From assembly GCA_001949185.1 (NCBI GenBank), contig BDGG01000014.1, positions 403,378-467,377 on the forward strand: a DNA stretch of 64,000 bases. The letters are read 5' to 3'. The translations under genes were made by a program, and so were the position numbers. Within the stretch, counting starts at the first letter, position 1. Each line of letters starts with the position of its first letter. Source of the stretch: Ramazzottius varieornatus (taxonomy: Eukaryota > Animalia > Tardigrada). Under the pieces are notes generated by a model. It saw nothing but the letters and a program-made list of their open reading frames with translations. It had not been told where the DNA came from and did not search any database. This document shows, in pieces, positions 1 to 64,000 of this stretch.

Positions 1-1250
1 ACTCGGACGCCAGTGCTCGTGAAAACCGGCTTCAACGACCATAGAAATGGCTTCTTCAAAATGATGAGTGCTTTGGCAATTTCTCTAAGCTGTTCGGGTG
101 CAGGTGTCACCAGCGACCCGAACCCGATATAGATTACCGAACCGGCTTTTTGAAGGTCTAACCACTGAATCGCACCACTATCTTCGGTGGTTCTGTCACT
201 GCACTTCACGGAAGGGATCAAAGGTCCACAGCATATGACTTCAGCGTTAACTCGTTTCTCGATTTCCGCAACTAGAGCCGCCTCAGCTTCCCAATGACTG
301 TTCAGAATCAGAGCCCCAGCGCAATGCAGTTCTTCCCACACGACTCGAAGCAAGGCCAAAAGCTTGTCAGGCATCGGTGCCTGTGGTCCATCTAGCGGTC
401 TCAGTTCGAAAAACACGGCGCTTCCATCCCATGGTTTGATGTTCGATTGATTTTGATCTTGTCCCGCCATCAGAAAGCTACAAAGAAGATATTTCTTACA
501 GAACGACCAGTTCGTATTCAACAGGGCAGCTGTACAGACAGTGCAATTTTTGTGCAGCCAAAAGTGTTGAAGTCATAACGGCATGCCAGACAGCTGCGCC
601 TGGGCACGACACTGTTCATAGGCATGGGAATTTCAGATGGAAGCAGCAAACGATCCTGGAGCATCTTTTTGTTCAAGCGTTCATATGTCCTTGCCACTTT
701 GAAGTTGCAGACGGATAAAGAATGTATCGATGCGTACAGCACTGTGCGGCACTGCCAGCACAATAATCACTTACAGCAACATTAACTCTGCACCAGCCGA
801 CTCAACCATGAAAAGCGGAACTGCCCGTGCCTTCAGAATTGGCGCCACAAATACAGTCATCAGGATGTCACAGAAGATGGCGTCGACCGGTTTCATCGTG
901 GGGGTCCTTTCTGTCTCCGGCCCTTGTTTTGTTGGAATGATCCCTAAGAGCTCGCTCAGCATTTTTCCCGACTGGAGGCTCTGCGCGACGACCTGAAGGA
1001 AGGGAACATCATGTTCTGATGGTTCAGTCAGGCCGTCTTCCACCCCATAAAAGGCAATTTTTGAGTCAAGGCTGCAGCTGGGAATGATGCCACGAGCTCT
1101 CGCTTCCGTCAAGCGAATTTGTGAGACGGCTAAGGTTATGTCGTGGTACACACTGAGCCTTTGCGCGAGAGATAACAAAGGAATCATATGTCCGAATTCG
1201 GGCTTGCACAAAAACAGCAGATGTCGACGGTCACTCGATACATTTGCCAT
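1..1250 (-). CDS. UDP-glycosyltransferase (GT1), plant-type cytosolic; 3' end runs off the window
   Basis: Exon 1 1250-775 (MANVSSDRRHLLFLCKPEFGHMIP, catalytic GHxxP), GT-AG intron 774-478, exon 2 477-<1 translating to LILNSHWEAE...CCGPL...WLDLQKAGSVIYIGFGS...PFLWSL, all GT1 motifs. No signal peptide. Confidence 0.9.
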
Positions 1251-2254
1251 GACTCTAGCCAAAAGGGACGTAACAAGGCTGTTGTCGAAAATCCGACGAA
1301 CAACTGGGCACAGCCAGTTCAATAAGGCCAAATCCATAGAAAAGGCTTCGCGTAGGAGCCTTTTATGCTGAAAACTGGCGCTGTCATCTGGCGGCTGAGG
1401 TCGACAATCTTCAGACTTTTCGGTACTTATATTAAAGAATATGAAGATAACGGTAAGACATTAAGCTGTTTTGGACAATTTTTCCTACCGTATTCGGACT
1501 AGCGGAAGCAATGACCTCCATCCCCGCTCAGTGACTGAGCCGTTCCTGTATAGATACCCTGAAATATTGCTGCAAGTGTCAAAGGTTGAACTTGGGACAT
1601 TTATTACTTTCATGGGCCACCTTCACGTACCGTGTTATTGCCACTTGGAGGAGCTTCGCTACCACAGCACTAGCTTACACTACAGAACGTGGGCTCAATG
1701 AACTGTCAAAGTGCTAAAGAGCATGTCCTTATTTCACTGAGCGGTAGCCGTTAGGTCCTGGGTCTGACATTAAGACCACGACTGGAAAGAAGCGACATCG
1801 TTCTCCGGAATTCTCGGTTTGGAATTTAATAGAACAATCGGAAGGCAAACCGTACAATCTGTGACAAGGTTTCGTTTGCCAAAACAAGCCTGGGACGTTC
1901 AATGGACGCTATGTAGAGCCCATATTGACTGACACTTGGCCTCGGACGGGTTCCGCGTGGTGGAAATAGTATTACGACCGGCACAGCGCGTAACACGAGG
2001 CTGATCCACTTTCATTCCAGAACGTTAGCGAGTCGCAGAATACATCACCCTGCGATTGACGAACGAATTGGCTGCTGTTTGGTCTAGCACATCAGGATTA
2101 GAGGGGGTGCAGAATATAAAACCGCGTGGGATTTTGCTTGCGAAACCATACTGCGGGCTCGCAGAAATTCACTGCGCGTACGGCACGCGGTTATTTCTGC
2201 GAGTTTTTCTTGCGGCACCCTGCTGCAAACGCTGTTCCGTATGCTTCTCGCGGG

Positions 2255-2935
2255 AAGAGCAGGCGTTTAGACTGCTCTTCCCGCGAGACTGTCTGATTTA
2301 GGTGAAGGGAGACTCTGAAAACTCAAGTGGACGCTATGAGACAGACTAGAAATGCCGCAAGCCATGTGGTCAGTCTGGCTTTTCGTTTGACCTTCACAGG
2401 TTTTTCGTCGGCAGGATTTGGACTTCACAAAGTCCAAATCCTTAACATGCAGATGGAGAACATTCGGGCCACTAAACATAATGGACCATGTGGAACAGTT
2501 GCAAGTACATCATTTGAGTCAGAGCACGGAACAGGAGCAAAGTCTAACGTAATAAAGTATCTAGGCTGATAGGTCTTCTGGACTGACGAGCAGAGGCGGT
2601 TAGACCAGCTCTTCCCGCAAAACAGTCTAATTGAGGTGAAGGGAGGCTCTGAGTAGTTAAATGGACGCTAAGAGGCAGACTTGAATGCCGCAGCCAGTGC
2701 GGTCGGTCTGGCTTTTCGTTGAGCTGTACGAGGNNNNNNNNNNNNNNNNNNNNNNNNNNNNNNNNNNNNNNNNNNNNNNNNNNCTCGCTCCTCGTACAGG
2801 TTTTCGTCGGCAGGATTTTGACTTCATAAAGTCACATTACCCGGGTTTCCGCCAACGACTTTGGCCAATGAAAGCAGTAAAGGACTTTGCATGGAGAGGC
2901 AGAACATCCGGGCCACTGAGAATAATGGACCAAGT
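2255..2935 (+). repeat. Diverged tandem duplication (two ~330 bp units) spanning the assembly gap
   Basis: Unit 1 (from ~2255) and unit 2 (from ~2585) share gctcttcccgc..gaggtgaaggga..tggacgcta..gtctggcttttcgtt..tttcgtcggcaggattt.gacttca..gaacat.cgggccact..ataatggacca. Confidence 0.75.
2734..2783. other. Assembly gap (50 N)
   Basis: Run of n characters. Confidence 1.
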
Positions 2936-5440
2936 GTCCCAGCACAGCACCTCGGAAGTATGTACGTGCGCGATTTGTTCACAGCAGTGTTTCATCCCGT
3001 GATATATGAAGATGAGTTGTTCTTATGTGCAGTTAACGCTGTAGCGGTTTTATCTTAATTCCTGTCTATTTGTACGATTAGCTCGTACTTCAGGTACACT
3101 TACCTGTTACACCTTCTGTGTTCCCTTTCAAGCCTTCGAGACTTTTACCAACCATGGTCGTTCCTTCTTTTTCTCTCAAGTTGTTTCGCTCGAAGAGAAT
3201 TTTCTCCTGCCGCCAACGCTTGTTCTTAGTTTTTCCTACTCTCATAAAGAGCTTTGCATTGTACTTTAGTGCTACCAAATTATCGTGTACTCAACCAGGT
3301 GAAAAAGACAAAAAGTCATCGTTGCACTCCCCGTTATGGTTTCTCCTGAAGGTTTTTTCTCTGTCACTTTGCCAACTCCTGGTTATTGTTTGGCGTTCTA
3401 CTGTTCTGAGTTTCTCAGCTCCACGGTAAACAGGATTAATTTTGCCCGCATCGTGGTTAACCAAAATGTTTGGTCATTCAAGTCCATGTTTTTTTCGTGG
3501 CGCCAACGCATCCCACACGGGTAGGAAGGTGTACTCTATTTCTCGAAAGACTGCAGATAACGACCGTACCGTAGGAGATTCGGCAAATTTTCTCCGCTCT
3601 GAAGATGGGCGCAGACTACACCTCCCTGGAACGGGGAAGAATGATGAATAGACTTCCCGTTCACTAAACGACTCAGAGCGCCCCTGTTGCAGGACAGCTC
3701 TAGAATGCTCATTGAACAAAATGCTTCAGCAAAACTGCAGGAGATTTAACCGGAAACGTCATCCAACAAAAAGATGGGACCAGATACTAAAGGATTATCA
3801 TCATTTCGAAAACCTAGAGCACCTCCGGCCAGAAAGATCCATGTCCTCCAGAGAGGCAGCAAAAAAGGATGCGGAGAGTTCAGCTTTTCTCTTCCCTCAT
3901 TCTTCCACAGTAAACGCACGAACTTGCTGCTAGAAAATGACTGAAGTACCTTGCTAGTATGGGTGAATCACCCAATCAACGATTTCGGGGGTCGAAGTCA
4001 GGATTATTTTTAGAAAATTTATTCAAGTCATATCTCCGCACCAATAATCCAAGATCGTAACATACATCCATATACCCTCGGCACCGCAGCACAGGATTAA
4101 CTCGTTCTAGTTCATTTCCGGCTGTTGAAATCGGAAACGAAACAAAACAGCCGACAAAAAAAGAAGCCGGTGGGGGCACAAAGTTCCAGATGGTGAAGTT
4201 TGCCAAGATTGCGCCTAGGTTATCAGTCACTATAACTGGATAGAGATGTACATTGCCGTCGAGGTCAATGGAAATCTAACAGCCCATGGCACAACACAGA
4301 TGATCCTCCAGATGGAAAATACAGTCCTATCCCGAGATGTAACAGTTGCTCCTTCTGTCCCCGAACAACGAGTTTGCACGGGGTGTGCTTGCCAAAGGTC
4401 GCGCAGCACGATCAGCTGATGGACGCTTTGTTCGAGGTTGACTTGATCAAGTATTCGTGTGTATGCGATCATCTGATCGATCTCGTGCGAACAGTGTGGT
4501 GAGCAGCTAGGTAAACTTATAGGCCGTCCAGAATTAAAATCAGACGTTTGAACTGTCACATCTCGGCGGTAGGACTGTATCACGCTTCGGACCAATATTG
4601 ATGCCAGCCTAATAAAGGTAAAGAGTTCAAGCGTAGAAGCGGGATACCTATGACGATGGGGCAGACAAAATTGCACGGCAGGGGTGAGTACGTTCCCTAC
4701 AATGTCATGTCAGTAAAACCATGTTAACCTGCACTGCAAAGCACTACCTAGCTCGATGCACAGCAGTACCACGGGTTAAGCGGGTTACCTCTTCCCGTCT
4801 TTTTTTACGCCGCATCCAGAGACACTTTGAGGAAGCTGATGACATACCAAGACCCGTAATTTCATAACTTAGACCTGATGGATGTGAGAATAAACGCCTA
4901 CTTCGTACTGTACCCAGGGAGAACATGTAAGTTCGTCGGATCTTATGCGACCGCCAGCTTTAAGCGACTACGATGTCACATGACCAAACAACTGCAGCTG
5001 TGTTCTTGAATACAACGCAACAACGTACTCATTTTATTCACGAGTGTTGTCCACTGAACTGAAAAGCCTTACGTCGGCATGTGTACTCACGGGTACGTGC
5101 GCTCTGAAGTTTATCAATGATAGGTTCTTTTCGGTTGGGTAATGCTTCAACATCTTGTATTCAAGGGGTACCACTGGTACTACCATGACAGTAATGATCA
5201 GGCAACACGTACGTGATTTGAAGTGACACGGGTACGAGAGGCCTCGAATTCAAAATTTTCTTTGGAGAACGCACAAGAGATTTTCGAGGCGCTGCTGCTC
5301 ACCAGAGCTAAACAGGAAAAAAAATCCACTTCCTGGGGAGTACGTTGCCGCGTGATCGACGGATGGCGCTCACCATTCGTTTCCCAGTTTAAAATAAACT
5401 CACTCGTTGATCAATCCCGTAAGATTTTCGTTTGTGTTGA

Positions 5441-6000
5441 TTTAACACCCTGGCGGCGACGCTTTCACATATCCGAATAACACTATAGGGGAAATTCAAA
5501 TACCGTACTTTGTGAGTGGTTGAAAACAGAAGGTGCGGTCTATACTCGACCAATCACCACTTATGAACACAGTGGAGATTAGGGTGCTCATGTTGCTCCA
5601 CCTCTAATTTCGCTGAAATGCGCAATTCATCGAATCGCTGCGCGAAACCTTCAGGAATTTTTCTGACCACTGGACAGTTGGCAACACGCCCATCACAAAA
5701 TTTGCACGTCGTGAGAAAGTGTTTCAGCTTTAATAGTAATTTTTTCAGACCTTTCTGTCGAGCGAAATGTTTGCAAAAAAGTTTGTTTGTGAGCTCGGGA
5801 AAAATTGGTCGAAAACAGAAACATCTTCCTAGTGATATGGGAAACCATTGGCCGGCGGTCGTCTTCTCCCAGTAACAGGACCGTATTTCTGCAGGCAAAG
5901 ACGAAAATTCCAATAGCAAGAACACCCGAGAGGATTTTTCTCGGCCGGTCTACTGTGCGCTAAAACCCTGGGCATCCGCTCTGGTGGTCAGGGTGTTAAA
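5441..6000. mobile_element. Putative non-autonomous DNA element with TTAA-flanked short TIRs (piggyBac-like MITE)
   Basis: tttaacaccctg at 5441-5452 is the exact reverse complement of cagggtgttaaa at 5989-6000; TTAA at both ends; no transposase inside. Confidence 0.45.
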
Positions 6001-6039
6001 TAACAATATGCAGTGGACAGCCCAAAAGAATACGCCATC

Positions 6040-6234
6040 AACGGTCTCTTTCTAAAGCGTAATGGAGCGTTGGAGCAGGTCCTGTTTACGAGCCTGGTGA
6101 TATCACTTGTGGGCTATGCCTCTTCTGTTTGGTTTTCCACCACAAAGACTCTACAAACGCAGTTGGAATCCATTCAGAAAAAATTTATCCGGAGCATCCA
6201 CCTTTGCCCACCTAACAAAGAGAACCACAACTAA
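6040..6234 (+). mobile_element. Degenerate non-LTR retrotransposon (CR1/L2-like ORF2 C-terminal) fragment
   Basis: LFTSLVISLVGYASSVWFSTTKTLQTQLESIQKKFIRSI resembles the post-RT LYxSLVRxxLEYASxVWxP...LESVQRRF segment of LINE ORF2. Confidence 0.65.
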
Positions 6235-6479
6235 CGACCCGGACTTCCGCTGAAATCAGCAACACCTTTGACAATTAAGATGGAAACCACTGTGGCATGG
6301 ACGACGTGAGAATATCCAGCCAAGTCAGAACATGCGATCCAGGAGTCAGGGTGAAACCATGACGCCAACTCCCGTCTCTCCAGTATCCTCCTCGCGTTCC
6401 TGCTCAACTCCACCAAAGGCTCTTTCGCGAGCGTTACCGAGGCGTTGCTGAAGCACTCCGTGTTTTCTCCTGGCACTGT

Positions 6480-6876
6480 ACCATTGCGATCAGTAACGTG
6501 GGGACACGCCAAATCAATCAATCAAAACAAAGGCGGAGTTCGGGGCGGTACTGCAATCAAAAGTTTTGATAAACTTTATTGACTGCACTTTGTGAATCAC
6601 CACTTGGATAGCAGACCATTATTGAGAAGAAGATCCTCCAAACGCTTTTCCATCGTTCCGTACACTTTTCTACAGAGCAGTGGATATCAAGGAATAGATC
6701 ACAGGAACTGAAAAGTAAGGAAGACTCCCGATATCACGAAGGAACACCTGTTTCGCCTGAAACAGCTGACCCAACCGGAAACGTTAATCAAGGCTTTTGA
6801 TTGCCGTGACGTCACATCATACAGTCAGTTTTGATTGATTGATCTGCCATGCCCTCACGTTCCTGATCGCAATGGT
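6480..6876. mobile_element. MITE with ~50 bp imperfect TIRs
   Basis: accattgcgatcagtaacgtggggacacgccaaatcaatcaatcaaaac (from 6480) vs reverse complement of gttttgattgattgatctgccatgccctcacgttcctgatcgcaatggt (to 6876). Confidence 0.75.
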
Positions 6877-9800
6877 GGACTTGGACACTATTGAAGCTTT
6901 GAATGCGGGCCAGAACTGAAAATCGAGCATATGACGTAACGCAGTGAAATTTAACCGTAGATAGTTGTCATGAAAGTGCCCATCAGCCAATCAGCTGTTT
7001 GACTTTTGCGCTTCGAGGCTGCGGATTGTTCATTTACTTTCTTCCAGAGACGCGCTCGAGTCCATATCATTCCTGTAAGCGTTAATCCATAGTGTCCCAA
7101 CCCTTCATGACCGAGCGACCTCGACGGTACACCGAAAAAGACTTGAAGGACGCGCTTTCTGCTATTCAGCACGTACGTACAGCAAAGCAGCCTTCAATGC
7201 TGGTTTTCACTTGTAGTAAAAATCACCTGCCCGTGCCGCCGTAGCGAAAAGGCCTGTCCCATAATTTTTAGTGTCCCATATTTACCCGCCGTGCGTGTAC
7301 CTAAACTGGAGTTTTGGGGCTTCAGATGGTCTAAAAACAATATCGACGTATAGTAGTCGTGCTCGTTTAAAACTCTATGAGTATTGTTCGTTGTCGTGTA
7401 GTGTAGTGCTTTTCTTCGGTGCTCTTGCCACGTTTTTCCAGGTTTGTCGAAACAGCGCTTAGCCTCGCGAGTTTCCGAACAAATTACAGGATATTGTCAT
7501 CAAAGCCTTTCATTGAAACTGTGACACCACCGTTAAGAATAAAACGAAAAACCGTAAAGAAAGTTGGAAAACAACACTTTTTTTGAGTTCAAGTCGAGAT
7601 GACGTGCAAAGAGGGCAGTACTTGGTCATCGAGTAGCTGGATTGTTCGACAACGGACATGTCATCAGTCTGGGTTGATTGATGTTGCGTACTGGTCTGTT
7701 TATGTGTCGAAAGCCGCAAGCTCGTTGCTCAAGCAAGACTCCCGTCCTTTTTGCTGATGTACCATGTGATACGCTATCCGTTTCTCGGGATTGTAGCAAG
7801 TTCGGCTAGGTCACCTCTGGACCTGCAAGATGAGAGACGCCGTGCCATAAAATGTAGCCAATGAAGGGACCGCAATCAACAATGCCCGAGTCTCCAGAGG
7901 ATAAGAGACAACTTCCACGCGGAGCCATTAAACTCATGGTAGCGCTTCGTTGGTAGCTTTGTTCTTTAGCAAATGAGGTATCTAACATTGGGGCTGGTGT
8001 CTTCGACCTCGGACAATAGGGTAGGGAAGCGATGCGATCAAGCCAGATTGCCGAACTGGTACACGCCATGCCATCGAATGCCTCGCTGTGACCATCTGCA
8101 GGATTGTGCGTTTGCGCGTCTGAAGAAGGCCTTGTCATGTCACCGAGCATGAAAACATCGAACAGTTAAAAGTTTCAAGAAGCAGGATCTGTAATGGACC
8201 TGCGCATTACAGGACTGCTGAACCAACCCAAGAAAAAAGGAGCACCTAGCAAAGTACAGGGAGAAGTGTATTTCGTACTTCATTCAGCACCGGACACGTA
8301 CCTAGAGCGCAAACTTCTCACCCGGCACATACGTGTTCAAGCGCATGCTGTGCCCCATGTATATAGAAAGCTGATGCACGAGCAAAATTTCGCACTTGTA
8401 AACTGTAGACAATATTGCGTCGCTCGTTAGCTGAAAGGACGAATAAACCCTTTTCTTTTGTCCGGTTAGATTTCCAAACGAAACAAAAAAGCCAAGATGC
8501 TTCCCGAGCTGTAACGATCTGCGTTGGATGAAGGGGATCAGTATTTACTGTAGCGGATACGAGAAGCTATATTCGTTTACAACTGAATGCTTCTGTCTTC
8601 TGCTGGCACCAGTACGATGCAACCATCCAGCCGAATAAGGTCGCATCGAGAGAAAGCAGTGGGAAAGATTTTCGTTCTAGGAAACGTGACCGGAAGTACG
8701 GGATTACTGAACAGCCATGAGAGCGGAAAGAAAACATCACAGAAGTTTTCGCATGGCCCGGCTGACCGATCGTTCTCTGGGTTGAGCCGTCCAGAAGGTC
8801 CAGTAGCGAAGCGACCCAAGACCGGAACGAACGACCGTCCCAATCGTCAATCCGGATGTACCAAGTCCAGGTGGACCCGATCCTCAAAACTTAATGAATG
8901 CCAATCATGAAACGAATCGAGCAAAAATAATAATACGACGAAGGAAATCAAGCAGTCAAGCAAGATCAGTTACTTGATCAGCAGATAATTTCGATTGGCT
9001 GATTGATTGGCTAGAAGGGAGAGCACACATGATGCGCATAGATGTGCAGTCTAGTAATCATGGTATATACAGCTATGAACCCCCGGGATCCCGGGGTGCG
9101 GTGTACTCCGAACCCATAATTTGTTCTTCATGGGAGGCCAAGCTTGGCTGATTCACGCCGAGAAAATTTCCAGATTTATTAGTGAGGCTTCACTTCCAGT
9201 TCGATCTGTTCTCTGTTTAGCTCAAGCTTTCTCTGTGTGTACGGCCGAGTAGGCTTAAAATCGGCCATAAAATCATCAGCTCGATTAGATACAGAGTGGC
9301 CCAACAGTGCGCGCTCGAACTGTGCATTTTTAAACGGGTCGCTTTCCTCTGAAGCCCAAAGGCGAAGGAAGCGGCTTGATAAGTGGCAAAACACTGAAGC
9401 TTCTGGGGGATATACGCAGAAATGGGCGAGGGTCAGGAGGACGTCCCAGCAGTTTAGCATGCAACTTTAACTACAAACGTAAATCGCACTACAAAGAACG
9501 ATAAATCTCTTCTGGCGTCACGATCGGCGGCTCAATGGCCTGACGTGGGTCTACCGTCTTCCACTCTGATTACCCAATTGTCAGGCCAGGCTTAAAGTTC
9601 TTCTCTAAGGGCCTGACCCTTCTTTTTCCGTCGATCGTCCAGCCGCGGCATATTGTATTGTTAGAGATACGTCAAAAGGATTGGGGTTAGAGCTAAATAC
9701 CGATTGAACGTTGAATTGAGTTCAATGGCCTCAATGTCTTTGAATAATTTTGTAAATGGTTGATACTTTATACGTCCCAAGAGGACTCAAGTGTAGTAAT

Positions 9801-10040
9801 CCTGCTCTCGGTAAGAGCCAAGCGTGTACTGGGGCAGGAGCGACGACGGACCTGATATCCTGAATCTCTAAAAAAGGCAAAGACCACCAGCGATTATTGT
9901 ACAGTGCATCCATTTCATTGAGAGTTGCTTAGCTGTTGACGTACTCGTGATAAATGCGTCGATGGTTATCGTTCCTACTGCATCTCTACCAGCTTCAACC
10001 ACAGGTGCATGATAGCTGGTCCTTGCAATCACGATTTCAC

Positions 10041-12663
10041 ATGCCGGATAAACTTCGAGATTTCTCTCTCATCTTCATCTTTTTCTGCTCCGATGGCATG
10101 GCTTTCCATTTCATCTCATTGACCAGGTCAAGTGGTCGTGCAGTGGGATACATAGCGTTGGACCCAACTTTTGCAGTTGCGCTAAACGAGTCACGGTACC
10201 TGTATCCTCAAGTTCTGAGTGACATCACGTGGTCTGCCCACCACCTGCACGAGCACATAAACGATAGACCTGATTATCTCTATTCGATCCACGCTATCTT
10301 GGATGAATTGTACGACGACAACGAACTGCCGGAAAGTGAATTAACCATCTTCTTCGCCCAAGGCAAGTCAAATTCTAAAGTTTTCTTCAACTTAATCTTT
10401 TAGAGTCTACCACATATTGTGCAGTTTAAAATCGAGCGTCGGGCTTGGAGCGCGCATTCTGCTTTGCTTGACTTGCAACAAGCTATTGACACACATACAG
10501 TAGGATCGTTCTTCCAACCGTCTGCACAAACGACTGATTGCGACCACATATGGCTTTGTCATTTCGAAAGACGCACAATTACATGACAGTTTAATTGCAG
10601 TGGGCCCAAAGCAGCTTCAACCAATCGGCGACTTCGCAAGGGGTACTATTTGTCAAAAACGAAAAATTACAAGAAGCTCGCGCATGTGGGCTGACGATTT
10701 GGTTTTTTCTCGACTACAGAAACGGACAACCTGGTTATACCTTGGTACGCACGTGCATGGCTCTTTGCGCAAAGCGTTTTGACCTGTCGCAACAATCAAC
10801 TGTGAGTACATGATTACGTGCTGATGTGTATTTGAGCAGCACAGTGGGCCATCCAGACTTCGAGAACAAGCGAAGGTTTCCATACTTCGTGTCATTCGCT
10901 GCGTCTTCTGGGGCATACGGGGAAGCAGTTCTGTCTCTTATGTTGCATTTCGAGTGGAGGAGAGTTGCTGTCCTTGAAGACGCTCTTTCTACCGCACCAC
11001 CGTACCTGCAAGTCAGAGCACATGATTACTGCAGAGGGATCTTGGAAACCTTTCGGAAAGAAGCTAGCAAGTTCAACGTGCTAGAAATTCCCATAGACAG
11101 CAGTCATGCAGACCTACGATTCCTACTGCAGCAGGCCAAATTGCATGCCCGGAGTAGGTGATCCCTTCTGATGACGAGAACATGAAAACGCACCTTCCCC
11201 CTACACTATACTCTGCTTTTCTCCTGCAGTTATACTAATATGTTCCGCGACGCAATATCTGCATCAGATTTTGGTACGAAACCTTGTACCTTCTCTGCTT
11301 GGCATTCTGCTGGGCATTACTATTAAACTGGGGTATTATCGTATACAAGTACTGAATTACTGACAGGCGAAAGCATCTGACGAGGGGATGACAACCGAGG
11401 ACTACGTATATATGCTGCCATACGGACTTGAAGATCCCGACGACCCGTTCTTTGCCGAGTACCCGCTTTACGACACGGTGAACTTTCTCTCTCTCTCATA
11501 TCATATTGACATCCGCTGCGCACAAGCTGCCACGGCCATTTTCCGAAGCGATGGTTCTAACTAAATTTTCGCGAAAGTAGGCCGCGGCGGAGTTCATTCG
11601 TAACTTGATAGTGATTCGCTCTGAAGTTCCGCCTTGGGACAGCACGCGCGTGGAAGAAGAGTTGTCTCTGATTCGGCGCGAACGATCAGCCATGTTCCCA
11701 GACGCAGATCAAATGGACGAACCGGTGGGCGAAACTCAGTTTCAGTGATCGAAGATATCGCACGTGATCGTTGATATGTTTCTGTCGGTTACAGCACAAC
11801 GAGTTTGTTGTACAGTGCTACGAAGCCGTTCAAGTCATAACCCAGGTACGGAAGTACTGTATAACCGGGTGTCGTAGAAAGCATTGCGTTCGTAGCCAAA
11901 AAACCATTTCTTCTGCTGAAGATAAGAGTAGCTAACTTTGGTTGGTGATATTCGTTTTTGAGGTTCTGAACGAGACATGTCAGCCCTCATCAAAAAACCT
12001 TGCGCACTGCGGAAGTGCGAAATTTCTGACACCAAAGTTCCTTAACCGAACATTTCAAACTACCTCTCGCAGCGTGACCATCTCCGAAAATGGTATCCGG
12101 ACTGCGACAGTCAATATACAAATGTTCAACTCGACTGCCAAACGGTTTGAGGTATGACGCCATTGATTTTTGAAGGTTGTAATCGGTTGGACACCACGGT
12201 ATCTGCTGCTGCTTCTAGACAAAAATGTTGTACGACGCAACTACCAATAGACTAGCATATAGCCCCAACACGGCCATCTATTGGAAAGGCGGCGGCCGAC
12301 CACCATCAGATCGTCCTAAGTGCGGATCCTTTTCAGATCAGCTTTGTGTCAAAGAGTTTGACTGGAAGTCTCTAGTCATTAGTGTTTCCCTTACCGCCAT
12401 TACATTATCCGTGGCTTTCAGGTGGGACGTCTGTTACGTAGTAATGGCACGTAGTAATTTGCCATGATCTTCGAGTCCAAAGCGGATGCCACAATCATTG
12501 AACAGAGGTTTGTTCTAGGTGTTGGCTGAAGGGGTTAACCTCGTTGCACTCCGCCGACTTGAAGTGGTGGAGCGTTAGTTGGACCGACCTGAAGATTCAT
12601 TGCATCCATTCTTCTCACTATTCAACGCAGACCCTGGGACCACATAGACCATTTCTGGAATAG
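10041..12663 (+). CDS. Natriuretic-peptide-receptor / receptor guanylyl cyclase-like ectodomain + TM + short tail (NPR-C-like architecture), multi-exon
   Basis: Hydrophobic N-terminus; exons give LQPIGDFAR, FENKRRFPYF..YGEAVLSLMLHFEWRRVAVL, GMTTEDYVYM, FLNRTF..VTISENGIR, IYWKGGGRPPSDRPKCG, a TM segment, then WWSVSWTDL and TAG at 12661-12663. One junction (~10643-10840) not resolved by eye. Confidence 0.75.
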
Positions 12664-14116
12664 TATGTCGTATCCTCTTTGGAAATTCTGGGCTTTAACT
12701 TTCATTAACAATTTCGCGTGCATCGGTCGGTGAACCCAAACGCAACCTTATTTTGCGCCCATCACAACACAAGTATTCGGAACTTTTCCGTACACCATTT
12801 CGCTGTCCCATTCAGAAGCTTTTGCCGAACTTATTCGTGCCACGTTACCCTCAGTTTTTCACATATCGTTACCAGCTCTCACGGACAGTCGAACTTTCAT
12901 TCGGCTAATGATCAAATGAAAACAAAAGGCAGAAGAGAGCGATCGTTAGGTGGATAGCTAAAGTATTGATAGCTAGAAAATCCACAACGAACCATGGATG
13001 AACAAGTAATGCTGTCGATCAGAAGAGAATGGTCCCGTACCTGGAACCCTGAAAACAGTTTCTCCTAACGTACTCTTTCTCCTAACTGACAAACCTAACA
13101 GCCTCGAACCGAAGAACTCTTGCCCCGAAAAATCCAAGCCAGCCCCGAATACCGCTTTCCCCTAAAGGCCTCGAACCCGAACAACTTCGACCCCGCGCGA
13201 GGAACCGCGGACCCGAAGACCACCCTCTCCAAAGAACGCTTTCCACTATACACGGTTTCTGAGAAGCCCCTAATCATTGCACCGTCACTAATCTTTAATG
13301 ACTGCGCCAGACGGCGCTATCTCGGACCCTAACAAACCTAGATTTCCCTCATCCCTGGACGCAGTGCAGGCTATACTGTAAGCACGGTGATAAGCTGCGG
13401 CACAAGCAGAGAGCAGCACTGCACAGCGAACAAATAATACGTGACGTATTATTTACATTGTTGGCTGAAAATGTGTTTTGTGGTCCAACAGATGATCCAG
13501 CACAGTGCTGCGCGTGTTGTCAGCGATGTTGAATGCTGAGGCGAGATCCATTTGACCGATCCAACAGTTGTACGGCAATGACCAATGACCAGCTGCTTAA
13601 TTATGCCGGACTACTGCCGGTACCGCAATTACTGCTCGGAATCTGAATGTGCATTACGGTACCGCAGACACCGCAGTGTTCCACGTGCAAATCTCCGTCA
13701 AAGTTGTGCAAAGGGCCGGTTCTCCGAAGTCGAAGCCCATCCGCCGCTGTAGGAAGCGCTCGTAGGCCTGCCCAAAAGGTGGAGCAATTCACCTGCATGC
13801 ACCATGAGCCGAAACTAGGCAGACAGAGCATAATATCAGGTGCGGAAGCATGACTTGTTACTAGCGAAGACACCCCAACGTCAAAAACTCATTCTTAAAC
13901 TTTCGCCCGTCTGTCCTAAACGGTTTTTCAGTCACTCTGTCATCTCTTTGCCATTCAATCAACGCAAGTCTCTCAGATTTAGAGTAGGGCGGGAATGATT
14001 TTTGCATGGGTCATGGATAACCAAAATTCTGGACGATTGCAGTGTTTGAATTTTCTTAAAGCGTCAACGCATCTCACCGCCGCAAAGATATGCTTCTTTT
14101 ATCGCAGTGAAGCAGA

Positions 14117-14490
14117 TATAGTGTACGAAAATTCGCCGTGAAAAACGGGCGGGACTATTTATTGAGCCAGTTAAAACACAAATTGAAGCGAAGAGGACCA
14201 TGACAGTCCAACCGTGTCCATTGAACCTTACCATCAATACGAGATCCGAGCACCTTTGTTCAGAATGCACACGTTGCAACGTCTAGCTAAACATCAACGG
14301 ATCAATAGGCTTTCCGATGATCTCAAATCCGTACCTTATCTACGGTTCTCTAAAAGCGTAAATGAAGAAGTACCAGTTTATTTACGTCTAATCAATAGGG
14401 AATCAAGCAGTCTTCGATGGGGCCGACCAGATCTAGACCCCGCCTGCCCATCCTCCCCTTTTTTCACGGCTAATTTTCGCGTACACTGTA
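14117..14490. mobile_element. TA-flanked Tc1/mariner-type MITE (family A)
   Basis: tatagtgtacgaaaattcgccgtgaaaaa ... tttttcacggctaattttcgcgtacactgta; TIR related to 15171-15346. Confidence 0.7.
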
Positions 14491-15170
14491 TCAATTGAAC
14501 CATAGGAGGTTGAGTAGATCTCATCCGCTCCGGAGATTTTTTGGTCGGTATTGACCCCTACTGAAGACCGAAATGGCAATTGGACAACACCATCCTCGCT
14601 CGACGAGAAAATTCCCTCAAAAAGAACGGGAAAAAATCTGGAAACCATTGGAATTCGTCAAGTCGAGCTAAGGAATTAAGTTGTATGGCGTTAATCTGAA
14701 CCTTTCAAACTGAAAGCATGGACCAACCGGTGGTAAGTTGTTTTGTTAGTACATCCCGGATGTTGCACGTCGAAGCCAACGCCTGACGTCACGGCAACCT
14801 TAGCCAGCATAGCGCAACATTAGCCGGTATTTCGCTGCTGCTGCTTGGTGCGCATAGCAAAATGCTGGCTGAATCTGCGGTTGCTGGTTGCTTGGCCGAT
14901 GTTTTGTGTTACAGTACATCGGGATCATACACAATGCTCTGCAATTTTATACCAGCCGAGAGTCAACAGGAGAAAACATCTCGGATCACGAACGCTGAAA
15001 CACTGCATTACGCGTCGAGTATTAGCAACGATGGAACCAGAAAACTGCTTCTGAGCTGATTCTTCTACGCGAGTAATTGAACCTGGTCTGTGGCTTGCTT
15101 GTTTCAACCGTAGCTTACCGGCAGGGCACTCAAAGAACTGTTACTATAAAGGTTCGCTGCATCTGGCAAC

Positions 15171-15346
15171 TACGGTGCACGCGAAAATTAACCGTCGATA
15201 CTGGGCGTAACGTTCTAACTGGAGCTTATTTGTGGTCTAATCAATAACCTATATTGCTTGATACATGAGGAAATTTCATTGCCTATTCCCATCTCTTGGC
15301 TCCATCCAACGCCCATTTTTGACGGTTAATTTTCGCGTGCACTGTA
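15171..15346. mobile_element. TA-flanked Tc1/mariner-type MITE (family A)
   Basis: ~38 bp TIRs: tacggtgcacgcgaaaattaaccgtcgatactgggcgt / acgcccatttttgacggttaattttcgcgtgcactgta. Confidence 0.85.
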
Positions 15347-16122
15347 CGTCAGAGTATTTGTAGATCAGCCCCATGGGCGGTGGAACTTGATCGTTTCACC
15401 ACCCTGTGGAAATTTCCCGTACGTGCACGTACTGTGCCGTATGCAGTGAAGTTTTACAACATTTTCGATCGCTTACGAATGTGTCATTTTAACACCTTGA
15501 GCACTGCGCGATTTCGTGCTTTGAGAATACGATGCGGGAAAGTCACTTTCGCGGTGTTTCAACTGGTTAAAACTTGGGAGCGGTGCCAAATTAGACCAAT
15601 CACCACCTCATAGATTGGCCAAAATTTTGGAATATGAAGTAGAGTACGCCACCTGCCAACTCAAAACGGCCAGGCTTCAAGGTTTTCTACTGACCACTGG
15701 GCAGATATTTCCACGAATCTGAAACTGCTGCAAGATACTAAAATGTTTGGGCTCGCGCAACAAATATTTTGGTGACTCTGGACTAACTGAGAGCCTGACT
15801 GGAGTAATTTGCTGGCGACGCCGAAATCCCGTTGAGAGAGGAAAAAGATTCCGCACAGGTTTTGCAGAGCCAGTGTCCAGTAGCCGCTAGTTTTAGTTTC
15901 AAGAAGAGTTGATTGTCCGGGCAAACGGAAAAAAAAACGGGGAGCAAAAGGTGAACTGGAAACTCGCTACGCACAAATGAGTGTGCGCCGGGATAGTGAG
16001 TTTCCCGCTCCGTGCTCAAGGTGTCAACTTCTAAACGCTGGCTGCAGAAAAAACCACATCGTTGCTGCCGGAAATTATCTTGATCTGATCCGGGTTCCAC
16101 TAGGCAGCAGCTGGGAAATAGG

Positions 16123-18714
16123 TCACCATTTCGAAGTCGCTGGCAAAGGATCTTCGAAGAACGCTGATAGTACGCATCTGCTGGACCTCGTGAGTGACCT
16201 CGAAATGAAGTTGAGCAAATCCTCCCACGCACTGTAAGCTTCGTCTGTCAATTGATCCCCGAGGAAAAATTCTGCTGTATTGAGTCGACTATCCGCGTAC
16301 CACTACAGGATGTCTATAGGTCAGCCATTAAGCACTCGTTAATATCGCTAGACTACAGCATGCTTACCGCCCAGAACGCCACAGTATATGTCGAGGATCC
16401 TCGTGGGCGAGTGTAAGAGCTGTACCTGTTGTCACTGAATGATTCTATGGATCGCTGGAACACACCCAGGTCAAAAGTCGTCAGTCCGATAACGTGCTGA
16501 TCAACGAACCTGTGCGTAAAAGTCCCAGTTCAACAGCACAGCTAAGGGTGATTACTAGAATTCAGCGCAGAAGCAAGCCCACTTACGGGGACACATTGCT
16601 GACCGACTAGACCAACACTGGATTATCAAAGAGCAGATCGGGCTTCTTGTATTCGTATCCGTAGGCATACTGATCGACGGGTGTTTCTGGCTGGTTTATT
16701 TCAGTCCGGTTCACCCCGGTTGGTCCCACAGTCTCAAGCGTCTCCGGATGCCAGGTGATGATTCTGCGTGGAATCGACTGATAACTAATTCGACTTTCTA
16801 GCATATTTTTGTGATGCACAGGTCATCGAACAGAACATGCTTGAGTGCTCACGTCGCCACTACCTGCACGAGAAACGGAACATATCCGTTCGTCGTCGAA
16901 ACTCCCGTCACGTTCGCGGCAGCGGCTTTAGCTTTGTCCCAGGTTTGTTTGGCCAACTGAAGCTGTTCGTGGGTCATGCCTGTAAAGGGATCGACAGCTT
17001 TTCCTACCGTGGCCGAAAAGGATGGAATCGTCAGAGACGGGGCTCCTGCTGCCGGTCTTGGCTCTCGCGGCAGAACGGTTGAAGGTGTGACCACCACGAC
17101 TGTCGGAGGTGCATTCTGCCGGAACTCTACAGTGATATGGTCGCCTTCCGGTGATACCTCCAATTCACGGATTCTTGACTGCAGGCTTGCCATCGGCGTC
17201 GACCGTGTTGGGCCGACATGTGGCGATATCGGTAAAGTTGTAAAAGCTATTGGACTGAAGAGGATACAAAACTTCAATAGGAAGATAGGTGAGGACGCTG
17301 GGAGATTTTGTCAGGGCAAATGGTGTGCAGCGCTTGTAGTAGCCGATGGCGTAAAGATCGGCCACTGCAGTTAGCCGCCAAGTAATGGAGCGGAAGACGC
17401 TATAGAAGGCCGATCCTATTTCTAGTGTGTAAGCATCCCCCAGAAAATAGCCGGTGGTGGCGCTCAAATTCGTTGCTAGTCGCTGCCGGAGACAAAGTTA
17501 CCATCATCTGAAATTTTGTTTCAGGGTTGTATGAGACGATGAACTTACCAAATAGTGTTTGATGATGTCCTTCTGTGAGTCTCCAAAGGCCCAGTTCCTC
17601 AAGTAACTTTCGTATGCGACGTCGTCGTCTTGTTTCGTGTACCCCACTGCGTGATTCAATATGTACACGTCAAATTTACCCAGAAGTGGAATATTGGAGA
17701 AATCGAGCTGATTTATCCATGGATAGATTTCTGACCTGGGTCTCTTTCTACTAGATGAACTAGAAATACCAAAGTTGTTAACCATCCATCATGCGTCGTT
17801 ACTGATTTATCAGACAAACAGTCCTCCAGTGCCAAAACCGAGCAAACGGGATGTACTTAAATAATAGGCGATCCAGAGTCCTAGGGAGCAGCAAAATTAG
17901 ACAATTAGTTTTCTGGTTATTAGCGTGTCTAAGACAGCATGTGCACCCATCCTCTTGCGGCGAGTTCGTTTAGAAGATTCTGGACCGCTTCTCCTTCAAA
18001 ATTAAGATGAAATGTGGCAGCGTACCTTCCAAATCGGCAGGCTTGAATTTCGGCTTCTGTGTCACTCCAATATGATTTTGCGACTGTGACTCCATCCTAA
18101 ACATCACCCGGAATGTTGAAATCGAGCCATGAAAAACTGTTATGCTGATGACGATGTAAGTACAGTGTGTAACCTTGTCGTATGCATTGACGGATGGAAG
18201 TCCGATGGCCAGTGCACTTTGTGGGTACCACAGGGTTAGTCTGACAACGACAGCAACACGGCACACAGTTTTCGATCGCTGTACAGTCGCTTCAAAGGGA
18301 CCTTACACATCGAGCAGTAATAGGCATGAAAATGTTTGGTTGAATTTTCACCAAGGCTTACATGTAGTAGGCTTGTTTCCCGAAACTGCGCGCTCCTTCG
18401 CTTAAGACGGTGTCCGAAGCATTGGCTGCAGCTTGCAGCACTTTAGCTCATTGTGTCTTGACAATATCCAGCTGCTGGTACGATATACCCGATAAATAGT
18501 CAAACGGACGGTTGTTTGTGGATGCGAAAGAGCTGTTGGTCGTAACCGCAGTGGCACCCGCAGCAGGAATCGGTTTCGATAGCGTAAGGCTGGCTGGGGT
18601 GCTAGACGTCTCTTCTGCAGTGGTGTTCTGCTGTATCGTGACGGCGAACAAGCTAGAAGCTAAAAGTATTCCCAGCAAGCAGGAATGGTGGCAAGACGTG
18701 CGATGGGTTTCCAT
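16123..18714 (-). pseudogene. Secreted di-domain globin-like gene carrying nonsense/frameshift lesions
   Basis: Exons 18714-18362, 18240-18174, 18096-18026, 17880-17770, 17707-17549, 17482-16853, 16763-16587, 16509-16368, 16302-16123. Signal peptide, then two repeats with globin A-helix (GISYQQLDIVKTQ*AKV / GMTHEQLQLAKQTWDKA), B-C region (FGKQAYYI|LTLWYPQ / FLVQVVAT|IITWHPE) and G-H region (HYL|RLATNLSATTGYFLGDAYTLEIGSAFYSVFRSI / FWA|WYADSRLNTAEFFLGDQLTDEAYSAWEDLLNFI). In-frame TGA 18448-18450, TAG 16607-16609, frameshift in exon 4, and a frame break near 17165. Confidence 0.75.
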
Positions 18715-18856
18715 CACGAGAGGCTATTTTGACTACCTGAAGTACCACACAAAACTCAACTGAGTTTGAATATTGGCGTTCCGTCTATCAAATCACCCAT
18801 CTAAGGCAAGACGAAGAATTTGCTTATTCTTCTAGCTTTCTCAATGAGCGCGCTAT

Positions 18857-19468
18857 GCAAAAAAATCTTTGACCGACGATCATTCAAAGCTCCATCTCGA
18901 ATAAGCAATCATACGATACAACGGACTTGATCACGAACCTGCGAGATCGCTGGCCTAAAAAAGGCTTCGCAAAGCGCGTTCGTTGAGAGAGCGAAATAAG
19001 AATAGGCGTGATTCTTCCTTTCGATTAAGCGGTCAGTCAGCTTGAGGCCAACGCTAACAAAATTGTTATATTTTACAAATTCGGAATAAATTTTTTTTAT
19101 TATGTATTACAAATTCGGAATAATTTTTTCGGGTAATGGTTATCCATATCTCCGTCAAGTAGTAGTTTAATCGAATCCTCAAAACTGGTTTACTGTATGG
19201 AACTATACGCGAGACGGCTAAATAGCCGATGCTGAAAGTTGCGAAACTGTTGTCCACATTTCGTCAGCGTTGGCCTCAAGCTGACTGACCGCTTAATCGA
19301 AAGGAAGAATCACGCCTATTCTTATTTCGCTCTCTTAACGAACGCGCTTTGCGAAGCCTTTTTTAAGCCAGCGATCTCGCAGGTTCGTGATCAAGTCCGT
19401 TTGTATCGTATAATTGCTTATTCGAGATGGAGCTTCGAATGATCATGGGTTATGGATCTTGTTTTGCC
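18857..19468. repeat. Foldback / long inverted repeat (~185 bp near-identical arms, ~195 bp AT-rich spacer)
   Basis: 18879-19060 is the near-perfect reverse complement of 19261-19445; weaker similarity extends to ~18857 and ~19468. Confidence 0.92.
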
Positions 19469-19659
19469 AAAACGGATGTATGTATTTTTTAAAGCGCCGG
19501 CGAAAGTAAAAAATTCTTTTCACCAGGGAGGCCATAATCTTTAGAATTTCGCCCTGACTAAAAAACGGCTCGATCGGTTAACTATGAAGCTGAAGGGGAG
19601 CATCCTCGTGCTGAAACGAAAGACGATAGTGTATTGTACATCAGATGTGGCAAAAACCA

Positions 19660-20580
19660 AGGGCTCCTCTCACCACCGACACCACCGATCGGCTCATCTC
19701 ACCACCGGTTTTAATCGACACATCACCGATAGGCTCCTCTCACCACTCCCGATTGACTTTTTAATTAGATCAAATGTGCTGAGATTGACTAAAAAGTCAT
19801 GAGTTCACCACCACCACCGCGAAAGTGCTGTTTCTTGACACTATCGTTACCAAACATCCAGAAATGAGCTTTGGGTTTGCGAGAAACTTGCGGACGCATG
19901 TACTTAACAGTTCCAAGCGTTCAAAATGGCGAATCTTAAAGCATTGATCGCCCTAGGAGGGATTGCTAACGCCTGACCAACTGCATGATGAAAGATTCCG
20001 GGGACTTGACAAGACACGCACGTGTGTGCAAGTCCATCTCAATGGCGCGAACCACTTCCTGACCAGCATGTGGAATCCAGATTCACAAGATGTGAGCCTG
20101 TTCGACAGCTAGCCTAGCGTACCGTTAACCTGGCAGGTTGAGCACGAGCTATGGCTGTGCTATTCGGAAGGCGAGGAAGAACTTCGCTGTCGCAATGCGC
20201 CAGTACAAGACCAGGTGAACGGCGTGGACACCCGAGCTACAGCCAAACACCGATCGCAGGGTCGTCCCGGAAATTGTCGTCATAGAGTAGCTGTACTTAT
20301 TCATATGAGTGTGGATACTGTGGAACTTCTATGAGTCCTCCGTTACTGCACCCGCTGTTTTATTCCCCCTGAGAGATATCGTTCACATATTATACTACTG
20401 TAGTTCCGCGTATTTGCTTACTACCGTACTGTTCTTGGTGGTGTCTCGGTAACCATCAGCCGAAATAAAACTCTGGGTGGTGGTGCGATGAGCCGTGGAT
20501 GGTGTCAAAATTCTAGATGCAAGTGGTGATGAGAAGAGCCCATCGGTGGTATCGGTGGTGCCGGTGGTGAGAGGAGCCCT
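19660..20580. mobile_element. Non-autonomous DNA transposon with AGGGCTCCTCTCACCACCG TIRs and reiterated subterminal caccaccga motifs
   Basis: agggctcctctcaccaccgacaccaccgat at 19660 vs atcggtggtgccggtggtgagaggagccct ending at 20580; TSD not identified. Confidence 0.75.
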
Positions 20581-20709
20581 CTCCATCATTTTATTCTTCC
20601 TATCAACTCAAAGCGTATGTTTGTAGAAATTGAAATAAGGAAAAATAGGGAAAACATCAAAAGCAGGCAACGTGTAGAGGGAAAACGATATATTGGTTTG
20701 CTTTGGTTC

Positions 20710-22913
20710 TCAAACGAACTGTTCCGGCAAGCTGGAAAGCAGATTCAGAAACGATGAGACGTCGGCTTGTGTCCTGCCACCTTCAGCGACAGCTTGCTGC
20801 GCCTTGATTTGCATTGCCTTGATGTTCTTCTGAAACTCCCCTGTCTGCGACCAACGAACTGCCTGAACAATTTCTTCCGCTGGCACAACTCGCCCTCCGT
20901 CCATCCGCGTGTTTGGAATCAAAACCGCGAGACCTAAAAAAACAATCGAACTCTACGTTACAACGTCTGAGATATATCTTTTTTCCATTGACTCTATCAG
21001 ACCAGGTCGTGGCTACGTGCACGAATTTTCGCACGATCTTTAGTCTCCGTGAATACGACCATGAGTTTGTACAATGATCGAAGACGCTGGCTGACTGAGG
21101 AAGCGAAACATATTAATCCGATTATCTGAACCTTGTTCGCATGATTGGGGTAGAGTATTCAAGACTAAAAGCTTCGGTTTCGACCTCTGCGCTAAGTTGT
21201 TGCCCTTTTTACAACTGCCGAAAGCCACCACTTTGATGCATTGAACCCTCCGTTCTCAGATACTCCAGCTTTTATCCAGGTATACGGTATGGCGAAGAGC
21301 AGGTGGATAGGATCCGTGTATTTTTTCGCTTTCACGTGAAAGTGCACTCGCTTGTTTGCACTCTTCATACGAAGCAAAGCGTCACCCCGCTTCATGTTCG
21401 GGGAGATGGTTTGATTAGGCATACTGTCTGACGAACATCCTCATCAGTTCCTGCCAGTTCCCACCGCCTGTGTTGAAACCGTGATAACAATTAAAACAGG
21501 CTATTCGTGCACTGAGACCGAAATTCCTGTCGAAGTTCGTGCCCGGAGACAGAGGTCGGCACAGTTTCTGCACCGAGTCGGTACGATCAAACTTACCTTT
21601 GTTAGCCATCCATTGTCCATTCAGCGGCTGGTCGGCGAACATCGGCCAAGCAACCATAGGAACCCCACCAACGATGCCTTCCAGCGTGCTATTCCATCCC
21701 GCATGTGTTATGAATACTGCACAAGCCTCATGTCCGAGAACCGTCTTTTGAGGAGCCCAAGGCAGCACCAAAAACCGACTGTCTTGCCGCTCGAACTGAT
21801 CTTTCATCCCCTCCTGAAGTTCTTCCAGCAACATGGACTGATACTGCTTCCGCATCGACAGGATAAACGCCTTGTCCAGCATCAGCAGCGCTTTCGACAG
21901 TTCTCTGGTCTGATCTTCGTCCAGATATGCCAAGGAGCCGAAAGAGACGTAGACGACTGACTTTACCTCTTGTTTATCCATCCATGCGACAATCTTCTTT
22001 TCCATGGACTGCTTCCATGAACTGCTTGTCCGTTCTGCAGTGGGAAACAGCGGACCGACGCAGTAGACTGGAATATGAGCGGTTCGCGGGCTGACAGATA
22101 TTGTCTTTAGTGCAGTTTCGTCTGCTTCGCGGAACGTGTTGAACAAGATGGCGCTGGCCAGGGGTAAAGGATTGTTGACCATGAGGAGAAACTTTTTCAT
22201 CGTTTCGGTCAGTGGTTGATCATAGACACGGAAGTTGCTGATGGCGCTGCTGGCTAGTGCACCATCTCCGGCAGCTCCATCTGGAATGGCTGGAGTATCG
22301 CTGGTTACGTCGAGACCGCTGATGCCGGCTGAACAGTTGAAGACACATCCTGAAACCAACCAAAAGATCAAAGATCGGTAAATTTGTCTAAAACTTCATT
22401 GTCACCAACAAGAATAAGGCCAGCATGAATAAAAGGCTGACCTGGAATGCCGAGTTGGATGCAAATGGGAAGAACGATGGAACATAGGAAACGATCCAGG
22501 ACAATGGCATCGACGGGACGCCGGATAGCCAATGCCGTGTGCCCATTTTGTCGGTCAAGAATACCGTTCGAAGTGTTGTCTGCGTTGTGTATTGGCAGAG
22601 ACTTCAGCAAGGACGTCATGACGGGCTCCATCTGCTCGACCAGGTCCAGGACGCGTTTCAAGTCCGGAACGGACTTGTCGAACTGGAAAGCGACGCCGTC
22701 ATTCAGCGCCAAAACCTCCAGTTGATTATTCTGTTCCGTAGTCAGGACTTCTCGCTGACGAATCTCCTCCATCTTGTCTGAAGACACAATAAAGGTAACA
22801 TGGTGTTGTGCCGAAATCTTCTTGGCGAACTCGAGCAGTGGGATGATGTGACCGTAGGCGGGGATAGTCAAACATAGGACGTGCTTCTGCGGAGGCTGAG
22901 TGGGCTCAGGCAT
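20710..22913 (-). CDS. UDP-glycosyltransferase (GT1), plant-type with PSPG box; 3 exons
   Basis: Exons 22913-22442, 22349-21597, 20933-20710, all phase-compatible. AYGHIIP, SVVYVSFGS, and PSPG-like WAPQKTVLGHEACAVFITHAGWNSTLEGIVGGVPMVAWPMFADQ. No signal peptide or C-terminal TM. Confidence 0.93.
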
Positions 22914-24922
22914 TTTTTCTTGTCTGTTTCCCTGAGAAAAGCGTAAATCTAAATTTGAAATGCGGAATGATCTGTTTTCCAACAAAGCTAAGGCGAAGCA
23001 TTCTTTCAAGAAAATGTGCTGTTATATCCTCATGACTTCGTGAAAGTTCGTTTTGTCTTTCTTATCACACCTTGTTCGATCAGTTCAAACTGACCACATC
23101 GTGGTACAAGTGTCCACTTTCCAGGAAGTTACGCCTGCTGAACAAAAGATAAGCACGACTTGTCGTCTTTTACCCATCCTTTATAATCGAAATCGATGTA
23201 GGTTATCAGGCTCGATTACACATCATTTTCTCCGTGGTCACCAAGCAGTGAACCGCAAAGTGAGCATGACACTGCATTTCGAATATTCGAACTGGGCCTC
23301 CAGAAAAACAGCCTGTCGGTATTGCGTGGGTTATTTGCTTTCTCAGCGCACTACGTCTCGCAAGGGCACTGTATTTGCTTTTTTACCAGCCTTGCGCAAC
23401 GGTGGAAAAATGACTGATGGCTTCAGGGTAGAAGGCGCTCTTGTATATACGGAGTAACGCTAAACGACACTGTTATCATTTTGAGGTTGACCACAAAAGA
23501 ATGCCGAGAGGTAACCCGGTGTTTGCTTTTGCTCAGGTGGGCAAACATTCCATCTTTACCATAAATCTCACTCGTATCTATCCATTCTTTTCACACACGG
23601 CGCTATATTTGCCTGCTCCTTCAACAGAAAGCAACAACTCGCGTTAGATATCAAAACCATTGAAGAATCAAAACTCCAAAAACCAATTTGTCAGTTTTCA
23701 AATGCCACTTCTTCTCGCAAGGAATAGTCTTTTTGGATTTGATGGAATTTACTGTACAGGGCAAATCTTAAGATGGCGTCCAGACGTATTAGCGTACGCG
23801 CGTATCAGCATAATCAACTGGTAATGCGATCCACACCTGCATTGGCATAAATCTTGCAAGACATTAAGCGCATATCAAGTTTGACGAGACTGCTGAGTCT
23901 GAATTGAGCAGGGAGAGGTCGGTCGTCATGTCGTGTAATTACCATTTTAATGGGGTGGTCGAGTGATGCCCAGACAAAATAAATAAACAGGCGTTTATGA
24001 TCAGCAAAGCCATTTCTCCTCTTTCTTCCAGCAACCACCTTACCGCTCTTTCGGCTTCGCCTCACCGCATGTCAAGAGGCCATCTGAAGCGACGTGTGTC
24101 GCGTCTCCTCGGGCACCACAAGGGCCGTCGGCTCTCGTCGGCGGTTAGAACTGTTGTAATGTGCGATAAAAGATGCAAATAGACGTCCTTCACTATTCAC
24201 CAGACTTTCACCTTGCCACTTAAAATTTCACCTGTGGAAATATGAGCACTCAAAGACTGCGGGTCCAATAAGGAAATACAAATCGTAAAGTCTGCCTTTG
24301 TCTTGCCTGTCAGTGCTCGTAGTAAAAAGGGCATTCCTGAGTCAAACTGTGGTCCAGCTTACGTAACAACCTCCTGGTTCAGGTCTTTCGCGTTTGCCGA
24401 TTGATGCTAAATTATAAAAAAAACATGGACCCGGCTTCCTGTTCTGTTTTGGTGTGCTGGATCATAGATAATCTATGATCCAGAAAATTTGGGACAATGT
24501 TCGGCTGCATTCTGGTTAATTTGCTGCGGTTCATCCAGACTGAAGCATTTCGTACTGTAAAATTTTATGGCCTGAATGGGGGTGTATTTTATGAAAGTTC
24601 CAAATTATTCTAAACGTTTACAGTAGTATACCGAAATAGTTCATCTATCAAAATAACCAAATAAGGCGCCTAGAAATACTGCAAAGTCGTCAAGAACGAG
24701 AAAAAGGCGTCTGTCGACACCGGTTTTCTAACGAAATAAAAATTTCTCCAAATGAGCAAAAAGGTAGGAACTTTGAAAGCAGAAAACAACGTTTTGTACA
24801 GCGAGAACGCAACGAAACTCCATCTTGATCGCACTATCCATTTCCTCGTTAATCTTTGGCGCTGACCTGTCCCATTTTGCCACCACAGCTCCGTGACAGA
24901 AGTCAAATGGCCGATGGTCAGA

Positions 24923-27216
24923 TTAGACAGCCGGCGCGATATCGTAGACAATCTCTACCGCGCCAACGCCTGGTCGCCTGACATGGGTCCGCAATCGTGG
25001 ATTGTCCACATCTTCTGACGCCACTGACACTATATCTGATTCTTCTTCCGGAAACGACTCCAAATAGAGCGTAACCGAAGGGTTAGGAAGGTCGAAACAA
25101 CGTCGTTCAGCTGAAGTCGCTTCACCCATGTCAGTCTTCCCTTGATTGCTGATTGTCACGGTAGGCTCAACTTGTGCCTTGATCCAGAAGCCAGCTTGAT
25201 TAGTAACTCCGACCAAGTTGGAATGGCTTCCGAATCGATCAGTAAAGCTATTCTTTACCACACCGACTTGATTGCTTGGGTGGCCATCAGCTAGTACAGG
25301 CTTTTGGGGGCTGGAAGCAAAGATGAGCTTCAGCGCCTGTTTGTCCTGCAGGTAAACATTGACGCCATGGAATGTTTTGCGATCAACGGTCAAGCAAGCA
25401 CGGTGGTCTGAACGGAGACTTCTTCGGATCTTGTTTTGTATTTTCTTAGGGAGCGAGACGATAGGATAGTGAGGCTGGGGAGGATGGATGGTCACCCGGA
25501 GAGCGCCGTCAGGGTACAGCCACTTTATCCGGCCTGATGGACATCGTAGGTATTCTTGCTGGACTGATCCGTCTGCCACTACCGACCGCTTCGTCCTGCA
25601 GCGAAAAAAACGACAGTTTACAATTTGCCGGAAATTACTTGACTGCCGGAGATCTTCATTTCCTACAGTGAATTCAATGCAGTATCTAATTTTTGAACTT
25701 GAAGAAATCGTAAAAAAACAGCGTCAAAAGGCAGCTGATACAGTAAAAAGACCGGTCAAACGTTAGCACATGACGTCATCGCGATGGAAGGCTGCAACAC
25801 GCAGCCGCAGTGAAGCCTTGCGGGAGTTGATACGGCAAACTTAGTAAGTCATCTCTTTTCGTTTGCACCGTTTCGTGCGAGGGGTTTTAAATTTACCTCC
25901 GATTTCCTACTGGACTGTATGCAGGATGGTGAGTCAAAGATTTGGACTTTCGATACGGTTTGGCGCTTTCTGGTCGTCAAGTGTTTATTGACCCTTGACA
26001 TTTACAACCGTTGGAACATTAAGCCATCAATCAATTACCGTTATAATCAGAGCCTCGTTGCCTTCCTTCCCTTTCTGTCGATCTCGAAACTCGTCATGTG
26101 GATCGGCTGTCCTTCTTCCTCAAAGCTCCATCTCAAATATCGCTGCACTTGTGCACACATGCGAATTATCAGCGTAAACGAATCGCATCAAGGCTGATTA
26201 TGTTGCTGCACATCAGCTAGAAGGCATTAATTAGCACACTCTACCTTCTTTCCCTTCACAAATGCAAAGTAAGCTGGTCATACTCTCTGACAAGGAGGCA
26301 TAGATGATCAGGCGGCAAGTTGGTCATCAAAGCTGGCACAACCTGCTCTTTGTTATCCTAATGCTAATCGCATTATCCTTCCAGACATTCTACAGAAACG
26401 GAACTAACGTTGCTCGTCTCTCTTCCTTTCGCAAAGCTAATTGTCGCCGCGACAATCTCTCCCCATGTTGACCCTCTTAGCCGTCTTCAAGTGGACATGG
26501 ATACACTTGGCCAAAGAACAAAAAATAACAAAGCCCGAAATGGAACTTCTCAATAGGACGATTAGCGATCAATCATGCGGCCAGCTTTGAAGAAAATGGA
26601 CAGGTAAAAATTTTCCAGGTAAAGCGGCGCATGCTGTTATTTTCTGTTCGCAGGTAGATGTCTCAATTTCCTTGCGCATGGGGTGAACCAACGCTGTGCA
26701 CAACCTCCTGCGACTTGCACCGGCATACAAATTGTGGAATTTGTAATCCAGTCGTCAAATGAACGCCTTGGAAAATCAGCTTTTGCGTAATACTTGACAC
26801 ATTAGCTTGAACGTGACACAACAATGACGCGCGATTTACATATTGAAAGAGTATATCCTAGTTTCTAATTTGAGGGATGCGACAACTCGGTAAACAAACT
26901 GGCCACGATCACTTTTCCAAGTGGCGCACGCTCCAAGCCAATAAGACCAGAAACGTGCGCTACTTGGGAGAGCGATCGTGTCGAGTTCGTTTGCCGAGTT
27001 TCCATATTCTTACATGCCAATCCAGTCACAGTCTTCCATGCCTCCATACACAGAGAAAATATCGTCTTGTGGTGATGACAGTCCAGGTGTAGGATGTATG
27101 GGAAGTGCCAGCGCGGGTTTCCACGATGAAAGGACCGACACAAGGGAGAACGCCACCAGGACGGTCAGCCGCAGCGGCGCAACGGACGTCACCGCAAATC
27201 CCGGCGGTTTTCCCAT
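24923..27216 (-). CDS. Meteorin/METRNL-like secreted protein (N-terminal domain only); 2 exons
   Basis: Exon 1 27216-27014 (signal peptide, DCDWIGM, cf. meteorin DRCSWxGS) splices in phase 2 to exon 2 25595-24923 (VQQEYLRCPSGRIKWLYPDGALRVTIHP, cf. VEQVYLRCxxGxVEWMYPTGALxVNLRP; later TLYLES). Confidence 0.8.
26884..27000. repeat. Palindromic hairpin element (CCAAGTGGCGCACG..CGTGCGCYACTTGG family) in the meteorin-like intron
   Basis: ~48 bp imperfect arms around a ~22 nt loop; related units at 30480-30645, 58225-58395 and 58935-59135. Confidence 0.8.
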
Positions 27217-28422
27217 CGTTCGTCCGGATACTAGTCTAGATATTCCACGATGAATATTAACATTAACAGTTTCGATCCATGGACTCCTTCAGTGAACAGC
27301 ATGGCGTTTCTTTCAGACAGATTATTGGTCAAATTCCACAGAATAAAGAACGCAGCCGTGAAATATGTTTACTCTCTTGTTCGATGCAGTCACGATATCG
27401 GGTTGTCAGGTCAGAACGTGCTGAGAAGAAAACTCCAACAAAAAGTCAGTCAGCACAGAATTTATTCCATGGCGATAACGGAACAGCAAGTGAGCCAGAG
27501 CCAAATTCTTTCAACAAAATAAACCAGTGAAAACTGCTTGTGTAAGTCATGTCAAATCCAAGGGGCAAGTCGGGAGGCGGTGCTTTGAATCCGATTGGCC
27601 AACCTTAAACCACAGTCGTCAAGCCAAACTTCCAAAGACGGCCAACCAGCCATCGAAGGTTTCACTCCGTATGTCCCGAGAAACCGGAATCAGATTTTCT
27701 TCAATTTTGTTCACGCGATAATATAAACAAAATATTTTCGCACAAATTTTGCTTGAAAAAAATTTCGTCAGTGCAGACGATTACTTTAAATAGAGAAATA
27801 ACTTCGACAGCGTATAACCTTGCGAAATACCAGGACGACGGTATATGAAAACTTGTCTGGTCAGGCAATTACTAAGCGACCTACCTCACGGGATCAGTGC
27901 ATTGTTTTGTAGGCTGCGCTACAGTCTGGAACTGTGCGAATGCACCATACCTCGATGAAGAGGCCGAGCGATCCCTTCTGAGCGCGAAGCCGTGAGGTCC
28001 AGTTTTGCGGCTGCCGCCCTTGGTGAACGTTCCTCGTTTTCCTTGACCACGCGTTGGTCGGAGAAGAGGAGGAAGGGGTCGCAGTCCGAGCGGTCAGGTC
28101 CACCAATAAATCAAAGAAAATATTGCCTGGTTTGAAGAGCACAGGGTGCTGTACTCGTATAACAGACCGAGAAACGCAGTGGCGGACGGGATAACAGCGG
28201 TAGGATCAGTAGGTGGCGACACCGCTGTGCAAGCTGCTGGACTGCAATTGTTATTGTAATTATTCTTGTATTGACTGTATTTCAAAAGCTCTTCCTTTCA
28301 CCGCTGGCAGAGACGGAAAGCTGAAAATAACCCAAGCTTATGATGACCAAGTGACCAAAAAAGCCACCAGCAGTCCAGAAGGCTAACTTTGCGTATAGGT
28401 CAATTAAAACAGCCGTGTGTCG

Positions 28423-28617
28423 TACACGCACGAAAAGGACGTTTGGGTCAGACGATTCCGAAACAGCTGAACTGAAGTACGTACGTGGGTGTATAATTTA
28501 CACTAGACTTCACACCCGTGCCCTTTTCGTCAATTTTCTACGGTTGAATGTTCAGTTTTCCGTCTTTCCGTCTAGCCCAGACTTTTTACTGGCCCTAACG
28601 TTCTTTTCCTGCGTGCA
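28423..28617. mobile_element. MITE family B (TACACGCACG TIR)
   Basis: tacacgcacgaaaaggacgtttgggtcag / ctggccctaacgttcttttcctgcgtgca; internal sequence shared with 31449-31619. Confidence 0.75.
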
Positions 28618-29609
28618 CAGTACAACGGTGCAGTTGTTGAGTTAGCCGGCGTGGGCCGAGGTTGCTGAGTTAGCCATACACTGCAGCCAGTAGGCCGTTT
28701 GAAGGCCTACTCTTAACAACTGCTGGCTAACTCTACAACCGTTCCTACGGCCGGCTAACTTAATATAACACCTCCCTCGTAGGTTCGTTTCAACTTGAAG
28801 GCGAAATAGCGTTTCGTTTTTCTCCCCGTTACTTTTGTGGAGAGTTCCGGAGGCTGTGCAAGGTCCGGACGCGATGCATTTTTTCTACCTGTACGAGTCC
28901 AGACATGCATAGGGTGTAAATTCAGAAGATACAGGTGATCCTTCTCCTGAATTCCCAAGGGGATCGATGATGTTACCGATCGACGATCGAGGAACTCAAT
29001 AAACGTCTTACTATTTACCCAGTTCGCGACCGTTCACCTATTCTAATATTATTCTTGTATCGACCTAATCACATTATAGCTTCGCGGCGCCTACCGTCAG
29101 AGCTGCAGGTGTTGCCTACCGATTCACGCAAACCGCTACATTGATCTTCCCGAACGTTTACAAGCACTTACATATCCCCGAAGACCCTCATGAAATATTC
29201 CTCGTATCCGAAATCGATATCAGCTATGCCATTGTGTTACGACCAGCGATCAACGAAGAGTAACAAGAGCCTTGGACCAGTAGCTCATCCAACGACCTGC
29301 TCATCTACCTGTCACAATTCGACATCCCAAAGAACTTTGCACGCACTTGTAATGACGATCGCAAACAGAAGGCCGGTTGGATCTTATTGTACGTCGAGTA
29401 TCGCCATTGTCGTGCAATGTTTGCACACTTACACTTTAATGTGCGGACCAGACGGCAAATCGTTACACGCTTCAAGTCCGGATCCCGCTGTCCTCTTTTT
29501 TGATTTTACTGCTTTCGAAAAAGGGGATAACTTTGATCATTATACGATCTGATTCTTTTGCGAGGTTTACTTCGGGGTCTGATAAACGTATGGGTGGTGA
29601 AGTCTGACA

Positions 29610-32317
29610 ATGCCGAGCCGATCGTTGGAACTTGTACCTATTCTTCTTCGGAAGAATTCGATCACACCTTCAAAGTTCGAAGCCAGCAATGCCACCATCA
29701 ACTGGCATTCCTCCACGCTGAACGGCGCCGATTCCCGCGTCGACGTTGCTCATATGAACAGTTCCTTCCTCGACCAATTCACCACCACCACCAACCGCGC
29801 TGACCCTGCCTTGAACGGCAGTTCCATCATGCATGACAACCTCTTCCTCCACCCGGAAGTTCACAACCCTGTGCACCATCATAAGAACGGCAAGGTGGGT
29901 AACGGTAACGGTAACGCTAACGCTAACGGAAACGGCAACTTCCTCTTCGGACAAACGACCATCGAAATGTCTCCGGATGAAGTCCTGGGCGAAGGCGTGA
30001 CGCAGAAACGGCTCGGTCGACTCTTCGGTCCGTTGATCGTCCTGATGTCCGTCGTCGGCCTTTACCATCCGTCCAGCGAAGATGTGGGCTTGACCAGGGA
30101 CGCCTGCTTGGCTGGTGCATGGGTCGTGCGCTACGGCTTGATGGTCTGGAACGCCGTGGTGGCGCTGTATGTCCTGTTCAACGTGGTCGTGGTCGGATAT
30201 TACGTCAACGTCCGGGACGGGTTGCATGTTGTGAACGTGACGGAACTGCTGGTCTTGACGAGGATGCTGAATGCCTTGCTGCATGTCGGACTGTTCTTCC
30301 TGGTCTTTGAGTCGAGTGGCAGGTATGAGGAGATGCTGGAAGCGTGGACCATTTGGATGAGATGGAAGTCGGGAGGAAACCTGGGTAGTGCGAAACGAGA
30401 CGTCCTTATCATCACACTTTGCTCAGGTACAATTCCAACAGTACGGGTAATTTGGATGCTGGGCAAACAAAACTTGCCCAGATTATCTTCTCAGGTGGCG
30501 TACGCTTTCAGCCAACATAGCCATTAGACTGCGCTACTTGGAAAACCGATTCTGTCGATTTTGCTTGTGTTCTCAAGTGGCGCATGCTTGCAGTGTTATA
30601 AACGTAGAGAGTTCGCCATGTGGAAAACGAACTTGTCCAGTTTGTTTCCCTCGGTCCTATTTCAGGATGGACTTTCTAATTATGTGGAGTTTCTGTAGTG
30701 GTCTTCGCAACGGTTCCCTCCATCTTGATCGGGCTGGATACCTATGGCCGTGTTCCCGGCATGACGCTGGCAAACACTGCATTTGCGCAACAGCGTCTAT
30801 CGGCTGACATAGCTGCTTGGAATCAAAGTCCCCGAGAGAACTTCATCGTCGCCATGACTGTGACGAACTTCATTATTGCCTGCTTCATCGGTTTCATCAG
30901 CGCCATCTGTGCCGTCTTGGTTCACGAGCTCCGCCTACTGTCACGCGAAATCCGTGTGGAGATTCGTGGACAAGCCGTCATTTGGGATATGAAAATCGAG
31001 CCGTTTTCTGGGCAGGAAGTGACTACCATGGAGTACATGAGGCGGAAACACGGGAAACTTGTTGATGTGATCGGCACGGTGGATAAAAGCTTCCGGGAAA
31101 TGCTGTTCTTCCATTTTCTGTTTGGGTTACCCATGCTGATATTTGGGCTGTATGTAATGCTCGTGGCCGCGCCAGTTCATGAGATATCGGTCAAGGGAAC
31201 GATATTGCTGTTGGCGGTGCTGTCCATATTGGAGATGTTCTTTGTATGGCTATGGGCGGTTCGAGTGCATATCTGGGTATGCCTAGCACAAATAACGAGA
31301 CACATAACACTTTGTCAGAGATCTAAAAGTAACTTGTGACTGTCGTAGGCTCATCAGCCCGTAAAAATTATGCCATCTCTTGACATTCACGAACGAAAGG
31401 AAATATCTCACGCACATCAAACTTCGGTACGATATTGTGCGAAGACCGTACACGCACGCTGAGGAAGTTTGGACCAGGCGATTCCGAAAGGGCGGCAGGA
31501 AAGTACGTACGTACGCGACCAGTTCGCCGTAATTTTCTACGGTTAAATGTCTATCCTTTGCCGTCTTTTCCGCCTCGTCCATACTGTTTACTGGCCCAAA
31601 CTTCTTCAGCGTGGGTGTATGTTATGTATAGATATGCTGTTGAACGTTTTCGTGAACTGCGCTTTTTCTACAATGCATTCAGAAATTACTTTCCAGCTTG
31701 ACTTGTTCCTGACGAGACTGACGCAGGATGAAATCGGTCTGTCCCTATGGGGCATCGTGCCTCTAACGAAACATTTCTTTCTTGCGGTAAGCACGCACGC
31801 ACATCCGGTCTCTCGGGCTGCTTCGCACTGTAATAGATGAAATCGTTTCTTTTCGCAGGTGTTGCTGCTGGTCACAACATACCTAATCCTCCTGACCGAA
31901 CACAGCTCTTGTTCACTGACCAATATGCCTCCACTGAGATCGTCAACTGCTTCTTCCAAATCGGCGCCTTCCGTCTTCTTCCCGCCTTCGCTCTCCAGTC
32001 CGTCCTTCTATCCCTTCGGAAATCATTCTCGGCTGGACAATACGAGCCTCTTCTTGCTTGATGTCCGAGACGTACTGTTCGAGAATGGCTCCGCGGTATC
32101 CCCATTTTTCATTGCTTCCGCGCTACAGAACAGCAAGGACTTCAGTGTATTGGAGAATGCTCTACGGCACCATAACGAAACTTCGACATTGCTATCCCGC
32201 ACTAATGCCTTTCTTCCGGATGAGTCCAATTGGTCAGACCCACTAGGAAACATTTCTGTACATTTTCCGTCTCAATGGAACAGTTCTGAAAATACAGCCT
32301 TACCGCGCCATCGATAA
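29610..32317 (+). CDS. Gustatory receptor-like (GR/GRL, 7tm_7) chemoreceptor; 5 exons
   Basis: Exons 29610-30426, 30699-31276, 31349-31426, 31697-31786, 31859-32317. Multiple TM segments, three phase-0 introns near the C-terminus, LDLFLTRL..IGLSLWGIVPLTKHFFLAVLLLVTTYLILLTE (GR TYhhhhhQ motif with Q->E). Confidence 0.85.
31449..31619. mobile_element. MITE family B in a GR intron
   Basis: tacacgcacgctgaggaagtttggaccag / ctggcccaaacttcttcagcgtgggtgta; TA ends. Confidence 0.85.
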
Positions 32318-32670
32318 AATTTTCTTCCAGATTTCAACGTGAACTTTTATGGCAGTTCTTTTCTTGATCTTTTTTCCGGTGTTACGGTATTATATCAGAC
32401 ACTCGCATACGGTTTCTAGTTTTTCCATTAGTAACAAACAGGAGATGTAACTGGAGGGCTGGTCTGTAAAAATATTAGATACGACCAATGAAAGCATACT
32501 GTAACTGCGCACGCAGCACTAGATATTTGTTATTGTCGCGGTTCTCCATCTTTTAACGGGATTCCGGTAGAAAAGAACTTCATCTTGATTCAGTCAGCCT
32601 GGTTCTCTGTGATTTTCCGTCGGACCCCTGTTTACAGCTTCTGCATTTGGCTTTTGCGTTTATACCATAG

Positions 32671-33086
32671 TATGGTGAGCCGAGCGACTCACAAAACCAC
32701 AGTACTTTCACCGAGGGCGGATGAGCGGAGAGTTCCGCGCATTCACCCGCGGACTATGACAAGGGTTTTACCGGGGGTGTACGCGCGGGTAAATCCTTTT
32801 CTGCGTAATGATGGGAGGTTTAACTGGTTTCTGCGCATGGATGCGCGCTTCAGTTGACTTACAATTCATCCGCGGGTGCATGAGCGGTGAGACTGCTTGA
32901 CTTTATCCCCGAGTTGAAACGCGTTTGCCCGCGGGTGGGATGAGCGGATAAAATGTTTGTTCCATGCGTACACCCGTGGTGGGACTTCTGCTACAGTCCG
33001 GGGGTGGATGGGCGGAAAAACTATTTCTTCGCGCATCCGACCGCGGAGAAAGTACTGTGGACTTTTGAGTCGAGCGTTTCACCATA
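32671..33086. mobile_element. MITE with ~57 bp imperfect TIRs, TA ends
   Basis: tatggtgagccgagcgactcacaaaaccacagtactttc.. vs ..gaaagtactgtggacttttgagtcgagcgtttcaccata. Confidence 0.8.
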
Positions 33087-34273
33087 CCTTTGCGTCCATT
33101 CGGAGTCTCACCTTTCTTGTCTCTATATGTACTATGTGTTGCAACTGAGTCCGTGATTACCTTTAAGAAGCTGTGGACCTCATAAGGTTCAAAGTTTTGT
33201 TTCGCAAATAGGGTACATGATTGTGCACCCGGTTTGTGCACCACTGTGCGCGACACAATGCGCATGAGATCGACGAAAACGTCCGTCCCACATTCCGAAG
33301 GAAGTATGGCGTTACGAGACAAGTGTTACGATCAGTGCAGATGGACACGCTCGGCTCACACTTGGGAACTTCCAGTCGGCACATCCTTTCAATATTACGG
33401 GCTAATCCCCTTGTTTCGTGAGGTTTCCCCTTCTTCGAACAAGCCTAACACTCGCCTCAGTTAATCCACCGGCGATAGATGTCAAAGGACGGGTTCAATC
33501 GAGTATGACGTCTAGCTTTCAGGATGATCGCGCAACAACATGCCTCTCCAACCATTGACGTCCTTCCCTTCGTCTGACCGAGCCTCGTATGCATGCAGCA
33601 AATCTGATCTTGACGTTCTCAAGAGGATTGTATTGAGGAGAAGGAGTGCCTATCGACTGTTTCCGCCGATATGGCTCTAGATAAGGCCCTGCCGTGTTGC
33701 AAAAATAATGAGAAGGAAGACGCTGATGGGCTAGCTCTTCCATTTCACATGGCGCCTCCGCGCAATCGTTATTCCCGTCCTTATCGACACACATTCCTCA
33801 AATCAGTCTGACGCGCTCGCAGCGCCAAGCCTTACAGCATCCCAATCGCGCCTGACGTTTTCTCGCTGGTGACGCTTTACGGTAATCAGCAAAGTGCTTT
33901 TTGAAATCGCAGATCCGGATCGCTTTTATTATTTCCTATCACCATCGGCGGATCGAACCGCTTTGGAAAAATATTCACCTGTTTTCGGAAATCTGTTCTC
34001 CCATCTGTACACTCTTTCTTGTTGTGCGTGAATCTCACAGTGGAGGATTCATCCCGAATTACCATGTCCGATATATGAAAATAGGTAATCATTCACTTTC
34101 GGACGACTTCCATTCTCAACCCGGCAATATTATGCGGTTTTCGTTCAGAGCCTGCTGATCCGTTCTCAGGCGGTTTTTTGCTAATTGTTCCAATTTATCA
34201 GTAGGTACAGCATTCTTCGGTTTAACAAAATTCAGTTGGCTATTTTTCAGGAAGTTGATAGTGAAAATACGCG

Positions 34274-34918
34274 ATGTCGGACACCAAGGATGACGACCAA
34301 CAGCGAGAGAAAGTCAAAAAACGCCTGTTGTGCCAGCAAGGCCAATCGTCTTCGAAACTCGACTATAAAGGTGTCAAGTCTTATCTCCACCAGTTCTATG
34401 ACTTCGCTACGGATTCTCACGACAAGGAATACCACATCCGAACCCGCCACGTTCGAATGTACTCGTTGTGTTGGCGCACCGCTTTGACCATCGGCATCAT
34501 TTTTATCGTCGGCGGACTTCTCGCTGCCCTTCTTGCTTACCTCATCCCCCGTAAGAGAGTCTTAGTCGAGGAGGAAGATGACATTGTCATCATGGACAAG
34601 GACGCCGTGTGGTTCAACCGTATACTGGACTATGTGAAACTGGCGGGTTTAGCCACCTTCTGTTTCGGTGGACTACTTGCTTCCTTCGCTTTATTCCTCG
34701 CCAGTTGTTGTTTTCGACGGTGTAATGGTGATGCTGGTCGCTACTATGAAGATATCGAACCATCGAACGTCGTGCAAAAGCTGGTGACGGAAAGTCACGA
34801 GAACGACCCCGGAAGTCCGATGGACAAGAAAGTCTTTGGAGTGCAACCTAGCACTTCTGGATCCGAAGGATTTTCCAGTGCAGTTCCGCTTATCACAACA
34901 GAAGAATCTGAGGACTAA
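34274..34918 (+). CDS. NRSN: Neurensin-like membrane protein (single coding exon, 214 aa)
   Basis: GVKSYLHQFYD (neurensin GVRSYLHQFYE motif), two TM segments, AVWFNRILDYVKLAGLATFCFGG. Confidence 0.88.
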   Translation: MSDTKDDDQQREKVKKRLLCQQGQSSSKLDYKGVKSYLHQFYDFATDSHDKEYHIRTRHVRMYSLCWRTALTIGIIFIVGGLLAALLAYLIPRKRVLVEEEDDIVIMDKDAVWFNRILDYVKLAGLATFCFGGLLASFALFLASCCFRRCNGDAGRYYEDIEPSNVVQKLVTESHENDPGSPMDKKVFGVQPSTSGSEGFSSAVPLITTEESED

Positions 34919-36804
34919 TTTCAATTTGTTTGAATTGCACCCGTTACTTTCTAATCAACTCTATGAATGAATACCGCTGTAATTAAATCCGATGGAGATG
35001 GCAGAGTGGATCTGGGGTTTAATCATAAGGTAGGATAATCACGAATTGTGAGAGGTGACGGCGATCGGATAGTAAAATGCAAAATGGGCGTTGTGAAGCA
35101 GCTGCGTCGAGGGGCGACCTGGGTAAGTGGAAGATCCGGACGTGTGTGTTAAACTTATCGATTACAGTACTAAGGGTGATGGAATTCATGGTTGAGCTCC
35201 AGCAGCGTGCTGGCTCTGATATGCGCAATGATTACACGAGCGGCTTAGCGGTCGCAGTTGATTCCACTGCGAAATTCGAGCAACGTTGTATGGAACGCTC
35301 TAGTATCCAGATGTGGGTGGGTACTCCAACTAGAGAGTTTGGCAAGATCGCTAACAGGACAGGATTTAAGAATAACTGGAACTAATACATCTTAGACTTA
35401 CATTACGTACATTGTAAGTGAAGCAATCAATTTAAACTGAAATACTGCGTTCGGCTCTCTAGTTTGATGAAAAGACACCTGGAGCGTTTAGAAAGCAGAA
35501 ACGTCGTCGTATGACGACTCCCAGCTTTAGGAAGACTAAAAAGCCCGTGGCGCCCACTGTTGTCAGGATGCCTCAGGTGTAGGCCGCTCATACCCTTCTA
35601 CCATGGAAACGCGGCAAATGAGATGCAAGTAGCCGCCATATGTGCACGTTACTCTAATACGGAGGCTACAGATCACCGATAGACACACGAAAGGTTGATT
35701 ATATATCTTCCGCTTCTGCGTTATTTTTTAAAATCTTGCAGTGTTGCCCGGAGCAGAAACGTTCTGCCATTCTTTTGGTAAACCTTTTCGGAGATGTAAA
35801 TGAAGCGAAACACCAACTCTTGTGTTTCATCCTCACTCCTCTCGATGTCCACACTGAATGGTCGCTTTGGGACATGACATAAAAAATCTTGAAATGGAGA
35901 TATGCCGGCTTGTCGTCGACTCGCCACAACCTGCTGCAGGTCGCGGTGGGTGACAGGGTTCCCATACCCATTGACCTAACAGCGTCATACGTTTCTCCGT
36001 TGTACCGGCCACACATCATAACATCGAAGAACTACTCGTGAAACGCGCTGCGGATCAGGTTTGTTCGTTCAACCAACTGATGTATTCACTGAAAAACCAC
36101 TTTTAGATTAGTATGGAAATGGACCCTAGTAGCAACACGATGGAGATGCTCTTCTGCTACATCTACATTTTTGAGAAAATTTACCAAAAGAACAAAAAAC
36201 TGTTTATGAATGGAGCTAATCTTCGAGATTTCGATACAATGAATCCACGACATCCACGTGGAGACCTTGCTCGAAACAGACAGAAAGTCCGAAAGAAATT
36301 TCAGACTACGAACCAGGAACAATGCGAATTGTGACGTACCTGTTCTAGCAAGCAACACAAAGTTAGTTTCGAAAACAACATGTGAACCAGAAACGTAATT
36401 TCTACCCGCATACAACTGACAATTTTTTAATCTCTAAGTTCGCCTAACTTCATCCTAAGCATAGTCTCGTCTCGCCTATCCCTTTGCGTCGTCTGTCTTA
36501 ACCCTATATTATTCCTAGTTCCAATGAAAACGTCTATAAGTATAGGCGATCTCAGTACGGCAATACAAAACTTTTCAAATTGCATCCATAGAAAAGCATG
36601 AGACACTCGTAATTAAAATAAAGCCTATGACGTAACGAATTACAGTGTTGAATTACAGTGTTGTCTATCTTACATAAAAAGTGTTTCTGTTAACGTAATG
36701 CATACTTGATACATGTCACGCCGTCTGAGACTACTGGGTCACACATGCTTACTCCTCCTACATACCCTACGTATCCTTCAGCTGTCTTTTCAAGGCCACA
36801 ACAC

Positions 36805-36946
36805 AGAGATTAAGTTACCCCTCCCGTTCATTTTCCCACTGTAGCTAAGACTTAATCCGCCCCTTTTTTGACGCGTAACTACAATTTGCTTTCCGGAGAA
36901 CCCCTTATTTCTGTAAGAAAACGTGTTGGGATTTACGGTTAGCTAG
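36805..36946 (+). repeat. Dispersed ~140 bp repeat, copy 1
   Basis: agagattaa..ctcccgttca..actgtagcta..tccgcccctt..gtaactaca..tttgctttccggag..cccctta..ttacggtt.gctag, matching 39772-39914. Confidence 0.85.
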
Positions 36947-37562
36947 TTGACGTTGAGGAGTGACTTTGAGGCTGATTTTAAGAAATGGTCGTCGCGACAG
37001 CATGATTTTGGAGAATTTGGAAAGAAAATAGTTATTGTCACCCACTCAAATTGGAAATTGATTACGAATACTTTACAGAAAATGTTGCTATGCTATCCTG
37101 TAGTACTGTACGTAAATTACCGTGGTACTTCTTACAAATGCCTATGTCTCTAGCGGCACTGGGTGTAGTATGCGATCTTCTGTGACACTTTACAACGGTA
37201 AATGTGTCGAACTCCTCTAGCGGCACAGGGTCGGATAGCTCGCGTGAGGAGCAAGATGGTTCAATACTGCACGAACCGGAAATAGCCGACGGAGACTTGC
37301 AGAAGCAGTATGCAAGTCTGATGCAATGCCGCATCAGACCGTTTCAACGTAACGAAAACTCTAGAGTTTTGATTATTGATTAGCCCTCATTTTTGTTTCC
37401 GATAAAGCTGGTGTCATTCTATCCGTGTATGGATTTTATGCGGAATAACTATTACGGTGAATGAACTTTGGTTGTGCTGTACTAACACGAAAGCAGGAGT
37501 TTTTCGCATTTTTAGCCACAAGTCGGGCAGGCAGGTACTCGGGGCAGAGAGGCATTGTATCC

Positions 37563-38494
37563 CTAGACCAAGTTGAGAAAGTCCTGCGTGGGCGGGTCGG
37601 TGCAAGGAGTCAGGTCGGTGCGGAAAACCGTCACTTGCAAATCAGCCTTGCTCATGCAGTAGGGCCTTAGCCTGATGTCGATAACGTGATCAATCTTGTT
37701 CTTCTCAGCCGCAGTCAGTTCGTTGGGATGGACCCGAACATTAAGAAAGATATTGGGGTCGTCGCAAACGCCGGTGACAGTATTTAGCTTGTTGCAGATG
37801 TAAGCAGTCTCGAAACCAGTGGAACTTGGTAGTACAGGACCAGATACACTAAAAGTGGCCGAATGCTGAAACAAATACGAACAGATATGAACATTGTTAC
37901 GTACGGCCTGGATATAAAGGGATACTTACAAGGGTTATTCCCACCGTTGGCCGCGTCGAAGTGCTGAAGAAACGCCACTCCATCCAGCCTAGACAGAAAG
38001 TCGATAGTCTGGTAGTCACCCACCCTCTGGCCGTTACCAGATAGAGTGGTGTGTTGGTACAGTTCGGCCATGTGGATAGCCACCGTTGTCGTTGCGGGTA
38101 GACAGACCGGCTCCAAAAACACCGTGTTGTGGAAGAAGGCGATGTACACCTGCTCGTTGACGGACTTGCTCCTGTACTCAAAAAAGACTCCCACTTTCTG
38201 CAAAAAGACAATATATGTAAACAGTAGGGTTGATGCAGTAGTCTGCCTGTCCACTCGTGTCTTACTTACGTCGCGCTGGTCGGTCGGTACGGTGTTAGTG
38301 ATTATGTTGGGCAAGCAGCCTTTGTTGGATGTTGGGAACCCGGAAGCCGGTGACTTGGTGGAGTTGGTGGTTGGTGACACTTGAACATATTCACCGTAGG
38401 CTCTAGCAGAGATGTCAAACTGACCAAGAGACAGATGCGAGTCAAAGCACGAAGTCGGTATTCTTATGAAGAAAATAACTTTGTTGGCCTCCAT
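37563..38494 (-). CDS. Orphan multi-exon gene or pseudogene, unknown product
   Basis: Protein-like segments separated by GTAAGT donors and pyrimidine-CAG acceptors (38494-38270, 38197-37930, ~37865-37563). The last junction is out of phase by eye. No recognised domain. Confidence 0.45.
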
Positions 38495-38706
38495 GTCTGT
38501 GCTTGTCAAGCGCTACACTCTACGCAGTTGTGCCGCGCAAGTCAGTTCTGGAGGGAGCTGGTGATGCACAAACTGTTTTGTCTGACATTTCTGTTAAAAA
38601 ATATGGATAAAAGCCATGCTGAGCTGACGAAGTCCAATCAAATCATTGAATCCCGAGTGAATGGCTCATTACAAGGGAATTAACAGCTTTCTCTGCAAAC
38701 AAAGAT

Positions 38707-39074
38707 GGGTCGGTTTGGCTCGAACAAAATCCTGGCCGCCAATGAAGAGTCCGGGAAGGAGGGCGTACGCACCGTACAAGCCTGTCACGATGACGTAAAG
38801 TAACTTGGTCGAAATTTCTGATTGGTCACAAGACGATCAGCTGATCGGCTGACGCGTTCTTCTAGCGCCGCATGGCATGCTTTCGTGAATTAATGAGAGT
38901 GTGTTAGTGCGCAGTTTGGAAAGAGCGTCGTCGCAGTCGACCCGCTAATCGTTCTACGGTCAATCAGAAGTTTGGATCAAAGAATTTTACGTCATCGCGA
39001 CAGGCTTGTGCGGGGTGTACGCTTTTCGTCCGGAACTCCGCAGTGGCGTTCAAGATTTTTGAGCCAAACCGCCT
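38707..39074. mobile_element. MITE with ~95 bp imperfect TIRs
   Basis: cggtttggctc..gcgtacgcaccgtacaagcctgtcacgatgacgtaaa vs tttacgtcatcgcgacaggcttgtgcggggtgtacgc..gagccaaaccg. Confidence 0.8.
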
Positions 39075-39771
39075 CACCTCAATTTGTAGGAAAACTCTTC
39101 TCTATCTACCGTCCTAGTTCCTGACTCGGAGCTGGAGTACAGACGTAATTCCCTGTCATAATTCCCAGTTGCTGACAGCTCCTGCTGAGTTTTTGTCAGA
39201 TACGAGGTTCGCACTTGGGTCGATGAGCAGGTAATGGTGTCAGCGTCATTGTTCACACCGAAGCTCAGACACTTCTTTTTGCATCGAGGCGCGCCATCGA
39301 TCTATAAATGGAGGTCAGTGTTCGCAAAATCAGTTCTATTCAATGAAATTGTATGCTGGTTCACCACAGCTGCTGACTGGACGCAGTCTTACTTTCCGTC
39401 GGATCTTGACGAGAAAGACCTTGGCTGAGACAAAATAACAAACCATACATTACAGCGATCATTGCACTCGATCTGTTAATCTAGGTAATATGGTGAGTCC
39501 GAAGTCAAGTTCCGGATCTGGGACGTGTCCTAGAGACATGTCAAACTTGCCTGCTGGTACAGCCGTTCACGTTTGTGTACTTTTGATAAAGCTAATTAGA
39601 ACTCACTCATAACTCCGAAAACGAAATGCCATCAAATCGTCCAAGATCAGTCAAAGGTTATTTGAGATTATAACAGCTCGAAACTTCTAAAAGACCGCCT
39701 GTGGAAGGAATTAATTTTTCCTGTCTGATAATTGGTCATCTAACATATACGGGAGTCCCGGAAGTCAATAT

Positions 39772-39914
39772 AGAGATTAACTTGCCACTCCCGTTCAGTT
39801 TGCAACTGTAGCTACGGCCTTGCTCCGCCCCTTTCGTGACGTGTAACTACATTTTGCTTTCCGGAGCTCCCCTTACTTTCGAAAAATAGCGTAATTGGAG
39901 TTACGGTTGGCTAG
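39772..39914 (+). repeat. Dispersed ~140 bp repeat, copy 2
   Basis: Direct-orientation match to 36805-36946. Confidence 0.85.
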
Positions 39915-42127
39915 CATTGGGAAGCATGGTGGCTGCCCAACTATTCAGAGTTCTGATCAGCTGCTGCGCTTATGAGTGACGTTGCAACTCATCTTAGCTA
40001 CCGTGGGACTTTCATCTGACGGTGGCAACTTGATGTTTGTATTCTCTGACGATGTGAGGGCAGACGAGAGCGGTAGCGTCCGAGCGACCGCATAACGCCA
40101 AGCGCTTTCTTGTAAGCTTGAAAAACTCTACGCTTTTGCGAGCCTCGCTGAGCTACTAGTTGCAGGACACCCCCTGAAGTCCACTCTGCGCTTTCAGACT
40201 TGCGTGAGTCTGCTGAGAACTGTCTAGCTGCTGATAATTGGCCTTCGTTCCGAAGAACGGACGCATTGCCGTCAAACGTGTAGCTACTGTACCGCTTACC
40301 AAAAAGAAACCATCACCCGCTTTTGTTTTTTGTTGCTCAATTCCCTTGTGAAAACGAAGGGTAGAAGTTCAGCCTACTACTTCGCGTTCGGATTCGTCAA
40401 AGTTAGATTGACCAGGGTGTTACTTTAGCGATCGTACCTTGAAGTGTAAGGGTAGTCAAACGGGGTGTAAAAGTGTAACCATAGAGGTTTGTTTCCTCAC
40501 AAATTCTGAACAACTTCGTTAGCGAACTTGAGTGAGCTTGTCTCCTTGCTTGAGAATGTAACGTTTCCGGTTTCACTTGGAGTTCTGGTCGTGGACTTGA
40601 GCTGGTTTCCTTTCCGGATAGTTCTTCCCCAGTGCGGACACGCCTGTACAAATTATCTTCTGAATAATCGATATTGTTGTACACGTACGACGAGAAATTA
40701 ATGGGACAGTATAAACTATGGTGCAGGCGGAAAGGACAGCAAAATGAAAAAGTAACCGTGAAAAAGCGCGAAGCGAGCCGAAGACGAGCGAACAGCTTGT
40801 TCAACTCGAATCTTCAGTTCATAAAAGCGGAGCGCAGCAATCGATACGAAACAATTTTGAGGAATTTATGGCTGTGCATTAACAGCAAGTTTTTCGAAAA
40901 GTGTCGGACATAATGTATTCCATAATTTTACTCCCTGGTCAATGGCCGAGGACTATGGAGCCATGTGTGCCAAATTTATAGCAATATGAATTTCCAGACT
41001 CCAGGTTCATAAAAGGTGGATCACAATACGGTGACGCTCTCCGATAACAACTATGATTAAAATTAGTGACAGCATCTTCGTTCTTACCGGTTCGGCGATA
41101 CTGCAGTATGTAGCCGCTCTCTGACTTCGGTGTCACACATCATACGCTACCAGTTTTGCCGAAACGCTTACGCAAAGAACACGCAACAGTATTCTTCATA
41201 AAGTTTTGTTGGAATTACTGAAAAAGAGTCTACGCAATGACACAATATGTTCACATGAGTTAAAATTCCGTACAACAGAAATGCATAAATAGTGGCTACA
41301 TATGAGTGATAAAAGATGTGAGAGAATAACGATAACGCTAAATCCAACAAGGAAGTACATGTCGAGTACTGTGATCGTATACCAGAATATCGAGTAGGAT
41401 ACAGATCAACTTAAACAGGTGAGAAGGTGTACTGTAACAACTGATGTACCGACAAACAAGGACGTGCACGTTTCGGCTAGATCTTGTGACTGAAGAAGCG
41501 CCATCTAGATTAAGTGGGCAAGAGCAAATACAGCTTCTCTCCTGCGCGGAAGCCGGTAACGATGAGAGCGATGGGAAGTGTACAGCTGTAGGAAAGGAGA
41601 GTGACTGCCAGCGTACGTGCCACACGAGGTTCAGCACGGCATTGACAGACGGCGCTTTCAACCAAGAAAAAACAATATTCCAGAAGGATACGAGAAACTT
41701 CAAGTATATCCGTCTGTCAAGTCTTCGGAGTAAGTTTCCCGTAGCTCTAAAACCGAGAACCTGAAAACCATATAAACACTGTCAGTTTTGCTGGTTACCT
41801 TCAGGTGATTATTTTTCGGTGTCTCGCCCAACTCAACGATCAGCCAATCAATCGCTCCACTTTCCCGGATGGTAATTGGGCTGAAAGACTGAATTGAATG
41901 GTTGTAAGATTCGGTAACGAGTTTAAAGATGCTCGACGATTTGCTCTAAACTAATGCAATGAATCCGTCAGTCAGTCGATGTGGCTGACTGACTAACTGC
42001 CCACTTTTCCGAGAGTCGGCACTACCTTGTGGACGATCGATAAATTATGCTTATTTTTTCGCTGCATACCAATAGTAATAGCTTACCAATGATGTCTGGA
42101 ATAAAAATGGCTGATGAGCCTGGGGCT

Positions 42128-43270
42128 TTAGTATAGACCACTACTCTTGAGGTTATTGGCAATGATGACATCGGTGACAGCATCAAAGACAAACTGAATG
42201 TTGGTGGTGTCAGTAGCGCAGGTCATATGGCAATATATTTCCTTGTCAGGTCCCTTATTCTTGGCTTCGAACCGTGCTTGGATATAGCTGGCCGCTTCAG
42301 CGTAATCCTGACTGCCAGTGTATTCTGGAAAGCAGATGGTCAAGGGCGACTTGCGAATCTTCTCAACGAAGAGGTCCTTCCTGTGAAAGTAACGAAACGG
42401 CATTGATAAAGGAAGCACTCGAATATGGAAAGAAAAGATTTTATACTGTACTGACTTGTTCAAAAAGAGAATGATGGAAGTTTGCGTGAACCATTTGTTA
42501 TTACAGATGGAGTCGAACAACTTAAGGCTCTCCTGCATCCGATTGGTCGTTTCATCCTCGTGCAGCACCTGGTCGTACTCGCTCATGCTGACACAAAAAA
42601 TGATGGCTGTGACGTCCTCAAAGCAATGGATCCACTTTTTCCGCTCGGAGCGTTGGCCCCCCACGTCGAAGAGCTTAAAGTGGAGGCCTTTGAAGGAGAA
42701 CTGCACTTCGACGATGCCCGTCGTCTTGACACGTGTCCGCAGGATGTCTTGCTCGGTGGGACTGTAGTCTTTCTGCCCTAAGCGGTCCAGGTCGTCCAAA
42801 AAGTACTTTGCGGAATCATTGAGCTGATACTCGTTGGAACGGCTAAAGGACTCTTGGACGGCTGGATCGGCCCATAGACGCTTCATGGCCGCTAGCAAGT
42901 CGTCCGAGAAGGGCTCGACGTCTTCCATACGCGCAATGGTGTCCATTACCTGTTGTGTGTCGGCACGGAACTGTTCGCCCCTGCCAGCGGGGATGTTTAA
43001 CGTGGCCATAGCCCGTAGGATGGCCGCCATGGATTGTGTGGTGTTGGAATAGACGACGGGCTTGTACTGCTTACAGTCCTCGGCGGTGAAACCACTCTCG
43101 TGGATAATCTTCATCTGCTTGACAATGGTTGATTTGCCTGATTCACCCGCGCCCAGCAAGAGTAACTTGATATCACGGTCCGCTTGCAGCTTGTCCTCCC
43201 GTAACTGCTTCTCAATGCCCTTGGTCCGTATCTGGGCCGCTCGTTCTTCCTGACTGACTGTACACCCCAT
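42128..43270 (-). CDS. GNAO1: Heterotrimeric G protein alpha subunit, Go type (355 aa after removing one 75-nt intron, 42381-42455)
   Basis: MGCT N-terminus, [19 protein letters not shown], spliced NKKD, TCAT; Go-type stretches [10 protein letters not shown] and [11 protein letters not shown]. Confidence 0.95.
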
Positions 43271-45055
43271 CTTGAAGAAATTCAGGGTGAGACCAAGGAA
43301 AACGACAACACGATGAAGACCCGAGATCCCAGCAGATGGAACAATATAGATCAGAGATTAAGTGTCAAAAAGTGCAGAAAAAGGTATCATGAGAACCAGA
43401 GAGCCTTTTTTCCAGAAAGGTGTGGGTGGATAATTATTAGTTTTGGGCAGAAAGGATGACGAGGATGGAGAAATCATAATGTAGCCCGCTGTGGCACAGT
43501 ATAGGGAGAAGACAGCGCCTGCATTTGTCCGCACGGGCTGCATTGAGGAAAAAGCGAACGGCTGCTGCGGCGTGTGTGCCTTTCTCCGACGGCAGCTCCG
43601 GCAATGCAAGCCTTGGTTTTAGTTCGAGGCTTTTTCTCCGGCTGGATCGATACAATGTTGGAACAACATGCGCCCATTGCAATGTTCACTCATCGACTTG
43701 AGTGCTTTCTCAGATCGATAATCAGGCAGTGGTGGTGCTGGAGCTCTTCCTGGCGCAGGATCGAAAGACACAAGGCCCGAGTCTGTCTACATCTCCTCCG
43801 CCTTACTTCCTCCTCTCTCCCTTTCCCTTCCAGCTTCAGCCGACCAAGCTATCCTGCTGTCTATCGAGCCTCCACCAAGGGTGAACCGATACGCCGCTGT
43901 TCACGTTGACCAATTTTCACGTAAGCGTCCGACGAACCGTCGCTGAATATCTTTTTTCGATATGTGACGACATGATTTTTTCGATGGGAAAAATCGATTA
44001 TACTCGATTAGAAGAGAGCAAAGGTTTACGGGTTCGGGAGAATAAGTCTGCGACTACTTGTACAGTTGTATTATGTGTGAGGGAAATGGCAGACCAACGA
44101 TTCAGGCCCGTTGTAATGCAAATCCCAAATATATTGAGCTGTATCCACATCGCGTTATCGATCGTTTCTGGCCGGATCGCTTGTAAGTGCGCACTGTTCA
44201 CTGCGCTAATGTTATGCCGGAGATCAATGTTACACTATCCGAAACATTTGTACCGCTCCATGGTGGATTGTACTTTAATGCAGTGGTGGAGGCTGTGAGA
44301 AACTTCAAAAAAGAGTCCAGGGGAGAAGTCAGGAGCTATTCTGGGCGACATTAGTACTGGCACATACCACAGTACCAGACCGCAGGCGTTGAAGCGAACT
44401 CCTACGATCCACTGAAATTGTGCATGCACCCTATCAAACGTCTACCCGTCCTACGACATGCAAGACTAATCTAGGAGGAGCCGCGCTACCAACGAGAAAA
44501 AACGTTGGCTGAATGAGGGAAGCCGAGAAGACATTAGTTGTCAGAGAGGCGCACTCCGGAAGGCTATGGCAGATAACACGAGCAGACAACTTCCGTATAC
44601 TTTCCGCTTTCGTCGGTGGACTGATGACACTGTGCGTGGTTCCTATTGGATCGGAAGTGCATCTCTATACACATGATTTCGGCCTTGCTCAGTGTCATCT
44701 GGATAATAGCACATCCGCGGATAGGGAAACGCGAACGTGCATCAAACAAAGACAAAGTACCGGGCCGTAACTTGAGCGGTAACGGTTACCGGTTACCAGC
44801 GACTACATGCATGACATCACTCAATGGCAACCGTAAGAGCGAGGATGACATCACAAGATGATATCAAAGCATTGCGCGGGGTTTGATTGTTGATTGTTCT
44901 TGTGGGAAAGTACAAAATTTTTCATCATTCCGTTGAATCCGTTCCCAAAGTTTCTGCATTATTACCTCCTCTCACCCTTCGCTCCTCCTGCAAATTTTAG
45001 ACGTCTTGCCGAAGAGAGTACCTGGGTCCTGTGGAACCCAGCTTCAGTCGTGGAA

Positions 45056-46024
45056 ATGGATGTGGTCATCGAGCAGCCCATCTCGCCTTCCTTGCCAGAC
45101 GTCTCCACCTTGATCCATCACATGCCTTGCAACATCGCGCATAGCGGCGAAGCTTCAGTATCCGACTTTTTCCTCACCACGATCGATACAGAAGAGGCTT
45201 TTTCAGCAGGTAAAATACTGCTCAAGAACATTCAGTGCTGAAACCAAAACCTACTAGACTATAATCAGTTCTTACAGAATCTCTCTCCGTAGGTGTCGAT
45301 GGCGTTACGGAGAACGACAAATCTCTTGTCGCTAGCCACCATTTCTCCGCTTCCTTCCGTGGACGTCCCTTGAACGGAACCCAGCTAGATCTCAGGCCAA
45401 ACTACACAGGTAACTCCTTGTCCGTAGCAGAGAAGATAGCTGCAGAAGAAACGCCAGAAAACCACAACAGAAAACGAAGCTGAAATTTTCGCACAGCCAA
45501 ATCAACAATCAACACGCTTGATCTGGCATATCACGTGCTTTCAGTAATCTAACCGGAGTCACGTGGTTTCGACATTCGGTGTTTAGGCGACATTGTGCTA
45601 CATGCTTCTCTGTCACGGTTGCTACAGTGGTTTGAGGTATGTAGGTCTGTGTCGTGGACCGTCTCGCTGCTTCACAACGCTGTTTTTGCTTCCAGGTCTG
45701 ATCCTCGAACAGTCATCGAAAGAAAACCGCCTTACCTACGACCGTCAATCTTCCGAAGAATCTCGTGCGTGTAACACATGGAAGCCGGTGGCTAAATTCC
45801 AGTCGTTAACGTACTGGAACTGGGATAAGAAGCCCTCGAACGACGATAGCATCCAGCAAATGCTGCAGTGGGCTCGTCTTTCCGAAGCCGTAAGTGACTA
45901 TTACTTCCGCGGAACTCACATTGGATCATCTGTAGCAGCTGTTTTTTGTTTTCAGCTGAGCAGGTCAGCGCGGGGCGAACAGAGCCACCCTGAACACTTC
46001 GTTGATTCCGATACAGAATCATAG
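45056..46024 (+). CDS. RNASEH2C: Ribonuclease H2 subunit C; 4 exons
   Basis: Exons 45056-45209, 45293-45409, 45696-45889, 45956-46024. Motifs IHHMPCNI..GEASVSDFF, ASFRGRPLNG, FQSLTYWNWDKKPSNDD..MLQWARLSEAL. Confidence 0.88.
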
Positions 46025-46235
46025 TGTGAGACTGAAAACCCTTCAAGTTTCCCGCTTTTACATTCTTACTTTCGTTCCTTTTCTGTTTTTAGATTTATTT
46101 TCATTGATAGTGCTTCGTAGAACAATGGCCTTGATCCACATCACGAGAATAACCCGCTGAGGGTTTTGTTTTTGAAATTTAGAGACACTGGTGGGAGTCA
46201 AAGACTCGTACGATGCTGCGTCCATCCAGTCGTTC

Positions 46236-46919
46236 TCAGCGTCTTCCAAAGAGTTTGCTCAGGAAACTTTTTGAGGTAGTGGTTTCGACGATAGGTGTCG
46301 GCAGTCCTCGAATGCGGCAATCCGTACATTCAGGGCGATCTGATGGGTTTCGCACTTGTCCATGATCCACCCCCGAAGAGCCTTGTCCGAATAGCGTATC
46401 TTCCACTGGACGTTCCGTCGAACCGGTACGGCTAGGGCGATCGATGTCGCTGTTTCGGTTTCGCGACGAGAAGGACGAACCGGACAACCGGTCCCGATCA
46501 GAGGAACTCGAGGAACGATCCCGATCCGAGCTCGAAGAACGGTCGCGGTCGGTACGATCAGGCTGTCCTCGGCTGGAGCTCGAAGAGCCGCTGGTGCCGA
46601 AGTCATGGTCCAGACCGTTCATGTCCATACTGCGATCCGATCCCGGTCCGAAAGAGGCACTGGTATCCCTTCGGGAAGGTCCCGAACGACTGTTCGAGCC
46701 TTGTCGTTCGCCGAAAGGATCATCGGGCGTGGGTATGAAGGTGCTGGAACCGCTGAAACGACCAGCTTTGGACGCACTACCTTGAAATCGCCCGCCATTG
46801 ATAAAGCTGCCTCCGGAACCACTGAAATCGGTATCGGGACTGAAGTAAGTTGCGCAATGAGCAATTTGGATGAGAAGAAAAATCCTTAAAGAGACAGGGA
46901 TGATACAAACACGCGCCAT
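46236..46919 (-). CDS. Secreted Ser/Gly/Arg/Asp-rich low-complexity protein (227 aa), orphan
   Basis: Single ATG-initiated ORF; signal peptide MARVCIIPVSLRIFLLIQIAHCA; DRDRSSSS repeats; CTDC; ends FLSKLFGRR. Confidence 0.7.
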   Translation of the reverse strand: MARVCIIPVSLRIFLLIQIAHCATYFSPDTDFSGSGGSFINGGRFQGSASKAGRFSGSSTFIPTPDDPFGERQGSNSRSGPSRRDTSASFGPGSDRSMDMNGLDHDFGTSGSSSSSRGQPDRTDRDRSSSSDRDRSSSSSDRDRLSGSSFSSRNRNSDIDRPSRTGSTERPVEDTLFGQGSSGVDHGQVRNPSDRPECTDCRIRGLPTPIVETTTSKSFLSKLFGRR

Positions 46920-47347
46920 TTTTTATGCCAGTAAATTTGTCTCAACTATCAGTAAATGAAAAAGGGACAATGTCTAAAGCGAGTGATATCGAAAAATGCC
47001 AAAGAATTTGTCGTGTGGCCGGAACCTGGTAGAAACACTAACTGAATGTTGGCCGGTCCCTCTGCAAAGTAACTGGAAGGCAAGACGGAAGTCGTGCATT
47101 CTTCGTGTTGTTTTTACCGCACTTGTCGGGCGAGTTTCATAAAGTTGTTTTTCTATTGTGCCAAAACCAGTTACGGAAAATTAGTCATGCAACATTCAAC
47201 ACCACGAAGACTTGTGACGCACAGCGACACAATATGCTGCATTATGCCTACGTGTAGAGAAAATAAAGGGAAAATTTATGCTAAAGTGATTCGTATGACA
47301 CAAATCAAAACAAATTGGACGGTCGGAGGGGAAACAAAGAAATGTGG

Positions 47348-48659
47348 TCAGCGTCGTGTAACTCTGACTTGCTTCTCCCGAGCTTCTTTCAGCTTCCTCA
47401 ACGACATAAATGTTGCTCGGGGATCGCGTTGCTCAAAACTAGAATACTTCCCTATATCATACGCCCCAGGACCAGGAAGCTGTGTTTCGGTCCACAGCGA
47501 CACAGTCCTGCTCTGCCTGGGTTTCACTATAGACGGACCATGCCTCAGTTTCGCCAAGGTCGACTTTACCGGAACCTCCACCGTCTCTTTCGGCGGCTCC
47601 ACCACCGCTCTGGTCAGTTGCTCCAATAAATTATTCATCTCGATTTTCTCCAACCCAGACCTCCGCATCCTTGGCCCAGTGTATCGTAACGAGCTCGTTC
47701 GCGCAGCTTTCGGCTTAGTGGCGTCCACCCTAACATCATACGTCCATGCATGAGGTGAATTTCCCACCTGTATTTTAGGGAACCGCGGAAGTGGAGAGTC
47801 GAACGACGCACGAGCGGCGTTGATGTGGCGCTCGGCTTTGCGAGGTAAGGTGTAGCGCGTGGGAGAAGGGACGCGGTACTTGGGTAGTTTGTGAATGACA
47901 ACTGGAGTGTGCTGACGCGAACGTGGGTTGAGCTGGGCTTTCTTGAGTGAAGTCCGGTCGATGTTGTATTGACCGACTGATGGAAGGACTAGTGCTGATT
48001 GAGTTCGGGTTGGGAAACGGTCGACGCGCGAACTGAAAGCAGAAGTTGGTTTGGTCTTCTGTGTCAAGAGATCGGAGAGTTCTTTCTGACAAAGAAGGCG
48101 GGGTGTGCACGGAAGGTCTTGGCCGAATTTATCGGAGGGTTTGATACGACACGCACTGAAGGAGGATCTTGTAGGTCCGAAGGAAGGCTTTGATATCTAA
48201 AACGGCCACAAAGCTGAAATGAATTTCGCAGAGGTTGGAAACTAAACTTTGAAGGTTACTTGTAACTTTGGCTGGCAGTGTGGAACGGATTTACTGGCCG
48301 GGATAGTTGTACCACCGCGACGGCAAAATGTGGAGGGTATGGCGGGTTTCCGCGAAGGGATGGACGGTGCCTGAAGATGGCGCGATAGTCGATTCCCGGG
48401 TTTGGGATGCAACATGGCTTGACCGGAATATTCTTAGGTAAAGTCAACTGTGATAAAAAGCATTTCTTGATTCGGTTACCAGGGATAAAAGAACGCAAAA
48501 AAGCCTGAAAGAGAGGGAACTGCACACCAGGTGGACCGGAAGTAAGTCTCGGTGAAGATCTGTTGATCGCGATGACGTCAACCACAGGCGGGTCCACTGC
48601 ACAGATTGCGAAAACACAAACGGAGATTTCAAACTTCGCGTACGGTTCACCAAAACCAT
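47348..48659 (-). CDS. Sperm-tail PG-rich (SHIPPO) repeat protein, STPG/ODF3-like; multi-exon
   Basis: PGPGAYD, PSVGQYN, PSPTRY and SPHAWTY repeats; SAFSSRVDRF, ASFDSPLPRF; APSIPS in an upstream exon. 5' exon structure approximate. Confidence 0.7.
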
Positions 48660-48873
48660 CCACTGAACGGCAGGTCAGCCAGCCAGCCAGGGCATATCAG
48701 CACATGACATTGCTGCCTATTGCACGTTTGTGAATTGTGGCTTCCACCCTTGATTGATATATTTCCGTAACGCTACCATTTTGGAGTTCTCGGTTTTCAT
48801 TAATTCTGGATTCTGTTGTTTTATTTCTCGATCTCCTGTTTCAGGCTTCAACCGAGCAACTGGATTCCTGTCG

Positions 48874-49967
48874 ATGGCGGAACAAGAGGCTATGGAAGTT
48901 GCGTCGGGTGCTATGGAAGCGATAAAGCGAAAGCTTGAGCATGACTTGCAAATGTCTGACGACGAGAGTGAGAAGGAGGACCGGAAGAAGTAAGACGTTC
49001 CATCGTAACGCTAAACACCTATCCTTCTTGCTTTAAAGTGTCTCTCTTCTAGTGAGCCAGAAAGCTCTGTGGTCTTGCCTATTTTTGGGAAAGATGACAC
49101 CGAGAGAGAACCCGCTCAGGTGGCGGATGTCCAGCCGGTGGAAGTGGTGGAAGCGAAGCCGGCGAGATTCATTCGGTAAAATTGTCTGCAAAACATTTTT
49201 TTTATTCTCTGCCACCATCTTATCTTGTCTTAGACGTATGGCGAAGATGGATGCTGCTGTGAAGGACACCGTGACCCACGGACTGAATGTTGCGGTAGCA
49301 GCTGAAAAGAGCAGAGTGACGGAGGAGGAGCTGGTGGAAGAGTTGCGGAATCGCGACTTGATCGAACGACTGAATCCCAAACAACTCGTTTCCCGACGTC
49401 AGCCATCTACGCTGCCTGAACCCGTGGTCGCAAAACGACGAGTACGACGTCGAAAGATTCTGTGAAGGAAAAGAACGCAGGTGAAGTCATCGACGTGGAT
49501 GGGAATGATGTGGAGATGCTTCCCGTCCTGACAATCCAGACGAGAAAAAAGGAGGGCGGAAGGGGAGGGAACTGAAAGGTAACGAGTCGGATGATTCGTG
49601 GACTGCGTCTGGACGGCCAGTCAAGAAGCCCCGTCCGAAAGCAGGCGCAACCGCGCCGATCAGCCAGGCACGGTCCGTCAGAGCCAGCGCGAGCAATCAA
49701 CTGAGACGACTCAGTCAAGCTAAGACGCGCGAAGTTTCCCTTCCGAAAACCGCTCCGATTAGACTTAACTCTCCAGAAATTCCCGTCCAGGTCTCGAGAT
49801 CAGCCAGAGTCACAGGTCAGAAGCGGGTTCTGGAGCTGGAGAAGATCGTGGAGATTCGGCAAGTCAGGCAGTACTTGGTCAAGTGGAAAGGCGAGAACGA
49901 AATGACTTGGGGATATGAGGACATCTTCAAAGGCACGAAGAGAGCTAAGTTCAGCTTCAAGCTGTGA
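48874..49967 (+). CDS. Acidic protein with a C-terminal chromodomain-like segment; multi-exon
   Basis: ATG at 48874; C-terminus LELEKIVEIRQVRQYLVKWKGENEMTWGYEDIF followed by TGA 49965-49967. Confidence 0.65.
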
Positions 49968-50348
49968 AATTGAATTCTTTCCCTTCCTTCCTACCTTTTC
50001 CGCCTATTTTAGCATTCTATTTGTTGTATTCAAGTTCGATATCCCAATGAATTGGGACAGCTTTCCCAATTCAGGAAATTCATTTTTGTGTTATTCTGCA
50101 ACGGCTGAGATCAGTTGGGTTTTAAGTTCCTTTCTCTACTTCTAAACTTTAACCTAGAAATTCCGGTCTGATACTTTTATGGAAATAACGGACACCTTTG
50201 CCGTCCTGTGATGGTAATTTTCGATAGAATTATCAGCTGGATGTAAAGAAGCAAGTCGCAAAAGAAAAAGCAGCGCAGATATTTTAGACAGTGGGTAAAG
50301 TCCAAAATAAATTTCCAGGCCAAGAAAACACCAAACTTCTGTCGGAAT

Positions 50349-52126
50349 TTAGACTTCTCTCGCGCGAATGGCCGCACGCTTGGCCGTGACGGCTTGGTAT
50401 CCAGAAGACACCTTGGTCACAGAACATCGTGAGCCACAGGTTTCACACAGGAGGAAGACCACTCTGGTCTGGTCGTCCTTCTGCAGAAGGGTCTCTGGAG
50501 AGCGACAGGTGTGACAAGTAACATACTCCTTGATGTATCGACGGAGAACGTTCTCGATTTGCTTCTGCTGGAAGCGACCCTTGATGATCAGCTGGTTGTT
50601 GGCGTCGACCGAACCAGTGGTACCCAGTTCAGCCAACAAGAAAGCGATCAGATGCTTCGGCTGACGGCGCATGATCTTGCAAATTTCGGTGAAATTGGCG
50701 AAGGATGTCTTCTTCGTACCAACTTTGACAACCTGTAAAAAAGCAGTCGAAAATGGGTCTGCATCCCAACCAGGAGCTCGGCAAACAAAATCAACAATAC
50801 TGTTTTCCCAAGTACCGCACTTTCTCAGCCTTTTTGGCTGAAAGTCTGCGCCACTTGACAAAGCAGATTTTCGAAGGCTGATCTCTTCAAACAAGAGACG
50901 GAAATTCTGAAATTTCACCTGTGGTGGTCGCATTACAATCTTCTTCTTTTCACCACCAATGTAGTCGGGGTTCTTCTCTCTCATGATGTCAAAGACCCTG
51001 GTCAGAAGCTCGTCGTACATGTAGTCACGATCAGAGCCCAGCCATGCACCGGAAGTCATCGCCGCAGATGGAGCCAGATCTGTAGCAAGAACCCAACCGG
51101 AAGCTAATATCAAAAGTCTTATCGTAAACCGACACATGGAGTTTTGAGGCTGGATTTCCAGGGACACTTACGGCTACGATTTTCCATGCTGGCTTTGTCC
51201 GAGAACTCTGCGCCATCCTCGTCGTCATCGCCACCAGCTGCGTCAACGTCGTCAGCGCCAGCGAACGAGACAGACTTGCCGGATTTCTTCGGTTTCTTCT
51301 CGGGCAAACCTCCAAAATCGTCCAAGTCGGAGTCTGTCTCTTGGCCCACTTTGGGCTCATCAACCTAAAAGACATCGACAAATAACGTCAACCAAAGAAC
51401 TGAGAAAGTTCCCAAAACGGGCTCGCATGGCGCAATCATACTGTTACGGCATACCTCATCGTCGTCCGCGACGGCTTCTTTCTTGGACGACTTCTTCTTC
51501 GGTGCAGTAGTTTCTTCTGCTTCATGCTCTGCAACAAAACCGAGCTCGACCACTATAGTACAGTTGCAGAAAACAAACTGTGACAACTGAAAAGGAAGAG
51601 CTTTCTTGAGAATCCGACAATGCAACGAAAGCAGCTAGCGGCCCGTGGCAGCACCCCGTAGAACGAATGGGGAATTGGACGGGTTCGTGTCCTAACTCCT
51701 CAGCCCAAACGGGACCGGACCCCTCATTACAATTCACTTCCGGCGGAAGGACAACATCGCTTCCTACACGTATCCGTACAGGACTACAGTACTACCTTAC
51801 CTTTGTTGTCAGCATCTTCATCTACAATCTTCTTTGCACCAGTACCCTTCTTCTTCTTCTTGCCAAAGTCAATCTTGTCGCCGTCATCGTCAGCAGGGGC
51901 ATCGCGCACAGCTGTTTCGTCAGCCACGCTGACATCGGTCTTTTTTTCGGACGCATTACCCCCATCACCCAGCGCTTTCTCCAAATTGAAAGGCTTCTTG
52001 GGCTTCTTCTTCTTCTTCAGCAAGTCCAAATCCTGCGAACGAAAGATGGTCCGTAACTCACCGATAATAAGGACTTGAAGAATGCAAAAACACAAAAATT
52101 CTCACCACGTTGTCGTCATCGGCCAT
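50349..52126 (-). CDS. EIF2S2: Eukaryotic translation initiation factor 2 subunit beta; multi-exon
   Basis: MADDDNV start, poly-Lys boxes, [21 protein letters not shown]|[29 protein letters not shown] zinc ribbon. Confidence 0.96.
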
Positions 52127-52434
52127 GGCTAGTTTCGCTCAATGAAACGTTCAGTGAAGAAGTGGCTGTCGCTGATCGATTCCTACTCGTAAGCTGTTCT
52201 GGCCCCAAGGTTGAAGCTAGAAGATGATCTTCAATCCATACAAAGGTAAATGTTTGAGACTTCCAGGTGTGAAGTAATGATTAGTGAACGACTGATCGTG
52301 AAGAAATATAATTTTCAGATTACGTCGAAACTGGTGCTCGCGCTACGGCCTGCCATGCTGCGTTGAATCATCGCAATTTCCCGAAAGGCGAAAGCCGGTT
52401 TGAATGACTCAGTTGCTGAGTACGACTACACGAG

Positions 52435-52880
52435 TACACGCACGACGAGATATTACGGGACAGTAAAAATTACGGACCAGGCCTTTTCGCTACGGCGGCA
52501 CCGCCAGGTGATTCTTGCTTCAGCTAAAAACCACATCGAAGGCTGGACTGCTGTACATGCGTGCTGGATATTGAGCCGAAGAGCCAAAGCTTGTCATATT
52601 AATGTTATAGCAGTCAGATCTCCATTATACCTTCAACAGTGCAACTATTCCAAGGCTTCTCCGGCCGCCGGGAGAAAGTCGACAGCAGCATAGAAGCGTT
52701 AGAGTAAAACAGCTGATCAGCTGATGGCCACTGTCCATGACAGTTTTCTACGGTTGAGTTTTACTACGCTACGTCATTTGTGCGAAATCTGTTTCTGACT
52801 TCCATAAAAATTGTAAAGTTGCCGTCTTTTCCGCGTGCCCCGTAATTATTACTGGCCCGTGATATCTCATCGTGCGTGTA
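52435..52880. mobile_element. MITE family B, longer copy
   Basis: tacacgcacgacgagatattacgggacagtaa / ttactggcccgtgatatctcatcgtgcgtgta. Confidence 0.85.
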
Positions 52881-53772
52881 CTCAGCATATTGAAGTGACA
52901 AAAGTACCAGGGTCACCGACCAAACCTTCGTCCCCCAAGCCTTTGTTTTTTCGTTCTTTTGTCTTCGCAACCTGTAAATTCTTATAGCATTATGTTTTAA
53001 AAAGCTTTGAGCGACTGCATTCCGCAACATGAGGGTGTGTCGTGAACTCGTGATACCCAGAAATTCAAATGCAAAATCGAAATCGAACAATGAAATTTGA
53101 GGAGTTCTTCGAATTATTGTCTCCTGATGCTCCATCAGTGGCATTCTAGTGGTTGGAGACTTGAAGTACGTTACGCTCTGAATGGGTCACTTGGGTCCTT
53201 TGAAAAACATAAGAGGTGCTTTCGGTTGGCTGCACGAACACGGAAGCTGAATGCGTCCAGTGCGTGTAAGCTTGAGGCAGATTAAAAGAAGAGGCGCGCT
53301 CTATTACCTGTTTTTTCCCATGATCAGGCTGTGCATTTTCACAGGAAGGCATGTCGACTTTCTTATCAATGATGAACGAATAAAGACACGAAGCATGACT
53401 AATGATATAATTCAAACGATATTCACCAGCATGCGCAGGGGCCCATTCCGTTCTACCATCATCATTCTCGTCACGCTGCTTTGCGAATTTTCTCCAAATG
53501 ACAAACGTCTGTAAAATTATGCAGGGTTTTGTGTTGACATTCGAGGGCCTTTTGCTTTTGTTGTCCCCTCAACCACAACATGGAACTTCAGGTGTTAAAT
53601 CCACAAGCTTTCGGCGAATGCTTTTATAAACATTGGTTTTGAAAACCAATTAGTTCTCATTTGTTCGATTCATCTGTGTATGTTGCAACTTGTTTAAGCC
53701 TTCGTCTTTCACAACCCGTCTTCCTTCGATCATTTTTTTACAAAGACTTTTTGGTGCGACGAGACGTTGACC

Positions 53773-55907
53773 ATGACAGGAAATAACTCAAGCACCGTGG
53801 CGCCTGCCATGCTGTTGGTTACAACCAATGTCTCCACACAGCTGATCATGCCAGTGGACACTGGCTCGCCTTCCACCGGCTTCATCCTCTGGGGCGCCGC
53901 TCTCGTCTTCGTGATGCTTCCGGGTTTGGCCATGTTCTACTCCGGACTCTCACGGTACAACTCTGCCTTATCGCTGATGGTCCTTTGCATGCTAGCAGGT
54001 GCCGTAGTCAGCATTCAGTTCTTCCTCTTTGGATTCAGTCTGGCCTTTTCCGAAACGGGCGGGGCCTTTATCGGTGACTTCAAGATGGGAGCACTCAACA
54101 CCCTGGGAGCTCATGCCTTTCCCCATACGTCACCTCAGATTCCTTCCGTGGCCTTTATGGTGTACCAGATGCAGTTCGCCACTATCACAGCCGCCTTGAT
54201 CTTTGGCTCCGTGCCCGAACGCACGCGCTTCGTCCCCGGGATGGTCTTTGTCTTCTGTTGGACTACTTTAGTCTATGATTTCACAGCGTACTGGAGCTGG
54301 GGTGACCACGGATGGATCAGGAACTTTGCTTGCTTGTCCATAGCCGCCAGCGACCATCCCTGCTACAACGGAGCCTATGATTTTGCCGGGGGTGGCCCTG
54401 TACACATCGCTTCGGGCTTCGCGGGTTTGGCCTACTGTTTAGTCCTTGGGAGACGGAAGCATGTCCATGTGGAACACCACTCGCTGGTCAACGTCATGCT
54501 CGGCACCGGAATGTTGTGGTTCGGATGGTTCGCCTTCAACGGAGGTTCCGCGGGAGCAGCCAATACTCGAGCGGCGATGGCGGCGACTGTCACGACTATT
54601 TCCGCTGCCGCGGGAGGATTGACGTGGATCTTCGTCGATTATGGGTTTACGAGGAAGTTATCTGCGCTCAGTTTTTGCTCGGGTGTGGTCGCGGGACTGG
54701 TTGGGATCACTCCGGCAGCAGGCTTCGTTGCTCCATGGTAAGACTCTTTCAATTGCATGCACTCTAATGGAAAGAAAATGATTATTCCAATTTTCTCTGT
54801 TTCTACAGGGCCGCTATTGTCATCGGATTTCTGGTGTCGATTATCTGCAACGGCTGGGTACGGTTCAAGAAGCGACTCCGCTTTGACGACTCTTTCGACG
54901 CCTTCTCTGTACATGGCTGCGGGGGATTTTTGGGCAATATCCTCACGGGCGTTTTCGCTCAAAAATGGGTCGGTCGGCTCGACGGGACCGAGATTGACGG
55001 AGGATGGCTTGGTTAGCTTGCTCCTTTTTCCCACACCTCTTTTGTCGAATAATCACTAGCAGCGTGTTGTACATATATCAATATATGCATTCATCGTTCG
55101 CATGTGTGTTTTCCAGAGGGAAACTGGATTCAGGTCGCGTACCAACTGGGCTCCTCCGCCGCCATTGTGAGTATTTGGTCGCGCAGAACAAATTTTGCCT
55201 CTCGCACAAGGCAGACGGTTACTATGAAAAATACGTTAATAATGTTTCGTTTTCGGCTGGTCTTTCTTTTTTGATGCAAACGATTTCCATAGGCAAGTCG
55301 AACTGCCACCGTACGATAATTTTAATGGGTCTTTTGCCCGTTTAATTTGCGTCGCGTTTTTCATTACTTGACTTTAGCATACATTTGCGTGTCTGTGATT
55401 TTACCTGCAGGCTGCTTGGTCCTTCGCGATCAGCTTGATCCTTCTACTGGCTATCAACAGAATACCCGGTTTGCATTTACGTCAAAGTGAACTGGACGAA
55501 GCGCTCGGAGGTGATTTCGCAGAATGCGGAGAGGTAAGCGTGGCTCGACCTTGCGTTGGTTGCGAAAGTGACCGAAACGCTTCTATTTATGGTCGTAGGT
55601 TGGGTACATGTTGGTCATTTCCGATCCCGGGACAACTACGCCCGACGACGAGCCGCATACCCAAACGTTGGGAGTGTTGAACGACGGTAAACGCGTCTCT
55701 GTCGCGGACGCCTTGAAGCATCCTTTCGCCCTTGCTTCCCACAAGTCACTCGAGCGCCACCGTTCGCTAGCATCGCCCGTTCGCGAGAATAGCGGACGCC
55801 CGAATTTTGCCTTCAGTCGCCAAGAGTCGGAGATGGTGGACCTTCCAACGCATGAAGTGCCTTCCAACGACAAGATTACTGCGAACGGACATCGTGCACA
55901 GCTTTGA
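53773..55907 (+). CDS. Ammonium transporter, Amt/MEP family (fungal MEP-like); 5 exons
   Basis: Exons 53773-54737, 54809-55011, 55117-55166, 55411-55533, 55599-55907. Motifs PGLAMFYSGL, YQMQFATIT, DFAGGGPVHIASG, LWFGWFAFNGGS, DDSFDAFSVHG (twin His), IPGLHLR...E..G.D..ECGE. Confidence 0.95.
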
Positions 55908-56556
55908 TTAGTTTTATTGTTTAACCTAGTGCTCGAAGTATTTCCGATGTTCACGGCTTCCTGCCTTTTGTCTTGCAAATTTTGATCGAAGCAAGGACAG
56001 GTTTTTGTAATGTCTGTAAAATGGTCTACTCTTTCCAACCAAAGAATATTTTCGTGCCAGGTTCCATGAATAAAATTTACAAGAAGTGATCATCACTTAT
56101 GGTAACTAAAAGGTACTCTGACACCTGGTAAAATATGCAATCTGCTGTTTGATCGGTGTTGGTAATCGGTATCCTACACGTTGATCGCTAGGACATTACG
56201 GTGAATACGACATAATGGATTAGTCTTTGCGTCTGGAGTCCCTCTCCGACTTTGGCCAGCAACTCTACCCGCGGGCTGTTCGACTGTTCTGGCTCCAAAC
56301 TCCGAAAACGAAGGCCCTGCTAGCAGTGACGTCGGCAGCGGTAACTTTCGCGGTACATTGTGCCCACTGCCTACCAGTGACGGGTGACGTCAGGGGAAGT
56401 TACAGTGGCTGATTGAACGCCCCGTTAGAGCGGTTGATTGGGCTCACATTCCATCAGCAAATTTTAGCAGCTCAGCAGCTTTCAGAAACAAATGAATTTT
56501 TCCTTTGATTTCTCCGAGTGGCGTTCCCTTTCAAGTTTCTTCTCTTTCTGCGGAGG

Positions 56557-59365
56557 ATGAAATACAGGTACGTTTATCGGCAATGCTCATTGCTCCTACA
56601 TGCGCTCGAGAGCAGGACATGGCAAAGATCGCTGGCCAGTTTAGCGCAAGCTTCGCCGTCTCCGATAAGGCTGAACCTCGCGCAGTCGCACCAGGTGAGT
56701 TGCAAAACGTGCTTTCAGTGTCATATATTTTGTCTGACACATAATTAAGATCTGCATCCTTGGACGAGTTAGATACTGCGGGACATCTGGAAGCTGAAAG
56801 AAGACTTTCCCTTTGCATCAGTTAAGGCAAAGACGCCGAGAAAGATCGTCGTCGATTTCAGCTCTCCTAACATCGCTAAACCCTTCCATGCTGGTCATCT
56901 ACGTTCCACCATCCTCGGGAACTTCGTAGCCAACATCTGTTCTGCCATGGGACACAGAGTGCATCGACTGAACTACCTGGGAGACTGGGGAACGCAGTGC
57001 GGTAAGGATTAAGTTAATATACGCAGAATGAAGTGGTGTGCTTTGTGACCGGAAATGTAGAAACATCATGAATGACGTCAGGAATCCACGAGTCAAATAA
57101 CGTCAGGAGTCCTGTTTTGTCCGGGCCGCAATACATGTTGTTAATCTCAGCTTGAGTGATCCTATGCTTCTACAGGCATCGTTCTCGTCGGAATGGAAAC
57201 GTTTGGCTCCGAGGCGGAGATGGAGAAAAATCCCCTGAAGTATCTTCTTGAGGTAGGAGAGTAGAAGCTGCAGAAAATTTCATATCCTGATGATTTTACA
57301 TATTTCGACCCGCCTAAAATGAATATGGGAAAGTTTCTCGGATCGTTTGTTCTTCCCTCGCAGATCTATGTTAAAGGTACTCAACTGGCAGAAAGTGATC
57401 CCGAGTTCATGCAACGTGTCCAAGATACAATGAACCAGCTCGAAAATGGTGAGGTACTCGTAGCGTTGAGCCCCCTGCGAATTCCTTCTTTCCTTTTCGA
57501 CGACGAAATTCAATAAAAAACTTCCTTTGCTAAATATGGCAAACGATTGATTGCTAATTCTAACCATGCTTTTTCCTTTTTTAGGCGATCACAACTTGTT
57601 TCAAAGGTGGGAAAAAATTCGCCGGTTGACCATGGCCGAGTACCTCAAAGTTTACAAGGTGAGCAAATTCTCTAAGAAGAACTTTCTGATTTTCGGTTGT
57701 GTCAAGATTTAATTCCGAACAGCGTTTAGGAATAACCTTCGACGAGATCACCGGTGAGTCCAAGTTCGTCAAAGCAGCCAAAGAAGTCTCTACAAGGATA
57801 GAAGCTGAACGCCCATCCGACTCGCTTCTCAAAGAAACAGCGCTAGTCGATAAACGACTGCTGAAATCCGATGGAAGTAGCTTGTATCTTTCGCGCGACC
57901 TGGCCGCCATCCTGGAACACGCTCGTCAGTTGGATTTTGATGAGAAGCTCTACGTGGTGGACAACAGCCAGCACGACCACTTTCAGTACTTGTTCAAGCT
58001 GGCTAGGGACTTCGACGAGATCGAAGATAGGGACTTCAGGCATATCAAGTTCGGGAGGATACGCGGACTGAGTACACGTCAGGGCAAGGTTCAGCTGCTG
58101 AGCGAGATTCTGGACAAGGCGGAAACGTCCATGATAGAAAGAATAAAGCGATCAAAATGTGTGGATGAATATTTTTTGATTTCGAAACAGATCCTCAGGA
58201 ATATCAGGAGTTTCGTAAACAACCGCAAGAGCGATCTTAAGTGGCGCACTTTTCCAACCAAATAAGTCGAGAACGCCAGTGATCGCTCTTGCAAGGTCGC
58301 CCGTGGTCGTTCTTTCTGAGTGGCGCACGCTTCTAGCCAGCAACACAAACGTGCGCCGCTTGGGAAAACGGTCTTGTCGAGTTCACTTGTCGATCTGTGC
58401 ATTTATCTCGGATCTTACCGTTTGACTGTACTTTGGGTCGACCCGGATGAGTGGATTTCAAATGTTGTTTCATTCCGTAGATGCAAGACCGAGGCCGGAA
58501 GAAATGGATGATGTAGCCAAGACTTTGGCATTAACTGTGATATTCATCAACGATTTCAAACAGAAGCGACAGATGGATTACAGCGATCCCTTCTTGACGC
58601 TGCAGCAGAGCGAAGGCGACTCTGGAGTTTTCTTACAATATAATCATGCAAGGCTTTGCAGGTAAAACTTCTGGCGAAACAACCACGAAGAATAGAATCT
58701 TGTTACTTGTTTTGCTTTTTAGTGTGGAAAAGAATTCGGGCGTCAAACTGAATCCAGATGTGGCTTTGGATTATCTCAACGAGGAAGAAGCCCTGGCTTT
58801 AATATCACATCTCAGTCTGGCTCCTGCGACAGCTCAAACTGCCATGGAAGACTTTGAACCAGTCGTCATCGTCAAGTATTTATTTCTTAATGCGTAAGTT
58901 ATTTGGGATTTTTTGCATGGTTCAGTACGGAAAACGGGAGTTCGGTGAATGAACTCGACGAGATCGTTTTTCAGAGTGGCGCACGCTATTGGTGTTATTC
59001 TTCGAAAACGTGCGCCAATTGGGAAAATGAGTTCGTTGAGTTGGATTGCTCCCCCCGGTGGCGCACGCTTGCAGCCAGTAACAATGAAACTGTGCGCCAC
59101 TTGGGAAGAAGTATTGTCGAGCTCGTTTCACGATCTTTTCGATTGAGTTGCAGTGTTCCGCTGAACATCAGGGTATATTAAAGACAGTACGTGACTGTTC
59201 TTCTGATTTTGCAGGCATCTGACGAGCAAAGCGTTGAAATCACTGAGGGTGAAAGACCGCGCACCGGAAGTGGCCGAAGGACGTCTCTTTCTCTTCCATT
59301 GTTCTCGAATAGTTGCGAGGTCGTTTCTGAAACTTTTGGGCATTCAACCGCTGGACGCCATGTAA
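56557..59365 (+). CDS. RARS2: Mitochondrial arginyl-tRNA synthetase; multi-exon
   Basis: Basic, acid-free leader [15 protein letters not shown]; [66 protein letters not shown]; ends [13 protein letters not shown] 59363-59365. Confidence 0.93.
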
Positions 59366-59773
59366 CATTCAAGGGTTTTTGGTTGTGTACAGTCCTCTGT
59401 TCCTGTCGTATTTCCTCTTACGAAAGCAGTGCAAGTGCAAGATCGAAAGTCGAAAGACTCGGTTGTCTCTTTCACGTATCGCTCAGTAACTCAACACAGA
59501 GATTACTTCCGGTAACGCATCATAATCATTTGCTCAGTTGATCTTTTTACTGGCTGTATGTTTTCCGGCTTGGCGACCTAGATGGCGATTGTGTCCAGAT
59601 GGGAAAGGGAAGGAAGGAAGACTGCTCATTGGTCGTGTGGGCGACCGTTCGCTATTGTCACGTAGAAGGGTTCCGCAGGGTATATAGACATGATCCAGAT
59701 TCTATATTCAGGCTGGTTTTTCCAGTTGACAGGTGTCTTATTTCACTGTAATCGAAGGATCCATTGTCAGTCG

Positions 59774-62185
59774 ATGGAATTTCATGTGCGGGAAGTGTTT
59801 GCGGGACGATGGATGGAGGGACAAACTGTGGACGTTGAGGATACGGTGGAGAAGGGACGATCGGTGGGCATTGTCCAGTAAGCGAATTCTTCAAAGAACA
59901 CCGTGTACTAAATTTCAAAATGCGGCTTTTCATTTTCAGAGTGGACTTGCAAAAGACTTTGGCGGACCTGCGGGCGGAAATTACGCAGCAGATTGTACAG
60001 GACGGTGATGAAGTGCCGCCAAGGTTCGCTTTTGTGGAAAAGTTGGGTGATGAGCTTGTGGAGGTTTGTACCGCATAATTTTCGTTGCGAGAAGGATACT
60101 TGAAGGATCGGAGAAATGAGATACTCTATTGTGTTGTATAGATATCCCAGCAGGAAGAGAAGTTATTGCGGGTGAAGGATCTTGTTGGCAAGCAGGCGGA
60201 AATACTGATTGTCGAGAAGCCTGCTGAGATCACTCTGGTTGCCGCCAAACGGAGCAGCGTTCGAAGATCGAGGAATCTCAGAAGTGAGACTCGCAAAGCC
60301 TTATTATCAATTCCGTTTTTTTGTTGAAGAAAAATTTCCATCTGTTACGAGCAAGACTTCATCGTAGAAGAGCTTCCGAGAAATTCGGGACCAGACAAGC
60401 GAAGTCGCCCGCGAAATCAGCGCGGAAGAGGTTCCAGCGAAGATTTCTCTGACGCTCCATCTCCCAGGACGACAGGCAAAGTCGGCAAAAAAGAGAGAAA
60501 TTCCAAAGAGTCGGAATCGGACCCCGAAGAGATGAGAGAAGCATGGTACACCTCTGCTAATCTCCGTCGACAACTGCGACAACTTGGCCGAGAACGGCGA
60601 TACGAAGACGAGGAAGACAGCTCATCGGTAGCGTCACCACGAAAAGACCGCGCAAGCCGCGGAGTTCAGGTCGAGGCACGACGAGACCGTAACCGATATC
60701 GATCCGGCGACTCGGTCTCACCTCGAAAGCGCAACAGACGACGACGCACTCGCACCACCAGCAAATCTCGTACTGGCCCACGCTCGCGTCAACGACGACC
60801 GGGCTCTTCCAAGCAAGATACTTTCCGACTTCCCCAACTGGTTCGAACTTCGCAGGCCGTAGCCAAATTCGAAAAGAAGAACATCGGTAGGTTGGAAAAG
60901 AGGGCGGAAAGGGGAGAAGAGAACGTGTCGTTGCAGAGTGGCGAAGCGGAGGAACACGACGATCGGCCAGCCACGGTTCGGATCCGACGTGAACGATCGT
61001 TGACAGAGGAAGTGCGTATTCCACAGGTCAGTTCGTCGGCAAGGAGGCTTCCGCCCTTGGTAAGCAGTTTGAGACCGAGGTCTTATTCCATCGATGGAGG
61101 GAACAGTCAGGCGCTGGAAGGCTACTTTACACCGGATTCGCCGACCATGGATCAATACTTCCTCAACCGCCAGCCTTTTTCCTATTCCGCCTTGAACCTT
61201 CGAGGTACGCTTCCTTGCGTTTTTTCTTCATCGATTGGATTAATTGCTAGGTTTATTTCTAGAGCTGGAAAAGAAGCAGGAAACAAGGTACAATAATCGG
61301 TTTGAGATGAGTAAGATGGAGCGGAGAGTGCGTGGACTGCTGGGAAGGGTTCGCGCCATTGAGGAAAAGATCAGGCTGCTGAAAAGCATCGGTATGACGC
61401 ATGATAACAACTCTTCTGGCACAACAAATGTCGAAAGTTATTTTTATAGGGCAAGAGCATTGGCGGGGAAGGTTTTACCAGCTGAGGCGAAACGTGATGC
61501 CTTTGGAAGAGCGTGCCAAGCAGCTGAATGACGAAGAAGACGAACTGCAGGAAAACTTGATCCGCCTGTTCGAACTGAAGAAGCCGCTTGACCGCTATGC
61601 TGCTCTGTACACCAATGACTTCCAGAAGGTCAGTGAATCGCTGTTGAGGAAACAGCCCGAAGTTGATCATGGTAACTATTTCTTCCTTTAGAACGCTTTG
61701 ATTCTGGAAGCGCAGAAGGTTACGAGCGAGATTACCCGCCTTAATAATCAGGTAATTACCGTAGGAAAAGGGTTGCACTTCTGTTTGCCTCCAGCAGCCC
61801 ACCCCCTGGGAAGCGCTTTAAGCTCGATATCAAACCAAGTCTTTGTAGTCTGGCATGGAGATTCCATAAGAGAACGCAGTAAAGAGATGATTTTTCTCTG
61901 TTCGCATAAACTTCAGTACTAGCTTGTCCAATCTTTCATTGCAGTTGGAAAACATCGACCTGGACCTGCTGAAATACCGAAAGGTATGGCTTAGCTTACA
62001 CTGACTGGCTCATTTTGGCAGGGAAGCCACGAAGAGCTGACAGAAGACGTATGTAAATACCCCTGGAACCCAACGGTTTTGTACTGTAGATGAGAAGTAT
62101 CACCGCAAAGCAAGCGGAAGAAATTCGGCGGGACATCAACCGGGAAAAGTTCTTGCGGCACCTCTTTCTCGGTCGGACTGTTTAG
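59774..62185 (+). CDS. SPATA1: Spermatogenesis-associated protein 1-like; multi-exon
   Basis: N-terminus MEFHVREV..SVGIVQVDLQKTLADLRAEI..FAFVEKLGDELVEISQQEEKLLRVKD resembles the SPATA1 N-domain; C-terminal coiled coil with WRGRFYQLRR..PLEE resembles SPATA1_C. Confidence 0.7.
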
Positions 62186-62248
62186 AGAAACTAAGGGTAA
62201 CCTGACGGTTTTGCACAGCACTAAGCCACACGGTGCGAACCACAGGGT

Positions 62249-63140
62249 TTACTTTATTGCGGTCTTTTGAGCCGAAGATTTCTTGTCAGCACTATTGGCT
62301 TTCTTCCCCACAGGTTCATGCAAAATGGACAAGCTAATCAGCAACTGCGCTGAGTAGTACGTCCCCATCACAATTAACTTCTCATGCTCTAGCCCCTCTA
62401 CAAACATATGCCAGGCTAGACAACTGTCGGAAATTACAAAACTAACTGCGCCACAAACAGCGATCATCAGCCAAAACAATTTCTTTCCTCTTTCCACCTT
62501 CTGGCTTTTTGACTCGTTCTTTTTCGCACTTGTCACTTTCTCCACCCGATAGCGCACTATCGTTCGCCATAACATGCTGCATATCAGCAACTGATATACC
62601 AATAATGCCACAGTGAATATCTTATCGTCAAAGACTTTTGGTAGGAGGAAGAGATAGTAGGAGAAGCCGGCTAGGAGGATAGGAAATCCGATGGTCCATT
62701 CAGCAGGGCGAGTACCCGAAGCCAAGATGTAGGATACATGGCCGGCGCCGAAAGCTAGCATGCCGGGAAGAAAGTAACCGAGGCTTGACAGTTGAAGGAA
62801 GACATCACCGGCAGCGGAGAAAAGTAGCCCGATGAGGATGCAGAGGGACTGACGTGAACGTGAGGGGATGCAGACGCCGCGTTGAAGCACAAAGATGGCC
62901 AGGGCGACGATAGGCGCAGCTTTGGTCAGACATGCTTTGAAGGTGACTTCGTCGTGGGGATGTTGGAAGGTGGTGTAGAGGAATGTGGCGAAACAGAACG
63001 GAAGTGTCCATCGCAAATCTTCCGAGCTCTGGAAAAAATGATCGAACGCTAGTTCCCGTAAAGTTGGAGCACGCAAATATAAGAATAGAACCGTCCAAAT
63101 TGAGCGCGAGATTTTGCTGACATACCAGTTTCCCCGTCAT
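62249..63140 (-). CDS. TMEM86: Lysoplasmalogenase TMEM86/YhhN family; 2 exons
   Basis: Exon 1 63140-63126 (MTGKL), exon 2 63028-62249. Motifs KAAPI, GLLFSAAGDVFL, GMLAFGAGHVSYI, GAVSFVISDSCLA, VMGTYYSAQLLI. Confidence 0.92.
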
Positions 63141-64000
63141 TCCTGCAAATATGAAATGTTAACCCGTTGGCAAAAGCGGGATTTAGATCCAACTTGTTAG
63201 GGGAAGAAACAGGAAGTGGGAACACAGCTGATTTCCTGCTTAATGTTGGTGTATACTGTAGTTAACTTACAGTATCAGCTGAGTTGTAGTCTGGACGTGG
63301 GCACTTTACAAGTCGACGATGAACCGCACAGTACAGACAGTGCAACGAAAAGCCCGGCATAATGGGCAGGTACACAGGCTAGGTTGTTTGATGATAGTGG
63401 AAAATCAGATTTAGCTACTGCGTATAGCGTGCCCTGGTTTTCCTGTCATCTGACTTATTGCGTAGAACTTCCGGTATGAAGGGGCGAATTTAGCCATTTG
63501 TACGCATACGAAACTGCAAAACTCCGCACCAGAAAGCCATGTACTCAGACAAGATCTTGTCCACAAGTCCGCTGGCAGTTTTGCCGCTATGGTGCCCGAA
63601 GGGGTAAAAGACCTGTTTAGTCAAGGGAAAGTAGAGAAACTCAACCAATTTCTCCAGACCAACTTGACTGCTTAGTTCAACATGAAAAGTAATATTTGTA
63701 GCCATTACAGCATCATGCGTTTGTAAAAACTGCGGGTGTGTCTTGTGATTAAAAGTTTGATAGCGGGTCCTGACACCACCTCATAACTTTTGCAAATTTT
63801 CCAGCTTTTTTCAAACATGCAGCTATCATTAAGTATCTTTCGCATCCTCTGTTTTCCTGGCGTCGGATTGTCTCAAGTCTCAATTTTACCAAAGATAGTC
63901 CAGATAGATTCCCCACAAACCCACAGCATCGACCCGATGTCTCTTCCTTTGCCCCTTATTACCAACAGCGCGAAACACAAGAGTCAAGAAATCCGCCAGC

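Follow-up and report, generated by a model that had tools for sequence, protein, structure and literature searches.

The intron positions B12.2 and G7.0 are conserved from the ancestral globin gene (PMC7457136). At B12.2 a phase-2 intron splits the codon six residues before a Pro, and the globin X and globin-X-like genes of arthropods and tardigrades carry introns at B12.2 and G7.0 together with a central phase-2 intron (PMC7457136). The window analysed here, a stretch of 64,000 nucleotides from the tardigrade Ramazzottius varieornatus (contig BDGG01000014.1), contains a gene, termed copy A, whose two domains resemble globins in their intron positions and, for a relative, in the predicted fold. 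The sequence leans towards reading copy A as an unprocessed pseudogene of a tardigrade-restricted family of secreted, tandem, globin-derived proteins without canonical haem binding.

Copy A lies on the minus strand and runs from an ATG at 18714-18712 to a stop codon at 16125-16123. A sequence-only reading of the window had proposed a gene of nine exons at this place. On re-reading, its minus-strand exons, GT-AG splice sites and intron phases between 18714 and 16123 proved real, but only eight exons with canonical GT-AG junctions were counted. The ninth requires a 64-nt GT..AG pair with a weak donor at 17179-17116, which probably explains the earlier count. The introns are, in order, 121, 77, 290, 66, 89, 77 and 65 nt long and have phases 2, 0, 2, 0, 2, 2 and 0.

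The exons were searched singly. A tblastn search with the single-domain relative P0009 found both domains of copy A collinear, exon by exon. Exon 1 (18362..18714, on the minus strand as are all the exons) contains the ATG, a signal-like peptide, a Ser/Thr-rich stalk and the A and B helices of domain 1. Its 3' end is a B12.2-like split codon in phase 2, and it matches residues 14-93 of P0009 (E 7e-10). Exon 2 (18174..18240) holds the end of the B helix, the Trp-Tyr-Pro turn with the C2 Pro and the start of the CD region; it matches P0009 residues 94-111 (E 5.6e-4), and the phase-0 intron after it has a weak donor. Exon 3 (18026..18096), which encodes the CD/E region of domain 1 and ends in a phase-2 split codon, is matched weakly by P0009 residues 114-128. 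Exon 4 (17549..17735) covers the E-F-G region of domain 1, is homologous to exon 4 of paralogue B and ends at a G7.0-like phase-0 junction. Exon 5 (16853..17482) encodes the G and H helices of domain 1, the linker and the A and B helices of domain 2. It has two matches to P0009 (E 1.4e-6 and E 5.7e-13), and its 3' end is again a B12.2-like split codon in phase 2. Domain 2 continues with exon 6 (16587..16763), which comprises the end of the B helix, a Trp-His-Pro turn, a long CD region and the E region before a phase-2 split codon, and with exon 7 (16368..16509), which comprises the E-F-G region and ends at a G7.0-like phase-0 junction. Exon 8 (16123..16302) encodes the G and H helices and a short tail up to the stop codon, and its match to P0009 residues 175-206 begins exactly at the exon start. 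Elsewhere in the window, at 15171-15346, there is a hairpin with 38-nt arms and a 100-nt loop; its MIR841-like matches, on both strands, are weak and far under the gathering score.

Residues 10-24 of the copy A product form a signal-like hydrophobic core, and the stalk that follows is 62% Ser, Thr, Pro and Ala, which bears out the secreted architecture proposed earlier. The start of domain 2 matches the start of domain 1 (E 2.4e-5). The two-domain architecture thus results from an internal duplication, as had also been claimed. Were the gene intact, its product would consist of a signal peptide, a stalk rich in Ser and Thr and, in tandem, two all-helical domains of about 180 residues each. The gene had further been described as having many N-x-S/T sequons. 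Eight are present, but with 4.5 obtained from shuffled sequences the enrichment is not clear; the product may be glycosylated.

The genome (55.8 Mb in 200 contigs) contains four loci of the family, copy A and three further two-domain copies. A search for intact paralogues had been suggested; the three copies answer to it as paralogues, but copy B is riddled with lesions, copy C has one junction without a model and copy D is split. Copy B (C14:968.9-971.3k) has the same in-frame TGA as copy A and at least five further stops or frameshifts, which makes at least six lesions. A comparison of copies A and B over 301 codons gave differences at 71% of the synonymous sites and 33% of the non-synonymous ones (pS 0.71, pN 0.33). 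The two are therefore duplicates of old date on which purifying selection has acted for most of the time since, a history that tells against the pseudogene reading of copy A. In copy C (C14:144.6-147.4k) every exon is open, and no in-frame canonical splice was found for the central junction of domain 2. The intron at this junction (L003 1100-1300) has overlapping phase-2 and phase-0 donors, of which only the phase-0 donor joins the homologous downstream exon in frame, but it retains an in-frame TGA. Copy D is divided between the starts of contigs C11 (L006, G000:C11:1-2878) and C31 (L011, G000:C31:282-3551). Both parts adjoin the same repeat, in which there are transposase-like open frames, and domain 2 contains a run of N; the split is probably an assembly break at a transposon. 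The N-termini of copies C and D and of P0009 are similar to the signal-like N-terminus of copy A.

A HMMER search of 1.84 billion representatives of public protein libraries with a 247-residue piece of copy C matched ten proteins. One is an open frame of the window and eight are short nameless pieces from ENA/JGI environmental assemblies. The remaining match, P0007 (1950 residues), is an unrelated repetitive protein and was rejected as a family member. Among the matches, only P0009 (246 residues) is a single-domain member that is complete and spliced and has a signal peptide. The libraries include proteins of Ramazzottius, Hypsibius and Paramacrobiotus, but no annotated protein of a tardigrade was matched. 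A homologous-protein search with P0009 returned only P0009 itself, and a metagenome scan with a five-row family alignment found no relative. The family looks unannotated, in agreement with the earlier claim that it had escaped description and annotation, as it is represented among the 1.84 billion sequences by short environmental fragments only.

Membership of the globin superfamily was not detected by any sequence-based search. Pfam gave no globin, and no PF00042 hit at E values up to 10, for each exon of copy A and for P0009. A six-frame PF00042 search of the genome recovered none of the four family loci, although it picked up seven true globin genes and even single exons of about 40 residues. 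Sequence and profile searches of the PDB were empty, and ESM Atlas features gave matches at noise level for the whole protein and for the domain alone. The hhalign comparison of the family with an alignment of tardigrade globin-X-like proteins was not significant (probability 0.3%). Its sole match pairs the N-terminal motif of the family with the globin pre-A and A helix, including the Trp at A12. The globin-like domains that had been claimed are thus invisible to profile methods, but their descent from globins is made plausible by the model of the relative and by the introns. The negative outcome of every sequence-based test favours a different explanation, in which an unrelated, lineage-specific, secreted all-helical family shows a globin-like model, globin-like motifs and two globin-like introns by chance or model bias. 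This explanation has a minor but real chance of being correct, and the evidence from fold, introns and haem residues bears on it as follows.

Two family alignments, A7 and A9, were clean enough for AlphaFold modelling. With A9, which has clean rows over the A-B and G-H regions, the model of P0009 has a pTM of 0.57 and eight helices in globin order. Residues 50-100 and 160-220, which correspond to the A, B, G and H helices, reach a pLDDT of about 90, and the model is poor in the E-F region (residues 106-160). In Foldseek the best 50 matches of this model are globins (50/50), with a probability of 0.80-0.99 and E values of 0.09-0.3; the target-length TM-scores (TMt) are mostly 0.44-0.62 and are lower for multi-domain targets. 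VIA-align was run independently of Foldseek over 48,161 representatives. Its best 50 matches are all globin-fold chains, with 126-145 residues aligned over whole chains and Z up to 11.0, although a Z of 11 falls inside the warning range of the program for helical models. The model obtained from A7 is unfolded (pTM 0.33), its structure search yields no globin, and it was discarded as fold evidence. The suggested check by AlphaFold and Foldseek therefore gave globins only for the A9 model of the relative and none for the A7 model, and the 3-on-3 helical sandwich is seen in P0009 only, in the A9 model only, with medium confidence. The lack of a globin fold in the first AlphaFold model (A7) and Z values that are not over the warning level speak for an unrelated helical family. 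However, the best 50 structural matches are all globin-fold in two independent searches and cover whole targets, which argues against it.

The intron positions also argue against an unrelated family. All six domains of copies A, C and D have a phase-2 intron in the codon six residues ahead of the Pro of a Trp-aromatic-Pro motif, or of the residue that replaces it (6/6), and in each of them the distance from a phase-0 junction to the Leu-Gly of the G-H corner is exactly 13 residues (6/6). Human beta-globin has the identical spacing from G7.0 to the G-H corner. In the A9 model of P0009, the end of the B helix is one residue short of the Pro, and the H helix begins at most one residue from the place predicted by intron mapping. 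Two intron positions thus match to the nucleotide and in phase, in six domains, with independent motif anchors. The B12.2-type phase-2 and G7.0-type phase-0 introns that had been claimed are present in both domains of copy A. They would represent the ancestral B12.2 and G7.0 positions, as mapped by motifs and by the helix limits of the model rather than by a residue-level structural alignment.

The sequence-only reading had also described an E-helix intron shared by both domains. The central introns of copy A are phase 2 in both, but their equivalence is not borne out, as the Pro precedes them by 40 and 53 residues and a nearby His follows them by 27 and 4 residues. Copies C and D have a phase-1 central intron in domain 1, and their central intron in domain 2 is placed 34-36 residues past B12.2, a distance compatible with position E10.2. 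A true globin gene of the same genome, L026 (G000:C2:1755626-1758748), has the same B12.2 intron arrangement as the family, a phase-2 central intron that follows the distal His by a few residues, and an intron at the G-H corner in place of G7.0.

The haem contacts are not conserved. The F8 place, about 12 residues before the G7.0-like junction, has no His in any Ramazzottius copy; P0009 alone has a His triplet near it. A different His, closer to the E-F junction, is found in several copies but aligns with a Phe in domain 2 of copy C. The CD1 place, six residues after the C2 Pro, is occupied by Ile, Val, Ala or Leu rather than Phe in the copies read. Since neither His F8 nor Phe CD1 is conserved, canonical haem binding by the family is unlikely to judge from its sequences, and the haem-carrying extracellular haemoglobin that had been suggested is unlikely too. 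The absence of both residues also counts in favour of an unrelated helical family. Against this stand the fold and the introns, which suggest that the domains may descend from a 3-on-3 globin and have diverged past the reach of profile detection.

Copy A has three disabling lesions. The first is an in-frame TGA at 18448..18450 (minus strand), which is codon 89 and aligns with Trp A12; the position has Trp in domain 2 of copy A and in the relative P0006. The second is a frame break in the linker at 17165..17168 (minus strand), where a TGA (17167-17165) closes the upstream frame and the frame downstream of it is displaced by one base (+1). The third is an in-frame TAG at 16607..16609 (minus strand), in domain 2 coding sequence that is conserved with paralogue B, which has Ser there. 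All exons of copy A are otherwise open. With the TGA at codon 89, the frame break and the TAG, ordinary decoding cannot give the two-domain product, and copy A cannot make the protein as it was originally read. Disabling lesions in a recognisable intron-bearing gene are what is found in an unprocessed pseudogene.

It is unlikely that copy A is instead a functional gene, in which the UGA is decoded, the linker break is a 64-nt intron and the TAG is a difference of strain or assembly. The GT..AG pair at 17179-17116 could restore the frame of the linker and the remaining exon sequence is all open, as such a gene would need. However, the candidate intron has a weak donor, and in paralogues C and D this stretch of exon 5 is part of a single uninterrupted open frame. 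The TAG lies inside conserved coding sequence, and copy B bears many further lesions of other kinds. An inverted repeat in the presumed promoter, at 18859..19463 and 145 nt upstream of the ATG, has arms of about 205 nt (18859-19063 and 19258-19463) and a spacer of 194 nt, and parts of the arms are 97% and 86% complementary. It is probably a foldback or MITE-like insertion, which argues further against a functional gene.

A point for a decoded UGA is the TGA that copies A and B have in common. It occupies the same site, the Trp A12 codon, in both copies despite the 71% synonymous difference between them, and the codons that flank it differ synonymously. A TGA lesion inherited from the ancestor of the two copies is hard to square with their low non-synonymous divergence. 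The alternatives left are parallel TGG-to-TGA hits in two decaying genes, for which chance is roughly estimated at about 5-10%, or a decoded UGA. Selenocysteine at this site was rejected. The region 14500-19500 of the window has no match to a SECIS-like element, which also counts against a functional gene, and homologues have Trp, Thr or Leu at A12 and never Cys. There is a slim chance that the family is a secreted tandem globin-fold class without canonical haem ligands in which the UGA at A12 is decoded as sense. If so, it would be an undescribed tardigrade class of secreted globin-fold proteins, and the UGA would be a site of read-through or of A-to-I editing to UGG and not a lesion.

The working, glycosylated, haem-carrying extracellular two-domain haemoglobin of the sequence-only reading has a signal peptide and two globin-like domains in its favour, as in the extracellular haemoglobins of nematodes and branchiopods, but it is scarcely credible given the broken frame, the lack of His at the F8 place and of Phe at CD1 in every Ramazzottius copy, the silence of PF00042 and sequons without clear enrichment.

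A decaying copy of a globin-derived family, the reading favoured for copy A, could have arisen as follows. An intron-bearing globin gene would have gained a signal peptide, and its globin domain would have been duplicated in tandem within this ancestral gene. Each domain would have kept its helices in globin order and its introns at the ancestral positions B12.2 and G7.0, and the product would have lost the haem ligands His F8 and Phe CD1. Because the canonical haem contacts are lost, working members are less likely to carry oxygen than to be structural proteins or secreted binders of another, possibly small hydrophobic, ligand. In Ramazzottius the family is decaying, and copy A no longer encodes the full protein by ordinary decoding. 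Since copy A is probably dead, it is of interest for the age of the family's decay and for the shared TGA.

If globin descent is correct, this would be a rare case of an animal globin domain that was tandemly duplicated, secreted and stripped of its haem ligands, and whose ancestry is readable mainly from introns and fold and no longer from sequence. It would bear on the limits of globin divergence and on the use of intron positions as markers of deep homology. It would also add a lineage-specific secreted family to the proteins found only in tardigrades.

Several known systems resemble the family in part. The N-terminal domain of RsbR (PDB 2bnl) is a haem-less globin-like sandwich without a proximal His and matches the P0009 model at Z 6.8. 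However, RsbR is a bacterial, cytoplasmic part of the stressosome and has no introns or motifs in common with the family. Kumaglobin of Ramazzottius varieornatus (PDB 5zm9, 5ziq) matches at Z 10.6 with 136 residues aligned and stands at rank 27 in Foldseek. In contrast to the family, it is a single-domain, true haem globin with bis-His (hexacoordinated) haem, and it is detectable by sequence.

The globin-X-like genes, for which P0011 and P0012 served as comparators, likewise combine introns at B12.2 and G7.0 with a central one, and the only hhalign match of the family is to the A helix of a tardigrade globin-X-like protein. The family differs in having two domains and a signal peptide instead of an N-terminal acylation motif, and in lacking a PF00042 signal, His F8 and Phe CD1. 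The genome also contains a globin-X-like gene, L019 (G000:C12:500906-504244), the product of which is 100% identical to RvY_15539 of Ramazzottius varieornatus, in agreement with the tardigrade origin that had been proposed for the window. The orthologues of L019 in Hypsibius and Paramacrobiotus have an acylation-type N-terminus (Met-Gly-Asn-Cys), and the Paramacrobiotus orthologue is named 'extracellular globin-1-like' at NCBI.

The di-domain haemoglobins of the nematode Ascaris (PDB 1ash) and of Daphnia resemble the family in architecture, as they are likewise secreted and have two tandem globin-fold domains, and Ascaris domain I matches the P0009 model at Z 6.9. These are abundant, haem-binding respiratory proteins that Pfam recognises, whereas the family has lost the haem ligands and copy A is broken. 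The domain duplication of the family most likely occurred independently of that of the two-domain haemoglobins of nematodes and Daphnia.
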